This document shows positions 1-64,000 of a DNA stretch of 64,000 nucleotides, piece after piece. The stretch's first letter is position 1. Every line of letters begins with the position of its first letter. The notes under the pieces are model-generated. The model made no database searches. It was not told where the DNA came from and worked only from the letters and a program-made list of their open reading frames with translations. This DNA comes from Polyangiales bacterium. GTDB lineage: Bacteria; Myxococcota_A; Polyangia; Polyangiales; Ga0077539. The position numbers and the translations under genes are program-made. The stretch lies in the NCBI GenBank assembly GCA_044229975.1, contig JBGARZ010000005.1:416001-480000 (forward strand), read 5' to 3'.

Positions 1-991
1 CGGTGGCGATGCGTTCGCCAACGTTCCTCCGAGCGACCCCTTCGCCGCCCATCGCGCCGCGCCCCCGGTCGCCCCGCGCATGGCCCCGCCCGACCCCTTC
101 GCGGCGATGAACAACCCCTTCGCGTCGCCCTCCGGCGCGCCGCTCCCGGGCATCGCCCCGCCGCCCATGGCGCGTCCCATGACGGTGGGTGCGGGCGGCA
201 ATGCCTATCCCCCCATCGCCAGCGCCGACCCGGTGCCCACGCTCTCCCGCGCGCGTCAGGCGACGGTGGGCCCCGGCGCGGTCGCGTGGCCGCCCAACCC
301 CGGGGCGCCCTCGTTTCACCAGCAGGCCGAACCGTACGACCCGATGACCGAGGTGCGGTCGTCGATGGGCGCCAACCGCCCGCGGCTCATGGTCACGCAG
401 CTCGACGGCGCCGAGCAGGGCGAGATGCCCCTCAACGAGGGAGACAACCTCATCGGCCGCGAGGTCGGCGGCATCTTCGCCGAGGACAACCTGCTCTCCA
501 GCCGCCACGCGACGCTCATCGTGAAGGGCGGCGCGGCGTGGGTGCGCGACGAGGGATCACGCAACGGCGTCTACATCCGCCTCGCCCCCAACCAGCGCGT
601 GGAGATGCAGGAGGGCGATCAGTTCTGCCTCGGGCGCATCATCCTGCGCTTCGACCACCGGGCCCCGCAGGGCCTGATGACCCCAGCCCCGCCCGACGCG
701 GTGGGCTTCCTCTCGCTGGTCGTCGGCCGCGACGTCGACAAGGGCCTCTTCCCCCTCGCCGTCCCCGCCACGGGCCTCACCCTCGGGCGCTCGCGCTCCG
801 ACGTGCGCTTCCCCAACGACGGGTGGATCTCCGGCCTCCACTGCCAGCTCATCGCCACGGGGCCGCAGGTGTTTCTGGTCGACCTCAAGAGCTCGAACGG
901 CACCTACGCCCGCATCCGCGGCACGCGCGCCCTCAACCACGGCGACGCCCTGCTCATGGGCCAGCGGATCTTCCACGTAAACCTCTCCTGA
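1..991 (+). CDS. Double-FHA-domain protein with Pro-rich N-terminal region (5' end probably outside the window)
   Basis: Frame is open from base 2 through the ORF at 80..991. Two FHA motif sets: IGRE...SSRHA...DEGSRNG and LGRS...ISGLHC...DLKSSNGT. Confidence 0.85.
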   Translation, partial: GGDAFANVPPSDPFAAHRAAPPVAPRMAPPDPFAAMNNPFASPSGAPLPGIAPPPMARPMTVGAGGNAYPPIASADPVPTLSRARQATVGPGAVAWPPNPGAPSFHQQAEPYDPMTEVRSSMGANRPRLMVTQLDGAEQGEMPLNEGDNLIGREVGGIFAEDNLLSSRHATLIVKGGAAWVRDEGSRNGVYIRLAPNQRVEMQEGDQFCLGRIILRFDHRAPQGLMTPAPPDAVGFLSLVVGRDVDKGLFPLAVPATGLTLGRSRSDVRFPNDGWISGLHCQLIATGPQVFLVDLKSSNGTYARIRGTRALNHGDALLMGQRIFHVNLS

Positions 992-1051
992 CCCGCCGAC
1001 TTCTCCCCTTCGCGCCTCGGCCCCGCGCTCTACACTCAGTCTCCCCCCGCC

Positions 1052-1864
1052 GTGTGGACCTCGCTCTGGTTCGAAGTGATCGGCTTCGTCGTCGCCGTCC
1101 TCCCGGTGGCGGTGCTGCTGCTCATCTTCCGCTACGCCGACCGCTGGCGCCCTGAACCCAAGCGCGAGGTCTTCCGCGCCGTGCTGCTCGGGGCCGCCGC
1201 GTGCGTGCCGGTGTTCTTCGCCGAGGTGGCCCTCAAGCGATCACTGGGTCCGTGGTCGCTCGCGGGCGCTCGCTTCGTCGACGCCTTCGGCGTGGCGGCG
1301 CTCCCCGAGGAGGGCGCCAAGCTGCTCGTGGTGCTCGCGGTGCCGTACCGCCGCCGCTACTTCGACGAGTTCACCGACGGCGTCCTCTACACGGGCGCGG
1401 CCTCCATGGGCTTCGGCCTCTTCGAGAACCTCCTCTTCGTCTCTGGCGCCTTCGCCAACGCCATCTGCGCCGTCCCCTGGATCTCCGGCCTCTGCGGCGC
1501 CGCCCCGGCTTCGCCCACCGACGCGCAGCACGTCATCCTCGGATTGGTACGGGCCCTTACCACCGTCCCCATGCACGCCATCGCCTCCGGGCTCATGGGC
1601 TACTTCATCGGCCGCTCGCGCTTCGTGCGCCGCCGCCGCGCGCCCCGCTGGTGGGCCGTCGGCCTCGCCGTCGCCGTGCTCGTCCACGGAACCTACGACT
1701 GGATGGTGTTTGCCCTCGGGCGCAGCCCGGCGATCTTCGCGCTGCTGCCGCTGATGCTGGCGCTCGCGGGCCTCAGCCTGCGCCGCGCCCTCCAGCACGC
1801 GCTCGCCCTCGACGAGGCGATGCTCGGCCCCGAGCGGCGCAACTCCCGCGGCTCGCTGATGTGA
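1052..1864 (+). CDS. prsW: PrsW-family intramembrane glutamic/metallo-protease
   Basis: Multiple TM helices. Motifs PEEGAK, FGLFEN, PMHA and VHGTYD match the PrsW EExxK / FxxxEN / H / HxxxD pattern. Confidence 0.85.
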   Translation: MWTSLWFEVIGFVVAVLPVAVLLLIFRYADRWRPEPKREVFRAVLLGAAACVPVFFAEVALKRSLGPWSLAGARFVDAFGVAALPEEGAKLLVVLAVPYRRRYFDEFTDGVLYTGAASMGFGLFENLLFVSGAFANAICAVPWISGLCGAAPASPTDAQHVILGLVRALTTVPMHAIASGLMGYFIGRSRFVRRRRAPRWWAVGLAVAVLVHGTYDWMVFALGRSPAIFALLPLMLALAGLSLRRALQHALALDEAMLGPERRNSRGSLM

Positions 1865-1868
1865 ACGC

Positions 1869-3752
1869 TCACCCTAGCGCGCGAATTACTTCGTTCGTCT
1901 CCCGTACCATCGCCTCGGCGTTGGTGTCCTCTCCGTAGCGCACCGCCGCATACGCGCGTATCGCCGACGCCACCCCGGCCCGCAGCTCCGGCGCCAGCAG
2001 GTCCGTCGCCGACACCCGCGCGGCGTACGCCTCCAGCGTCTCGTGGGGTGCCCGAACCATCCCCCGCTTCGACAGCGCCGCCGACAGCGCCGACCAGCAC
2101 GGCAGCGGCGCGTCGCCCAGCGCCTTCGTCACCACCTCGGCGGCCTCGGCGCGACCCCGCCAGGTGCGCCACCCGAGCCACCCGAGGAGCAGCACCAGCG
2201 CGACGCCCAGGAGCTGCTCGCTCGTCCGGTTGGCGAACCAGTCACGCACCCGCCCGGCCAGCACCATCGCGCCGTCGCCCAGCGCCGAGCCCCAGCGGCT
2301 CTCGTGCGCGAGGTTCTGCGGCAGCTCGCTGGTGGGGGTCGCGTCGAGGGTGACCCAGCCGTGCGCGGGGTCCCACGCCTCGACCCAGGCGTGGGCGTTC
2401 TTCTCGCGCACCACGAAGTAGTCGCCGAAGGGGTTGCGCTCCGCCACGCGGTAGCCGCCGATGACCCGCGTGGGGACGCCGGCCGCGCGACCGAGCAGCG
2501 CCAGCGCCGACGCGAAGTACTCGCAGTGCCCCTGCCGGTGCGTGTCGAGGAAGTCGATGACCGGGTCGCGACGGGCGGTGCGCTGAAACTGGAGGGCGTA
2601 CTGGTACCGCGTGCGCAGCACCTCGGCGATGTGCTCGACCCGCTCGAAAGGCGTCGTGCCTCCCACGCCGTACTGCTCGGCGATCTGCGTCAGTCGGGCG
2701 CGCTGGCTCTCTGGTATCGCGAGGTCCGACGCCGTCGGCGGCCCCGGCGTGAAGGGTCCGTTGCCGCCGCGACGAAACCAGACGCGCACCGCCGGGTCGC
2801 CCGGGATGGCCCGCACCACCCCGAAGGAGTCGACGCGCACGGTTCCCTCCTCGGTGGTCAGCGCCGAGGCGCCCAGCGGAAGCATCACCCAGCCGCGCAC
2901 ACCCCCGAGACGCTCGACCATCACGGCGTCGGGCTGCCGCAGCGGACCTCTGCCCACCCGCACGATGGTGTGCGCCGGGCCGTGGCTGTTCTGCCAGCGG
3001 TTGTGGGCGCGGTCGTAGCGGTCGTACGCGGTCCCACGAACACGGTCGATGCCCCGCCCGTGCACCCGAAGCACGATCTCGTCGGACTGCATGAGCGACG
3101 TGAGAGCCCCGAGCGCCATGGAGTCGCCGACGCCGCTCACGGCCGAGTCCTCGTACGACTGGAGCACCTTCACCATGATGAGCGTGTGCACCCGCGGCAG
3201 GGCCCAACCCATCGCGAGGGTGAACACCCCCACACTCGCCGCGAGGCCCGCGCCCAGGCCCAGCGTGCGACGGGAGAGCGTTCGGAGCGGCGGCCGGCCG
3301 GGGTCTCCGCCGCGCATCCCGAAGAGGCCCGCGACGAGGGTGAGGGCCGCGACGGGGAGGTAGAGCCCGCGGCTTCGCACCTGACCCGCGAGGAGGAGGA
3401 TCGCGATGATGAGCGCGAAGCCCGCGCGGGCGCCGCCCTCGGGGCGCACGAAGGTGGAGCGCACGAGGGAGGCGACGGAGAGCGCCGAGGCGATGATGCA
3501 GAACGGACCGACGAGGGTGGGTGCCTGCGGCGACGAGGGGACGAGCAGCAGCCCGAGGGCGCCGCCGAGCACGGCGGCGATGACGAAGGTGAGCCGCTGG
3601 ACGTTGTTGCCGACGCGAAACATCGGCCCGAGTCCGAGCCCGAGCGCGACCGCGACGAGGAGGCTGGCGCCGTGCAGGAGCTGTCGCGTGGCGAGCACCA
3701 CCGCCACGGTGGCGAGGGCGGGCGCGAGGCCGTGGGCGACGCGGTGGTTCAC
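1869..3752 (-). CDS. Transglutaminase-like membrane protein (TgpA/DUF3488-type)
   Basis: N-terminal TM segments; catalytic triad motifs GHCEYFA, AHAWVE and LDATP; C-terminal TM plus DUF4129-like tail. Confidence 0.85.
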   Translation of the reverse strand: MNHRVAHGLAPALATVAVVLATRQLLHGASLLVAVALGLGLGPMFRVGNNVQRLTFVIAAVLGGALGLLLVPSSPQAPTLVGPFCIIASALSVASLVRSTFVRPEGGARAGFALIIAILLLAGQVRSRGLYLPVAALTLVAGLFGMRGGDPGRPPLRTLSRRTLGLGAGLAASVGVFTLAMGWALPRVHTLIMVKVLQSYEDSAVSGVGDSMALGALTSLMQSDEIVLRVHGRGIDRVRGTAYDRYDRAHNRWQNSHGPAHTIVRVGRGPLRQPDAVMVERLGGVRGWVMLPLGASALTTEEGTVRVDSFGVVRAIPGDPAVRVWFRRGGNGPFTPGPPTASDLAIPESQRARLTQIAEQYGVGGTTPFERVEHIAEVLRTRYQYALQFQRTARRDPVIDFLDTHRQGHCEYFASALALLGRAAGVPTRVIGGYRVAERNPFGDYFVVREKNAHAWVEAWDPAHGWVTLDATPTSELPQNLAHESRWGSALGDGAMVLAGRVRDWFANRTSEQLLGVALVLLLGWLGWRTWRGRAEAAEVVTKALGDAPLPCWSALSAALSKRGMVRAPHETLEAYAARVSATDLLAPELRAGVASAIRAYAAVRYGEDTNAEAMVRETNEVIRALG

Positions 3753-5071
3753 GCGTGCACCGGCTCGCCGCGGAGGATGGCGTCGTGGGCGAAGCGGGCG
3801 ACGTCGTCGCTGCTGGCGGGTGCGGGGTGGCGGGCGTCGTAGACGGCGAGCGTGCGGTGGCCGATGCCGAGGGCGCGGAGCCGGTCGCCGATGGCGCGGT
3901 GCGAGGCGGAGGGAGAGACCGTGAGGATGAGCGCGGCGGAGAGGCGACCCGCGTGGGGGCCGAGCGCGGCGAGGACGGCGTCGGGGTCGATGGCGTCGCC
4001 AGGCTCGACGCAGGCGAGGACGTCCAGGGTGGGGCCGAGGAGGTCGGCGCCGAGGCCGCCGTGGGCGTTGAGCTCGTGGAGGCGGCCGCCCACGATGACG
4101 AGGTCGACGAGGGTGTCGTCGCGACCGAGGGCGGAGGCGAGGCCCGCGGCGAGGGAGACGAGCGCGTCGAGGACGGCGGGGTGTCGCGCCCCGGAGGTGT
4201 CGGGGTCGACGACGATGGCGACGCGGCGGAAGTACTCCTGCTGGTATTCGCGGACGACGGGGAAGCCCACGCGGGCCCAGCTCCGGGCGTGGAGGTCGCG
4301 GATGGGGTCGCCGGGGCGGTACGGGCGAATGCCGCGCAGGTCGAAGGACTCCCCCGTGCTGGTCACCCGCGGAACCCCACCGGGTTGATGACGCGCGAGG
4401 GTGGGCGTCTTGATGCTGGCGACGCGGGCGACGGGAGGGACGACGACGAAGCGGCAGCCGGTGCTGTACACGGGCGGCCCCTGGCAGAGGCCGAAGGGGA
4501 CGAGGGCGCTGGAGCGGAACGTATCGAGGTGGTGCTCGCCGCGGGCGCGGAAGCGGGCGTGGCAGGTGACGGTCTCGGTGGCGCCAGGGGCGAGGCGGGC
4601 GATGGAGGCGAGGCCGCGGGTCCAGGTGCCGTCCCAGGGGAGGAAGGGGCCGTCGACGTGGAGGGCGGTGACGACGGTGGTTCCGGTGTTGTGGAGGGTG
4701 ACGGCGAAGGCGACCTCCTCGCCGACGGCGACGCGGGGCGGGGCGACCACCCGGAGCTGGAGTCCGTCGACGCGAAAGAAGAGGCTGGTGAGGAGCGAAA
4801 ACCCGACGGTTCCGGTGAGGGCGGCCCAGAGGAGGTGGGCGTCGTTGCTGTCGACCTCCAGGCTGAGGACGGTGGCGACGAAGGCGAGCACGGCGGCGAG
4901 CTGCCCCTCGCGGGTGAAGCGCTCGTAGAGGCGAAAGATCGGTTGGAAGGCGCGGCCGGCGCGGCTGCGTCGCCAGCGCTCGCGGTCGGCGGCGCTCGAC
5001 GGGATGAGCACGTGGTTGAGCCGCGCGAAGTCGAGGTCGGCGACGGCTTCGAGTGACACCCGCCTCCTCAC
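3749..5071 (-). CDS. DUF58 domain protein
   Basis: Motif LRGIRPYRPGDPIRDLHARSWAR...VVREY; sits between MoxR and the transglutaminase with 4-bp overlaps. Confidence 0.85.
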   Translation of the reverse strand: MRRRVSLEAVADLDFARLNHVLIPSSAADRERWRRSRAGRAFQPIFRLYERFTREGQLAAVLAFVATVLSLEVDSNDAHLLWAALTGTVGFSLLTSLFFRVDGLQLRVVAPPRVAVGEEVAFAVTLHNTGTTVVTALHVDGPFLPWDGTWTRGLASIARLAPGATETVTCHARFRARGEHHLDTFRSSALVPFGLCQGPPVYSTGCRFVVVPPVARVASIKTPTLARHQPGGVPRVTSTGESFDLRGIRPYRPGDPIRDLHARSWARVGFPVVREYQQEYFRRVAIVVDPDTSGARHPAVLDALVSLAAGLASALGRDDTLVDLVIVGGRLHELNAHGGLGADLLGPTLDVLACVEPGDAIDPDAVLAALGPHAGRLSAALILTVSPSASHRAIGDRLRALGIGHRTLAVYDARHPAPASSDDVARFAHDAILRGEPVHA

Positions 5072-6021
5072 ACAGGAACCTCCACCTGCTTCATGATGGC
5101 GGCGATGAGGCGTTCGGGGGAGGTTCCGCCGTAGCGCGACTGTGGGGTGAGCATCACGCGGTGGGCGAGCACCGGGGCGGCGAGGGCCTGCACGTCGTCG
5201 GGCGTGACGTGGTCGCGGCCCGAGAGGAGCGCGCGCGCCTGGCAGGCGCGGAAGTAGGAGAGAGCGCCGCGCGGCGAAGCGCCGAGGGCGAGGTCGGCGT
5301 GGTCGCGGGTGGCAGTGACCACGCGCAGGAGGTAGCGGGCGACGGGCTCGCGGACGAGCACCTCACGGACGGCGCCCTGGAGGGCCGAGAGGGTGGCTCC
5401 ATCCGCAACGGGCTGGAGGTCATCGAGGGGGTCGCGGCGCTGCCGGGCGTAGAGCAAGGCGAGCTCGTGGTCGGCGGAGGGGTAGCCGACGGAGAGGCGC
5501 AGCATGAAGCGATCGAGCTGGGCGTCGGGCAGGGGAAAGGTGCCCTGTGACTCGATGGGGTTCTGCGTGGCGAGCACGAAGAAGGGCTGCGGGAGCGCGT
5601 GGGTGGTGCCGTCGATGGTGGCGCTGCCCTCGTTCATGGCTTCGAGGAGGGCGCTCTGGGTGCGGGGCGAGGCGCGGTTGATCTCGTCCGCGAGGAGAAC
5701 GTTGGTGAAGACGGGGCCGCGGTGGAAGCGGAAGGTTCCGTCGCGGGGGTCGAGCACCTGGGCGCCGAGGATGTCGCTCGGGAGGAGGTCGGGCGTGAAC
5801 TGCACCCGGGTGCAGGTGACGTTGAAGCAGCGGGCGAGGGCGCGCGCGAGGGTGGTCTTGCCGACGCCGGGGACGTCCTCGATGAGCACATGGCCACCAG
5901 AGAGGACACCGACGAGCAGCAGCTCGATGGCCTCGGGGCGGCCCGAGAGCACGGAGGCGAGGCGCTCACGGATGACGGCGACGGTCGCGCGGAGGGCCGG
6001 GAGTTCGGGGGAAGCGCTCAT
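5068..6021 (-). CDS. moxR: MoxR-family AAA+ ATPase (MRP subfamily)
   Basis: HVLIEDVPGVGKT, RVQFTPDLLPSD, LADEINRASPRTQSALLEAM, ATQNPIE and LDRF. Start placed at ATG 6021 inside the longer ORF. Confidence 0.93.
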   Translation of the reverse strand: MSASPELPALRATVAVIRERLASVLSGRPEAIELLLVGVLSGGHVLIEDVPGVGKTTLARALARCFNVTCTRVQFTPDLLPSDILGAQVLDPRDGTFRFHRGPVFTNVLLADEINRASPRTQSALLEAMNEGSATIDGTTHALPQPFFVLATQNPIESQGTFPLPDAQLDRFMLRLSVGYPSADHELALLYARQRRDPLDDLQPVADGATLSALQGAVREVLVREPVARYLLRVVTATRDHADLALGASPRGALSYFRACQARALLSGRDHVTPDDVQALAAPVLAHRVMLTPQSRYGGTSPERLIAAIMKQVEVPV

Positions 6022-6096
6022 GAAGGAGGGCCGGAGGGTAACATCGGGCGCCGCGGGGTGAACGACGGAGAGGGTGGTGGGTATTTCCGAAGAGGC

Positions 6097-6138
6097 GGGG
6101 ACGGTTTCAGCTTTTCGTGAAAAGCTGAAACCGTCCCC
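6097..6138. repeat. Perfect 20-bp inverted repeat with 2-nt loop (REP-like or operator) directly before the nadE ATG
   Basis: ggggacggtttcagcttttc-gt-gaaaagctgaaaccgtcccc; the arms are exact reverse complements. Confidence 0.9.
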
Positions 6139-7719
6139 ATGCACCTCGCCCTCGCCCAGTTGAACCCGCGCGTCGGCGACCTCTCCCGCAACGCCGACCT
6201 CGTCGTCGAGGCCCTGCGCGCCGCCCACGCCCAGGGCGCCGACGTCGCGCTCACCCCCGAGCTCGTGCTCACCGGCGCTCCCCCGCGCGACCTGCTCTGC
6301 GACCCCCGCTTCGTCGACGACACCCTCGCGGCACTTGGTACGGTCGCCCAACGATCGCCCCCCGCGCTCACCGCCTACGTCGGCGCCATCGCCCGCGCCC
6401 CCTCCCCGACGCCGGGGCATCCCGGGCTCTACAACGTGCTCGCCGTCCTCCATGGCGGGCGCGTCGTCGACGTCGTCCGCAAGCGCCTGCTCCCCGCCTA
6501 CGACGTCTTCCATGAGCCACGGTGGTTCGTCCCCGGCACCTCTCCCGCCACCGTGCGCGACGGTCTCGGCCCGCTCATCTGCGAAGACCTCTGGGACGAC
6601 GGCTACCCCATCCACCCCGGCGCCGAGCTCGTCGCCGCCGGTGCGCGAGTGCTCGCCTGCGGGGCCGCCTCTCCCTTTCGTTGGGATGCGTACCAACGGC
6701 GCGTCGCCCACGCCGCGCGGCAGAGCGTCGCGGTGGCCTACGCCAACCTCGTCGGCGGACAGGACGAGCTCATCTTCGACGGCGGCAGCTTCGTCACCGA
6801 CGCCACCGGGCACGTGGTGCACCGGCTCCCCTTCTTCGAGGAGGCCGTCGAGACCTTCGACCTCGGCGACGCCACCCACGACGCGCCCGCGCTCCCCTCG
6901 CGCGAGGCCCTCGGCTTCGACGCGCTCGTCCTCGGCCTGCGCGACTTCGCCCGCAAGAACGGCGTTCGCCGCGTGGTGCTCGGCCTGTCGGGCGGCATCG
7001 ACTCGGCGCTCGTGGCCTGCATCGCGAAGGAGGCGCTCGGCGGCGACCGCGTTCTCTGCGTGGCGATGCCCACGCGGTACAACGACCCGCGCTCGACGAC
7101 CTGTGCTCAGGAGCTGGGCGCGGCGCTCGGGGTGCGAGTGGAGGTGTTTCCCGTCGAGGCGATGACCGAAGCGATGTCGGGCGCGCTGGGCGGGTGGCTC
7201 GACGGACTCGGCCCGGCGCGGCCGGGCGACACCACGCACGAAAACCTTCAGGCGCGGGTGCGAGCGCAGGTGTTGCTCGCGGCGATCAACCGCACGGGGG
7301 GGATGCTGCTCAACACCAGCAACAAGACGGAGCTGTCACTCGGCTACGGAACGCTCCACGGCGACCTCGCGGGCACGCTCTCGGTCATCGGCGACCTGAC
7401 CAAGCCCGAGGTGTACGCGCTGGCCCGCTGGTACGACGCGGGCCGCGGGGTGATCCCGGCGTTTGTGATGGAGCGAGCGCCGAGCGCGGAGCTGCGCGAC
7501 GGGCAGGTGGACCCCTTCGACTACCCGGTGGTGGCGCCGCGAGTGGAGTCGCTGGTGAAGGGGATTCCGTTGGAGGGGTGGGATGAGGCCGATCGTACGG
7601 TCACCGAACGATCGGTGCGAACGGCCGAGAGCAAGCGATGGCAGGGGGGCGTGGTGCTGAAGGTCAGCGACCGGGCCTTCGGGTCGGGGCGGATGATGCC
7701 GGTGACCCGAAGTCGGTAG
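6139..7719 (+). CDS. nadE: Glutamine-dependent NAD+ synthetase
   Basis: Nitrilase-fold N-terminus (PEL, KRLLP, ICEDLW) plus synthetase domain (LGLSGGIDS, ENLQARVR, NKTE, PSAEL). Confidence 0.93.
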   Translation: MHLALAQLNPRVGDLSRNADLVVEALRAAHAQGADVALTPELVLTGAPPRDLLCDPRFVDDTLAALGTVAQRSPPALTAYVGAIARAPSPTPGHPGLYNVLAVLHGGRVVDVVRKRLLPAYDVFHEPRWFVPGTSPATVRDGLGPLICEDLWDDGYPIHPGAELVAAGARVLACGAASPFRWDAYQRRVAHAARQSVAVAYANLVGGQDELIFDGGSFVTDATGHVVHRLPFFEEAVETFDLGDATHDAPALPSREALGFDALVLGLRDFARKNGVRRVVLGLSGGIDSALVACIAKEALGGDRVLCVAMPTRYNDPRSTTCAQELGAALGVRVEVFPVEAMTEAMSGALGGWLDGLGPARPGDTTHENLQARVRAQVLLAAINRTGGMLLNTSNKTELSLGYGTLHGDLAGTLSVIGDLTKPEVYALARWYDAGRGVIPAFVMERAPSAELRDGQVDPFDYPVVAPRVESLVKGIPLEGWDEADRTVTERSVRTAESKRWQGGVVLKVSDRAFGSGRMMPVTRSR

Positions 7720-7723
7720 TGGA

Positions 7724-8554
7724 TCAGGTGGTCGGGGCGACGGGCGCCGGGGGCGTCGGCGTCTTCGAGCGAGCCGCGGGTTGCGCGGCGAACTCGGCGA
7801 CCATCTCGTGGAAGGGGCCGAGCAGCCATTCGGCGAGGGGCTCGCTGTCGCGGATGTCGGGGTCGGCGCTGCCAGCGACCTTCATGACGTAGTCGCGCAG
7901 GGCGTCCTTGGCGGCGACGAACTGCGGGAGCATGACGGCCGCCGCGACCGAGGGCGACTGCGCCGTCGTGAAGGCGAAGGCGTGACCGAAGGCGGCATGC
8001 GTGGCGGTGAGCCGGGCGAGCAGGCGTTCGCCACCGAGCGCAGTGACGAGCGCGACGCTCTCTGGCGCGGCGAGGATGTCCATGCGCGTTTGCATGGAGG
8101 TCCACTGTCGGCGCGGGCGGTGGGAGATGAAGCGCAGTCCCTCGGGAGGCGGAAACAGCCGCCCGAAGAGCCTTTGGGCTTCCGCGGGGGTGGGGCTCAC
8201 GCCGTCGTCGTCGCGCAATGACCAGCCGCCGAGCCAGCCGTTGAGCGCCTGCCACGCGTTGTCGGAGGCGCGGTTGGCCGTCGCCTGCGCGTCGGTGTCG
8301 GGCAGATCGCTGTCCGCATCGTGGCGCTTCGCGGTGGCTTCGCGCAGAGCAGTGAGCGTCGTGGAGAAGCGCGCGTGGGAGGCGCTGACCGTCGCGGGGA
8401 CGGCGACGTCGACCGGGCAGCCGACCGGCGCGGCGGAGGCGCCCGGGAGCACCGCCGTGAAGCGGGCGTCGAGCTGCGCGCCCAGCGCGAGGACGTCGGC
8501 GGCCAACATGCGAGCGGGGAGCTGAACGAGGAGAGACGCGAAATGGATGTTCAT
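7724..8554 (-). CDS. Hypothetical all-alpha protein with Pro-rich tail
   Basis: Protein-like ORF with SD-like aggaagg upstream of ATG 8554; no recognisable catalytic motif. Confidence 0.7.
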   Translation of the reverse strand: MNIHFASLLVQLPARMLAADVLALGAQLDARFTAVLPGASAAPVGCPVDVAVPATVSASHARFSTTLTALREATAKRHDADSDLPDTDAQATANRASDNAWQALNGWLGGWSLRDDDGVSPTPAEAQRLFGRLFPPPEGLRFISHRPRRQWTSMQTRMDILAAPESVALVTALGGERLLARLTATHAAFGHAFAFTTAQSPSVAAAVMLPQFVAAKDALRDYVMKVAGSADPDIRDSEPLAEWLLGPFHEMVAEFAAQPAARSKTPTPPAPVAPTT

Positions 8555-8693
8555 GGAGATGCCTTCCTGAGCAGCACCAACCATTGGTTTGCTCGGGAGG
8601 CTCATCGGGAGGCCGCGGAGGGAGGTTGCGGAGAAAGTGGAGAGGCCGACGTTTTTCGCAAACGGGTCTGCGAGCAGGTGATTGGCCGTCGTC

Positions 8694-8856
8694 GACGCTC
8701 GTGGACCTGGTTGCAGGTGGGTTCGAGAGGATCGGCGACGCTCGCGGACCTGGTTGCAGGTGGGTTCGAGAGGATCGGCGACGCTCGCGGACCTGGTTGC
8801 AGGTGGGTTCGAGAGGATCGGCGACGCTCGGGAAGCTGGCTGCAGGTTGTTTCCGA
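8694..8856. repeat. 43-bp tandem repeat: 3 near-identical units plus 1 degenerate partial unit
   Basis: Unit gacgctcgcggacctggttgcaggtgggttcgagaggatcggc starts at 8694 (1 mismatch), 8737 and 8780; a degenerate copy starts at 8823. No spacers. Confidence 0.95.
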
Positions 8857-9044
8857 AGCGTCGACACGGCTTTGCCTACCAAGTCGACGTTCCGATCATT
8901 CGGGGGTGGCGCGGACCGCGGAGTGTGCCGACGCGGGGTCGGCACCGGCGCCTGTCGGAGCGCATGGGTCGGTACGTGACTGCGGTCCGTCGTGCGGCGT
9001 ACCGTCGCCTTGATCAGGCGGTTGCTGGCGGCGGGGAGACGAAC

Positions 9045-10214
9045 ATGAGAACCACGGCAAAGTCTGTGCGTCCGAACAAACTGACGACGCTGGCGATAGC
9101 GAGCGTGCTGCTCGTGGGGTGCCCCGACCCGGTGCCCTTGCCCCCGACGAGCTGCCTGCCGGGCGCGCAAACAGAGTGCGCGTGCCCTGGCGGGACCCGC
9201 AGCGTGCAGGTCTGCGGCACCGACCGGGTGCTGGGCCTGTGCCAATGCGGCGGAGACGCTGGGATGGACGTAGCCACTGTCGACGGCGGCGACGCGGGGA
9301 CAGGGGCGTCCGACACGAGCGCCGTGGACCTCGGCGCGGGCGATCTGGGTTCGGCGGACGTTGGTGATCCCGATACGGGTAGCCCTGCGCCGGACATTGG
9401 TAGCCCCACGCTCGACACGGGATCCGGTGCCGATGTGCTCCCGGCCGGGTGCGTCGCAACGACGCCGGGCAACTGCTGCGGGGTCGCGTGCCCCGCGGCC
9501 GACCACGCCTCGCCCGTGTGCGGCGGAGGCACGTGCACGGTGGCCTGTATGGTGGGCTACGCGAGCTGCGACGGCACGCTCACCAACGGCTGCGAGGTGA
9601 CGCTTGCAACGAGCGACGTGCACTGCGGCGGCTGTGGCACCGCATGCGCCATGGGCCAGCGCTGCACCATGGGCATGTGCCAGTGCCCGGCGGGTCAAAC
9701 GCTCTGCGGCGGGCGTTGCGTCAACACGCAGACGGACGCGGCGAACTGTGGCGCCTGCGGAGCACCTTGCGCCGCGGGGGGCGCCTGCGTCGGCGGCGCG
9801 TGCGTGCTTTGCACGGGCGGGCAGACGCCTTGCCCCGGAGCGTGTGTGGACACCCAAACCAACAATGCCCACTGTGGCGGCTGCGGACGCGCCTGTCCGA
9901 GCGGTCAGGGGTGCGTGGCAGGAACGTGTCAGGTCCTCTGCGCCCTTGGCGAGTTCGCCATGTGTTCGCCGTCGGGGTCAGCGCCAAACTGCTGTGCGGA
10001 TGGGCGTACCTGTGGCGTTAGCGGCGTCACGCAGCAGTGCTGCCGTCCCCCTGGCGGGGCGTGTACGGGTCGCGCTGGCTGTTGCTCTCTCGGCACCGTG
10101 ATCTACTGTATGCGAGGTGTCTGCTGCATCAGCAGCGCTGCTTCGGGGTGCACGGAGAACTCGCACTGTTGCAGCAACTCGTGCGGGAGGGTGCGACCCG
10201 GAGTCTGCGATTGA
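9045..10214 (+). CDS. Cys-rich repeat lipoprotein (Stig1/MXAN_6577-like repeats)
   Basis: Lipobox VLLVGC, D/G-rich linker, repeated CVxTQTxxxxCGxCGxAC and DGxxxNGCE units, ggggag SD before ATG 9045. Confidence 0.8.
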   Translation: MRTTAKSVRPNKLTTLAIASVLLVGCPDPVPLPPTSCLPGAQTECACPGGTRSVQVCGTDRVLGLCQCGGDAGMDVATVDGGDAGTGASDTSAVDLGAGDLGSADVGDPDTGSPAPDIGSPTLDTGSGADVLPAGCVATTPGNCCGVACPAADHASPVCGGGTCTVACMVGYASCDGTLTNGCEVTLATSDVHCGGCGTACAMGQRCTMGMCQCPAGQTLCGGRCVNTQTDAANCGACGAPCAAGGACVGGACVLCTGGQTPCPGACVDTQTNNAHCGGCGRACPSGQGCVAGTCQVLCALGEFAMCSPSGSAPNCCADGRTCGVSGVTQQCCRPPGGACTGRAGCCSLGTVIYCMRGVCCISSAASGCTENSHCCSNSCGRVRPGVCD

Positions 10215-10684
10215 TTGGTCGGCCAACGGTGCTGCTGGCGCTACGACGCACCACTGCACGTCCCTCCGAAGGTGCGGTGCAGAACGCCCCAAGTAACAGG
10301 TAGAGCACCGTGACCGCGACGCAGGCGCCGAAGGGCAGCGCGGCGAGCGTGAGGGCCACCAGCACGTGGCCATCGGGCAACACCTCAACCAACGTCGACC
10401 CGCGCGTGAAGCGCGCCGACCGACTCTCGGAGCACCGCCCTTCGACCGCGCGGCAACCAGCGCCTTGAGCGACGGGTACTCCTCCGCGGGCAGCGACTCG
10501 GCGGGCGCCGCGAGCGCTCCCGCGGGAAGCACCCGCAGCCGCCGGACAGCATCACGATGCACAACTCCCCGAGCACCCCGAGGGCGAGGTCACGACGGTT
10601 CACGGTTGCACCTGAGCGGCGACCCCACTCGACCCGGTTGCGGGTGGGTTCTACGCCCCCACGCTGGCGCTTCCTCCCAGGCCG

Positions 10685-10827
10685 GCGGTGGACGTCCTTA
10701 CCCGAAGGGACGCGACCGCCCACGCCCGCGGTCGTCTCCTCCGACGGGGACTCGCTCGCGCGGCGGTCGAGCTCCGACGACCGCGGACGTGGGCGGTCGC
10801 GTCCCTCCGGGTAAGGACGTCCACCGC
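10685..10827. repeat. Long inverted repeat (52-bp arms, 2 mismatches, 39-nt loop); REP/MITE-like
   Basis: 10685-10736 gcggtggacgtccttacccgaagggacgcgaccgcccacgcccgcggtcgtc pairs with 10776-10827. Confidence 0.9.
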
Positions 10828-10849
10828 GGGCGTAGGCGGGTGCTCCTCG

Positions 10850-11893
10850 CTACCGCCGCCGGTCGATGCGCAGCGTCTCCGGGCTCTCGACCGCCCCATC
10901 GGGCATCGCCCACGCGTCGCCCGTCTCCGGCATCCGCGGCTCGCTCTCCCCGTCCAGCGTCTCGGCCAGTCCCACTCGCAGCCCCACCAGGGCCGCGATG
11001 AAGTCCTCCGCCCGCTGGTAGCGCTCCTCCGGGTACCGCGCCATCGCCCGCGCCACGCACGCCACCAGCGCCGCGGGCAGCGTCGGAACCCTCCCCTCCA
11101 ACGCAATGGGCGCCGCGCTGCACGCCTTCATCATGATCTCGCCGGTGTGCGCCCCCTCGAAGGGGAGCGCCCCGCTCAGCATCTCGTAGAGCATCACCCC
11201 GACCCCATAGAGATCAGCCCGGTGGTCGACGCCCGCCGGGTTGAAGATCTGCTCCGGGGCCATGTAGTGGGGCGTCCCCAGCGTCGTGCCCGCCGGGGTC
11301 AATGGCGAGGTGCGCTGCTCGAAGAGCATCTTGCTCGTCCCGAAATCCAGCACTGTCGCCGACTCGCCCCCGTCATCCGTCCGCCGCAGGAAGACGTTCC
11401 CGGGCTTCATGTCGCGATGCACCACGCCGTGCGCGTGGGCCACGCGCAGGCCCTCCAGCACCTGCAACGTCAGCCGCACCGCCCGCGCCGGGGACAGCCG
11501 CTTCTCGCCCAGCAGCGTGATGTGCAGCCCCCTCCCCTGGAGCAGCTCCATCACCAGGTACGCCGTGCCGTCCGCCGCGATGGCGCAGTCGTGCGTCTCG
11601 ATCACGTGCGGTGACCGCAGCGCTCGCGCCGCCCTCGCCTCGCGAACGAACCTCTCCAGCGAGTCATCCCGGTCGGCGATGTCCGGCTTCAGCAGCTTGA
11701 TGGCCACCCGATCGCCCAGCAGCTTGTGCCGCGCCCGATAGACGCTCCCCATGCCGCCGCCGCCGAGAAACCACTCGACCTCGTAGCGGTCGATGGTGGT
11801 GCCGCACGGGCCCACGGTGGTCGGCGTCCCGGTCTTCGGGCACCGCGCAAAATCCTCTGGGTGGTCGTCGCCACACGCCCTGCAATACGCCAT
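10850..11893 (-). CDS. Ser/Thr protein kinase with N-terminal Zn-ribbon, soluble
   Basis: CRAC...CPKTG N-terminus; GGGGMGSVY, VAIK, HRDMKPGN, DFG, GTPHYMAPE and DLYGVG; no TM segment. Confidence 0.92.
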   Translation of the reverse strand: MAYCRACGDDHPEDFARCPKTGTPTTVGPCGTTIDRYEVEWFLGGGGMGSVYRARHKLLGDRVAIKLLKPDIADRDDSLERFVREARAARALRSPHVIETHDCAIAADGTAYLVMELLQGRGLHITLLGEKRLSPARAVRLTLQVLEGLRVAHAHGVVHRDMKPGNVFLRRTDDGGESATVLDFGTSKMLFEQRTSPLTPAGTTLGTPHYMAPEQIFNPAGVDHRADLYGVGVMLYEMLSGALPFEGAHTGEIMMKACSAAPIALEGRVPTLPAALVACVARAMARYPEERYQRAEDFIAALVGLRVGLAETLDGESEPRMPETGDAWAMPDGAVESPETLRIDRRR

Positions 11894-11902
11894 CGCGTTC
11901 GC

Positions 11903-11908
11903 AGTATA
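11903..11908 (-). promoter_or_regulatory. Possible -10 box (TATACT) for a near-leaderless kinase transcript in the 41-bp divergent gap
   Basis: Minus strand reads ggTATACTgcgaacgcgATG; an AT-rich island in a GC-rich context. Confidence 0.35.
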
Positions 11909-11934
11909 CCTTTAGCCCCGCCCAAAACTCCCCG

Positions 11935-14900
11935 ATGACGACACCCTCCATTCCCCTCCGCGTCCAGCTCCTGCGTCTGCGCCTCACCAGCGGGCGCACG
12001 CTGCTGCTCCCCATCGCCGATCCGCGCCACGCCGTGGTCGCCGAGGAGTCCGACGCCCTCCTCGAAGCACAGCTCTTCCTCTCCGAGTGGCTCGCCACCC
12101 AAGCGCCCTCCGTCGTCGGCGGCTTCATCGCCAACCCCAACGCCCGCGTCGAGTACGTGCCCGTCCCCCTCACCCGCGAAGACCTCCCGCGGCGATTCCG
12201 TGAGCCCGTCATCGTCTGCGTCCCCTGCGTGGTTCTGCCCGAAAACAACCGCTCGTGGGTGTTCGTCGCGCCGCTGGAGACCGTCGTCTACGTCGGCCCC
12301 AACGCCTCGCTCGCCGAGACCGTCGGCGCGGAGGTCAGCCGCCTCGTCGACGCCTGGGAACTCCCCCCCGACCGCCGCCTCGACCTCTTCCCCCTCCCCG
12401 GCGCCGAGCTCGTCGCCACCGACCTCGTCGTCGAGCGCCGCCACGGCCGCGGCCCCGACGGCGAAGCCTCGCGCCCCCGCGAGCGCGCCCGCTCCGAAGA
12501 GAAGGCCGCCGCCCTCGAAGCCCTGCGATCCATCGGCAACGCCCTCGACGAGCGCGAGGCGACCACCCTCGCCCACCGCGACGACGCGCTCCGAACGCTC
12601 TCCGCCCTCCTCGACGGCACTCAACGGCAGTCGGTGTTGCTCACGGGCGCGTCGCTCGTGGGTCGCTCGGCGCTGCTGCGCGCCTGGGTCGCCCGGCGCA
12701 AGGCCGACGGTCGCCCGGCGACGGCGTTCGTGACGAGCGGCGCGCAGCTCCTCGCGGGCATGAGCGGCCTCGGTCAGTGGGAAGCCCGCTTGAAGAAGGT
12801 GCTCGACGCCGCCGAGCTGCTCGACGCGGTGCTGGTCTTCGACAACCTGGGCGAGCTGCTCACCGATCGACCGTCGGGCGGGGTCAACCTCGCCGCCGCG
12901 CTACGACCCGCGCTCGAAGAGGGCCGCGTGCGGTTGGTGGGCGAGCTCCGCGACGACCTCGTCGACGCTGGCGAGCGCCACCACGGCAGCTTCCTCGGCA
13001 ACTTCACCCGGCTGCGCGTGGAGCCGCTCACCGCGGCGCAGACCCTCGACGCCCTCCAACAGCGGGCGGCGCAGGAGGCGAAGGCGCAGCGCGACGGTCC
13101 GGCCCTCACGCGTGATGGCGCCGAGACGGTGGTGGACCTCGCGGCGCGCTACATGGCCTACGACGCCTTTCCGGGGAAGGCGTTTCGCCTGCTCGACGAG
13201 CTGCGCGCGGTGGTCGAGAGCGACCGCGACCTCACCACCGCCCACACCCCGGCGATGGACCGCGACCTCGTACAGCGGGCGTTCAGTCGGCAGAGCGGGA
13301 TACCGGCGTTCATCTTGAGGGACGACCTCGCGATGCGGGTGGAGGAGGTCACCGCGTCGCTACAGAAGCGCATCGTGGGACAGACCGCAGCGGTGCGCGC
13401 GATGGCGCAGACCCTCGGTGTGGTGAAGGCCGGGATGCAGCGGGGCGGACGACCGCTCGCGTGTCTGCTCTTCGTCGGTCCGACGGGCGTCGGCAAGACC
13501 GAGCTCGCCCGCGCGACGGCGCACCTGCTGTACGGCAGCGACGAGCGGATGATCCGCTTCGACATGAGCGAGTACACCGACCTCGAAGCGGCCGATCGTC
13601 TCATCCGCGGGGTGCGCGGCGCGGAGGGCCTGCTCACGCGGCGCATCCGCGAGCAGCCCTTCGGCGTGCTGCTGCTCGACGAGGTGGAGAAGGCCCACCC
13701 GGCGGTGTTCGACCTGCTGTTGCAGGTGCTCGGCGAGGGCCGCCTCACCGACGGCCAGGGGCGAACGGCCTACTTCCACAACGCCATCGTGGTGATGACG
13801 AGCAACCTCGGCGCGACGGGCATGCGCGACCCGGTTGGCATCGGGCAGGCGCCCGCGGACATGGGCGCCCACTACCTGCGCGCGGTGGAGTCGACGTTTC
13901 GACCCGAGTTCATCAACCGGCTCGATCGGGTGATTCCCTTCGACGCGCTGGGTGCGGCGGAGGTGCGCGCGGTGGCGACCATGACGCTCACGAAGCTGGC
14001 GCAGCGACGCGGTCTCGACGGCGTGACGCTGACCGTGAGCGACGCGGCCGTCGACCACCTGAGCGCGCGCGGATACTCCAACCGCTACGGCGCGCGGGCG
14101 ATGCGTCGGCACCTCGAAGACCACCTCGTGGCACCCGTCGCGGGCCTCGCCAACGACGCGGTGAACCCCGGCGAGACGCTGCTCGCCGTGCGGGTGTCGC
14201 TGCCGTCGGAGCCGGCGGAGGCACGCGCCGAGGGCTACCGGGACGAGGTCGTGGTGGGCGGCCTGCGGGTGGAGGTGTGGGCGGCGGCGCCACGTGAGGG
14301 CCACGAAGCAGCAGCGCTACGAACGGAGCTGGCGACGCACCGACGCTGGGTCGACGCGGCGCTCAAGCTGCCGCGCATCGACGGCATCCGCAGCCAGGTG
14401 GAGCACCTGCGGGCGCAGCTCTCGTACCGGGCGGCGGGGACAACGACCGGGACGGGTGAGCGCAACGCGTTGCAGCGCGAACACCACCAGTTGGACACGC
14501 ACTGGACGGCGCTCACGCGCTTGCAGCACGAGCTGTGGTCGCTGGAGGAGCTCGGCCTGGAGGGGCACCTCGGTCGCGACGAGGCGAAGGAGCTGCGCGC
14601 CGAAGCGGAGGCGGTGCGCGAGCGCTTCGAGGTGGCGCTGGCCGAGGCGATGCTGTCGTCGGTGGTGGGGCGCAACGGCGTAGTGCTCATGGTCTCGGAG
14701 CTCGACGACACCCGCGGGCTGGAGCCGTGGCTGGAGGGCTACGACGTGGCGTGCGAGGCGCGACGGTGGACCCTCGACGCGCACCTCATCGACATGGCCC
14801 CCGAGCGGGGCGACGAGTGGCCGGCGGAGCGACGGTGGGGGCCGCCGCGCAAGCTGCGGACGGTGCTCGACCTGCTACGCGCGGAGGAGGATCGCGGACC

Positions 14901-15309
14901 GAAGAGCGTGGTGCTGGAGGTGGAGGGTGTGCATTCGGGGGTGCTGCTGGCGCTGGAGCGCGGGCTGCACGTGCGGCGCGAGGGGGACCATCGGTCGGTG
15001 GTCGAGGTGCGGCTCCTCACGCGGGGCCTCGGGCTCGACGACAAGGAGTGGGCGCACGCGGCGCTGGTTCCGCCGATGCCGACGGACTTCGAGGCGCTGG
15101 GCAAGCGGCCCGCGGCGCGCACGACGTGGGTCGACCTGTATGTGCAGACGCCAGGGATGCGGAAGGTGGAGCTGCGCAAGGGCCAGCACGCGCACGAGGT
15201 CATCGAGCGCGTGGCGTGTCAGCACCTGTTGGAGTTGGAGTTCGACCCCGACGCGCAGCCCCTGGAGGAGCTCATGGAAGGCCCGCTCGACGAGGGGAAC
15301 GAGGGGTGA
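11935..15309 (+). CDS. ClpA/B-like double-AAA+ ATPase 1 with C-terminal release-factor-like (PCRF-like) domain
   Basis: D1 is degenerate (GASLVGRS, VFDNL). D2 has GPTGVGKT, FDMSEY, LLDEVEKAH, GRLTD, MTSNLG, FRPEFINRLD and YGAR. Tail contains SVVLEVEG...LALERGLHV. Confidence 0.85.
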   Translation: MTTPSIPLRVQLLRLRLTSGRTLLLPIADPRHAVVAEESDALLEAQLFLSEWLATQAPSVVGGFIANPNARVEYVPVPLTREDLPRRFREPVIVCVPCVVLPENNRSWVFVAPLETVVYVGPNASLAETVGAEVSRLVDAWELPPDRRLDLFPLPGAELVATDLVVERRHGRGPDGEASRPRERARSEEKAAALEALRSIGNALDEREATTLAHRDDALRTLSALLDGTQRQSVLLTGASLVGRSALLRAWVARRKADGRPATAFVTSGAQLLAGMSGLGQWEARLKKVLDAAELLDAVLVFDNLGELLTDRPSGGVNLAAALRPALEEGRVRLVGELRDDLVDAGERHHGSFLGNFTRLRVEPLTAAQTLDALQQRAAQEAKAQRDGPALTRDGAETVVDLAARYMAYDAFPGKAFRLLDELRAVVESDRDLTTAHTPAMDRDLVQRAFSRQSGIPAFILRDDLAMRVEEVTASLQKRIVGQTAAVRAMAQTLGVVKAGMQRGGRPLACLLFVGPTGVGKTELARATAHLLYGSDERMIRFDMSEYTDLEAADRLIRGVRGAEGLLTRRIREQPFGVLLLDEVEKAHPAVFDLLLQVLGEGRLTDGQGRTAYFHNAIVVMTSNLGATGMRDPVGIGQAPADMGAHYLRAVESTFRPEFINRLDRVIPFDALGAAEVRAVATMTLTKLAQRRGLDGVTLTVSDAAVDHLSARGYSNRYGARAMRRHLEDHLVAPVAGLANDAVNPGETLLAVRVSLPSEPAEARAEGYRDEVVVGGLRVEVWAAAPREGHEAAALRTELATHRRWVDAALKLPRIDGIRSQVEHLRAQLSYRAAGTTTGTGERNALQREHHQLDTHWTALTRLQHELWSLEELGLEGHLGRDEAKELRAEAEAVRERFEVALAEAMLSSVVGRNGVVLMVSELDDTRGLEPWLEGYDVACEARRWTLDAHLIDMAPERGDEWPAERRWGPPRKLRTVLDLLRAEEDRGPKSVVLEVEGVHSGVLLALERGLHVRREGDHRSVVEVRLLTRGLGLDDKEWAHAALVPPMPTDFEALGKRPAARTTWVDLYVQTPGMRKVELRKGQHAHEVIERVACQHLLELEFDPDAQPLEELMEGPLDEGNEG

Positions 15310-15451
15310 CGTAGCCCGCTAGCAGACCGGGGTTGGTCGCGTCCCGCGCCTGCACCCCGGCACGCGAGCGGGTCCCGCGAGATGTGGCCCGCGACCGGGC
15401 GCGACGTCGTTCCCCCATTCCGACCCTGGATGACGTTATGGTCCGCGCTCC

Positions 15452-18400
15452 ATGGAGGTACGGCTCACCGTCTATCATGTGCGCGAGGGGCAGCGGGTGC
15501 TGTGGGCCCCGCTCGGCCTCGGCGCGCTCTTCCACCGCTTCGAGGGCGCCCACGAGAACAAGCTCCGCGACCAGCTCTCCGTGCACTACCGCGAGGTGCT
15601 GCGCGAGCTCCCCACGGCCGACGTCGCGCGCTTCGAGCTCTCCCGCGGGGCGCGGCTCACCTCCGTACGCGTCGACCTCACGCTCCAGTCCGAGGGCAAG
15701 CGCCACAAGCGCTCGATGACCGTCCCGCTCGTGCTGCTCTCGCGGTGGGTCGGACCGACGCCGCGCGTGACCGTGGCCTTCCACCCGCTGCGCCAAGGCG
15801 ACTGGTTCGCCTTCCGGCCCGAGCACGGAACGCTCGCCGAACACGCCGCGGGGTGCTTCAGCGAGCTGTGGGCGGGCCTCGATCAGGAGACCCTCGACGG
15901 CCTGCGCCACCGACCGCGGTCGGGGTTGCGGGTGGTCTCCTTCAACGCCGCCACGCGCTCCATCCTCGACACGCTCAAGCCCGAGAGCGCCGACCCGCGC
16001 GGCGAGCGGCCGCCCTCGGAGGCCGAGCTCTCGCAGCGACGAACCGGCTACCGCGTGCTCCCGCGCATCGGCGACAACCTCACCCGCCGCGCCATCGACG
16101 GCGACCTCCCCGTGCCCGAGCACGCCTCGCCCGTGCGCGAACGCCTCCGCGCCCAGGTGAGCGCGTCGCCCCCGCGCAGCGTCGTGCTCATCGGGCCGTC
16201 GGGCTCCGGGCGCACCACCGCGCTGCGCGGCCTCGTGCACGACCTGCTGACGGCCGACGACTTCGGCGCCCATCAAAACGCCGACAAGGTGCGCGCCGTC
16301 TGGCAGGTGAGCGGCACGCGCATCATCGCGGGGATGTCCTTCCTCGGCGACTGGGAGGAGCGCTGCGGCGACGTGCTGACGGACGTTCGCACGCGGCGCG
16401 CGGTGCTCGCCGTGGGCGACCTGCACCAGTGGGGACGCGTCGGCCGGTCGAGGGACAGCGACCGCAACCTGGCGGAGTTCTTCCGGGCGCCGGTGTCGCG
16501 CGGGGAGTGCGTGCTGCTGGGCGAGTGCACGGTCGAGCAGTGGCGGCAGTTGGAGGAGGACGCGCCGGCCTTCGCGGCGGCGTTTACCCGCGTGGCGATG
16601 CCCGAGACGTCGGCCGCGGAGACGATGCGGATGCTGCTCCACGAGTCGCGCTCGCTGGAGCTCACCTACGGCATGCGCATCCCCGCCGAGGGCCTGCGCA
16701 CGCTGCTGGAGGTGGGCGGTCCGCTGTTTCCGCACCGGGCGTTGCCGGGGAGGGTGTTCGACCTCCTGCACGCGGCGCTGCGCGACTGCAACGGGGCCTC
16801 CATGGCGAGCGAGGACGACCTTCCGCTGCAACGCGCCGAGGCGCTCTCGCGGGCGGGCGCGCCGACCTTCAGCGAAGACAGCGCCCTCGACTGGATCTCC
16901 ACGCGCACCGGCTTTCCGCTCGGTCTCCTGCGCACGGACATCCCGCTGTCTGCCAACGACGTGCGCGCGGCGATGACAGACCGGGTGCTGGGACAGCCCG
17001 CCGGGGTCGAGGCCGTGGTCGACCTCGCGATGCGTATTCGCCAGGGGCTGAGCGACCCGAAGCGACCGCTGGCCGTGTACCTGTTCACGGGACCGACGGG
17101 CACCGGCAAGACCGAGCTCGCGCGGGCCATGGCGGCGTTTCTGTACAGCTCCCCGGAGAGGCTGTTGCGCCTCGACATGGGCGAGTACGCGACGGCCGAC
17201 GCGGCGGCGCGGCTCATCGGCGATCGGTGGTCCCCGGAGGGTCTGCTCACCCGACACGCGGCGCAGCAGCCCTTCGGCGTGGTGCTCTTCGACGAGATCG
17301 AGAAGGCCCATCCGCAGGTGCACAACCTGCTGCTCCAGCTCTTCGACGAGGGACGCCTCACCGACGCGGGTGGGGTCACGGCCAACTTCACCCACGCGGT
17401 CATCGTGATGACCTCCAACCTGGGCGCGCGGCGCGAGTCCGTGGTGGGCGTCGGCGTCGATCCGGTGGCGTCGTCGCACGACCACCTGCGCGCGGTGCAG
17501 GAGTTCTTTCCGCCGGAGCTGTTCAACCGCATCGACCGGGTGGTGGCCTTCTCGGCGCTCACGCCGGAGGTCGCGCGGGTGGTCGCGTCGCGGGAGCTCA
17601 CCCGGCTCGCCGCCCGCCCCGGACTGGTCGATCGCGGGGTGTTCGTGTCGTGGACCGACGCGCTGCTCGATCGTGTGGTGAGCGAGGCCTTTCGCGCGGA
17701 GGACGGCGCCCGCTCGCTCAAGCGCTACCTCGAAGACCGCGTCGGATCGGCGCTCACCGACCACCTCGTGCGAGAACCGCGGGCCGACCTGACGCTCCTG
17801 CGCGTGGACGTGGGTGACGCGCCGGGCAGCTTCACGATGAACGCGCGAGCGCTGCGCGAGGCCGAGCCGTTGGCGGCGCGGTATCCGTTGGAGGAGCTCG
17901 CGGAGGCCGACCGCGCGACGCTGGCGACGAGGGTGCGCCGGGCGTTGGTGGTGCTGGAGTCGGCGATGGGCTCGACGGACTTCGAGGAGCTGTCGCGGAA
18001 GATCCACGAGCGGGTGGAGGCGCACCGGGCGGGCGACCGCGCGGCGAGCGACTCCGCGTTTCACCTGGACGCGTTGCGCGCGCACGGCGACGCGCTGCAC
18101 GAGCGGCTCACGACGCTGGCGCGAAGGGTGTCCGAGGCGACGGACTGGGAGCTCGCGGAGGTCGACGCGGAGGGACGGCTCACCTACGGGGTGGACCAGC
18201 TCCCGGTGCGGGCCGAGCTGCTGGCGGCGATCGCGGAGGTGGCGGCGCTCACGCGAGCATTGCGAGAGGTGGACGACCCGACGCAGCACGCGGTGATGAT
18301 CACGCTGAGCCCGCTGGAGGGCGTCGGCAGCAGCATGGTGGGGCTCATCAACGCGCTGGCGTACGTGTACAGCCGGGCGCGCGGAAGGGTCGAAGCGAGC

Positions 18401-18775
18401 GGGGCGGACTCGGTGCGCGGGCAGCGGATCGCGCTGAAGGTGGTGGGGCTGTCGGTGCGGTCGTTCTTCGAGCACGAGGAGGGGGTGCACCTGTGGCACA
18501 CGCCCGACGGGCCGCCGATGATCGCGGTGGTGCGGGTGCGTCCGGCGCTGGCGGGCGAGACCCCGGAAGACGCGCTCGCGACGCTGGACCGCGACTTCGA
18601 TCCGGCGCTGCGGGTGGTGCGATCGATCCGCTACGACCCGACGCGGCGACCGGGCCCGCTGACGCTGGAGGACTACGTGATGGGCACCACCCGCGCGGTG
18701 AGCGCATCGCGCGTGACGGACCCGCTGCCCGCCCTCTGGATGGCCCGCATGGCGCGCGAGGAGGAGGCGTCGTGA
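15452..18775 (+). CDS. ClpA/B-like double-AAA+ ATPase 2 with C-terminal release-factor-like domain
   Basis: D1 GPSGSGRT / AVGDL. D2 GPTGTGKT, FDEIEKAH, GRLTD, PELFNRID and GAR. Tail IALKVVG...FEHEEGVHLW...VVRSIRY...EDYVMG. Confidence 0.85.
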   Translation: MEVRLTVYHVREGQRVLWAPLGLGALFHRFEGAHENKLRDQLSVHYREVLRELPTADVARFELSRGARLTSVRVDLTLQSEGKRHKRSMTVPLVLLSRWVGPTPRVTVAFHPLRQGDWFAFRPEHGTLAEHAAGCFSELWAGLDQETLDGLRHRPRSGLRVVSFNAATRSILDTLKPESADPRGERPPSEAELSQRRTGYRVLPRIGDNLTRRAIDGDLPVPEHASPVRERLRAQVSASPPRSVVLIGPSGSGRTTALRGLVHDLLTADDFGAHQNADKVRAVWQVSGTRIIAGMSFLGDWEERCGDVLTDVRTRRAVLAVGDLHQWGRVGRSRDSDRNLAEFFRAPVSRGECVLLGECTVEQWRQLEEDAPAFAAAFTRVAMPETSAAETMRMLLHESRSLELTYGMRIPAEGLRTLLEVGGPLFPHRALPGRVFDLLHAALRDCNGASMASEDDLPLQRAEALSRAGAPTFSEDSALDWISTRTGFPLGLLRTDIPLSANDVRAAMTDRVLGQPAGVEAVVDLAMRIRQGLSDPKRPLAVYLFTGPTGTGKTELARAMAAFLYSSPERLLRLDMGEYATADAAARLIGDRWSPEGLLTRHAAQQPFGVVLFDEIEKAHPQVHNLLLQLFDEGRLTDAGGVTANFTHAVIVMTSNLGARRESVVGVGVDPVASSHDHLRAVQEFFPPELFNRIDRVVAFSALTPEVARVVASRELTRLAARPGLVDRGVFVSWTDALLDRVVSEAFRAEDGARSLKRYLEDRVGSALTDHLVREPRADLTLLRVDVGDAPGSFTMNARALREAEPLAARYPLEELAEADRATLATRVRRALVVLESAMGSTDFEELSRKIHERVEAHRAGDRAASDSAFHLDALRAHGDALHERLTTLARRVSEATDWELAEVDAEGRLTYGVDQLPVRAELLAAIAEVAALTRALREVDDPTQHAVMITLSPLEGVGSSMVGLINALAYVYSRARGRVEASGADSVRGQRIALKVVGLSVRSFFEHEEGVHLWHTPDGPPMIAVVRVRPALAGETPEDALATLDRDFDPALRVVRSIRYDPTRRPGPLTLEDYVMGTTRAVSASRVTDPLPALWMARMAREEEAS

Positions 18776-21045
18776 GCGCGAAGCCGGGCTGCCGGGTGTA
18801 CTTCGTCCCGCACGAGGGCGGGCTCGTGAGCGGGACCCTCATCGGGATGCTCGGGCCCTTCGAGGAGCCGCCGAGCGCCATCGGGCGCAGCGGCGACGAG
18901 GTGCTCAAGCAGTTGGAGGTGCTGCTCCAGCGGGCCATCGCGCACAACCCGGGGGTGCTCGACCGGTACCTGTGGGACGTCCCGTTTGCGACGCGCGAGG
19001 TGACCGTCGACGTGCACCCGCAGGTCGCCAAGGAGAAGCGCATCGTCATCGGGGCGGGCGAGATTCCACTGCGGCTCACCTACGCCTGGAGCGCCCTCAA
19101 GCGCGGCGGGTATCGCGTGATGCTGCCGCGCTTCGGGTGGTCGTTCGTGGTGGAGCGGCTGGAGATCGCCCCGGAGGTGTTGCGCCACGCGGTGAGCACG
19201 GTGCTACTCGGGCAGAGCCCCGGCGCGCTGATGACCTTTCAGCGCCACGGTGACGAGTGGGTGAGCGAGTGGACCCCGAGGGTCATCGACCCCGACCTCG
19301 ACGAGGAGTCTGGAGCAGCGCTCGCGAGGGAGTTTCCGACGGTGACCGCCGTGGCCGACGAGTGGGTCGAGCGGGTGGCGCGCCGACGGTTGACGATGCC
19401 CGTGGGCGACGACCCCACGCTGGCCCAGCTCGCCGCGATCACGTCACGACAGCCGATGCCCTCGGTGCTGCTGGTGGGTCCGACGGGCGTGGGCAAGACC
19501 ACGCTGGTGCGTCGGCTCGCGCGGCACCTCCTCATCGAGCGGCGGGCGCACCCCGACCGGCACGTCGCGCGGCTCTGGTCGACCTCGGCCACGCGGCTCA
19601 TCGCAGGCATGACCTACGTGGGCATGTGGCAGGAGCGCTGCCTCTCCCTCGTCAAGGAACTCTCCCACGAAGGCGACCTCCTCTTCGTCGACCGGCTCGT
19701 GCCGCTGCTCCAACCGCAGCCCGACGGCGGGTCCATCGGCGAGGTGCTGCTACCCGCCGCGCGCGAGGGTCTCATCTCCGTCGTAGCGGAGTGCACCCGC
19801 GCCGAGCTGGAGGCGTGTCGTCGTCGCTTCGGCGGAGCGCTGGAGGTCTTCCAGGTGGTGCACGTCGAGGAGCCCGAGGCCGCGGCGATGCTGCGCTTCG
19901 TCCCGGTGTACGCGCAGCGCAAGCTGCCCACCTACGCGCTCCCGCCCTCGTCGGTGCGGAGGCTCACCACGCACCTCGCCGCGCTCCAACGCGACGCGGC
20001 GTTTCCGGGCAAGGCGGTGCGCTTCCTCGACTGGATCGCCGCCGCCCACGACCCGACGGACACCTCCGCGCACACGCTGTCGCCGCGGGACGTGTCGTCG
20101 CGCTTCGCGAAGTTCTCGGGCATCCCCGAGGAGCTCATCGCCGACGAGCACGCCGTCACACCCGAAGGGCTCGCTGCAACACTGCAACGCTCCGTCATCG
20201 GACAGGACCCGGCGTGTCAGTCGGCCGCCCGCGTGCTCGCTCGCTTGAAGGCGGGGCTCAACGACCCCGAGCGACCAGTGGGGACGCTGCTCTTCCTGGG
20301 GCCGACGGGTGTGGGCAAGACCGAGCTCGCGCGGGCGATGGCGACGTACCTCTTCGGCGACCCGGCGCGGATGATCCGTCTCGACATGAGCGAGTACATG
20401 TTCGCGGGGTCGGGGCAGCGCATGCTGGCGGTGGGACAGGGCTCGCAGAGCCTCGCGACGAAGGTGCGCGAGCGACCATTGTCGTTGGTGCTCTTCGACG
20501 AGATCGAGAAGGCCCACCCGGAGGTCTTCGACCTGTTGTTGGGCATGCTCGGCGAGGGACGCCTCACGGACTCCTTCGGGACGAGCGTCGACTGCCGGAT
20601 GACGGTGGTGGTGATGACGTCCAACCTCGGGGTGAGCGAGTCGCGCGCGGTGGGCTTCGGCGATGCGGGCGGCGGCGACAGCGCGATGCGCGCGGCGCGG
20701 CGACACTTCCGACCGGAGTTCTTCAACCGGCTCGACCAGGTGATCGGGTTCAACACGCTGACGCCGGGGGACGTGCTTCGCATCGTCGACCTGGAGCTGA
20801 CTCGCGCCGAGGGTCGCGCGGGCCTCCAGCGGCGGCGCGTGAAGCTGTCGGTCGATGCGGCGGCGCGCGAAGAGCTCGCGCGGCTGGGCTGGCATCCGAC
20901 GCGGGGCGCGCGACCGTTGCAGCGGGTGATCGAGGAGCGGGTGATCGCCCCGGTGGCGGCCCACCTCGCGGCCAATCCGGGGTTGCACGACACGGTGCTC
21001 CAGGTGGACGCCCGCGGCGTGGTGACGGGACGAGGTGACGCGTGA
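18772..21045 (+). CDS. ClpA/B-like double-AAA+ ATPase 3 (no C-terminal extension)
   Basis: GTG start overlaps the upstream TGA (GTGA) and follows gaggagg. D1 GPTGVGKT / FVDRL. D2 GPTGVGKT, FDEIEKAH, VGF loop, FRPEFFNRLD and GARPL. Confidence 0.85.
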   Translation: MSAKPGCRVYFVPHEGGLVSGTLIGMLGPFEEPPSAIGRSGDEVLKQLEVLLQRAIAHNPGVLDRYLWDVPFATREVTVDVHPQVAKEKRIVIGAGEIPLRLTYAWSALKRGGYRVMLPRFGWSFVVERLEIAPEVLRHAVSTVLLGQSPGALMTFQRHGDEWVSEWTPRVIDPDLDEESGAALAREFPTVTAVADEWVERVARRRLTMPVGDDPTLAQLAAITSRQPMPSVLLVGPTGVGKTTLVRRLARHLLIERRAHPDRHVARLWSTSATRLIAGMTYVGMWQERCLSLVKELSHEGDLLFVDRLVPLLQPQPDGGSIGEVLLPAAREGLISVVAECTRAELEACRRRFGGALEVFQVVHVEEPEAAAMLRFVPVYAQRKLPTYALPPSSVRRLTTHLAALQRDAAFPGKAVRFLDWIAAAHDPTDTSAHTLSPRDVSSRFAKFSGIPEELIADEHAVTPEGLAATLQRSVIGQDPACQSAARVLARLKAGLNDPERPVGTLLFLGPTGVGKTELARAMATYLFGDPARMIRLDMSEYMFAGSGQRMLAVGQGSQSLATKVRERPLSLVLFDEIEKAHPEVFDLLLGMLGEGRLTDSFGTSVDCRMTVVVMTSNLGVSESRAVGFGDAGGGDSAMRAARRHFRPEFFNRLDQVIGFNTLTPGDVLRIVDLELTRAEGRAGLQRRRVKLSVDAAAREELARLGWHPTRGARPLQRVIEERVIAPVAAHLAANPGLHDTVLQVDARGVVTGRGDA

Positions 21046-23297
21046 AGCGGTGGGTAGCGGCGCTGCTGGTGTTTCTCACGGGCGGCGCGGCGCTCATCTA
21101 CGAGCTGGCGTGGACGCGCTGGCTCACGCTGACGCTGGGCGCGAGCGCGCGGAGCCTCGCGGTGGTGACCGCGAGCACGATGCTGGGCTTCGGCGTGGGC
21201 GCGGGGTTGCTCGGCGCGCGCATCGACCGGACGTCGCGTCCGCTGCGGATGTACGGGCTGCTGGAGATTGCCATCGGCGTGAGCGCGGCGATGGTGACGG
21301 CGGTGCTGCGGGCGGCCCCGATGGCGCACTGGAGCGCCGACCTGCCGCACTGGGCCGTCGCGCTGGTGGTGCTGGTGCTGGTGGGGATTCCGACGGCGTT
21401 CATGGGGGTGACCATCCCGGCGCTGGTGGCGCACCTCGGGCGCGGTGACGCCGCCACCACCCGCGGCGCCTTCGGAACGCTCTACGCCGCCAACACCGCC
21501 GGCGCCGTACTGGGAACGCTCGCCGCCGGCTTCGTTCTCATCGAGGCGCTCGGCTACACGGGTGCCTCGGCCATCGGCATCGGGCTCAACCTGCTGGTGG
21601 GCGCCGTCGCGGTCGCGAGCGATCGCGGGGATGCACCCGCCGCGACGACCGAAGCGCCCGTCGAAGAGGAGTCACCCGCGGCGGCCTACGACCCGAAGGT
21701 GGCGCGGGCGGCGTTGATGGCGGCGACCGTGTCGGGCTTCGGCGTGATGGCCCACGAGGTCATCTCGTCGCGGCTGCTGGTCTACGGGTTCTTCGCGACG
21801 ACGCACGCCATCGCCATCATCCTGGCGGTGTTTCTCGGCGGCCTCTCGCTGGGCGCGCGCATCATCGCGGGGCCGATGCGCCGCGGCACCGTCGGCGTGG
21901 TGCACCTGGGCGGAGCGCTGCTGGCATCGGGTGCGTTGTCGCTCGCGCTGGCGCCGTCGCTCACGCAGACCGCCGCGCTGGTCGACGCCCTCCGCGGGAC
22001 GCGCCCCGAGTGGTCGGTGCGGCTGGGCATCGAGGCGCTGGTGGCGTCGGCCGTGCTGCTGCCCGCTGCGGTGGTGATGGGGCTGGTGTTTCCGCTGGCG
22101 GCGGGCCTCTACGCGAGCGCGAAGAGCCCGGGCGCGACGCTGGGGCGCGCGGTGCTGAGCAACACCATGGCGGGCGTGGTCGGGGCGCTGGGCGCGGGCT
22201 TCGTGCTGGTTCCGTTGTTTGGCGTGCGCGGCTCCATCGTGGCGGTGGCGCTGGTGCAGGCCGCGTCGGGCGCGTGGATCGTCGCCACCCACGCGACGGT
22301 GAAGCGGGTCGCGGCGATGGGTGTCGGCGTGGCGATCGCGGTCGCGGTGGGCGGCGCGCTGTGGGCGCAGAAGCCACGCACGGGCGGCGTCCCGGGCGAG
22401 ACGACGCTGGTGGCGCAGCACGTCGTGGGTCACGAAGAGGACTACCGGGTGCGCTGCTACCGGGAGGGACCGACGGCCATCACGGAGGTGCTGGAGCACA
22501 TGCCATCGGGGCGGCGCGACGTGGTCATCGACGGCTTCGTGGCAGCGGGCAACGACGGCAGCGCTGGGTACATGGACCTGATGGGACGCGTCCCGATGAC
22601 GCTGCACCCGGCTCCGCGAAGGGCGCTGGTGATCTGCTTCGGGACGGGCGCGACGTCGCGGGCGGTGGCGTCGTTCCCGGAGGCATCGGTCGACATCGTG
22701 GACATCAACCCCGACGTGTTCGCGTGCGCGCCGTCGTTTCCGGCCAACGTCGCGCTGCTGCGGCGGGCGCACACGCACGTCGAGGACGGTCGGGCCTTCC
22801 TGCGGCGCTCGTCGGGCGCCCGCTACGACGTCATCACGCAGGAGCCGATGCCGCCGCACTTCGCGGGCGTCGCGGCGCTCTATTCGGAGGAGTACTACCG
22901 CCTCGCGCGGGCCCGCCTCGCCGACGACGGGGTGATGGTGCAGTGGCTGCCGATGCACCTGACGGCGCCCGACGACGCGCGCCAGATCGCAGCGGCAGCG
23001 CTCAGGGTGTTTCCCGAGACGTGGCTGGCCATCGCGCCGGGGGATTTCACCGGGCTGCTGGTGTCGTCGCCGCGGCCGATCCCAGCCGCGCGGCGGGCCG
23101 TGGTGGAGGCCGAGCTCAGGACGGCCTTCGCGCTCGACCCGGCGCACCTGCGGCGCTTCATCGACGGCGCGGGGCCCACGACGGACGACCGGCCGTCGCT
23201 CGAATACAACGGCGTCGACCGCGTGCTCGATCGGTTCAGGAGCCCGGCGCGGATGCTCCGGTACAACCTCCGTCGGGTGGTGGCGGCGGGGCGGTAG
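21042..23297 (+). CDS. Fused multi-TM / spermidine-synthase-like (SAM/dcSAM-dependent) protein
   Basis: Many TM helices (GAALIYELAW, LYAANTAG), then ALVICFGTGAT, VDINP, EDGRAFL, YDVITQEP, LYSEEYY and QWLP. Confidence 0.85.
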   Translation: MKRWVAALLVFLTGGAALIYELAWTRWLTLTLGASARSLAVVTASTMLGFGVGAGLLGARIDRTSRPLRMYGLLEIAIGVSAAMVTAVLRAAPMAHWSADLPHWAVALVVLVLVGIPTAFMGVTIPALVAHLGRGDAATTRGAFGTLYAANTAGAVLGTLAAGFVLIEALGYTGASAIGIGLNLLVGAVAVASDRGDAPAATTEAPVEEESPAAAYDPKVARAALMAATVSGFGVMAHEVISSRLLVYGFFATTHAIAIILAVFLGGLSLGARIIAGPMRRGTVGVVHLGGALLASGALSLALAPSLTQTAALVDALRGTRPEWSVRLGIEALVASAVLLPAAVVMGLVFPLAAGLYASAKSPGATLGRAVLSNTMAGVVGALGAGFVLVPLFGVRGSIVAVALVQAASGAWIVATHATVKRVAAMGVGVAIAVAVGGALWAQKPRTGGVPGETTLVAQHVVGHEEDYRVRCYREGPTAITEVLEHMPSGRRDVVIDGFVAAGNDGSAGYMDLMGRVPMTLHPAPRRALVICFGTGATSRAVASFPEASVDIVDINPDVFACAPSFPANVALLRRAHTHVEDGRAFLRRSSGARYDVITQEPMPPHFAGVAALYSEEYYRLARARLADDGVMVQWLPMHLTAPDDARQIAAAALRVFPETWLAIAPGDFTGLLVSSPRPIPAARRAVVEAELRTAFALDPAHLRRFIDGAGPTTDDRPSLEYNGVDRVLDRFRSPARMLRYNLRRVVAAGR

Positions 23298-23384
23298 AGC
23301 GGCGCGGAATCAAACCCCCACGAAAGGGGTGTCCCCAAAGATTCCGGTGCTCCGTACGAGCGTGTTAGCGTCGCGCGGCCCGCG

Positions 23385-26300
23385 ATGGACCCTGCCGCCT
23401 ACGCCTGCTACGAGCGCCTCAACAAGAACCCTGATGACGCGGAGGCGCTGTCATTCCTGTGGGAGTACCACGGGCAGCGCGCCGAGTTTCAGCAGCTCGC
23501 GACGCTGGTCGAACAGACCGCCGGACGACGCCCCGACCCGCGCTCGTCGGCCGACCTCTATTTCCGTGCGGCAGAGCTCTGGTCCAAGAACGTCGGGCGC
23601 GCCGATCGCGCCGTCGCCAACTACACCCGCTCGTTCGAGCGTGACCCGGCGCAGCTCGGGGCCATCGAGGCCGCGCGGCAGATCTACCTCCAGCTCGGAA
23701 ACCTGAAGCTCGCGGCACAACTGCTGGAGAAGCAGCTCACCGCCACGGGCGACCCCCTCGTTCGCGTGATGCTGCTGCGAGAGGGCGCCGAGCTCCACGG
23801 CCGCCTCGGCGCCACCGACACGCAGATCGCGTGGCTCGAAGAGGTGCGCGCGGCGCAGCCTGACGACTGGGAGGTGCTCCGCGAGCTCGCGGGCGCCTAC
23901 CTCACGCGGGCCCAGTCGCCCAACGCCCAGCCCAACGACACCACCACGGGCGCGGGCCTGCTCTCGTCGCTCGCGACGAGCGTGGGCGGCGAGCACGGCC
24001 TGGCCTTCGCCGAAGCCGCGCTCGATGCGTGGCCGGGCGACGAGGCGGCCTTCGCGCTCGTCTACGACGCCTATGGCGCCCAGGAGCGGCTCGACGAGCT
24101 CGCGGTGCGGCAGATCGCGTTCGTGCAGGCCAACCCGACGAGCCCGTACACGCCCGTGATGCGCAAGGCGCTAGCCGACGCCTACCTCGAAGTGGGGCAG
24201 GTCGACGACGCCATCGCGGCGCTCGAACCGCTCGCCGCCAGCGACCCCGAGGTGCGGCGCACGCTGCTCGGCCTCTACCGTGATGCGGGCCGCGCGGCGG
24301 ACTTCGCGCGCGTGGCGGCGGACTTCGCGGCGGACGGCGACGTCGCCCAGCAGGTGCGCGACCTGAAGGATCTCGCCGAGATCCAGGGGCGGTCGGGCGA
24401 TCGGGCCGGGATGCTCGACACCATGCGGCGGGTGCTCGGGCTCGACGCGGCCGACCTCGAAGCGCTGGCGCTGGTGGAGGACGACCTCCGCGCGCGCGGC
24501 GACTACTCGACGCTGCGGGACGTCCTGGCCGAGGCCGTGCGGAGCGAGCAGTGCCCGCCCGACATGCGCATCCCGCGGCTGCGGGAGATCGCCCAGGTGT
24601 CGCTGGAGCGCCTCGACGACGCGCAGGCGGCCCTCGACGCGTGGCGCGAGATTCTCGACAGCGTCGGCGAAGACCCCGAGGCCCTCGCGGGTATGGACCA
24701 GGTGCTCTCCCAGCAAGATCGCTGGGAGGAGCTCACCCCCGTGCTCACGCAGCGCGCCGACGTGCTCGAAGACGGGGACATCCGCAACGCCGTGCTGCGA
24801 CGCCTCGCCGACCTGCACCGCGACCGCACGGGCGACCGCGCGGCCGAGGCGGCGGCGCTGGCGCAGCTGTGGCGGGCGGTTCCGCACGACGACGACGTGG
24901 CGGGGCGCCTCGTGGCGCTGCGGCGCGCGAGCGGCAACCTGGCGGGCGTGGTGGAGGTGCTGCGCGCGCGGGCCGAGCGCTCGCCGCCGACGGCCGCGGG
25001 TGAGCGCTGGGCGGAGCTGGGTCAGGCGCTCGAAGCGCAGGGTGATCTGCACGGCGCGGTGGGCGCGTGGCGCGAGGTGTCCATGCGCGACCCGGTGCAC
25101 CCGCGGGCGTGGGACGAGACCGAGCGCTTGCTGCGCGCGACGAGCCAGCACGCGGTGCTCTACACCTCGCTGGTCGAGCGGGCCGAGGCGCTGCACCCGG
25201 GCCCGGAGCGGGCGGCGATTCACGCGCGGGCTTCGGACGCGGCGCGGGCGATGGGCGACCCCGGCACGGCGCTGGCCGAGGCCGAGCGGGCGCTGGAGAT
25301 GGACCCGTCGAGCGACGCGCTCGCCAACGCGCTCATGGACTCGCTGGAGGTGCTGGGCGAGCGCGAGCGGCTGCTGGCCTTCGTGCGGACGCGCTCCGAG
25401 GGCCTGGCGGATGGTCCGGCGCGGGTGGAGCTCACGCGGCGCGCGGCGCGGGCCGTCGGGCAGACCGACCCGGCGGGCGCGGCGGCCGTCTGGGAGCAGG
25501 TGCGGGAAGGCGCGCGGCGCGCGGGCCGACGCGACGACGGCGAGGCGCTCGATGCGCTGCTGGGGCTCGCCGAGCTGGCAGGCGACGACGAGCGCGTGGT
25601 GGCGCTGCTGGGCGACGCGGCCGCGGCGGCAGAGGACGCGGAGTCGCGACGCGGACTGCGGATGCGTCGGGCGCGGATGCTCGCCGAGGAGCTCGGCCGG
25701 GTGGACGAGGGCCTCGACGTGCTGGAGACGGCGGCGCGCGAGGGCGACGACGGGGCGCTGGACACCTGGGAGGCGCTGGAGGCGCTGGCGGCCTCGCACG
25801 GGCGCTGGGAGCGGGCCTTCTTGGCGCTCGAAGCGCAGGTCACGCAGACCCAGGACGACGACGACCGCATCGAGCGCGCGGCGCGGCTGGTGTCGCTGGT
25901 GGAGAGCGAACCGTCGCTCTCGCATCGCACGCTCGACGCGCTGCGGGTGCAGCACAAGGCCGACCCTGGCGACCTCGGGCTGGCGCAGAGGCTGGCGGAC
26001 CTGTGCGAGGCCAACGGCGAGTGGGCCGAGGCCGTGGGGTTGCTCGAAGAGCTCGCGGAGATGGAGGGCGACGACGAGGAGCTCTCGACGTTGGTGCAGC
26101 GCATCGCGCACCTCGCGGACGAGCACCTCGACGACTACGAGCGCGCGTGGCGCATCCTGCTGCCGCAGGTGCAGGGCGGCGACATCGGCTGCCTCGACCT
26201 GATCATCGGCCTGAGCACGCGGCGCGGATTGCACGCGCAGGTGGTTCCGGTGCTTACCGACCTCGCGCTGCGGGTCAACGACGGCGAGGCGCGGGCCTCA

Positions 26301-28346
26301 CTGTGGCGCGAGATCGGCGCGCGGAAGGCGACGTACCTCAACGACCCGGCGGGCGCCGTGGAGGCCGAGTGCGAGGCCATCATCTCGCAGCCGACGGTGA
26401 CCGAGGGGCTGGCGCGCATCGACGCCCTCGCGGCCGCGTCGGGCAACCCGGCGTCGGTGGCGGCGGCCTATCGCGCGGCGCTCGAAGCGTGTGAAGACGC
26501 GACGGCGGCGCACGACTTCGCCATGCGGGGCCTGCGCTCCATCGAGGCGGCGGGCGGTGCGGCGGAGGCGTTGGAGTTCTCCCTCGCGGCGCTCGCGCGG
26601 ATGCCGGCGGACGACGAGCTGCTCGACGCGGTGATTCGACTCGCGCCCGGCAGCGACCGCGACCAGGAGCTGTACGTGGCCCTCGACCGCCGCAAGCGCG
26701 CGGCGCAGGGGGACGGCGAGCGGCTGGGCGTGACGCTGCGCGGGGCCGAGGTGGCCGGCGCGGTGGTGGGCGATCAGGACACGGCGTTCCAGTACCTGGA
26801 GCAGGCGCTGGCGCTGGCGGTGGGTCGCAAGGAGCCAGACGAGACGCGGCTGGCCGAGGTCGAGGCGACCGCGCGCCGGGTCGACGCCGCGCGACCCGAG
26901 GTGGGGATGATCGCCGCGCTGGTGGAGCGCCTCGCGTCCCGCGGCGACGAGCTGGGCGAGAGCGAGCCGCGCGGTGGCGTGGTGCTGCTGCGCCGGGCCG
27001 CGGCGCTGTGCGAGGAGGAGCTCGGTCTCCCGGAGCAGGCGATGGCGCTCTACTCGCGCGCGGTGCGGCTGTGGCCGGGCGACGCGGAGTGTCCGCCCAA
27101 GCTGGAGGAGATCGCCGCCAACCTGCGCCGCCTCGGAGATGTCATCGCGCTGTACGACGGCGTCATCGACACGGCCTACGACGCCGCGACGGCGCGGGCG
27201 TTCACGGCGCGGCGGGCCTCCCTCCTGGGTGAACGCATGGGCCGCGTGGACGAGGCCATCGAGACCTACCAGCGGCTGGTGGAGATCGCGCCGAAGGACG
27301 TCGCGGTGCTGCGGTCGTTTCAGGAGCTGCTCGAGCGCAACGCGCGCTGGCAGCCACTGCTGGTTGCGCTGGAGCGCGAGCTGGAGCTGGGCGGCGACCG
27401 CGGGGCGATCTATCGCCGCATGGCGGGCGTCTGGGAGCTGCGCCTCCGCAACACCTTCGAGGCGAAGGACCTCTGGAAGCGCGTCCTCAAGCTGAGCCCC
27501 GATGACGCCGAGGCGCTCGCCGCGCTGGAGCGTCTGGAGCGCAAGCCCGCCGAGGTGATCGAGGACGACGAGGCCGTGGAGTCGGTCGACGACGACGTGC
27601 TCGACGAAGAGCCCGCGGTCGACGACGAGCCCACGAGCATCGGTGAGGTTCCCGCCTCGGAGGAGCCCGCGTCGGAGCCTCCGGCCGCGTCCACGCCGCC
27701 GCCGCCACCGCCCGAGGAAGACCCGCGCGCGGCGCTCTTCGGCGACCCACTCTCCGACCTCCCCGAGACGCCCCATCAGACCTCCGGGTCGGGCGCTCCC
27801 TCGGCCGACCTCGCCGCCCTCCTCACAGGCGGAACGCCCTCCGACCAGCGCCCGAGCCCCCTCGCCCGGCCGTCCATCGAGGAGGGCGTCGCGGCCCACG
27901 CCGAGTCATCGGGGCACGACCCGCGCGCGGCCTTCTTCGATCACGAGGAGTCGCACCCCGAGAGCCTGATGCCCGAGACGTCGTTCGACGGACCGGAGCC
28001 CGGCGTGGTGCTCGCGCCCGACGACCACCTCGACGACCTCTCGCTCGGCGACGAGCCACCGCCGCTGCGGCCCTCCGTCCCGCCGCCGCCGCTGCCCCGC
28101 TGGTCGGCGCCCATCGCGACGGTGCCCCCTCCCCCGGCCCCCGCCGCGGCATTGGAAGCCCTCGAAGCCGCCGACCACGAGGAATCCCTGGAGGCCGACT
28201 TCGTCGACGAAGACGAAGAGCCCGGCGACGAGACCCTCTCGCTCGACGACCTCGCCGACCTCGTCCCCGCGCCGCCGACCCAACCGCCGCCGCGCCCCAC
28301 CGCCGCGCCCGCGCCGCCGCCGTTTCCGCCGCGCCGCAACGGCTGA
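23385..28346 (+). CDS. Large TPR-repeat protein (AgmK-like architecture) with acidic/Pro-rich tail
   Basis: 1653 aa of repeated TPR-like helical units (A...W..VL..DP....AL..L..L); low-complexity C-terminus. Confidence 0.8.
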   Translation: MDPAAYACYERLNKNPDDAEALSFLWEYHGQRAEFQQLATLVEQTAGRRPDPRSSADLYFRAAELWSKNVGRADRAVANYTRSFERDPAQLGAIEAARQIYLQLGNLKLAAQLLEKQLTATGDPLVRVMLLREGAELHGRLGATDTQIAWLEEVRAAQPDDWEVLRELAGAYLTRAQSPNAQPNDTTTGAGLLSSLATSVGGEHGLAFAEAALDAWPGDEAAFALVYDAYGAQERLDELAVRQIAFVQANPTSPYTPVMRKALADAYLEVGQVDDAIAALEPLAASDPEVRRTLLGLYRDAGRAADFARVAADFAADGDVAQQVRDLKDLAEIQGRSGDRAGMLDTMRRVLGLDAADLEALALVEDDLRARGDYSTLRDVLAEAVRSEQCPPDMRIPRLREIAQVSLERLDDAQAALDAWREILDSVGEDPEALAGMDQVLSQQDRWEELTPVLTQRADVLEDGDIRNAVLRRLADLHRDRTGDRAAEAAALAQLWRAVPHDDDVAGRLVALRRASGNLAGVVEVLRARAERSPPTAAGERWAELGQALEAQGDLHGAVGAWREVSMRDPVHPRAWDETERLLRATSQHAVLYTSLVERAEALHPGPERAAIHARASDAARAMGDPGTALAEAERALEMDPSSDALANALMDSLEVLGERERLLAFVRTRSEGLADGPARVELTRRAARAVGQTDPAGAAAVWEQVREGARRAGRRDDGEALDALLGLAELAGDDERVVALLGDAAAAAEDAESRRGLRMRRARMLAEELGRVDEGLDVLETAAREGDDGALDTWEALEALAASHGRWERAFLALEAQVTQTQDDDDRIERAARLVSLVESEPSLSHRTLDALRVQHKADPGDLGLAQRLADLCEANGEWAEAVGLLEELAEMEGDDEELSTLVQRIAHLADEHLDDYERAWRILLPQVQGGDIGCLDLIIGLSTRRGLHAQVVPVLTDLALRVNDGEARASLWREIGARKATYLNDPAGAVEAECEAIISQPTVTEGLARIDALAAASGNPASVAAAYRAALEACEDATAAHDFAMRGLRSIEAAGGAAEALEFSLAALARMPADDELLDAVIRLAPGSDRDQELYVALDRRKRAAQGDGERLGVTLRGAEVAGAVVGDQDTAFQYLEQALALAVGRKEPDETRLAEVEATARRVDAARPEVGMIAALVERLASRGDELGESEPRGGVVLLRRAAALCEEELGLPEQAMALYSRAVRLWPGDAECPPKLEEIAANLRRLGDVIALYDGVIDTAYDAATARAFTARRASLLGERMGRVDEAIETYQRLVEIAPKDVAVLRSFQELLERNARWQPLLVALERELELGGDRGAIYRRMAGVWELRLRNTFEAKDLWKRVLKLSPDDAEALAALERLERKPAEVIEDDEAVESVDDDVLDEEPAVDDEPTSIGEVPASEEPASEPPAASTPPPPPPEEDPRAALFGDPLSDLPETPHQTSGSGAPSADLAALLTGGTPSDQRPSPLARPSIEEGVAAHAESSGHDPRAAFFDHEESHPESLMPETSFDGPEPGVVLAPDDHLDDLSLGDEPPPLRPSVPPPPLPRWSAPIATVPPPPAPAAALEALEAADHEESLEADFVDEDEEPGDETLSLDDLADLVPAPPTQPPPRPTAAPAPPPFPPRRNG

Positions 28347-28418
28347 CCGCCCCACCGCTCCAATCCGTCGCCACGAACCGCCCTCCGGCGCGCGGGTTCG
28401 TGTATCCATCAACGACCT

Positions 28419-29270
28419 ATGCCTCCCTCGCGCATCGCCTTCACCGCCCTCGCGATCGCCCTCTGCGGCGCGGCCGCGACCGCCTCGGCGCAGCCCCGCC
28501 GAAGGCCCGTCGCCACCACCGTCGCGATGGTTCACCCCGCGCCCGAGCCGCCGCCCGGCTGGGATCTCTCCAACGCCGACGACACCCTCGCCCGCATCCA
28601 GCGCGCGGCCACCGGTGACCCCCGCCGCGGAACCCTCGAGATCGCCAGCGCCCTCCTCGCGGGCGTCGAACCCCACGTCGCCGCGGCGGGCCTCGACACC
28701 CTCGGCGTGCTCGCGCGACCGGAGTCCGCCGACGCCATCCTGCGGTACCTCGATCACCGCCGGGTGTCGCTCCGCCGACGCGCGCTCATCGCCGCCGCGC
28801 GCCTCCACACGCCTGCCATGCTGCGGGCCATCGAGGTGCGCCTCGGTGACTCTGATCCAGAGGTTCGCGCCGAGGCGGCACGCACCCTCGCCGACGTGGC
28901 CGACGCGACCTCCGTGCGCGCCCTGTGGGCGGCGTTCGAGCGCGAGGCCGGGACGGGGCTCGGCTCCGAAGGGTCGTCCCTGTTGCAGGAGTCCGCGCGG
29001 GCCCTCGGGGCGCGCGGCAGCGATCAAGACGTCGAGCGACTGCTGACCTTCCTGCGACGCACGCCCTTCGGCGCGATGGCCCGCGCCTTCGAGGCCGCGC
29101 TGCGCCGCGCCGACGTCACCAACCCGGTGAAGGTCAGGGTCGTGCAGGCCCTCGCGGGCATCGCCACCCCGCAGGCCCGCGAGGTGCTCACCCGCCTCGT
29201 CGACGAGCACCGCGGCCGTCCGACGCCCGCGATCGAAGCCGCCCGCACCGCAGTGTCGAGGATCCAATGA
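28419..29270 (+). CDS. Secreted HEAT-repeat protein
   Basis: Signal peptide (ATASA-Q); HEAT motifs such as LGDSDPEVRAEAARTLA. Confidence 0.75.
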   Translation: MPPSRIAFTALAIALCGAAATASAQPRRRPVATTVAMVHPAPEPPPGWDLSNADDTLARIQRAATGDPRRGTLEIASALLAGVEPHVAAAGLDTLGVLARPESADAILRYLDHRRVSLRRRALIAAARLHTPAMLRAIEVRLGDSDPEVRAEAARTLADVADATSVRALWAAFEREAGTGLGSEGSSLLQESARALGARGSDQDVERLLTFLRRTPFGAMARAFEAALRRADVTNPVKVRVVQALAGIATPQAREVLTRLVDEHRGRPTPAIEAARTAVSRIQ

Positions 29271-31444
29271 AGCGTTCCGCCCTCCCCCTCGTCGCCCTCG
29301 CCTTGAGCCTCGGCTGCTCCATCGCCATCCAGCGCGGGGCCTTCTCGCTGAGCACGCCCGCGTCCGATGCCAACAACCTCCGCGCGGTCACCGAGCGCGT
29401 TCGCACCGCGGCCCCGTCTGCCGAGCGCGCGACCGCGGCCATCGTCGCCGACGACCCCGCGCAGGGGCTCACCGTCGTCGACCTCGAAAACGGCAGCGCC
29501 CTCGGCCGCGTCGCCGCTCCGCTCACCTCGCGCCCCGTGCTCGCGGGCGACCTCGTCATCGCGCGCTCGGGCGGGGCCATTCGCGCGTGGTCGTTTCAGG
29601 GCGCCGAGCGCTGGCACATCGCCGACGACGGCCTCGACCTCGTGGGCGCGAGCCGCGACGGCGACCGCGTGGCCATCGTCCTCGGCGGCGCGGGCGTGAC
29701 CCGGCGGCGGGGCATCCTCCACGTGGTGCAGGCGAGCGACGGGAGCACCGTGGCGCGCACCGAGATCGCCCACGCCCTGGGCCCGCCCACGCTGGTGGGT
29801 GACGACGTCTTCCTCCCGTGGGACGGGCAGAACCTCTCGGTGCTCGACGCGCGCAACGGCGACGAGCTGTCGCGCGTTCGCAGCCGCGACGACGTGGTGG
29901 GCTTCACCTTCCGCGAAGGGTCGGTGGTGTACTTCGGCGCCCGCGCGCTCTACCGCCTCGGCCCCGAGGCCGCCGCCGGAACAACCGAAGCGACGCCCCA
30001 CTACATGCCTCGCCGCGACGAGCTGCCGGGCGCCGCGCCCTTCGCCCTCGACGCGTACACCACGCTGCGAGCGGGCGTCGACGCGCGCGAGCGGGTGCGC
30101 CTCGTGTGGCGGCCCGACCCGGTGCAGCCCGGCGTGACCCTGCTGCACAACACGGTGTTCGCGCTCTACCACCGCGACGTGTTCGCCATCGACGCGGCGT
30201 CGGGCGCGCTGCGCTGGGCGTACGTGAGCCACAACGACCTCGCGGGCGTGGCCGTGGTGCGCGCGGGCGTCGTGGCCATCGACGACCACGGCGGCGCGTC
30301 GTTGCTCGCCCCCGAAGACGGGCGCGTGCGCTGGCGGCTCGCGCTGCCCGCGACGGGTCCGCAGGCGGTGTTGCAGATGCCGATGGAGTTCGCGCCGACC
30401 TTCAACGCGAGCGACCCGCCGCGTCCGCTGGTGGAGTCGCTGCTCGAAGCGGCGGGTGGGTCGGATGCACGATTGCTCCCGGCGCAGCGCTTCGCGGCGC
30501 AGGCCCTCGCGACGCTGCCCGGCGCGCCCGCGACGGCTGCGCTGGTGTCGATCCTGACGCGGCGGGGATTGTCGCCGGAGCTGCGGGGCGTGGTGGGCGA
30601 AGGGCTCGTCACCCGCACCGAAGGCACCGACGCGATGCTCGAAGCGCTCGATCATCACTTCGACCACGTGCGCGGGGTGGACGTTCCGCCGGTGGGCTTC
30701 CTCGCGCGGGCGCTGTCGCACGCGCACGAGCGGCGCGCGGTGGCGTTGCTGGTGTCGCACCTCTTCGACCCGGCCACGCCGACGGATGACCTCGCGCCCA
30801 TCGTGGTGGCGCTGCGCGAGCTCGGCGACCCGTCGTCGGTGAACGCGCTCGCGGACTTCGTGCGGCTCTATCACGCCGACGTCGGGGCGGTTCCGCCGGT
30901 GGGCGGAGGCGATGCGGTCATCGAGCGCGACCTCGGCGAGCAGCAGCACCTCAACGCCGCGGTCGAAGAGGCCGTGGAGACCATCGCCCGGATGGGCGGC
31001 GCGCCGGAGCGGGCGCTGCTCGACCGGGTGCGCGCGCACGGAGCGGCCCCGGAGACGGTGCGCGGCGCGGCGTCACGGGTGCGCGACGGCGCAGAGCCCG
31101 AGGCGCCCGCCGCCACGGGAGATGGCGCGACCGGCGACGGGGCCGCGGCGGCGGGCAGCGACATGAGCTTCGGCGCGGCGTCGCAGCGGGTGAGCATGGA
31201 CGCCATCGACACGGCGATGGCGCCGCGGCGGGCGGAGATCATGGCGTGCCTGCGCGACGCGCCCTCGCGGCCGGCGCAGCTGCGGGTGCAGTTTCGCTAC
31301 GACGGCGACGGGCACATCAGCCGGGTATCGGTGATGCCGCAGAGCTTCGAGGCGTGCGTGGCGCCCATCGTCGCGGGGGTGTCCCTGCCGACGTCGCTCG
31401 CCGTGCGCGAGCTCGCCACGTGGATCTTCAGCACGGCGCAGTAG
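29267..31444 (+). CDS. Lipoprotein: PQQ-type beta-propeller + HEAT region + C-terminal AgmX/TonB-C-like domain
   Basis: ATGA overlap with the previous gene; lipobox LSLGC; propeller motifs AIDAASGALRW and APEDGRVRW; C-terminal IMAC...VQFRYDGDGHISRV...FEACV. Confidence 0.7.
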   Translation: MKRSALPLVALALSLGCSIAIQRGAFSLSTPASDANNLRAVTERVRTAAPSAERATAAIVADDPAQGLTVVDLENGSALGRVAAPLTSRPVLAGDLVIARSGGAIRAWSFQGAERWHIADDGLDLVGASRDGDRVAIVLGGAGVTRRRGILHVVQASDGSTVARTEIAHALGPPTLVGDDVFLPWDGQNLSVLDARNGDELSRVRSRDDVVGFTFREGSVVYFGARALYRLGPEAAAGTTEATPHYMPRRDELPGAAPFALDAYTTLRAGVDARERVRLVWRPDPVQPGVTLLHNTVFALYHRDVFAIDAASGALRWAYVSHNDLAGVAVVRAGVVAIDDHGGASLLAPEDGRVRWRLALPATGPQAVLQMPMEFAPTFNASDPPRPLVESLLEAAGGSDARLLPAQRFAAQALATLPGAPATAALVSILTRRGLSPELRGVVGEGLVTRTEGTDAMLEALDHHFDHVRGVDVPPVGFLARALSHAHERRAVALLVSHLFDPATPTDDLAPIVVALRELGDPSSVNALADFVRLYHADVGAVPPVGGGDAVIERDLGEQQHLNAAVEEAVETIARMGGAPERALLDRVRAHGAAPETVRGAASRVRDGAEPEAPAATGDGATGDGAAAAGSDMSFGAASQRVSMDAIDTAMAPRRAEIMACLRDAPSRPAQLRVQFRYDGDGHISRVSVMPQSFEACVAPIVAGVSLPTSLAVRELATWIFSTAQ

Positions 31445-31448
31445 CAAC

Positions 31449-32408
31449 TCACCGCCCTGCGCCCGCACACCCATCCGCCTCGCGCCCGAACGCCAGCACC
31501 TCCTGCTCGCACCGCCACGTCCCGCACAGCGCAGCGATGGCGTAGCGAGCGCCCGGCCGATCGACCAGCGCGGAGTCGTGCCGGTACTGGTGCCACGTCC
31601 CGGTCTTCCGGTAGACGTGGGCGCCCGGCCAGCGCTCCAGCACCGCGCGCCGGATGCGATTGTGGAAGGCCGACGGCTCCAACAGCACGCGCATCTCGGC
31701 GCTCGACGCGGCGTCGACGAGGCGGTCCTGCCCCAGCAGCGTGTAGAAGGTCACCAGCGAGCGCGCCGTCGCCGCGTGGGCGAGGTTGCGCATCGGCTCC
31801 GGTCGCCACACCGGGTCGTGGAAGAACCCCCGTCCCAGCCACACGCCACCGCCCAGCGCTGGGTCGTAGATGCCCGCGTCCCACAGCCACGACGCGACGC
31901 GCGGCAAGCCCGTGCGATGCGCCGCCGCCGTCGCCGCGCGGTTGTTGGAGTGGAAGATCATCAGCCGCAGCTCTTCGCGATATGCCCGCGTGAAGTTCGC
32001 GGGTGACCCTTCGAAGGCGCCCGTCCCCACTGGCGCCGCACCCGCCCGCACGTCCCTGCGCCACTGAAACGCCGCGCCCAGCGTGGCGATCTTCGGGACG
32101 CTCGCGCCGTACATCATCCGCGTGTCGACGATGCCCGCGTAGGCCGGGTGCTCGGCGTCGGCGGTGAGGTCGGCCATCGCCACCGAGAAGCGCCCCTCGC
32201 GCGCGTCGGTCTGCAGCCCCATCCGCGCGACCACGCCGTCGAGGCAGCGCTGAAGCGTCGCCGACGGGCGCAGGTGCGGATCGACCCGCAGCGACGGACG
32301 CGCCGGCCCCGGCAGCCACGTCGGTCGCGCCATCACGCGCGGCTGCGCCCAGAGCGGCGCCGTCAGCAGCGCAACGGCGGTGAGCGACACGCGAGCGGAG
32401 TGCGCCAT
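31449..32408 (-). CDS. Secreted serine hydrolase, class A beta-lactamase-like
   Basis: SxxK (ASVPK), SxN (SNNRA) and KTG motifs; signal peptide. Start placed at ATG 32408. Confidence 0.85.
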   Translation of the reverse strand: MAHSARVSLTAVALLTAPLWAQPRVMARPTWLPGPARPSLRVDPHLRPSATLQRCLDGVVARMGLQTDAREGRFSVAMADLTADAEHPAYAGIVDTRMMYGASVPKIATLGAAFQWRRDVRAGAAPVGTGAFEGSPANFTRAYREELRLMIFHSNNRAATAAAHRTGLPRVASWLWDAGIYDPALGGGVWLGRGFFHDPVWRPEPMRNLAHAATARSLVTFYTLLGQDRLVDAASSAEMRVLLEPSAFHNRIRRAVLERWPGAHVYRKTGTWHQYRHDSALVDRPGARYAIAALCGTWRCEQEVLAFGREADGCAGAGR

Positions 32409-32429
32409 CAGTCGAACATCGCACCGACA

Positions 32430-32690
32430 CGACCGCGCGCTCAACCGACCGGGTGGTACCTGAGGTTCGGAGAAGGTGTCTTGGCGACGCGAGGTGCTCT
32501 TCGTCGATTGAGACGAGGGACCGGCGTTCGTGAGAACGCCGGAATCCAGAGCGCGACGGAGCGCTTTTCGATGGGTGACCAAGACGTGATGTGTCGCCGC
32601 GGATTCCGGCGTTCTCACGAACGCCGGTCCTTTGTGGGGACCGACGACAGCGCCGTCCTCGACCGCGCGCTCAACTGACCGGGTGGTACC
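32430..32690. repeat. REPIN-like element: two inverted 30-bp palindromic units inside 31-bp direct repeats
   Basis: Direct repeat cgaccgcgcgctcaac(c/t)gaccgggtggtacc at 32430 and 32660. Perfect inverted pair ggaccggcgttcgtgagaacgccggaatcc (32518-32547) and 32601-32630. Confidence 0.85.
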
Positions 32691-32715
32691 GTCGTGACGC
32701 TCGGAGGCGTGGACG

Positions 32716-33369
32716 ATGGCCAACACGTTGCAGCTCCTCGTTCTGGTGGTTCCGCTGCTCGGGATGGCGGCGTGCCTTGAAGACCCAGCGCCGCCTCGGG
32801 TCAACTCGCAGCCGACGTGCGTGCCGTCGGCACCATCGCAGCGTCCACCGCCGCCGCCCATCGAGGTGACGTCCTCGTCCTTCAGCGAGAGCGCGACGGT
32901 GCGCGACCCGTTTCGGGAGACGCATGGTTTCATGTGCGATCTTGGCTGGGAGATGCGGGAGGCGATCAAGAGGCGCGAGCTCGCCACAGCGCTGCGCGAC
33001 GTTCCCATCGGCGAGCTGAGGCTGGTCGGGGTGGTCACCTCCGCGCACGAGCGCGTCGCAATGCTGGTCGGCCCGTCGGGTCAGGGCGCCTCCGTGCGCC
33101 GCGAGCAGCAGGTCGGTGAAACCGAGATCGTCCACTCCAACATCGAGGGCCGCACCGACTACGCCGTGAAATGGCGGGTGTCCCGCGTCGAGCCATCGCG
33201 CACGCGCCGCGACGCCGAAGGCCGCTTCGTCGAGTCCGCCGCCAGGGTCGTCTTCGAACGGGAGGATCCCCTCAACCCCAACGGTGGTCCCGTCTACTCC
33301 ACCGTGACGGCCGCCGAACGCCCCGCCCTGCGCGGCACGCTCCGTCTCGCCAGCGCCGCGACGCGCTGA
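32716..33369 (+). CDS. PilP-like lipoprotein, copy 1
   Basis: Lipobox MAAC; RDPF motif; LRLVGVV...AMLVGPSGQG..VRR...VG beta domain typical of PilP. Confidence 0.65.
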   Translation: MANTLQLLVLVVPLLGMAACLEDPAPPRVNSQPTCVPSAPSQRPPPPPIEVTSSSFSESATVRDPFRETHGFMCDLGWEMREAIKRRELATALRDVPIGELRLVGVVTSAHERVAMLVGPSGQGASVRREQQVGETEIVHSNIEGRTDYAVKWRVSRVEPSRTRRDAEGRFVESAARVVFEREDPLNPNGGPVYSTVTAAERPALRGTLRLASAATR

Positions 33370-33441
33370 TCGCCGGTGCCCACGGGCACGACCGCTTCAC
33401 AGGCCCTGGTGGTAGCTTCGATCGATCAGGAGGTATCGGTG

Positions 33442-34080
33442 ATGTCGAGAACTGTCCCGCTCTCCACCATGGTGTTCGCCCTTCTCACGACGGCCGCGTG
33501 CCGCGAGGAGCCCGCTCCGCTTCCGGTCGCTCCCGTCGCAGTGCGCCCGGCGCGCGAGCCCCGCACGACGGCGCCCGCGGCCACTGCTCCGACCATCGAG
33601 TCGCCCGCGCCGACGGCCTTCCGCGAGGGCCCGACGGTGCGCGACCCGTTTCGCGTGATGCTTCCGACAGTCGTCGTGCCCGCCGAGGTGACCGACGGCG
33701 ACTCTCCCCTGCACGATGTCGCCATCGGCGACCTCCGGTTGCTCGCCGTGGTGGCCGCCAGCGACGGTCCCGTCGCGATGGTGGCCGACGCCTCGGGTTG
33801 GGGCACCACCATCCGTCGCGGGATGCGCGTCGGCCGACGCGAGGTCGTTCGCGACCACGACGTCGACTACTCGGTGCGCTGGCGTGTGGCGCGCATCAAC
33901 CCGTCGCACCTCTCGCGCGGCGCTGACGGTCGGCTCGCGGAGTCCGCCGCCGAGGTGGTCTTCGAGCAGGATGACCCCACGGGGCGGAGCGTCCCCCGCG
34001 AGCGCTCGCTCACGCTGGCACCCGCCGAGCGCACCGCGATGCGCGGCACCTTCCGCCTCGCCAGCGCCGCCACGTACTGA
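33442..34080 (+). CDS. PilP-like lipoprotein, copy 2
   Basis: aggagg SD; lipobox TAAC; RDPF; LRLLAVV...AMVADASGWG..IRRGMRVG. Paralog of the upstream gene. Confidence 0.65.
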   Translation: MSRTVPLSTMVFALLTTAACREEPAPLPVAPVAVRPAREPRTTAPAATAPTIESPAPTAFREGPTVRDPFRVMLPTVVVPAEVTDGDSPLHDVAIGDLRLLAVVAASDGPVAMVADASGWGTTIRRGMRVGRREVVRDHDVDYSVRWRVARINPSHLSRGADGRLAESAAEVVFEQDDPTGRSVPRERSLTLAPAERTAMRGTFRLASAATY

Positions 34081-34114
34081 TCCGCACCCCGACGTGACGT
34101 GCGTTCACGGAAAA

Positions 34115-34230
34115 GGCCGCAAGGGCGCCAGGGTCGCAAGGAGAAGAATGGATTGAAGGACCGTCGCGCGGGGGTCCCCTTGCCCGACGTGCCTTTGTCT
34201 TCCCCTTGCGACCCCTGCGCCCTTGCGGCC
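34115..34230. repeat. Imperfect inverted repeat (33-bp arms, about 3 mismatches), cgcaagg-type REP-like
   Basis: ggccgcaagggcgccagggtcgcaaggagaaga (34115-34147) versus tcttccccttgcgacccctgcgcccttgcggcc (34198-34230). Confidence 0.75.
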
Positions 34231-34262
34231 CCTTCCACGCACGCCACGCTCACCATCTCCCC

Positions 34263-34877
34263 ATGAGCCTCAACGCCCTCGCCTCCCTCTGGATCGTCCA
34301 CCCCGACGCAGCCGCCTGCGACGTCATGCGCGCACACTTCGCCGACCTCCGCTCCGTCACGGTTCACACTGCGCGCTTCGCCGATCTGCCTCCGCACGAC
34401 GCGTTCGTCACCGCAGGCAATGCCTACGGCATCATGACCGCCGGCATCGACGCCGCCGTGGTCGCCCGCTTCGGCCGCGGGCTCATGCAGACGGTGCAGC
34501 GCCACATCGTCGGGGCCTTCCTCGGTGAGCAGCCCGTCGGCACGGCCTTCGTCATCGAGACCGGCGACCCGTGGTGCCCACGGCTGGTTCACGCGCCGAC
34601 CATGCGTATCCCCGGCTCCATCGCCGGGACCGACGCCGTCTACCGCGCGACCTGGGCGGCGCTGCTCGCCGTGCACCGGGAGAACCTCCGCGCCGACGAC
34701 CCGATCCGCACGCTCTGCCTGCCCGCGATGGGCTGCGGCTTCGGCGCGATGAGCTTCGACGAGTCCGCCCGCCAGATGGCCGCCGCGTACCGCCACGCGC
34801 TGCGCCCTCCGACCACGCTGGGCACCGACTGGGATCTGCCCCTCGAACGCGAGCGCGCCATCCGTCCGCAGCGCTAA
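34263..34877 (+). CDS. Macro-domain (ADP-ribose/Appr-1''-p processing) protein
   Basis: VTAGNAYGIMTAGIDAAV, VHAPTM and LPAMGCGFG macro motifs. Confidence 0.85.
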   Translation: MSLNALASLWIVHPDAAACDVMRAHFADLRSVTVHTARFADLPPHDAFVTAGNAYGIMTAGIDAAVVARFGRGLMQTVQRHIVGAFLGEQPVGTAFVIETGDPWCPRLVHAPTMRIPGSIAGTDAVYRATWAALLAVHRENLRADDPIRTLCLPAMGCGFGAMSFDESARQMAAAYRHALRPPTTLGTDWDLPLERERAIRPQR

Positions 34878-34914
34878 CCGCACGGCTGCGTCGACAACCC
34901 CCGCCGCCTTCTCC

Positions 34915-36219
34915 TCAGCGAGCGCCCGTCCGTCGCCTCCGCGTCGCGACCCACCCGAGCGCCGCGAGCGCTCCCCACCCCGCTCCACCGCCCGCGCGGC
35001 CACCCACCCGACCAACGTCACACGACGTGTCCGCCGCTGCCGTCGTTGCAGGCGGCATCACCCCCGCGTCGGTCACCACCTCGCCCGCGTCGTCGACCGC
35101 TGCCTCGCCCGCGTCGTCGGGCTTCGCCATCCCGGCGTCTTCGGGCACCGCTGGCCTCGTGCTCGGGTCGCGCACGCACAACCCGCCACTCTCCCGGCAC
35201 TGCCAACCCTCCGGGCACGCGTCGCAGTCGATGGTGGTGCACTCGCGCGCCCAGCCCGTCGGTCGGCAGTACAGCGCCGGATCACACTGGTCGTCGTTGG
35301 CGCACGCCTCACCCTGGACACCCGCTCGCGCCTCCGGTGCGGTCACCCACGACGGCGCGGGGTATCCACCCTCCTCCACCGCACGCGCGGCCTCGGCGCG
35401 GATCCACCCGGCAAAGCTGTCGACCCGCGTGTACACGGGCGACTCGCACGCGCCCGACCGCCCTCGCGACAACACGCCAAACACCTCACCGATCTCATCG
35501 AGCGCCGGCCCTCCGGAGTCACCGCGGCAGGTGCCCGTGTCGGCGAGCCACTCGCTCTCCTCGCGCAAGGTCAACCCGCGGCTCTCCTCGAAGCCCACGA
35601 GGCGCACCATCAGGCCCTCGCGCATGCGCCGACGCCCCGAACCGCCGCCCTCGCCGGTGGTCGCCCCGTACCCGCTGGCCGTGAACACCTCGTCGACGCT
35701 CGGCGGCATGTCGAGTCGCGGGCGAAGGGGCGCCACGCTGGTGATGGGAGACGCCAGGCGCAGCAGCGCGATGTCGTGCCCACAGAGCGGCACCCCCAGG
35801 GAGTCGGGCGGGGTGAGCACCTCCGAGACGCGCGTGATCGACGACGCGCGCATCAGCACGGCCGACGTCGTCACATAGAACGACACCGCGGGATGGGTCT
35901 CCTCCGTCAGCGTCGTGCGCAGGGTCATCCCGTTGACCCGGACGTCCGAGCACACGACGCCGCCCTCCTCGGTGGGCGAGACGCAGTGCCGGGCCGTGAG
36001 CACCAGCGTCGGCGTGATGAGCGACCCCGTGCACGTCGCGAGGCCGCCCGAGCGCAGGATCGCGATGCCCACCACGTTGGTGTGCGTGGTGTCGTCGACG
36101 CCGCCCGCGATGGCCTGCGTAGCCCGCGTCGGACCATGCGCGGCGTCGTCGCCGCCCGAGCAGCCACCGAGCGCCAGCGTGAGGAGCGGGAGTGCGATGC
36201 GAGGCAGGCGGACGACCAT
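34915..36219 (-). CDS. S1 (trypsin-like) serine protease, lipoprotein with MYXO-CTERM-like tail
   Basis: LTARHC, DIALL and GDSGGP triad; lipobox LGGC; C-terminal SC...GWGALAALGWVATRRRR; ggagg SD before ATG 36219. Confidence 0.9.
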   Translation of the reverse strand: MVVRLPRIALPLLTLALGGCSGGDDAAHGPTRATQAIAGGVDDTTHTNVVGIAILRSGGLATCTGSLITPTLVLTARHCVSPTEEGGVVCSDVRVNGMTLRTTLTEETHPAVSFYVTTSAVLMRASSITRVSEVLTPPDSLGVPLCGHDIALLRLASPITSVAPLRPRLDMPPSVDEVFTASGYGATTGEGGGSGRRRMREGLMVRLVGFEESRGLTLREESEWLADTGTCRGDSGGPALDEIGEVFGVLSRGRSGACESPVYTRVDSFAGWIRAEAARAVEEGGYPAPSWVTAPEARAGVQGEACANDDQCDPALYCRPTGWARECTTIDCDACPEGWQCRESGGLCVRDPSTRPAVPEDAGMAKPDDAGEAAVDDAGEVVTDAGVMPPATTAAADTSCDVGRVGGRAGGGAGWGALAALGWVATRRRRTGAR

Positions 36220-36322
36220 CGACGAGACCTCCAACCACGCCATCGGCGGGTGCGGAGTCCCTACACGGCGACGCCTTGCGTGGGAAGGGGAGGCCCGCTG
36301 CCCGCACGGAGCGGGCGCAGGC

Positions 36323-37342
36323 TCAGGGCTGATAGCGACGCCGGATGGCGGGGACGAGGTACTCCTCGAAGGCACGGTCGAGGTCGTAGGCGGGCTTCCA
36401 TCCCCAGTCGGCGTGGGCGCGGACGTCGTCGACGTCGCCGGGCCACGAGTCGACGATGCGCGCGCGCGCCGCATCCGGCTCGAAGCTGATGTCCGCCGCC
36501 GGGAAGAACTCCTTCACCTTGTCGGCGAACTGCTGCGCCGACAGGCTGAAGGCCCCGACGTTGTAGCTCGGCAACGAGAGCGTCCCGGCCGGAGCGTCGA
36601 GCAGTTGCAGCAGCGCGCGCACCGCGTCGGGCATCGCCATGAAGGGCAGGCGCGCCTCGGGGCCCACGAAGCACGCGTAGGGCTTGCCCTGCGCCGCGGC
36701 GTGGAGCATCTCGGGGCCGTAATCGCTGGTCCCACCGGTGGGGACGGTGTCCGCCGAGATGAGCCCCGGGAAGCGCAGCGCGCGGAAGTCGAGACGCGCC
36801 GCGGCCGAAGCACCCACCGAGCGGTAGTGCCGCATGAAGTACCGACCGAGGTGCTCGCAGTACAGCTTGTTGCAGCCGTACATGGTGATCGGTTCGAGGA
36901 AGTCTTCCTCCGTCACGCGGGGGGTGCCGGCCTTCGCGTCGAGCGAGGGGACGCCGTACACGGCGATGGAGCTCGGCAGGATGAAGCGCACGGCCTTGCC
37001 CAGCCGCGCCGACTGCTGCTGCGCCATGCGCATGAGGTGGAGCGTTCCCTCGACGTTGATCTGGTGCGCGAGGTCGGGGTCGCGCTCGCCGCGCGTGGAG
37101 AGCAGCGCCGCGAGGTGAAACACCACCTCGATCTCGTGGTGCGCCGCGAGCTGGTCGAGCAGGTAGCGGTCGAGGATGTTGCCCGCGTAGCTCTCATGGC
37201 ACATCGACCGGAACTTCTCGGGCAACGGCGTCAGGTCGAGCGTCACGACCCGGTACCTACCGTCGGCGTGGAGGCGCTCCAGGAGCGAGCGGCCGATCTC
37301 GCCGTTGGCGCCGGTGATGAGGGCGACGGGAGGGGGCGCCAC
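36323..37342 (-). CDS. Extended SDR, likely L-threonine 3-dehydrogenase-type
   Basis: TGANGEIG, HLAALLS, PSSIAVYG, YGCNK, RFPGLIS and GGTSDY. GTG start inside the longer ORF. Confidence 0.8.
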   Translation of the reverse strand: MAPPPVALITGANGEIGRSLLERLHADGRYRVVTLDLTPLPEKFRSMCHESYAGNILDRYLLDQLAAHHEIEVVFHLAALLSTRGERDPDLAHQINVEGTLHLMRMAQQQSARLGKAVRFILPSSIAVYGVPSLDAKAGTPRVTEEDFLEPITMYGCNKLYCEHLGRYFMRHYRSVGASAAARLDFRALRFPGLISADTVPTGGTSDYGPEMLHAAAQGKPYACFVGPEARLPFMAMPDAVRALLQLLDAPAGTLSLPSYNVGAFSLSAQQFADKVKEFFPAADISFEPDAARARIVDSWPGDVDDVRAHADWGWKPAYDLDRAFEEYLVPAIRRRYQP

Positions 37343-37347
37343 GGGTC

Positions 37348-38745
37348 CTAGACCCCCTTCTCGGCGACTTCGGTGACGCGCTTCGAGAGGTAGTCGATGA
37401 GGTCGATCTTGGTGACCAGGCCGAGCAGGCGGGTGCCGTCGGCGACCAGCGCCACCTTTGCCTCGGCGAGCACGCCCTGGAGCAGGTCGACGCGCGTCTC
37501 GGGGGTCACCGTGGCGTAGTCGCTGTCGAGGATGTTGGTGATGGTTCCGTCCATGTTGGCCTCGCCGGAGACGAGGTTTCGCAGCACGTCGACCTCCGTG
37601 ACGATGCCGCGGATGTGCTCGCCATCCACCACCGGGAGCTGCGAGATGCCCAGCGACTTCATCTTCGCGATGACGTTGCGGAGCGTGTCGTCCGAGCGCG
37701 CCGTCACGAGCTGCTGCGCGCGGGTGTGCATCATCTCGCGCACCGTCCCGAGCGATGCCTCGGAACCGAGGAAGCCGTTTTCCCGCATCCAGTCGTCGTT
37801 GAAGACCTTGGTGAGGTAGCGGCCCGCGCTGTCGGGCAGGAGCACCAGGATCTTCTCCTTCTTGTTGCGCCCCTGCGCCCACTTGATGGCACCCGCCACG
37901 GCCGCGCCGCACGAGCCGCCGCAGTAGATGCCCTCCAGCCGCACGAGGTCGCGCGTCATCATGAAGCACTCGCGGTCGTCGACGCGCACGCAGTCGTCGA
38001 GGATCTTGAGGTTCATGGTCGACGGGAAGAAGTCCTCGCCGATGCCTTCGACCTTGTAGCTGAACGCGCGGGTCACCTGACCGTGCTTCACGAAGTCGTA
38101 ATAGACCGAGCCCACCGGGTCGACGCCGACGATGAGCAGGTTGGGGTTCTTCTCCTTGAGGTACTTGCCGGTGCCCGAGAGGGTTCCGCCGGTGCCCATG
38201 CCGGAGACGAAGACGTCGAGCTCGCCGTTGGTCTGGTCCCAGATCTCGGGGCCCGTCGATAGGTAGTGCGCCTCGGGGTTGGCGGGGTTGTGATACTGGT
38301 TCGCGAGCACGGCGTTGGGCGTCTCCTCCGAGAGCCGACGCGCGACCGAGTAGTAGCTGCGCGGGTCGGCGGGCTCGACCGCCGTGGGGCACACGACGAC
38401 CTTGGCACCCCAAGCGCGCAGCGCGGAGATCTTCTCCTGCGACATCTTGTCGGGCATCACGAAGATGGTGCGGTAGCCGCGCACCGCCGCGACCATGGCG
38501 AGCCCCGCGCCCGTGTTGCCGCTGGTGGCCTCGACGATGGTGCCGCCCGGCTTGAGCCGCCCCTCGGACTCGGCGCGGTTGACGATGTTGATGGCGATGC
38601 GGTCCTTCATCGACCCGGCAGGGTTCAAGAACTCGCACTTCACGTAGATCTCGGCGGCGAGGTCGGGCGGTACCACCCGGTTCAACCGCACGATGGGCGT
38701 GCCTCCCACCGCATCCAGAACGTTTGCTACCGCGCCGTGCATCAT
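37348..38745 (-). CDS. cbs: Cystathionine beta-synthase with C-terminal CBS domains
   Basis: KCEFLNPAGSMKDR (PLP Lys), EATSGNTG, GMGTGGT and VEGIG; tandem CBS pair (ISQLPVV, LVTKIDLI). Confidence 0.9.
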   Translation of the reverse strand: MMHGAVANVLDAVGGTPIVRLNRVVPPDLAAEIYVKCEFLNPAGSMKDRIAINIVNRAESEGRLKPGGTIVEATSGNTGAGLAMVAAVRGYRTIFVMPDKMSQEKISALRAWGAKVVVCPTAVEPADPRSYYSVARRLSEETPNAVLANQYHNPANPEAHYLSTGPEIWDQTNGELDVFVSGMGTGGTLSGTGKYLKEKNPNLLIVGVDPVGSVYYDFVKHGQVTRAFSYKVEGIGEDFFPSTMNLKILDDCVRVDDRECFMMTRDLVRLEGIYCGGSCGAAVAGAIKWAQGRNKKEKILVLLPDSAGRYLTKVFNDDWMRENGFLGSEASLGTVREMMHTRAQQLVTARSDDTLRNVIAKMKSLGISQLPVVDGEHIRGIVTEVDVLRNLVSGEANMDGTITNILDSDYATVTPETRVDLLQGVLAEAKVALVADGTRLLGLVTKIDLIDYLSKRVTEVAEKGV

Positions 38746-38789
38746 CGTGTCGTCAGTGCTCCTCGCGGGCGGACCTATCACATGCGCGG

Positions 38790-39677
38790 TCAGCGACGCC
38801 ACGCCCTGCACCCGTCGAGCAGCGCCCGCCGCAGCGCGTCGTGAGCCGCGGGCAGCGCCCGGCCGCGCCGTCGCAGCAGGTGATACGTCTTCGCCGGAAG
38901 CTCACGCATCGGCCTCGCCACCACGCCCGGCGGCAACCGACAGAACCCGCTCACCACCGCGGCGCCCGCGCCGAGCTCGACGAAGCGCAGCGCGAGCTCC
39001 CACCCGTTGGCCTCGACCGCCACCTCCGGCGTCACGCCCGCCGCCCGCAGCGCCTCTTCCAGCGCACGACGGTGCGGCCGGTCGGGGTCGGGCGCCACCA
39101 ACCGAAGGCCCGCCAGGTCACGCAGGCGCACCGTCTTCCGCGTCGCCAATGGGTGCGTCGACGGCATCGCCAACACCTGCGGAACCACCGCCAAGGCCTC
39201 CGCGCTCAGCCCCGCGGGTGTGGACTCGACGGGCGCCACGCCGAGCGTCGCCTCGCCCGATCGCACCGCGACGACGGTGGCCTCGCGGTCGCGGGTGAGC
39301 AGTCGCAGCGGGCCGAGGTCGGTGCCCATCCAGGCGCGCAGCGTCTCGCCGAGGAGGTGGACGTACGACCCGGCGCCCGCGCAGAGCGTGACGGGCTCAC
39401 CGGCTTCGTCGCCGTGGAGGGAGGAGACGAAGGCGGCCGTGCGCTCGCGGGTCTCACGGGCGAAGGCCGCCACCCGAACGCCGTCGGCGGTGAGCGCGAG
39501 GCCGCGTCCCTGGCGTTGGTAGAGGGTGACGCCGAGCGCGTCGGCGAGGCGCGCGACCTGGGCGTGGACGGCGGGCTGCGAGAGGTGGAGCAGCTCGGCC
39601 GCGCGGGTGAAGTTGAGGTGCTCGGCGAAGACGCCGAAGGTGCGGAGGGCGTCGAGGTCGAGCGAGGGCGCGTCCAT
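38790..39677 (-). CDS. LysR-family transcriptional regulator
   Basis: HTH NFTRAAELLHLSQPAV...LTADG, followed by a substrate-binding domain. Confidence 0.92.
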   Translation of the reverse strand: MDAPSLDLDALRTFGVFAEHLNFTRAAELLHLSQPAVHAQVARLADALGVTLYQRQGRGLALTADGVRVAAFARETRERTAAFVSSLHGDEAGEPVTLCAGAGSYVHLLGETLRAWMGTDLGPLRLLTRDREATVVAVRSGEATLGVAPVESTPAGLSAEALAVVPQVLAMPSTHPLATRKTVRLRDLAGLRLVAPDPDRPHRRALEEALRAAGVTPEVAVEANGWELALRFVELGAGAAVVSGFCRLPPGVVARPMRELPAKTYHLLRRRGRALPAAHDALRRALLDGCRAWRR

Positions 39678-39692
39678 GGTCGCCGACGGGGT

Positions 39693-39717
39693 ATCACGAA
39701 CGGTGATGGCCCATCAC
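39693..39717. promoter_or_regulatory. Putative LysR binding site (T-N11-A dyad) with an overlapping second dyad
   Basis: ATCACgaacgGTGAT (39693-39707) overlaps GTGATGgccCATCAC (39703-39717), between the divergent lysR and kptA genes. Confidence 0.6.
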
Positions 39718-39780
39718 GAGGTAGAGCTTCCGGGTGAGAGTCGGGGCGCGTACCGTGAGCGAAGAAGTAGAGACACGAAC

Positions 39781-40389
39781 ATGAGTGAACAGAACCTCAA
39801 GCGCGCGAGCCACGCGCTCAGTCAGCTCCTCCGGCACGGCGCCGGAGAGGTCGGGCTCTCCATGGACGCGGCCGGGTGGGCGCCCGTCGACGACGTGCTG
39901 CGCCGCGCGAAGATGTCACGCGCCACGCTGGACGTGGTGGTGCGAACCAACAACAAGTCGCGAATCCAGGTCGTGGGCGATCGCATCCGGTGCTGTCAGG
40001 GGCACTCGCTGGAAGGGATGCCGGTGACGCAGGAGGCGCTCGAGGCGTCGTGGGAAGAGCTCGACCTCGTCGAGCCCGTCTGGCACGGAACGAACGAAGA
40101 GGCGCTGCCGAGCATCGCGAGGGAGGGCCTGCGGCGAGGCGGGCGAACGCATGTGCACCTCGCGGCGAACACCGACAGCAAGGTGGGCAAGAAGGCGGGC
40201 GTCGGGGTGCTGCTGCGGGTCGACCCGGTGGCGCTGCGGGCGCTCGGCATCGGGCTCTATCGGAGTCCCAATGGGGTGCTGCTGGCGAGGGAGGTTCCGC
40301 CGTCGTGCATCACGGGGCTGGTGGCGGTGAGCGCGCGCGCGAGGAAGGGCGAGGAGAAGCTGCGGGGGTTGTTCGGGCTGACGGGGTGA
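39781..40389 (+). CDS. kptA: RNA 2'-phosphotransferase (KptA/Tpt1 family)
   Basis: LSQLLRH, RIRCCQGHS, WHGT, RTHVHL and NGVLL. Start at ATG 39781. Confidence 0.9.
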   Translation: MSEQNLKRASHALSQLLRHGAGEVGLSMDAAGWAPVDDVLRRAKMSRATLDVVVRTNNKSRIQVVGDRIRCCQGHSLEGMPVTQEALEASWEELDLVEPVWHGTNEEALPSIAREGLRRGGRTHVHLAANTDSKVGKKAGVGVLLRVDPVALRALGIGLYRSPNGVLLAREVPPSCITGLVAVSARARKGEEKLRGLFGLTG

Positions 40390-40396
40390 TGGAGCG

Positions 40397-41917
40397 TCAG
40401 TGCCGCGCCAGCACGAACGCCGTCACGAACGCGATCACCACGGCAGCGACGCCGAGCGCCCACGGCAGCCAGGACGCGCGGGGCGCGACTGGCGGGACGA
40501 CGGGCTCCCGTGGCGGCAACGGGCGGTTGGGCTGCGTCAGCCTCGGCGGCGTGGCGATCAGCGTCCCGTCCGTCGGGTCGGCGCTCGGCGACACAGGCGG
40601 CGACTGCGGCAGCGTCACGACGGGGACGGACGCGGCGCGCGGCGGCAGCGGCCTCACCTGCGCGATCAACGTGCCATCGAACTCGGGCGCCGACCGACGA
40701 GGCGCCTCCGACACAGCAAAGGGCGAGCGGCCCATCGAGAGCACCGTCGCGTTGGGCTCGATCCCTTCCACCACCGGCGGTCCCGACAAGATCGTCGCGC
40801 CCGCATCGAAGCCCGCCGCATCCGCCGACGACGCCCCGAACATCGCCTCCAGGCGAGCGGCCTTGGCCGACACCGGCGTCGCGTAGTTGATCTGCTCTGC
40901 AAAGGGGTCACCGGGCACCTCGGCGACGTCCCACGGGTTGGGCTCGCTCGCGCGCATCAGCGTCAACCCGGGTGCGGGCGCTGGAGCGTCGGCCTCCATC
41001 GCCCTCAGCCGCTCGAACACGCTCGGCTCGCGCTGCGGCAGCTCCGGGGTCGGCGGCTGCGACCGCGCCGGAGGGCGACGTTGCAGCGGGCGCGACCACG
41101 CCACGTCGAGCGCCGCTCGCAGCGCCGCCACGTCCGGAAGGCGCGCCGCCGGGTCGAGCGCTACACACCGCTCGATCGCCTCCCACACCTCGCCCGGGAC
41201 GTCGTCCCTGCGGCGGTGGAGGCCCGCCACCGCGAGCGTCTCGCCCGCCGACGCGGGCAGCGAGATGAGCTCCCGCAGCAGCGCCCCCAGCGCGAAGACG
41301 TCGGTCCGCACGGTGGCCTCGTCGCCCGTCCCGAAGAGCTCGGGCGCGGGGTTGGTCAGCGCGCGTGCGCTGCGCGCGGGCGCCGAGGCGTCGCGGTCGG
41401 CCCAGCGGTGCAGCCCGACGTCGAGAAGCTTCACCTCGAAGTCCTTTTTCGGCTGCCGGTGCATGAGCACGCACCCGGGGTTGAGCCCGAGGTGCAGCAC
41501 GGGGGTCGGCGCCTGGTGGCAGGCCAGCACGGCCTCGCACACCTGGTCGAAGCTCCGTTGGAGGAGCGGCAGCTCGACGAGCTGACCGCTCGCGCGCACC
41601 TCGTCGATGCCAGTGCCGAGCGAGCGGCCCGCGAAGGCCTCGTGCACCACATATGGACGGCGCCCCCACATGCCCTGGTTGAGCACCGTGAGCAGGCGCT
41701 TGTGCCGCACCGGGCGCAGCGCGCCGAGGTGCTTCGCGAGCGCCTCCGGCATCTGGGCGGTGGGCTGCTCGCGCAGGAGCTTCACCGCGACGACGCGGCC
41801 CTTCATCGCGAGGTCTTGCGCGGACCAGTTGGCGCCGAGGCCGCGGTCGGGCGCGGGCTCGGTCAACAGGTAGCGCTCGTTGACGAGCGTGCCGGGCGCG
41901 ATCGGGCTGGCCATCAT
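40397..41917 (-). CDS. Membrane-anchored Ser/Thr pseudokinase
   Basis: Kinase fold (ERYLL, VAVKLL, APELF, DVFALG), but the catalytic loop is HLGLNPGCV and DFG is DVG; Pro-rich linker and C-terminal TM. Confidence 0.75.
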   Translation of the reverse strand: MMASPIAPGTLVNERYLLTEPAPDRGLGANWSAQDLAMKGRVVAVKLLREQPTAQMPEALAKHLGALRPVRHKRLLTVLNQGMWGRRPYVVHEAFAGRSLGTGIDEVRASGQLVELPLLQRSFDQVCEAVLACHQAPTPVLHLGLNPGCVLMHRQPKKDFEVKLLDVGLHRWADRDASAPARSARALTNPAPELFGTGDEATVRTDVFALGALLRELISLPASAGETLAVAGLHRRRDDVPGEVWEAIERCVALDPAARLPDVAALRAALDVAWSRPLQRRPPARSQPPTPELPQREPSVFERLRAMEADAPAPAPGLTLMRASEPNPWDVAEVPGDPFAEQINYATPVSAKAARLEAMFGASSADAAGFDAGATILSGPPVVEGIEPNATVLSMGRSPFAVSEAPRRSAPEFDGTLIAQVRPLPPRAASVPVVTLPQSPPVSPSADPTDGTLIATPPRLTQPNRPLPPREPVVPPVAPRASWLPWALGVAAVVIAFVTAFVLARH

Positions 41918-42022
41918 GCTGGCGACCGTTCTCACCTCGCACGGCCGCGCTTGCAAGCGATGCGCGCCCTCTGGCATGGTCTCGCCGGAAGCGTTGGGAG
42001 CGTTGCAGGGAGGGAGGCCGAC

Positions 42023-42517
42023 GTGAGCGCGTCGTCAAAGGGGGAACGTGATCTGACCTCATCCGTGACGCCCGCGGTCGGCGGCTCGCGCGTGCTCACC
42101 GTGACGAGGCCGTTGGCGGCCGGGGAGCTGTGCGTGGAGGTTCCCGGCGTCGGGGCGGTCGCGGCCCGCTGTCTGCGATCGGTCGACCGCGACACGCTGC
42201 GGGGCGACGGCGCCGTCGGCCGCGAGGTGCTCGTCTGCTTCGACGGCGACGACGCCCGCCGCCCCGTCATCCTCGGCGTGATGGAAGACCCCGTCGACCT
42301 CCTCCTCGAACGGGCGACCCAGGCGCCGCTGGTGCCCGAGGCGCGCGTCGACGGCCGCCGCGTGGTCATCGAAGGGGCCGACGAGGTCACGCTGGTGTGC
42401 GGAGAGGCCAGCATCACCCTCACCCGCGACGGTCGCGTCGCCCTCAAGGGCGTCAACGTCACCTCCGAGGCCGGAGAATTGCAGCGCATCCGGGGCGCCG
42501 TCGTGAAGATCAACTGA
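42023..42517 (+). CDS. DUF6484-type T6SS spike-associated protein
   Basis: GREVLVCFDGDD..RPVILG plus VgrG-like tail VTLVCGEASITLTRDG...IRGAVVKIN; ggagg before the GTG. Confidence 0.7.
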   Translation: MSASSKGERDLTSSVTPAVGGSRVLTVTRPLAAGELCVEVPGVGAVAARCLRSVDRDTLRGDGAVGREVLVCFDGDDARRPVILGVMEDPVDLLLERATQAPLVPEARVDGRRVVIEGADEVTLVCGEASITLTRDGRVALKGVNVTSEAGELQRIRGAVVKIN

Positions 42518-43533
42518 TGTTGCAGCTCGCCAACGAGACGCCGCTCCGCGCGGTGATGGCCCTGATGCCCGACCGCCGCGGGGTGGAGTGCCTCGTGCTG
42601 ATGGTGAAGGCGACGTTCTCCCTCGACGAGGCGCCGCGCCTGCTCGGCGAGCAGCTCCCGTTGCAGGTGGGTGACGCCTGGACGGGGCAGCCCGGCGCGA
42701 GCTCGCTGCTCGCACCCAACGAGTTCCACCCGCCGAAGCCCTCCACCGACGTGCTGCTCCAGGGCCACGCGCAGGCCGCCGATCAACGGCCCAGCACTTC
42801 CGTCGACGTCGCAGTGACGGTGGGCTCGCTGCATCGGAGGCTGCGCGTCACGGGCGATCGTGAGTTCACGGGGCAGGTCGACGGGCGGGTCGCCACGGCG
42901 CCGCAACCCTTCCGAACGATGCTCCTGTGCTGGGAGCGGGCGTACGGTGGGCGCAGCGTCGACGGTGCGACCTTCGAGGCGCGCAACCCCGTGGGCAAGG
43001 GCTTCATCCCGCACGACCCCCAACAGGCGCCGTCGTTTCGCGGGAGCCCGGTGCCCAACCTGGAAGACCCGGCCGACCCGTTTCAGGGGCCCGGCCGCCC
43101 GATGAAGCCCGCGTGCTACGCGCCGATCGCGCCCACCTGGGCGCCACGCTCGCGCTACGTCGGCACCTGCGACGACGCGTGGGACCGCACGCGCGCCCCG
43201 TTTCTGCCCGACGACTTTGACGACCGCCACTACCAGTGTGCCCCCGACGGACTCGTCACGGCGCAGCCCCTCCGCGGCGCCGAGCCCATCGTCCTCGAGG
43301 GCGTCTCCCCTCGCGGAACACTCACCTCCCGCGTCCCCCGGGTTGGCTTCGACGCCTGGGCCACGATCGCGGGCTCGAAGGTCGCGCTCACGCTCTCCCT
43401 CGACACGCTCTCCCTCGACGCCGACCACCATCGGATGACCGTGATCTGGCGGTGTCAGCACCTCGTCGACAAGCGCGCGCTGTCGGTCGAGACCGTGCGC
43501 CTGGCGTTTCTTCCTGGAGGCGATGTGTCGTGA
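42517..43533 (+). CDS. DUF2169 T6SS effector adaptor
   Basis: VKATF, PPKPSTDVLLQGHA, WERAYGG, NPVGKG, PNLEDP, R.RYVGT.D..W and LPDDFD; TGATG coupling to the upstream gene. Confidence 0.9.
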   Translation: MLQLANETPLRAVMALMPDRRGVECLVLMVKATFSLDEAPRLLGEQLPLQVGDAWTGQPGASSLLAPNEFHPPKPSTDVLLQGHAQAADQRPSTSVDVAVTVGSLHRRLRVTGDREFTGQVDGRVATAPQPFRTMLLCWERAYGGRSVDGATFEARNPVGKGFIPHDPQQAPSFRGSPVPNLEDPADPFQGPGRPMKPACYAPIAPTWAPRSRYVGTCDDAWDRTRAPFLPDDFDDRHYQCAPDGLVTAQPLRGAEPIVLEGVSPRGTLTSRVPRVGFDAWATIAGSKVALTLSLDTLSLDADHHRMTVIWRCQHLVDKRALSVETVRLAFLPGGDVS

Positions 43534-44549
43534 GCGTCTCCATCACCCGCACCGGGATGATCTCCCCGGTCGGAACCTCCACCCTGCAGACCACCACCTC
43601 CGTGCTCGCGGGCGTCAGCCGCCTGCGCGAGACCTCCCTGCGCGACGGCCGCTGGCGCCCCCTCCGCATGGGTCTGCTCCCCGACGACGCGCTCCCGCCC
43701 ATCGCCCCGGCGCTCGCGGCGCGCGGCGACCTGTCGACCCGCTGCGCCCGGATGGTGCGCCTCGCCGGCGCCGCCCTCGCCGAGTGCGCCGAAGGCACAG
43801 GAGCACTCGACGCGGTGCCGATGTTTCTGGCGATTCCCGAAATCGCGCCGGGGCGGTCGTCGTCGCCCGACGCGCGCTTCTTCGACGACCTCGCGGCGCA
43901 GTCGGGCGTGACCTTCGCGGCCTCGTCGAGCGCGGCCTTCCCGCACGGCCGGGCGGCGGGATTCCACGCCCTCGCCGCCGCGGTGGACGCGATCGCCGCG
44001 GGCGCTCCGCGCGCGCTGGTGGGGGGCGTGGACAGCTACCTCGACCCGTTGCTCCTCGGGTGGCTCGACGCCGAGGAGCGACTGCTCACCGAAGGGCGAC
44101 CGGTGGGCTTCATGCCCGGAGAGGGCGCGGCGTTTCTGCTGCTCTCGCGGTCACCGGGCGCGGTGGTCGTCGACGCGGTCGGTCTCGGCACGGAGCCGGG
44201 TCATCGCGGCAGCGAAGAGGCCTTCGTCGGCGACGGGCTCACGGCGGCGTTTCGCGCGGTGCTGCCCGACGGCGCGGACGTGGGGACGGTGTTCGCGGGG
44301 ATGAACGGCGAGCCCATCGACGCGCGGGCCTGGGGCATCGCGGCGCGGCGGCACCACCGGGGACTGCGACCCGACGCGGCGCTGCACCACCCGGTGGAAC
44401 ACACGGGCGACCCCGGCGCGGCGCTGGGCGTGATGATGCTGGCCATGGCGGCCTCGGGATTGTCCCGGAAGAGGTTCGCGGGGCCGTGTCTGTTGTGGGC
44501 GTGTTCGGACGGGGCGGCGTGCGGCGCGGCCCGCGTCTCATCAGCGTAG
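43530..44549 (+). CDS. Ketosynthase/thiolase-like T6SS accessory protein (PRK06147-like)
   Basis: GMISPVG, LVGGVDS, GFMPGEGAAFLLL, GDGLT, MNGE and GDPGAA; canonical neighbour of DUF2169. Confidence 0.8.
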   Translation: MSVSITRTGMISPVGTSTLQTTTSVLAGVSRLRETSLRDGRWRPLRMGLLPDDALPPIAPALAARGDLSTRCARMVRLAGAALAECAEGTGALDAVPMFLAIPEIAPGRSSSPDARFFDDLAAQSGVTFAASSSAAFPHGRAAGFHALAAAVDAIAAGAPRALVGGVDSYLDPLLLGWLDAEERLLTEGRPVGFMPGEGAAFLLLSRSPGAVVVDAVGLGTEPGHRGSEEAFVGDGLTAAFRAVLPDGADVGTVFAGMNGEPIDARAWGIAARRHHRGLRPDAALHHPVEHTGDPGAALGVMMLAMAASGLSRKRFAGPCLLWACSDGAACGAARVSSA

Positions 44550-44566
44550 GAAGGAGTGCAGGCGAG

Positions 44567-44950
44567 ATGGCATCGAAGACCTTCGTCAACGGTCGCGGGG
44601 TGGCCCACGCATCGAGCAACGGGATGAGCATCGCGTTTCCCGACGTGTGCTTGACGCCGAGCCCGGCGGGGCCGGTGCCGATCCCGTATCCCAACATCGG
44701 GAAGTCATCGGACACGTCGGGCGGGCCGCAGACGGTCACCGTCGATGGTGGTGCGATGCCCATGGTGAAGGGCGCCACCTACTCACGCAGCAGCGGCGAC
44801 GAGGCGGGCACCGCGGGCGGCGTGGCGAGCGGCTGCAACATGGGGGCGTCGGAGTTCATGCTGTATTCGTTCGACGTGAAGATGGACGGCAACAACGTGT
44901 GCCGGCTGGGCGACATGCTCTTCCACAACCGCAAGAACACCCTGGGCTGA
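44567..44950 (+). CDS. Stand-alone DUF4150 (PAAR-like) spike-tip protein
   Basis: FPDVCLTP.P..PVPIPYPN, SSGDEAG, SFDVKMDG..VCRLGD and HN. Stops after 127 aa with no toxin domain. Confidence 0.92.
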   Translation: MASKTFVNGRGVAHASSNGMSIAFPDVCLTPSPAGPVPIPYPNIGKSSDTSGGPQTVTVDGGAMPMVKGATYSRSSGDEAGTAGGVASGCNMGASEFMLYSFDVKMDGNNVCRLGDMLFHNRKNTLG

Positions 44951-44954
44951 CCCG

Positions 44955-46076
44955 ATGCCCGCCCCCGCCCTGAGGGACGTCGTCGCGGAGCACCTCGACG
45001 AGGCGCGCTTCCTGCGGCTGCGACGGCAGCGGGTGTTCGCGCTGCTGGAGGGCAACGCCGCACACCAACGATCACTGGAGCGACGGATGGACGCCCACCT
45101 CGACGCGCTGGCGGCCGACCCGTCATCGGCGATGGCGTTGTGGGAAGAGGCGCTCGCAGACGACGACGACGACGCCTGGTACGCGGCGGCGGCAGCGTGG
45201 GCGATGAGCGACCGACGGGACGAGCTGTGGGCGCGCTGGTCGGCGGCAGCGCCCGCGGAGGAGCGACGCGGGTCGTGCCGCGACGTGCTGTGGTTTCATG
45301 GCGGGGCGTCGGCGCTCGGGCTGGTGGAGGCGTGGCTGCGCGGTGCGGACGCTGGCCTGCAACGGCTGGCGCTCGCGGTGCTGGTGCGATGGGGCGACGC
45401 GCGGCTGGAGGCGCTGGGGCGCTGGGCGGTGGCGCACGCGGACGAGGGGATGCGCGCCGAGGGGTTGCACGCGCTGGCGGTCGCGGGGGTGAACGGCGCG
45501 GCGGCGTGGGGAGCGTCGTTGCTGGCGGGCCTGACGGACGACGCGTTGCGGTCGATGGTGGTGGAAGACACGGCGCGGCTGGACGCGGCCACGGGGCTGA
45601 CGCTCGCGCGCTCGCTGGACGCCGCGGCGCTGACGACGGTGGACGCGGCCGCGGTGCTGCGGGGCATCGGCGGGACGGCCGCGGACGTGGAGGCGCTGAC
45701 AGCGGCGCTGGCGCAGCGCGCGACGCCCGCGGTGTGCGTGGGGCTGGCGCTCGCGGGCGCGTCGGAGGTGATGGAAGGGTGGTGGGCGCGGGCCGACGAT
45801 CGGGCGGTGAGCAACGCGCTGCGCGAGGGGGCGTACGTGGTGTTGGGGGATGAGGTTCCGCGTGGGGGGCTGGGGGCGCGGACGCTGGAGGACGAGGAGG
45901 ACACGGCGGCGCGGCGGGAGGAGAACGCGACGCTGGCACAGCGGGTACGCGCGGCGGGCGGCGGGCGCGGACGGTGGGGCGGGCGCGCGGCGGGTGAGCT
46001 GTCGGCGCGGCATCGGCGGTGGGCGGGGCTCGTGGGCGCGGTGGTCGGCGAATGGGACGGGCTCGTCAGCGGCTGA
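44955..46076 (+). CDS. TIGR02270-like helical-repeat protein
   Basis: N-terminal DVVAEHLDEARFL...LERRMDAHLDAL; typical of DUF2169/DUF4150 loci. Confidence 0.65.
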   Translation: MPAPALRDVVAEHLDEARFLRLRRQRVFALLEGNAAHQRSLERRMDAHLDALAADPSSAMALWEEALADDDDDAWYAAAAAWAMSDRRDELWARWSAAAPAEERRGSCRDVLWFHGGASALGLVEAWLRGADAGLQRLALAVLVRWGDARLEALGRWAVAHADEGMRAEGLHALAVAGVNGAAAWGASLLAGLTDDALRSMVVEDTARLDAATGLTLARSLDAAALTTVDAAAVLRGIGGTAADVEALTAALAQRATPAVCVGLALAGASEVMEGWWARADDRAVSNALREGAYVVLGDEVPRGGLGARTLEDEEDTAARREENATLAQRVRAAGGGRGRWGGRAAGELSARHRRWAGLVGAVVGEWDGLVSG

Positions 46077-46080
46077 CGGG

Positions 46081-46674
46081 TCACACGACGTCGACCTCGC
46101 GCACCGCGACGCCCCACCCCCCGGCGGGGCGGTTGGCGCGCAGTGCCTGCACCACGCCCTCGTCGACGAACCACAGCCGCGGGCACTGTGCGACGCGGAA
46201 CATCCGCAGCCCCAGCGTCTGTCGCCGCCGCAGCACAATGGCATCGAAGTCGACCAGCGGCGGGACGACCCCGCCACCGATCAGGGTCGCGTAGACCGAG
46301 CGCTCCATGTCGACGGCGTCGGCGATTCCCACGACGTTGACCGCCACGAAGTGCTCCCAGGACAGGTCCGCCTGCGGGTTGACCAGCCTCGCTGCGTACT
46401 CCTGGAAGTTGTCGGCGCCCGCGGCGCGGAGCAGTTGCACGAGTGTTCGCTCGACCAAAGGTACGACTCCCTCGATGATCCCGCGCGGCGGTGAGCTCAC
46501 CGGGTGGTCCACCTCCACGACGAGCGGGTTGGGAACCGCCCCGCGAATCAACCGACCGCGTAGGAAGCGCGCGTCGCGCGGGAGGGCAGGCGGGGCCCCG
46601 GACGCGCCCCACGCGACCTCGGGGTCACTCTGCAACAGGTAGTACTTCGCGCCCTTCGGCTCCGCGGAGGCCAC
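46081..46674 (-). CDS. Imm11 (DUF1629)-like immunity protein
   Basis: Lies 3 bp downstream of the AHH nuclease; pattern PLV...L...G.DNFQ.Y...NVVG..DAVD..RS...MFRV. Confidence 0.7.
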   Translation of the reverse strand: MASAEPKGAKYYLLQSDPEVAWGASGAPPALPRDARFLRGRLIRGAVPNPLVVEVDHPVSSPPRGIIEGVVPLVERTLVQLLRAAGADNFQEYAARLVNPQADLSWEHFVAVNVVGIADAVDMERSVYATLIGGGVVPPLVDFDAIVLRRRQTLGLRMFRVAQCPRLWFVDEGVVQALRANRPAGGWGVAVREVDVV

Positions 46675-46677
46675 GGT

Positions 46678-47535
46678 CTACAACTGCTCGAACGCGCCGC
46701 TCTTGAAGCGGGGCGGGCGCTCCGTGGTCACCTCGGAGTGATACCACCACGCGTATTTGGAGATGAACACGTCCCAGTCCGAGGCTGGGCCGGTCACCTT
46801 GACCCAGGCCCTGCGGGACAGGCGGTCGAGCGCCTCGTTGACCCGCACTGACGGCCGCAGCTTCTCGCCCTCAGGCCGCTCGCACAGCGGGCAGTGGTCT
46901 TCCCACTCGCCGATGCGCTCGCCCATGCCCTCGAGCGTCGTGATGAGCCACACATCGTAGGGCTGGTGGTGCGCGTCATCGTCGTCCACGTCGGGGTTGT
47001 GGGGGCCCACGTGGATCTGCGCCCCCAGTTCCCGCATCACCTCCACCGCCAGGGTGTAGCGATGCTCGTCCGACTCCTTGCCCCACAGGCCCACCCAGGC
47101 CTTCGGGATCGAGGGCAGCCACGCCCCGTTGGCGGCGTTGTTCACCGAGTAGCCGCTGTCCGCCGCGACCTCCGGGCCGGCCGAGATCCAGTGTTCCATC
47201 AGGCTCTTCACAAGCGCCTGCTTGCCGCTCACCAGGTGGTGCGCCTGAAAGGTCACGCGGTGCTCCTGACGGAAGGCGACGGCCGCGGCGTCGAGCATCG
47301 GGTCGGACGCCTGCCGGTGCGCCGCGTGGTCGACCTTCGGGCGCACCCCCGGTTGGAGGGACGCGAGCTTCGTCGGGTTGTCGATGATCGCGGCGAGCTT
47401 CTTGGAGTCGTTCGACGCACCGCCATAGGTCGTCCACTCCTCGGGCGGCTCCTTCGGGCAGAACGGACAGTTCGGATCATCGGCGGGGTGCAGGTCCGGC
47501 ACGCTCACCGCCACCAGTTCGTTGAGTTCCGTCAC
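46678..47535 (-). CDS. AHH-family (HNH/EndoVII) nuclease effector
   Basis: FQAHHLVS, YSVNNAANGAWLPS and QIHVGPH; directly downstream of vgrG. Confidence 0.85.
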   Translation of the reverse strand: MTELNELVAVSVPDLHPADDPNCPFCPKEPPEEWTTYGGASNDSKKLAAIIDNPTKLASLQPGVRPKVDHAAHRQASDPMLDAAAVAFRQEHRVTFQAHHLVSGKQALVKSLMEHWISAGPEVAADSGYSVNNAANGAWLPSIPKAWVGLWGKESDEHRYTLAVEVMRELGAQIHVGPHNPDVDDDDAHHQPYDVWLITTLEGMGERIGEWEDHCPLCERPEGEKLRPSVRVNEALDRLSRRAWVKVTGPASDWDVFISKYAWWYHSEVTTERPPRFKSGAFEQL

Positions 47536-47553
47536 GCCGCGCCTCGCTCCCCG

Positions 47554-49734
47554 CTACCCATTGATCTTCACCTGAGCCCCCTTCACCTCGACGTTGCCGC
47601 CGGTGCTCACGGTGATCTTGTCGCCGTTGAGCTCCACCTTCCCCCCGGCGCCCGTCTTCAGGGTGATCTTGTCCGTCGTCACCTCCACGCTCGTGTCGCC
47701 CACCTTCAGGGTGAACTTCTTCGGCACTTCGAGGACGACGTTCTCCGGGTCGACCAGCAGCTTCATCCCGTCGTCGCCGACCACCACGCCGAGCACCTTC
47801 GGCACCATCACCTGCATCTCGTCAGGGATCATCTGCACCGACGCGCCGCTGCCGCCGCCCACCTCCACCACCGCCGCCTCGTCGGCCGTAAACCGGTGGC
47901 TCTCGTTGGCGTGCTCGCTGTTGGACCCCTCGACCACCACGCTGCGGTTGCCCAGCACCTGCGTGAGGTCGTTGCCGTCCGTCGTGCGGTGGCGGTTCTT
48001 CTTCACCACCTGCGACTCCGAGCCGTCCACCGTCACGCTCCGGTCGCGCCCCACCGTCGTCGCGCTGTCGCGCCCGACGCCCGTCGTCTCGTCGTGGTCG
48101 ACCCGGCGCTTGTGGTCGTGCCGCACGTGCTCGCGCAGGTCGCGCTGCGCCCGCAGGTACACCTCCTCGCGGTCGGCGAGGTCCTCGAAGCGCAGCTCGT
48201 TGAAGCCGCCCGTGTGGGGCGAGCTCTGCGTGCGAATCACCGACCGCGTGCGGTGCTCCGGCAGCGCGAAGGGCGCCTCGTTGGACTTGTTGTAGAGGCA
48301 CCCCGCCACGAAGGGCCGGTCGACGTCGCCGTCGAAGAACTGCACCACCACCTCCATCCCCACCCGCGGCGTGAAGAGCGTCCCCCACGATCCGCCGGCC
48401 CACCCCTGCACCACCCGCAGCCAGCACGACGGGTGCGGGTGCTCCTGCTCGCCCACGCGGCGCTCGGGCTCGTCCCAGTGGAAGCGCACCAGCACCCGAC
48501 CGTAGTGGTCGGTCGCGATCTCCTCCTCGGACCCCTCCGGCCGCGTCACGGTGGCCGACTGGGGCGCCAACATCCGGGGCTTCGCGCGCACCGCGGGTCG
48601 CTGCACCACCCTCTCCGGCGCGGCCTCGAAGTGGTTGACGTAGCGGTCCTCGCCCGACCCCTCCGCGCTCCCGCCGTGCGTCACCTCCGGCGCGCTCGCG
48701 AGGTGCACCACCCGCGTCAACAACACCCGCACCGGCGACGACCCCGGCCCCGGCTCCTGCAGCTCCACCAGCGCCCCCGGCATGAAGCCCACCACCACCC
48801 CGGTGCCCCGCAGTCCCTGCGACCGCGCCTGCAACGCATCCTGGCGCATCGTGGCGAAGCGCTTCATCTGCGCGGCCCGCCCGTAGACGTGCTCGCCGCC
48901 GTCCCACGCGCCCAGCACGAAGCGCGACGGGTACTCCGTCATCACGAGGTCGGGCTCCACCGTCGGGTGATGCGCCTTCAAGGCCGACTGCGGATGCGTG
49001 AAGTCGTAGTCCCGGCCAAGCCAGGCGCCCGTGGTCAGCTCGCGGCGCTCCTCCAGCCGCGCCACGCGCTCGACCTCCGCCGTCGCCGCCCCGCCGCCGA
49101 TCGGAACCGCCCGCCCGTCCAGCGTCGCCACCGTGTCGAGGGCCGCGAGCTCACCACCATCGAAGAGCACCAGCTCCTCGTCGTCGTCGCCTTGCGCGAA
49201 GGCGTAGTGAAGGCCCTCCTCGGAGAGCAGCCGCGCGATGAACTCCAGGTCCGTCTCGCCGAACTGCACGCAGTACTCGCGCTCCGCGGGCCGCTCCACG
49301 CCGACCGGCTCCCGCCAGCGCCCCTCGTACAGCCCCGCGTCGTCGAGCACGGCCCTGACGACGGTGAGCGCGTCGACGTCCTGGTAGATGCGGTGCTCCG
49401 AGCGTCGCCCGAGCAACCACAGCGACGGCACCACCACCAGCTCATCGACCCGGTGGCCCGCCGTCAGTCCGCGCTGCGCGATCGCCACCACCACGCCGTG
49501 CACACGACGCTCGTGGTCGCCGCGCGCCAGGGTGAGCGTCGACCGGCAGCCCAGGAGGTCGTCCAGCGCGGGCGCCTCGTCGAGCATCCACGCGAGCTCG
49601 ACCACGCACTCGTAGGGCGTCGAGAGGGCCTCCGTCAGTTGCACGCGGGCCACCGCTGCGCGCGCGGTGACACCCTTGACCTCGAAGGACAGAACCACCT
49701 CGGGCAACACGCCTCCCGCCCCGTCAGCGCCCAT
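47554..49734 (-). CDS. vgrG: Type VI secretion spike protein VgrG
   Basis: EALSTPY, RIYQ, EYCVQFGETDLEFIARLLSEEG, DHYGRVLVRFHWD, SCWLRVVQGWAG, PRVGMEVVVQF.DGD.DRP, NELRFED and gp5-like repeats. Confidence 0.95.
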   Translation of the reverse strand: MGADGAGGVLPEVVLSFEVKGVTARAAVARVQLTEALSTPYECVVELAWMLDEAPALDDLLGCRSTLTLARGDHERRVHGVVVAIAQRGLTAGHRVDELVVVPSLWLLGRRSEHRIYQDVDALTVVRAVLDDAGLYEGRWREPVGVERPAEREYCVQFGETDLEFIARLLSEEGLHYAFAQGDDDEELVLFDGGELAALDTVATLDGRAVPIGGGAATAEVERVARLEERRELTTGAWLGRDYDFTHPQSALKAHHPTVEPDLVMTEYPSRFVLGAWDGGEHVYGRAAQMKRFATMRQDALQARSQGLRGTGVVVGFMPGALVELQEPGPGSSPVRVLLTRVVHLASAPEVTHGGSAEGSGEDRYVNHFEAAPERVVQRPAVRAKPRMLAPQSATVTRPEGSEEEIATDHYGRVLVRFHWDEPERRVGEQEHPHPSCWLRVVQGWAGGSWGTLFTPRVGMEVVVQFFDGDVDRPFVAGCLYNKSNEAPFALPEHRTRSVIRTQSSPHTGGFNELRFEDLADREEVYLRAQRDLREHVRHDHKRRVDHDETTGVGRDSATTVGRDRSVTVDGSESQVVKKNRHRTTDGNDLTQVLGNRSVVVEGSNSEHANESHRFTADEAAVVEVGGGSGASVQMIPDEMQVMVPKVLGVVVGDDGMKLLVDPENVVLEVPKKFTLKVGDTSVEVTTDKITLKTGAGGKVELNGDKITVSTGGNVEVKGAQVKING

Positions 49735-49758
49735 GGGAGGGCCTCCTCGTCTCTACGC

Positions 49759-52700
49759 TCATGGTTCTTCTCCCAGCTCCAGCGACCGCAGCGCGTCCTG
49801 CAAGCACGCCCGGGTCTTCGGCCCCGCGACGCCGTCCACCCGCAGCGCCGTGTCGGCGTCGGCCTGGAAGGTCGCGATGGACTCCCGCGTCTCGTCGTCG
49901 AGCACGCCGTCGGGCGCGCGCTCGCGGTACCCGAGCTGCCCGAGCGCCCGCTGCACGTTGCGCACGTCGCGCAGGTCGATGCGCTCGCACGCCAGCGGCA
50001 CCGTGATGCGCGGCCCGTCCTCGGGCACTGCCACGGGCGTTCCGAGAAACACCGTCACCCGCCGCCCCACCAGCCGCACCTCGCGGAAGGATGGCCGTCC
50101 CCGCGCCTCGTCCCACCACGCCTCGTCGAGCCGCAGCCCACAGAATCGCGGCCCTGCGAGGGCGTGATAGGTGGTCTGCGAAGTGATCGCGCGGAAGGCC
50201 ATCAGCGCCAACCCCGGGCGCGTCTCGGCGGCCGAGAGGCGGTCGGCGAGGAGGCCACGCGTCGCGTCGGTGATCCCGTGCTTGCCGTCGTCGAGGCGCC
50301 CCGCGAGGTGCGACGTCGTCGTCGGGACCACCGGGTGGTGCAGCTCCCACCACACCTGTCGGCCCGCCCCGTCGAGGCCGCGGCGCGCGAGGTCACCCAT
50401 CGTCCGCAGGGCCGCGCCGACGTTGCCGCCCGACCGCAGCGCCACCACCACGTTGGCGCGATCGGCGTCGACCCCGAGCACGGCGTGGTGCGCGTCGAGC
50501 CAGTCGGCGAGGTCGTCGCAGACGACGCCGTCCATCATCGACGCGAAGAGGTCACGGTTCTCGCGCGCGAGGAGCGTCAGGCCCCGCACCAGCAGGCCCG
50601 CCTCCACGCTGCGCGGCCCGATCGGCGCCTCCAGCGTGGGCGCAGCGTCCGCCACCTGAAGACCGACGCGAGACGCCTCCCAGCGGGGTCGGTCCTGCAC
50701 GCGGATCTTCGTGAGCCGCCCTGGGCGCGGCTGCGTCTTTCGCCGGTACGCGTCGACCGCGGCGGGCGTCGGGGGCGCCCGGTGCTTCGCGAGCAATGGC
50801 TCGTTGGCCGCGCGGTGCGCCTCGCGGATGCGGTGCAGCAGCGACAGCGTCCGCGCGTCTTCCATGTGCTGGGCGGCGACGTTCCAGCGGCGCTCGTCGG
50901 CCGAGTGCGCGAGCGCGTGCATCGCCGCGACGAAGCGATCGATGGTGGCCGAGTCGAGGTGCTCCAGGCCGAGCTCGCGCACCACGAGCGCCCGGGCCTG
51001 CGCGCGGTGCGTCTCGGGCAGCTCGCGCAGCCCCGCCCACACGCGGCCCGAGACCTCCTTCGACGCTTCGAGGTGGAGCGTCGTGAAGCGCCCCTGCGCC
51101 TCCTGTCGCTGCGGGGACAGCTTCAGCGCCGCGACCATCTCCGTCGGCACCGAGACCTTTCCGGTGCCGGGGTCGATGGTCCATCGGATGACCCCGTGCT
51201 CGCCGCGGGCGAGCGCGAACACCGCGCCTAGCCCGGCGAACTCCAGCACCCCGTCGTCGAGGAAGCGCTCAGCCGCGCCGCCGTGACGAAAGGGCTGCTT
51301 GCCTTCCCGTCCGAGCTTCGTCTCCTGCTCCGTGGCCAGCGTGCGCAGGGAGTTGGCGTGCTCGTTGAGCTCGCGCAGGCGCGCGGCGTTCTGGTGGTAG
51401 GCGGGGCTGTTGGGGAGCTTCACCTCGTCGCCCACCGGCGCCGTGCGGCCGCTGACGGCGTCGACCACCTGCACGAGATCGGTGTCGCCCGTGATGCCCA
51501 CCCGGGCGCGCGTGAGGAGCCCCTTCGCCTGGGCCCAGTCTTTGAAGTCGGGATACTCGTCGGCGAACCACGCACGCCCCTCTGGTGAGTCGAGTTCGAA
51601 GAGAGCGCGAGCCTTCGGCCCACGAAGCTTGTCCGCGAGCTTGCGGACGATCGCCTTCTCTGCCGCTGGCAGCGAACGCGACCACTCCACCAGCAGGTCG
51701 GGGTGGAAGACCACGCGATCCGCGCGCACGAGGTAGCCGTTCTCCTTCAGCGTCGGCACGCTGTCGTCCCAGGTGGCGCGCGCCGCGTCGAAGTTGGCGT
51801 GCGTCTCCTTGGACGGGTTCGTGACGAGCCCGCGAATGGCCTCCGGACCGATGTTGGCCGTCTTGGCCTTGCAGTCTTCGCCCTTGGTGATGATGCCCGC
51901 CTCGGCCAGGTGGCGCACCGACGCCTGGTTCGACACGCGGCCCTCGATGATCATCCCGCCGTCGTCGACCGACCGCAGCATCGTGTGCAGCGCCGAGCGC
52001 ATGAGCCCGAGCCCGCTCCAGTGCTCCACGAACTCCTTGGCACCCAGCGGCGGCGCCTTCGTCACACCCGCCGGGCGCGGCGGGAGCGACGGACCGTCGA
52101 CGGCCGCGAAGATCATCCGGCGCCCGCGGGCCTGCGCGTACATCAGCTTGAGCGTGTCGCGCGCCGGGGTCTTCGCGTCCGCGGGCACCTTCGCGTCGTC
52201 GACCGGGCGGGGCGTGATGCGGGCATGGCGCACCATGCCGAGGAGAACGTTCTGGATGACGCGCGCCATGAGCCACGGCAGCTCCGGGATCACGATCTCG
52301 GACACCGGGCGCCCCTCCTTCTCCGAGCGCTTGAGCAGGCCCCGCACCTCCTGCGCCATCACCGTCACGACGCTCTCGATGAGCAGCTTCGCGACGTGGC
52401 GCACCCGCGAGTCGTCGGGCTTGTACCCGAGCAGCCGCCCCAGCACGAAGCTGAACACCGACAGCAAACGCTTCTCCGCGAGATCCTTCAGCACATCGAG
52501 GCCGTCGCGCTCACCCCCGAGGCGTCCGTCGATGCCGAGCAGCACCACGTCGAAGCAGAACTCCACGATCTGTTGCAGGAGCATCAGCGCCCCCGCCTGC
52601 GCCGCAGCCGCCGCGGGCCCGATGTACGCGCGGGCCATGGACATGAACGTGTCGATGAGCACCTGCGGGATGCGCTCGCGCGCGACGGCGAAGACCTCGC

Positions 52701-53436
52701 GCAGCACCGGAGTGCCCGCCATGAGGGCGCCCGCCGACGAGGCCCCCGCCTCGATCATCACCACCGAGATGCGGTAGCCGAACTCGGTCACCGGGTTCTT
52801 CAGCACCGGCACGAAGTTGGGCGCCATCAAGAGAATCTGGAACGCCCCGTCCTTCACCAGCCGCGTGTACTGCTCGGCCGACTGCGCGCTCTCGATGTTG
52901 CTCTCGCGACGCGCGGCGAGCATCGCCCGCAGCGCGGCCAGTCGCGACCGCGCCTGGTGCAGCACGACGCCCGTCTCCCACAGGCGCTCCGACTGCGGGT
53001 CGGGCTGTGGGTCGTTCACGCCCTTCAGCACCTTCTCCAACGCAGCCAGACCGTCGGCGATCTCGCCCGGTCCCGCGACGAAGGAGCGCAGCGACCGCGC
53101 CCACGTCCCGGGGTCTTCGTGCTCGATGCGTTGCAGCGCGCGGACCTCGTCCAGCAGCAGGTCGCGCTCCATCCAGAGCGCGTTGGCGATGCGGGCGGCC
53201 TTCGCCTTGAACGCCTCCACCTCGACGTGGTGTACCTTCCCGAACAGCACCACCTCCACGAGGGTCTTCGGGGCCGCGGTGGCCTCGTTGCCGGTCGAGA
53301 CGTTGATCGCCCGCTCGGACGACGCGCCTTGCGCGAAGAGCTCGCCGAAGGCGCCGCGCTCGAAGCGCAGCGTGTCGATCGACGGGAGCCCCTTCTCCAG
53401 GTCGTCGGGCACCTTCACGAAGGTCGCGTTACGCAT
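49759..53436 (-). CDS. Putative T6SS-associated effector: hydrophobic N-region + EF/CyaA/ExoY-like nucleotidyl cyclase domain + C-terminal peptidoglycan-binding domain
   Basis: RVSNQASVRHLAEAGIITKGEDCKAKTANIGP, ITGDTDL and FRHG in the correct order; tail VRNVQRALGQLGY...DG...T...IATFQ...LRVDGVAGPKT. Confidence 0.65.
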   Translation of the reverse strand: MRNATFVKVPDDLEKGLPSIDTLRFERGAFGELFAQGASSERAINVSTGNEATAAPKTLVEVVLFGKVHHVEVEAFKAKAARIANALWMERDLLLDEVRALQRIEHEDPGTWARSLRSFVAGPGEIADGLAALEKVLKGVNDPQPDPQSERLWETGVVLHQARSRLAALRAMLAARRESNIESAQSAEQYTRLVKDGAFQILLMAPNFVPVLKNPVTEFGYRISVVMIEAGASSAGALMAGTPVLREVFAVARERIPQVLIDTFMSMARAYIGPAAAAAQAGALMLLQQIVEFCFDVVLLGIDGRLGGERDGLDVLKDLAEKRLLSVFSFVLGRLLGYKPDDSRVRHVAKLLIESVVTVMAQEVRGLLKRSEKEGRPVSEIVIPELPWLMARVIQNVLLGMVRHARITPRPVDDAKVPADAKTPARDTLKLMYAQARGRRMIFAAVDGPSLPPRPAGVTKAPPLGAKEFVEHWSGLGLMRSALHTMLRSVDDGGMIIEGRVSNQASVRHLAEAGIITKGEDCKAKTANIGPEAIRGLVTNPSKETHANFDAARATWDDSVPTLKENGYLVRADRVVFHPDLLVEWSRSLPAAEKAIVRKLADKLRGPKARALFELDSPEGRAWFADEYPDFKDWAQAKGLLTRARVGITGDTDLVQVVDAVSGRTAPVGDEVKLPNSPAYHQNAARLRELNEHANSLRTLATEQETKLGREGKQPFRHGGAAERFLDDGVLEFAGLGAVFALARGEHGVIRWTIDPGTGKVSVPTEMVAALKLSPQRQEAQGRFTTLHLEASKEVSGRVWAGLRELPETHRAQARALVVRELGLEHLDSATIDRFVAAMHALAHSADERRWNVAAQHMEDARTLSLLHRIREAHRAANEPLLAKHRAPPTPAAVDAYRRKTQPRPGRLTKIRVQDRPRWEASRVGLQVADAAPTLEAPIGPRSVEAGLLVRGLTLLARENRDLFASMMDGVVCDDLADWLDAHHAVLGVDADRANVVVALRSGGNVGAALRTMGDLARRGLDGAGRQVWWELHHPVVPTTTSHLAGRLDDGKHGITDATRGLLADRLSAAETRPGLALMAFRAITSQTTYHALAGPRFCGLRLDEAWWDEARGRPSFREVRLVGRRVTVFLGTPVAVPEDGPRITVPLACERIDLRDVRNVQRALGQLGYRERAPDGVLDDETRESIATFQADADTALRVDGVAGPKTRACLQDALRSLELGEEP

Positions 53437-54655
53437 GGTGCCCCCGCCGCAGCGCCTCGCGCAGCGCCTCGTCCACCGCGCCGCCCTCGCCCAGGTCGTG
53501 CGTCCGGCGGAACCACCGCACCGCGTCGGCGAGCTGCGCGGTGGGCTCGGTCACGCTCGGCCCGGCGTAGTACCCGAGGTTGCGCAGCCGGTCGCAGACC
53601 CCGGTGAGCTCGTCGTGCGGGTCGAGGTGCCCGACGCGGAGCTCGTAGTCCTCGTGCTCGCCGTCGGCGCCGATCGCGAGGCGCAGGCGCGACGCCGCGG
53701 GCGGGATCTTCACGCGCATCCACCCGTCGCCGTCGAGCGCGCCGCGGAGGTCGACGCCGCCGCCCGTGAGGTGGAAGGGCTCGCCGGCGTAGGGCGCGCC
53801 CTCGATGTCGAGGCACCGGAGGTTGAGGTCGAGCGGAACGCCCCGTCGACGAAACCGGTGCACCCGCCCGGTCGCGCAGCGCTCGTCGCGCAGCACCCGG
53901 TCGGGCAGGAAGAGCACGTCACCCGCGCGAAGGATGTTGGGGTCGCGGCGCTTCGCGCGCAGGTCGGCGTTGCGCGGGTGATCCCACACCGTCGCGCGAA
54001 AAAGACCGCGCGCGGCGGCGAGCGAGTCGGTGGTGTCGCCCTGCGCGACGGTGCGGGTGACGCCCTCGTCGCCGCGACGCACCCGCGCGTGCACAACACC
54101 TGGTCGCGACCACGCCTCGGCGTCGAGGTCGGGGAAGGTGACGACGCACTCGCCGGGCGTGAGGCCGTCGAGGTGGACGCTGCCCGCGGCGTTGAGGGCG
54201 CCCTCGCGCAGACTGCGGTCGGGTAGGAGGATGCGGTAGCGAACGCCCGCGAGGAGGGCGTCGACCTCGTCGACGAGCTCGACGGTGATCCAGGTGTCGG
54301 TCTCGGCGACGCGCGGCGCGGCGTGGGCGGGCCCGGCGTCGTCGTGGGCGCCGTCGACGGGAGCGGCGAAGGTGCGCGGGGCGTCGCCGCGCCAGGCGAC
54401 GACGAGGCCATCGAGGAGGGCCCGGCGGAGTCGATCGCGGCGGGCGTCGGGGTGGTTGGAGGCGGCGCCGAGCGGGTGCAGCGCGCGGTCGATGTCGCCG
54501 AGCTGCGCGACCGGGCGATGCGAGCCGTCTGGAAACCACCGCTCGACCGACCGCGCCGCCCGATGGGGCTCGTAGGCGCGCGATACGGGTGCACTGCCTC
54601 GTCGCGCGAGGTGCACCGCCTGGCCGTGGTCGTCGATGGTCCAGCGGTCACGCAT
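53429..54655 (-). CDS. Multidomain protein: beta-sandwich + LysM-like + beta-sandwich + peptidoglycan-binding domain
   Basis: WITVELVDE...GVRYRILLPD..LREG.LN..G; TVAQGDT..SLA...PNILRAGDVLFLP; GVCDRLRNLGYY...AVRWFR. Overlaps the next gene by 8 bp. Confidence 0.7.
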   Translation of the reverse strand: MRDRWTIDDHGQAVHLARRGSAPVSRAYEPHRAARSVERWFPDGSHRPVAQLGDIDRALHPLGAASNHPDARRDRLRRALLDGLVVAWRGDAPRTFAAPVDGAHDDAGPAHAAPRVAETDTWITVELVDEVDALLAGVRYRILLPDRSLREGALNAAGSVHLDGLTPGECVVTFPDLDAEAWSRPGVVHARVRRGDEGVTRTVAQGDTTDSLAAARGLFRATVWDHPRNADLRAKRRDPNILRAGDVLFLPDRVLRDERCATGRVHRFRRRGVPLDLNLRCLDIEGAPYAGEPFHLTGGGVDLRGALDGDGWMRVKIPPAASRLRLAIGADGEHEDYELRVGHLDPHDELTGVCDRLRNLGYYAGPSVTEPTAQLADAVRWFRRTHDLGEGGAVDEALREALRRGHHA

Positions 54656-54666
54656 GACGCCGCTCG

Positions 54667-55425
54667 TCAGCTCCCCGTCCCGGTGCAGGTGCCGGTGGTG
54701 GCGCCCGCGGCCGCGCGGCACTCGTACCCTTGAAGGCAGTGGTTGATGGCCTCCACCGGGTCGCACGATCCACCCGCGAGCACGGGCGGCAGCTCCGTGA
54801 CGGTGAGCTCGAACGCTCCCTGCGCGCTGGTGGCGTCGGGCCTGGGCGGGACGCGCCCCGCGACCACGACAAAGACGGGGATGCCGGTCGTCGCGTTTTC
54901 GGTGGTCGTGAAGGCCGACGTCTGCGCCCGCGGAGCGACGCCGTTGTCGTCGCTGCACCCGAGCGGCGCGGCGGTCACCGTGCAGGCCGGGAGCGCCCAC
55001 GCGACGGTGTCGAGGGTGACGTCGGTTCCGGGGTTGTTGGTGCTCACGCGGAGCCAGCGGCTGAGCCGCGGCGTGTACCGGAACACCACCTCGTGCCCGG
55101 GCCGCCCGCACCCGCCGACGAGGAGCCCTTCAGGGTCGGGGACGTCGCGGTTGTCTCGCGTGATGCGAGTGATGTTGCCGCGGGTCTCGCCATAGACGTC
55201 GAGGTCGATCACCGCGGCTGCGGCGCAGGGGTCGTGGCGTGGCACGACGTCGTCGCTCGGGGCGTGGTCTCCGGTCGGCGCGACGTCATCGACTCCCTGG
55301 TCGACGAGGTCGAGCCCGGTGTCGCGAGGCGCAGCGTCACGGCTCGCGTAGAGCGGCGACGAGCAACCGAGCAGGAGGCCTGCGAGCAGCGTCCATCGGC
55401 GGTGGTGCGTGTCGGTGGGGATCAT
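54667..55425 (-). CDS. Hypothetical lipoprotein with beta-sandwich (PPC-like) domain
   Basis: Lipobox LLLGC; EVVFRYT...LDTV...LGCSDD...VFVVVAG...GAFELTV; Cys-rich end. Confidence 0.65.
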   Translation of the reverse strand: MIPTDTHHRRWTLLAGLLLGCSSPLYASRDAAPRDTGLDLVDQGVDDVAPTGDHAPSDDVVPRHDPCAAAAVIDLDVYGETRGNITRITRDNRDVPDPEGLLVGGCGRPGHEVVFRYTPRLSRWLRVSTNNPGTDVTLDTVAWALPACTVTAAPLGCSDDNGVAPRAQTSAFTTTENATTGIPVFVVVAGRVPPRPDATSAQGAFELTVTELPPVLAGGSCDPVEAINHCLQGYECRAAAGATTGTCTGTGS

Positions 55426-55441
55426 CTCGGCAGGACCTCGT

Positions 55442-56416
55442 CTAGAAGCTCAGTCCGCAGGAGAGGCCGAGGGGCACGGGGCCGGGCCCGCAGACCGCGC
55501 TGGTCGGGCGCGGCGTCGACCGCGGCGCCGTCACGAACAACACGACCGACGTGGCCACGAGCGCTGCCCCGGCGGCGAAGCCGGCAATGGCGAGCGCCTG
55601 CGGGAGCGCGATGCCGTCCTGGGCCTCGACGCACGCGGCGCGGTCGTCGTCCTCGAAGCACTGGATGGCGGCCGAGAGGTTGCGCTGATCGGAGACGGCG
55701 CTCTCCCTCCACGCCAACGCCGCGCCGCCACCACCGATCAGCAGCACGCCGCCCACGGCGGTCACCCACGCCAGCGTGCGTGGAGGGTCGCTCGATGCGA
55801 CCGCCACGACGGGCGCAACCGGCAGCGACGCGGCGCGAGCAGGGACTTCGGTGGGTCGAGCCACGAGCTCGATCCCCTGTCGCACCGTCTCGCCGGGAGG
55901 GACCATCACCGAGCGCGCGAAGGGGAGGTACCCTTCCGCGCGCACCTGCACGTTGACGGAGCCGCCAGCGACGAGCACGGGTGCGGCGAGCGGTAGCGAT
56001 CCGACGCGGCGCCCGTCGACGAGCACCTCGGCACCTGCGACCCCGCCGCTCACGTCCAACGTGCCGACGTGCGACATGACCTGCGCCCGAACGACCTCCA
56101 ACTGCTCGCGGTTGCGTGCGATCCACGGGTCGCCGACGTCGGTGAGCGCCGCGGTCAGGCAGCGATTGGCCTCCAGCCAGCGCCCAAGGGCCGCCGCGGC
56201 GAGCCCCATCTGGCCGAGCGCGCGAGTGGTGTGACACGCGTCCCACGCCTGTCGAAACAGGACGAGCGCCTCGTCGTCGCGGGCGCCCCGACGCAACTCG
56301 TTGCCACGCTGTATCTCCACATCCCCGCACGCCGCCGGGGACTGCGCGAAGGCGCTGGCGCCCATCAGGGTCAGCGCCGCGGCGCAGACAGATGCGGGCC
56401 GTCGACGCGCTCTCAT
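55442..56416 (-). CDS. TPR + PEGA domain protein, copy 2
   Basis: Signal peptide; TPR helices; PEGA GAEVLVDGRRVGSLPL; hydrophobic hairpin; ends in CGLSF. Confidence 0.8.
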   Translation of the reverse strand: MRARRRPASVCAAALTLMGASAFAQSPAACGDVEIQRGNELRRGARDDEALVLFRQAWDACHTTRALGQMGLAAAALGRWLEANRCLTAALTDVGDPWIARNREQLEVVRAQVMSHVGTLDVSGGVAGAEVLVDGRRVGSLPLAAPVLVAGGSVNVQVRAEGYLPFARSVMVPPGETVRQGIELVARPTEVPARAASLPVAPVVAVASSDPPRTLAWVTAVGGVLLIGGGGAALAWRESAVSDQRNLSAAIQCFEDDDRAACVEAQDGIALPQALAIAGFAAGAALVATSVVLFVTAPRSTPRPTSAVCGPGPVPLGLSCGLSF

Positions 56417-59400
56417 GACCAAACCCAGATGCGCCGACGGCGACCCCGCATGCCCACGATCGCGGCGAGCGCGAGCGCCCACCCATGCCCTCTCGATGAC
56501 GTCATCGGCACGACCCCGCATCCTCCTGCCTCTACACCCTCGGTCCGCCCGTCCGGCCGCCGGGCCGACACGCAGCTCACCGCTCCCTGCCAGGTGAGCG
56601 GGAGCGCGAGCGACGCCGCCAACGTGTCGTCGCGGCGCGCTGGCACGACGCTGCCCTGGTCGACTGCCTCGACGCGCAGTCCCCGCCGCGGATCCACGAT
56701 CGATCGCGCCCGGTACGCCCCGTGACCGAGCACCGGCGGAAGCGACGCGCCGTCGACGGTGAGCGTCACGTCGCGGTGACCGCCTGCGAGGAGACCGTTG
56801 GCGGCGCGCGGATAGGCCGTCAGCTCCACGGCCATCGAACCCTCGCCGATGGTCGAGCCCGACGCGCACAGCTCGATCGAGCTCACGGGCTCCGCGCCCG
56901 GCCGCGCGAGGACGATGGTCGTGGCGAGGGTCAGGTCGCCGCGCACGCGCACCGTCGCGGAGAGGGTTCCGGCGCGAGCGCCGGCCACCACGCGACGCAC
57001 GAAGGAGCCATCCACGGTGGTGATCTCCGTCGCGTCGAGCGCGCCGCCCTCGACCTCCCATGGCAGGTCGGGCAGCGCGATGATGCGCCCGCGCTCGTCG
57101 GCGAGGCGCAGCACGAGACCGGTGGCCGACACCCCGTCGGCCTCCATCACCGCCTCCATCGGGTCGAGCCGGCTCATGGTGGCAGAGACCTGCGCGGCCA
57201 GCGTCTCGCGCGCGGCGATGACCTGACGGGACACTGGCGAAGAGGCGGGGGCTTCTCCGACGCAGACCGTGAACGGGCCGTCCCCGAGGCGCTCGTCCGC
57301 GACGGCGAACATCCACGATGACGACTCCACCGCGCGACCGACGCCGAGGGCGGTCCCGCGTCCGTCGACGAGGGTCGGCACCGTCGCCACGAGCGGGTCG
57401 CCGAGTGGCGTGAAGAGGGTGGTCAGTAGCGACGCGCTCCCGACACGGTCACCCGACGCCACCAGGGCCGGGCGCAGGTCGGCGACGGTCCGGGCCGGGT
57501 CGACGTCGGCCACGACCGGAACGCGCAGCGCCGTGACCTCGCCATCGGGCGCCGTCAGTCGCACGCCCACGGCGGTCGAACGTCCGGCGTCGAGTGTGAT
57601 GCGGGCGACGTAGCGGCCGTCGCCGCGATCGTCGGCGACACCGGCCGCGGAAGCACCGTCGAGGCCGACGGCGAAGTGTTGCCCGGCCCCCCAGGCGGTG
57701 CCGTCCGCGCGGCGCGGAACGAACCCGACCTCGACCGGACGGGCGGAGCTCAGCGCCGCGGGCATCACCCGCACCACCGCCCCCGCGCCGGAGACGCGCA
57801 CCGGCAGGCGCACCCGACGCGGCAGCGCCCGGCCGTCCGCCGTGATCGCGAACCACGCCTCCCCTGCGGTGCGGGCGCTCACCGTCACGCGATGGGTGCC
57901 GTCGGCATCGACGGTGAGGGACTCCACCGAGGCGCCCGCGGTGAGCGCGGTGAGCTCGACGCGGTGACCGGCGCCGAGCGGTCCGCGCTCGCCGTACGGA
58001 ACCACCGAGACCACGGCCCGCGCCTCTCGCGGGTCGCCGCCGACCACCAGCTCGGCGCGGTCGACGGTCAGCCACGCGGGCTCGGTCACCACCACCACGG
58101 AGCCGCTCCCCACCGGGTGCGTCGAGCGCGCGCCCGACGGCCAGTCGACGTGCAGGGCCGCGCGGCTCCGATCGCAGCCTGCCAGCGAGACGAAGGCCCG
58201 CGGCGCGCTCATCGACCCGGGGTTGCCGCCCGTCGGTACGACGGCGGTGCGACGCGCGACCCCCGGACACGACAGCGTCACGACGGACCCGCGCGCCTCT
58301 CGGGGCGAGACGGTTCCGCGCGTGACCACGTCGAGCCATGGGCCGCCCGTGGAGGCGTTGCGAAGAGCGAGGGGATCGGTGCCGAGCGCGCCTGCGAGCG
58401 CGAGGTCGGGGGAGCCGTCGCCGTCGAGGTCGCCCGTCGCGACGCCGCGGTAGTCGCCCCCGCGGGTGTGCTCGGCGAAGGCCGCGGTGTCCTCGATCCA
58501 GGGCGCGCGACCGCCCGGGTAGAAGAGCGTCGGCGACTCACCGCGCCGCGCCCCGAAGGCCGGGTCGAGGGGGTAGAACCCGCCGGCCTCGAAGAGGTCC
58601 GTCGCGCCGTCGCCGTCGAGGTCGTCGAGGAGCACGCCCCAGGTCATCCGGGTGCCGGTCCAACCGAGCGAGCGGGCGGTTCCCATGAGCTCGGACTGGT
58701 CGGCGAAGCGGCCGCCGCCGAGGGCGCGGTGCAGGGGCGCGCGGCCGATGGAGCTGCTCGCGACGTCGAGCCGGCCGTCGCCGTCCACGTCACCGACGGC
58801 CACGCCCATCGCGTAGGTGAGCACCGGGGCCGCGACGGACTCCTGGGCGTCGCGGAGGCGCAGCGTCCCCGTGGCGTCGACGCCGTCGTTGCGCCAGACG
58901 TGCGACGGAACCGTGAAGGCGCCGAAGTCGTTGGCGACCCATGCGTCGAGGTCGCCGTCGTCGTCCTGATCGAACCACACGGCGCCGAACCCGCAGCCCG
59001 CGCCGTGAAGGGCATCAGGGAGCTCGGCGCGCACCCACGCGCCTTCCCGTTGTAGGAAGAGCACGTCGGCGGCGCAGCGGGCGTGTGGCCAGTCCGCCCC
59101 GACGAGATACGTGACGAGGTGAACGTCGAGCAGACCGTCGCCGTCGACGTCGGCGAGCGCGAAGGACGACACCGGTCGCGAGAGCCCGTCGAAGGCGAAG
59201 GCCGTGCGGTCGTCGAAGCTGCCGTCGGGTCGCCCGGCCAGGAGCCACGCGCCGTCGGAGGCGCCGAGCAGGAGGTCGACGCGCCCGTCGCCGTCGAGGT
59301 CGGCGGGAGCGACGGACATCGCCGCCCACCGGCCGTCGACGCCCGCGGGGCGTGGAGAGCGTGCGACTGGGAGGAGACGAGCCGCGGTCGTATCGGAGCG

Positions 59401-59619
59401 ACGCAGCTCGATGCCGTGGTCGGAGTGGACGGCGATGAGGTCGTCGTGGCCATCGCCATCGAGGTCGGCGAAGGCCACACCGCCACCGGGGAGCTCGTCC
59501 CCGGTGACGCCTGCGAGGGACGATGGGTCGACCCGAACGAAGCGAGGGACGGCGCCGCCCGGAGCACCAGCGATGAGCAGGGCGCTGAACGACACCGCGG
59601 CCCTCAGTTCGGCGCGCAT
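56413..59619 (-). CDS. FG-GAP/CRTAC1 (ASPIC-UnbV) surface protein with invasin-type Ig domains and MYXO-CTERM-like tail
   Basis: Repeated ADLDGDGxxDL motifs; ARGSVV (ASPIC-like); DRGDGRYVA and ADGVSAT Ig motifs; GGCG...WALALAAIVGMRGRRRR. Confidence 0.8.
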   Translation of the reverse strand: MRAELRAAVSFSALLIAGAPGGAVPRFVRVDPSSLAGVTGDELPGGGVAFADLDGDGHDDLIAVHSDHGIELRRSDTTAARLLPVARSPRPAGVDGRWAAMSVAPADLDGDGRVDLLLGASDGAWLLAGRPDGSFDDRTAFAFDGLSRPVSSFALADVDGDGLLDVHLVTYLVGADWPHARCAADVLFLQREGAWVRAELPDALHGAGCGFGAVWFDQDDDGDLDAWVANDFGAFTVPSHVWRNDGVDATGTLRLRDAQESVAAPVLTYAMGVAVGDVDGDGRLDVASSSIGRAPLHRALGGGRFADQSELMGTARSLGWTGTRMTWGVLLDDLDGDGATDLFEAGGFYPLDPAFGARRGESPTLFYPGGRAPWIEDTAAFAEHTRGGDYRGVATGDLDGDGSPDLALAGALGTDPLALRNASTGGPWLDVVTRGTVSPREARGSVVTLSCPGVARRTAVVPTGGNPGSMSAPRAFVSLAGCDRSRAALHVDWPSGARSTHPVGSGSVVVVTEPAWLTVDRAELVVGGDPREARAVVSVVPYGERGPLGAGHRVELTALTAGASVESLTVDADGTHRVTVSARTAGEAWFAITADGRALPRRVRLPVRVSGAGAVVRVMPAALSSARPVEVGFVPRRADGTAWGAGQHFAVGLDGASAAGVADDRGDGRYVARITLDAGRSTAVGVRLTAPDGEVTALRVPVVADVDPARTVADLRPALVASGDRVGSASLLTTLFTPLGDPLVATVPTLVDGRGTALGVGRAVESSSWMFAVADERLGDGPFTVCVGEAPASSPVSRQVIAARETLAAQVSATMSRLDPMEAVMEADGVSATGLVLRLADERGRIIALPDLPWEVEGGALDATEITTVDGSFVRRVVAGARAGTLSATVRVRGDLTLATTIVLARPGAEPVSSIELCASGSTIGEGSMAVELTAYPRAANGLLAGGHRDVTLTVDGASLPPVLGHGAYRARSIVDPRRGLRVEAVDQGSVVPARRDDTLAASLALPLTWQGAVSCVSARRPDGRTEGVEAGGCGVVPMTSSRGHGWALALAAIVGMRGRRRRIWVWS

Positions 59620-61553
59620 ACCGCGTACAGATACGCTTCGCTGCCGTCGAGCCCGTTGCAACGCTGGGTCAGCGTGCACCCCGAGACGCTCTCGCTGCCG
59701 CCGCCGCTCACGTGAACCGACCGGCAACCGTCGTAGCGATACCCCGTGGGGCAGCTCGGCGGCGACCAGGAGTTGGACCACGGGTCGATCTGACCGCAGA
59801 ACCCGCCGCAGCAGTGCCCCCATGTCGTGCTGACCGCGGTGCTCCGAATCGAGCCGCAGCTGCTGCCGGTGAAGCTCCACCCACTCGGCGCCGACGGCGG
59901 GCAGACGCAGGCGCCTGCTCCGTTGCAGACGTTCGCGCTCGTCGAGGTGGGGCAATGACCAGACGTGCGGGGCCCGGACACGCTGCACACCCGACCGGTA
60001 CCCGAGCACACGTAGGTGCCCGTCTGCTGGCAACCGCCCGATCCGGCGGTGGTGCAGGTTCCCGTGGCCTGGCAGGTGTTGCTGCAGTTCAGCTGCGCGC
60101 TGGAACAGACGCAGTTGCCGCTGCCGTTGCACGTTCCGCCGATCGGCGTGGCGCATGTGCCCGATGTGCGGGGCGACGCGCTGCACGTCGTGCTGTTGCC
60201 AAGGCAGATGACGGTGCCGTTCTGCTGACAACCACCCGAGCCGGTCGGAGAGGTGCAGGTGGCCCCGGTGGCGCGGCAGGTTCCGCTGCAGTTGCTCTGG
60301 CCGACCGGGCAGGCGCAGACCCCCGAACTCCCGCACACGCCGCCGATCGGCGTGGAGCACGCGCCCGAGGTGCGCACCACCGCGTTGCACCGGGTGCTGG
60401 TGCCGTCGCAGATGGTGATGCCGGTCTGCTCGCAGCCTCCGGAGCCCGGAGAGGTGCAGGCACCGCCGATGGTGCGGCAGACGCCTCCGCAGTTCGTCTG
60501 GCCGGTCGGGCAGGCGCACTGGCCCGACGTGTTGCACATCCCGCCCACCGGGCTGGTGCATGCCCCAGACGTGCGCGGTGAAGCGCCGCAACGGGCGGCC
60601 GTGCCGACGCACATCACGGTGCCCGCCTGTTCGCAGCCACCGTTGCCGGTGGACGTACACGCTGCGCCGACCGCCTGACAGGTGCCCCCGCAGACCTCCT
60701 GCCCAGCGGGGCACACGCAGCTACCCGCGGTGCAGATCTGGTCGGCCCGACAGGCGGTGGTGCACGAGCCGCAATGGCTCTCGTCGTCCAACAGGTTGAA
60801 GCACGCCTCGCCGCAGCGCGTGACGGGCGCCGCGCAGTCGATCTGGCACACGCCCATGCTGCACACCTGCCCGCTCGCGCAGGCTCGCCCGCAGGCGCCG
60901 CAGTGGCTCATCGAGGTGTTGGTGTCCACCTCGCACCCGTTGGCAGTCACGTCGTCACAGTTGCGGTAGCCTGGGTTGCACTCCCGCACCGCGCACGCGC
61001 CCGCAACGCAGGCCGGGGTGCCATTGGTCGCCGTACAGGTCGTGCCGCAGCTTCCGCAGTTGGTCACGCTCGTGCGCGTGTCGACCTCGCAGCCGTTGGA
61101 GGCCATGCCGTCGCAGTCGCGGAAACCCGTCGCGCACGCCATCACCCCGCAGACGCCGCTCACGCAGGTGCCCGTCGCGTTGGCGGGCGCGCACGCCTGA
61201 CCACAGCCGCCGCAGTTCGCAAGGTCGGTGTTGGGATCGACACACGCGCCGTCGGGGCACATCCGCCGCGGCGGCGCGCAACCCACGTCGCCGGGCCCGC
61301 TGTCGACGTCCGCACCGATCACCGCGACGTCGGGCACATCGGGCGAGACCGCGGCCTCGTCGGCGTTGACGTCGATCGCCCCGCCGCCCTGATCGCCGAT
61401 CACGTCCACAGTCACCCCGACGTCAGCCGCGGTCATCCCGCTGTCGCCCGGAGTCTGCGGCTCTGCGCGCTCACAGCCGCCGAGTCCTACAGCCAGCATC
61501 GCGACCACCGCGGCGCAGACCCTCCCCATTCCAATCCCGTAACCCTTGCTCAT
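59604..61553 (-). CDS. Cys-rich repeat lipoprotein
   Basis: Lipobox LGGC; CDxxxxNGCEVD repeats, then four ~67-aa 10-Cys repeats. Confidence 0.8.
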   Translation of the reverse strand: MSKGYGIGMGRVCAAVVAMLAVGLGGCERAEPQTPGDSGMTAADVGVTVDVIGDQGGGAIDVNADEAAVSPDVPDVAVIGADVDSGPGDVGCAPPRRMCPDGACVDPNTDLANCGGCGQACAPANATGTCVSGVCGVMACATGFRDCDGMASNGCEVDTRTSVTNCGSCGTTCTATNGTPACVAGACAVRECNPGYRNCDDVTANGCEVDTNTSMSHCGACGRACASGQVCSMGVCQIDCAAPVTRCGEACFNLLDDESHCGSCTTACRADQICTAGSCVCPAGQEVCGGTCQAVGAACTSTGNGGCEQAGTVMCVGTAARCGASPRTSGACTSPVGGMCNTSGQCACPTGQTNCGGVCRTIGGACTSPGSGGCEQTGITICDGTSTRCNAVVRTSGACSTPIGGVCGSSGVCACPVGQSNCSGTCRATGATCTSPTGSGGCQQNGTVICLGNSTTCSASPRTSGTCATPIGGTCNGSGNCVCSSAQLNCSNTCQATGTCTTAGSGGCQQTGTYVCSGTGRVCSVSGPRTSGHCPTSTSANVCNGAGACVCPPSAPSGWSFTGSSCGSIRSTAVSTTWGHCCGGFCGQIDPWSNSWSPPSCPTGYRYDGCRSVHVSGGGSESVSGCTLTQRCNGLDGSEAYLYAVCAPN

Positions 61554-61599
61554 GAGAGCACCCTTTTTTCCTTCATGTTGGAGACACCTTTCCGATCGG

Positions 61600-62613
61600 T
61601 CAGAAGGCGAACGAGCACACCGCCCCGGCGGACCCGGGCCCGACCCCACAGCCCCGCAGCCCCGCGATCCCCCGCGGCGTCGACGGGCGCGCGGTCACGA
61701 ACAACACCAGCGCCGTCACCGCGAGCGCCCCGCCGCCGACGTACCCGATGATCGACAGCGTGTCGGCAGTCGCGCGGGTGTCGTACTGGTCCTGGCATCG
61801 ACCCGTCAGTGGACCGGGCGTGGCGACGCACTCCTCCACCACGGAGTTGGCGCTCGACGCCACCAGGGACGCGGCCACCGCGCCGCCGAGAGTCAACACC
61901 GCGCCGCCCCCGAGCACCCAGGCCGCCGTCCGCTGCGCACCGCGACGAGGGTGCCCGGGCGCGATCGTCGCATCGACCACGGGCATCGGCGCCGGCACCT
62001 CGACGACCGCAGGCGCCGCCGTCTGAACGCCCAACTCCGCGGGCTCGGCGATCACCGGAACGAGGTCGATGCTCTCGCGCACCAGATGCCCCGCGGTGAC
62101 GACCACCATGCGGGTGAGCGGCGCGTAGCCCGCCGCGCGCACGAACAGCGTCGCCGACCCCGCTCCCAATCGGAGCGGCGCTTCCAACGGCAGCGTCCCC
62201 ACGGGGCGACCGTCGAGCAGCACCTCCGCGCCCGGCACGCCGCCGCGCACTTCGAGCTGCCCCACGTGTTCGGCGATCTGCGCCTGCACGGTCTCCAGCT
62301 GCGCGCGATGGCGCGACAGCCACGCGTCGTTGGTGATGGCAAGCACGGAGGCCATGTCGCGGTCGGCATCGAGCCAGCGGCCGAGGGCGGCCTCGGCGAG
62401 GGCCATCTGCGCCTGCGCGCGGGGCGAGTGGTACGCCTCCCACGCCTGGCGAAACTGCTCCAGCGCCTCGTCGTCGCGCGACCGACGGCGCAGCTCGTTA
62501 CCACGGCGGATATGCTCGTCCGCGCGGTCGGTCTGCGCCGAGGCCGTGACCCCAGCCGACCCGAGCGAGAGGACCAGCAGTCCGCCGACGACGTGATGTC
62601 GACCTCGCGCCAT
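61600..62613 (-). CDS. TPR + PEGA domain protein, copy 1
   Basis: Signal peptide; RGNELRR..RDDEAL..FRQAW; PEGA GAEVLLDGRPVGTLPL; ends in CSFAF. Confidence 0.8.
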   Translation of the reverse strand: MARGRHHVVGGLLVLSLGSAGVTASAQTDRADEHIRRGNELRRRSRDDEALEQFRQAWEAYHSPRAQAQMALAEAALGRWLDADRDMASVLAITNDAWLSRHRAQLETVQAQIAEHVGQLEVRGGVPGAEVLLDGRPVGTLPLEAPLRLGAGSATLFVRAAGYAPLTRMVVVTAGHLVRESIDLVPVIAEPAELGVQTAAPAVVEVPAPMPVVDATIAPGHPRRGAQRTAAWVLGGGAVLTLGGAVAASLVASSANSVVEECVATPGPLTGRCQDQYDTRATADTLSIIGYVGGGALAVTALVLFVTARPSTPRGIAGLRGCGVGPGSAGAVCSFAF

Positions 62614-62617
62614 GACG

Positions 62618-64000
<1,383 letters not shown>

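Follow-up and report, generated by a model that had tools for sequence, protein, structure and literature searches.

The described proteins closest to those encoded by this locus are the class-I release factor RF2 (PrfB; PCRF PF03462 plus RF-1 PF00472) and the ATPases ClpA, ClpB and ClpC. Two of three adjacent Clp-type ATPases end in a tail that shares with RF2 the fold and order of domain 1 and domain 2/4 but differs in lacking domain 3 with its GGQ motif, the SPF loop and the glycine-rich alpha5 loop, and in being fused behind a double AAA+ module. With the Clp ATPases the trio shares the D1-D2 core, the D2-small domain, a ClpA-like spacing, the D2 catalytic motifs and, apparently, part of the IGF-type loop; it differs in that Clp_N is replaced by a putative HicB-like domain, the D1 Walker B glutamate is lost and the GYVG loop is deleted.

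Other systems invite comparison. PrfH (RFH), the partner of RtcB in ribosome rescue, is likewise a release factor paralog of altered domain content and patchy occurrence, and has been linked to damaged ribosomes (PMC6514570); PrfH chains match the cores of both tails with a VIA-align Z of about 8. However, PrfH has no domain 1, retains the catalytic glutamine and adjoins RtcB. The tails show the opposite arrangement, and among the neighbours listed for 33 loci there is no conserved RtcB-like gene. In archaea and eukaryotes, Dom34/Pelota with Rli1/ABCE1 and Vms1 with Cdc48 bring together a release factor paralog and an ATPase on stalled ribosomes (PMC6514570). The likeness is an analogy only: these systems have the unrelated aeRF1 fold, are made of separate proteins and use other ATPase classes. 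Chloroplast PrfB3 is an RF2 derivative without both SPF and GGQ (PMC5897788), and a PrfB3 cluster is one of the weakly similar clusters retrieved with tail 2 (score 0.80); it differs in that it stands alone, has no ATPase, and binds and stabilises the petB mRNA (PMC5897788). A literature search returned no description of a Clp-release factor fusion family. 'Clp' is not mentioned in the main text of the release-factor survey PMC6514570, and 'AAA' and 'ClpB' do not occur in the text of a ribosome-rescue review.

Organization of the locus

The trio lies in a 64,000-nucleotide stretch of a Polyangiales genome (the window, by which we mean this whole stretch). Its features are given below; the boundaries of the tail parts are offsets taken from the predicted models.

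11935..15309, + strand: ATPase 1 (1124 aa), with a putative HicB-like N-domain, a D1 predicted to be hydrolysis-dead, D2 and a release factor-derived tail
11935..12444, + strand: N-domain of ATPase 1 (approximately residues 1-170), a homolog of the one found in the Chloroflexota single-gene form
14290..14658, + strand: release factor domain 1 of ATPase 1, a three-helix bundle (model helices 2-124; the alignment to E. coli RF2 starts at residue 27)
14659..15273, + strand: release factor domain 2/4 core of ATPase 1, with a short linker in place of domain 3 and a tight turn as recognition loop
15452..18775, + strand: ATPase 2 (1107 aa), architecture as in ATPase 1
17912..18265, + strand: release factor domain 1-like helical bundle of ATPase 2 (model helices 25-142; VIA-align to RF2 over model residues 27-308)
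18266..18772, + strand: release factor domain 2/4 core of ATPase 2 without domain 3, from the predicted model and fold matches
18772..21045, + strand: ATPase 3 (757 aa), with a GTG start overlapping the ATPase 2 stop and no release factor tail

The release factor-derived spans as a whole cover about 14290-15270 in ATPase 1 and 17910-18760 in ATPase 2. ATPase 3 has an N-domain and AAA core as in the other two. A promoter scan gave 0 sites, and terminator-like sites numbered 5 against a chance expectation of 2.3.

Release factor modules at the C-termini

A first-pass annotation had proposed that D2 is followed, in ATPases 1 and 2, by a coiled coil and then by a catalytically dead release factor-like domain. 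Inspection by eye of the translations of 11935-15309 and 15452-18775 shows that all 10 of the peptide motifs quoted there are present in the order given, and that GGQ and SPF are absent from both tails. Single-sequence Pfam scans miss PCRF, which was detected in 0 of 4 window tail fragments and passed its threshold in only 3 of 28 tails from relatives, so that recognizing the match required profiles and folds. Searched against the PDB, a profile of the ATPase 1 tail gave E. coli RF2 as its top match (E 3e-7, RF2 residues 27-165 and 177-204). The ATPase 2 tail profile alone found no release factor in the PDB, and its hhalign probability with RF2 or RF1 was below 2%.

The AlphaFold models of the tails are confident (pLDDT 92 for tail 1 and 89 for tail 2) and provided the means of comparing folds. 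The best Foldseek E values were 7.8e-8 for tail 1 and 8.6e-9 for tail 2, and every match listed at E<=0.001 (31 and 48, respectively) was a class-I release factor. When VIA-align was run against 48,161 chains, release factors ranked first for both tails: tail 1 aligned to RF2 with Z 13.3 and to domains 2/4 of RF1 with Z 11.2 (rmsd 3.4 A over 149 residues), and tail 2 to a release factor with Z 12.5 (rmsd 3.2 A over 144 residues). TM-scores of the tails against whole release factors were low, about 0.2-0.4. These comparisons of predicted models confirm that both tails are class-I release factor modules, consisting of domains 1 and 2/4 without domain 3 (GGQ). The proposal of a dead release factor module after D2 was borne out, including the absence of GGQ and of the SPF/PxT loop, and only the coiled coil has to be reassigned, being release factor domain 1 itself.

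Three further accounts of the tails were considered and rejected: a chance similarity of motifs, for which the fold matches are too consistent, an active release factor, which would need GGQ, and an assembly chimera, given that the fusion recurs in >100 distinct proteins.

Erosion and origin of the tails

The domain-3 span, 123 aa long in release factors, has a median length of 52 in tails of the ATPase 1 type and 60 in those of the ATPase 2 type. Within this span GGQ occurs in 1 of 157 tails, not one of the window's, and an SPF/PxT-like recognition loop was found in 3 of 157. In the models of the window tails, short strand turns are seen where the recognition loops would be, and a consensus comparison reveals that the glycine-rich alpha5 loop is missing from both of the window's tail classes. 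These data show that both codon-reading loops were lost alongside domain 3. The FW motif of domain 1 is present in 12/12 type-4 tails and 29/70 Chloroflexota-type tails, and the DxRTG-type motif of domain 4 in 9/12 and 35/70, respectively; each motif is found in 0/64 and 0/11 tails of the window's two classes, which carry class-specific inserts in these places. A single-gene paralog lying about 7 kb ahead of the window (contig positions 406612-409863) possesses a domain-3 remnant without GGQ, scores best to RF2 and is apparently an evolutionary intermediate. Erosion of the domain-3 span proceeds in steps, its length going from 123 residues through about 98 to about 55.

Basal members of the family prefer RF2 over RF1, both with TIGR00020 (E 8e-19 versus 1e-4 for RF1 models) and by hhalign (99.4% versus 82.6%). 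Window tail 1 shows no RF2 preference (hhalign 87.7% for RF2 versus 93.0% for RF1). A tree of the tails with RF1 and RF2 has long branches and is uninformative on the choice between the two origins; scores and motifs, and these only, point to RF2. One RF1 row in this tree, at the end of a very long branch, is probably in the wrong frame. In the core tree ATPase 3 nests within the fusion family, and its tail was therefore likely lost. We infer a single Clp-RF2 fusion, after which domain 3 eroded, the gene was triplicated and ATPase 3 lost its tail. The invariant residues of the tails are mostly glycines together with one glutamate and one arginine, and have a structural look; the net charge of domain 2 gave no clear signal.

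The AAA+ core and the N-domains

Tandem D1-D2 AAA+ modules and a D2-small domain are present, and the class consensus retains intact Walker A/B, sensor 1, arginine finger and sensor 2 in D2; in ATPase 1 itself the D2 catalytic motifs are intact and the GYVG loop is absent. The catalytic glutamate of the D1 Walker B motif is found in 1 of 184 family proteins, versus 4 of the 5 canonical paralogs encoded in the same genome, and the D1 arginine finger is mostly lost. GYVG is present in 0 of the 180 D2 pore loops that could be matched (of 184), versus 2 of 3 matched canonical loops (of 5), and the family loop is mostly 3-6 residues shorter. The D1 pore aromatic is kept in 11/14 proteins of the ATPase 2 type and 12/12 of the ATPase 3 type, and the ATPase 2 class retains an aromatic residue in both pore loops. 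Using a loose pattern with no chance control, an IGF-type loop was counted in 32/68, 8/14, 9/12, 12/12, 59/70 and 6/6 proteins of the successive classes; within the window it is clear in ATPase 3 only. The genome contains two ClpP genes. Pfam finds no Clp_N in the window ATPases, NCBIfam Clp models score about 280-310 bits, all far below their cut-offs of 993-1232, and the core tree places the family on a branch separate from class I Clp/Hsp100. Because the usual protein-threading parts are lacking, the presumed ring is probably not an ordinary unfolding motor. The term unfoldase, used in the first-pass annotation, is not supported in a family missing the D1 glutamate in 183 of 184 proteins and GYVG in 180 of 180.

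As for the N-domains, hhalign gives 97.8% between that of ATPase 1 and that of the Chloroflexota single-gene form, and 96-98% between the window N-domains and the Chloroflexota type. The N-domain of P0227, of the Chloroflexota form, exceeds the cut-off of PF21748 and matches PF15919 weakly (UPF0150/HicB-like families). Direct Pfam matches to these families were obtained for 1 of 43 N-domains (E 0.005) and not for window ATPase 1, and an N-domain profile retrieved nothing usable from the PDB or the ESM Atlas. The N-domains thus appear HicB-like by an indirect sequence link, through Chloroflexota-type relatives.

Distribution and rate of change

Strong matches to tail 1 occur in 12 and to tail 2 in 13 of 301 genomes of the phylum; 12 genomes have both, adjacent in 11. 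This co-occurrence in 12 of 13 genomes, usually with the tail-less third ATPase next, suggests one mixed ring. Of 25 Myxococcota loci only 11 have the three genes side by side; several of the others are cut off at contig edges. Two Bacteroidota-type genomes keep three family-sized paralogs on separate contigs. Relatives in Myxococcota, Chloroflexota and Bacteroidota retain the release factor body (domains 1 and 2/4). The spread is patchy, reaching 5/8 congeners and 11/24 genomes of the family, some of them incomplete. Clustering of the neighbours listed for 33 loci revealed nothing but the ATPases conserved across genera, and no conserved translation, RNA-repair or defence genes. PADLOC 2.0 returned partial D2 matches to generic AAA models only, with no full-length defence match. 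A role in defence, suggested at first, finds no support in these data. About 14 of 140 ATPase-1-type proteins have acquired an L7/L12-CTD-like helix pair; window ATPase 1 is without it, and four L12-like matches occur elsewhere in the genome.

Among five congeners, domain 2/4 of tail 1 is 55-61% identical (dN 0.31-0.37), and domains 2 and 4 of the true RF2 are 88-93% identical (dN 0.04-0.06). No part of ATPase 1 evolves faster than this tail domain; its rate is about six times that of its RF2 counterpart, a pace difficult to reconcile with a binding site that hardly varies. Since dN is below dS in every region, there is no sign of positive selection.

Possible functions of the ring

We tentatively favor, as the best reading of the trio, a stop-codon-blind remodeller that docks on ribosomes. 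The three ATPases likely assemble one mixed Clp-type ring bearing release factor-shaped arms, which would dock it on ribosomes without reading stop codons or releasing peptide, the target perhaps being an A site that is stalled, stop-less or damaged. In the second tier (D2), ATP hydrolysis would drive a change of shape, not ordinary threading, and the output may be remodelling or holding of the ribosome, or hand-over to ClpP via the partly kept IGF-type loop. The ring could stay outside the ribosome because the fusion point is release factor domain 1, which is located at the A-site periphery against L11 (PMC6742477, PMC3677378). Docking is favored by the retention of a whole, confidently folded release factor body across phyla, by the loss of exactly catalysis and codon reading, a Dom34-like logic (PMC6514570), by the RF2-type FW and DxRTG-type motifs of basal members, and by the second translation-derived piece, L7/L12-CTD-like, in some ATPase-1-type proteins. 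The last point is weakened by the lack of this piece in the window and the L12-like matches elsewhere in the genome. The mixed ring itself is favored by the co-occurrence of the paralogs, three being kept even on separate contigs. Against docking are the loss of FW, DxRTG-type motifs and the alpha5 loop in the window's classes, the fast divergence of tail-1 domain 2/4 relative to RF2, the lack of conserved translation, RNA-repair or defence neighbours, and the patchy, often non-contiguous occurrence of the trio. A more elaborate version, which we regard as doubtful, is an independently built bacterial counterpart of the eukaryotic rescue machines that pair a dead release factor with an ATPase: RF2-shaped arms on a mixed Clp-derived ring would seek out ribosomes whose A site is empty or damaged, the non-threading D2 motor would remodel or park them, and the HicB-like domains and ClpP would clear the RNase toxins or stuck chains causing the stall.

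Several of the points against docking suit a reading that is nearly as likely, in which the arms work off the ribosome and recognize, as rapidly changing modules, some other protein or RNA, either the cell's own or of foreign origin; this binding would switch the ring, which would signal or recruit ClpP as a stress or conflict sensor. The rapid evolution of domain 2/4, the class-specific inserts that replaced the RF2-type motifs and the patchy distribution all fit, as do the apparently HicB-like N-domains and a dead D1 with a missing GYVG loop, which suit a switch, and PrfB3, which binds the petB 3' UTR (PMC5897788), offers a precedent. However, the neighbourhood has no conserved gene for a partner, an effector or defence, dN remains below dS in every region, and the L12-like additions point to translation. 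It is unlikely that the tail instead serves within the complex, packing on the ring as a structural or regulatory arm in place of the ClpB/ClpC middle domain, or that it is a subunit linker or a slowly decaying appendage; although ATPase 3 does without it, domain 3 eroded stepwise and the invariant residues look structural, the complete fold is kept in open frames in two of three subunits across phyla, with dN below dS. Least likely is the version first proposed, a working ClpA-like unfoldase that is docked in the A site and extracts nascent chains or parts of the ribosome, serving rescue or a defensive shut-off. It can draw on the intact D2 motifs, the D1 pore aromatics, the partly kept IGF-type loops and two ClpP genes, and on the report that ClpA lacking the tyrosines of GYVG can still degrade unfolded substrates; the same report holds active D2 loops most important for unfolding stable substrates (PMC8666677), and the absence of GYVG from a mostly shortened loop, the near-universal loss of the D1 glutamate and the lack of a defence context argue against it.

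Should the arms of the favored docking ring bind ribosomes, they would give large-genome bacteria a new means of translation quality control or shut-off. Failing that, the locus is still a clear example of the stepwise dismantling of a release factor, with living intermediates, and of a Clp ATPase family that shed its threading parts. The single-gene forms, of the Chloroflexota type and in the paralog beside the window, make these ideas testable with one protein.

The ATPase trio and its release-factor-like tails

The window holds three tandem genes, each with a ClpA/B-type double AAA+ core (modules D1 and D2), and close relatives are assigned to Myxococcota by their record titles:

11935-15309: ATPase 1, 1124 aa
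15452-18775: ATPase 2, 1107 aa
18772-21045: ATPase 3, 757 aa, its start overlapping the stop of ATPase 2

Behind the D2-small domain, ATPases 1 and 2 carry about 330 additional residues, the tails. The N-domains of all three align (96-98%) to that of the Chloroflexota type, a single-gene form of the family. The N-domain of P0227, a member of this type, lies above the UPF0150 cut-off and matches HicB weakly; by this indirect route the window N-domains are putatively HicB-like. The start of a membrane protein gene with a spermidine-synthase-like domain (21042-23297) overlaps the stop of ATPase 3; it is not conserved beside the trio in other loci. Elsewhere in the window, PAAR-like (43523-44950) and VgrG-like (47554-49734) genes suggest a type VI secretion accessory cluster.

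The first-pass annotation had described the tails as a coiled coil followed by a class-I release-factor (RF) core lacking GGQ and SPF/PxT. All 10 motifs that it quoted are found in the translations of ATPases 1 and 2, and the likeness to release factors was borne out by AlphaFold models of the tails (pLDDT 92 for tail 1 and 89 for tail 2). Foldseek found class-I RFs for both, and these make up all rows at E<=0.001 among the matches listed; in VIA-align RFs again rank first, with an rmsd of ~3.2-3.5 Å over 144-149 residues of domain 2/4. TM-scores over whole RF chains are low for both tails, probably because domain 3, the GGQ-bearing domain, is missing and domain 1 is placed differently. Single-sequence Pfam searches left the window tails unmatched (0/4 fragments), and only 3 of 28 tails from relatives passed the cut-off. 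A tail-1 profile of 17 sequences had E. coli RF2 as its best match in the PDB (E 3e-7); in this alignment the supposed coiled coil corresponds to RF2 domain 1, so that the RF-like core stands but the separate coiled coil does not. The tail-2 profile retrieved no RF from the PDB and aligned to tail 1 (hhalign 91%). As modeled, the window tails are release-factor bodies, and we take the AlphaFold predictions to settle the question.

Measured as a median, the stretch containing domain 3 is 123 residues long in RF1/RF2 (n=38), about 98 in type-4 paralogs, the class of a fourth family member outside the window (n=12), and 52-60 in the tails of ATPase 1 (n=64), ATPase 2 (n=11) and the Chloroflexota type (n=70). 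As first claimed, the two motifs are missing: of 157 tails, just 1 has GGQ within this span and just 3 have an SPF/PxT-like motif behind the domain-2 strand. The glycine-rich loop ahead of helix alpha5 is also replaced. With these three elements lost, neither peptide release nor stop-codon reading would be possible by the known mechanism (PMC6742477).

The AAA+ motor

Where no paper is cited, motif names and roles (Walker A/B, IGF, alpha5 loop, FW, DxRTG) are what we take to be general knowledge. The earlier label "unfoldase" is not supported. The D1 Walker B glutamate is present in 1 of 184 family proteins, as against 4 of the 5 canonical paralogs of the source genome, most members have lost the D1 arginine finger, and the D1 Walker A lysine is arginine in window ATPases 1 and 2. 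D2 retains Walker A/B, both sensors and the arginine finger, but GYVG is absent from the pore loop of all 180 proteins matched, and in most of them this loop is shorter by 3-6 residues. The family differs from ClpA/B/C in these losses, with the D2 catalytic motifs intact. According to PMC8666677, active D2 loops of ClpA matter most for unfolding stable substrates, and unfolded substrates still pass without them. The D2 loop of ATPase 2 still contains an aromatic (13/13), so that it might have some grip. IGF-type loops are partly retained by a loose pattern. Judged by its motifs, the motor is something other than a standard unfoldase.

Family origin and distribution

The fourth member lies on the window's contig, ~7 kb before the window:

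G000:C20:406612-409863 (L001:8610-11825), minus strand: type-4 paralog, source genome

It has no N-domain, and its tail exceeds the PCRF cut-off (E 5e-11), scores far higher to RF2 than to RF1 and aligns to nearly full-length RF2, including a shortened domain 3 with an altered GGQ loop. With this near-complete RF2-like tail and GGQ-dead domain-3 remnant, it is an apparent intermediate between RF2-like and window tails. A protein named from Cognaticolwellia (P0236) is among its relatives. In a quick AAA-core tree of 86 cores (ATPase-1 and Chloroflexota classes subsampled, 14 each), the branch separating 73 family rows from 13 canonical Clps has an SH-aLRT of 100; rooted on the latter, type 4 splits off first and ATPase 3 sits inside the family. 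The tree fits a probable order of a single Clp-RF2 fusion, domain-3 erosion, triplication and tail loss; an RF-tail tree was uninformative. The source genome also encodes a Clp paralog outside the family (G000:C27:78781-81165), with a very long branch and a degenerate D1 Walker B. It further carries two near-identical 197-codon frames with GGQ that start in the middle of RF domain 2 (G000:C4:10899-11492 and G000:C34:314716-315309), either PrfH-like or frameshifted RF paralogs, with a weak PCRF piece upstream in another frame on C4.

Strong matches to tail 1 occur in 12 and to tail 2 in 13 of 301 phylum genomes, both in 12 and adjacent in 11. Among 25 Myxococcota ATPase-1 loci, 11 have a contiguous trio and 4 ATPases 1 and 2 alone; the others end early or contain intervening genes. 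In a congener (L002:13531-22341) two lipoxygenase-like genes and one kinase/AAA/cyclase-like gene, read by eye, lie between ATPases 1 and 2, and L003-L006 have homologous ORFs there. In another genome (G175:C119:4025-6455) the tail matches are <1 kb apart, leaving no room for an intact ATPase 2, possibly through deletion or an assembly fault. In Bacteroidota all three ATPases lie close together at one locus. In two Bacteroidota-type genomes, three paralogs of family size, assigned by score and frame length, sit on separate contigs; on the same basis, two Chloroflexota genomes show one. The simplest reading would be a change from a putative homo-oligomer to a hetero-oligomer.

No description of this family was found in the literature searched, where subscription papers are thinly covered, and "Clp" is absent from the main text, as available, of a release-factor survey (PMC6514570). 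The architecture is visible to automatic annotation: protein names from JGI combine ClpA with release factor, and one ESM Atlas cluster combines ClpB_D2-small with PCRF. We see in the trio's family a real, apparently undescribed Clp subfamily whose dead arms derive from RF2, distinct both from release factors and from standard ClpA/B/C.

Possible ribosome docking or another role

Tentatively, we consider it most likely that the arms would dock a mixed, non-threading Clp ring on ribosomes in a codon-blind manner. The whole RF body is kept, and what was lost would be dispensable to a codon-blind factor. The fusion point is domain 1, at the A-site periphery (PMC6742477 and PMC3677378), and RF2-type motifs persist in basal members. 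About 14 of 140 ATPase-1-type proteins have added an L7/L12-CTD-like helix pair (ATPase 1 of L010, L011 and L013; P0026, P0040, P0135 and others), three of these C-termini reaching or passing the Pfam PF00542 cut-off; the corresponding part of L12 touches RF3 (PMC3677378).

Almost as likely is that the arms act off the ribosome, as a sensor. The RF2-type motifs of basal members are gone from the window's classes (0/64 and 0/11), and among five congeners tail-1 domain 2/4 is 55-61% identical, as against 88-93% for RF2 domains 2 and 4, with dN of 0.31-0.37 and 0.04-0.06, respectively (dN/dS by simple counting, dS being compressed through high GC). The patchy distribution and the finding of no conserved neighbors at the ATPase loci also count against docking. 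The suggested role in defense finds no support, PADLOC giving generic matches only and no neighbor being conserved. A precedent weighing against docking is PrfB3, which like the window tails is RF2-derived and has lost SPF and GGQ, and which became an mRNA-binding protein (PMC5897788).
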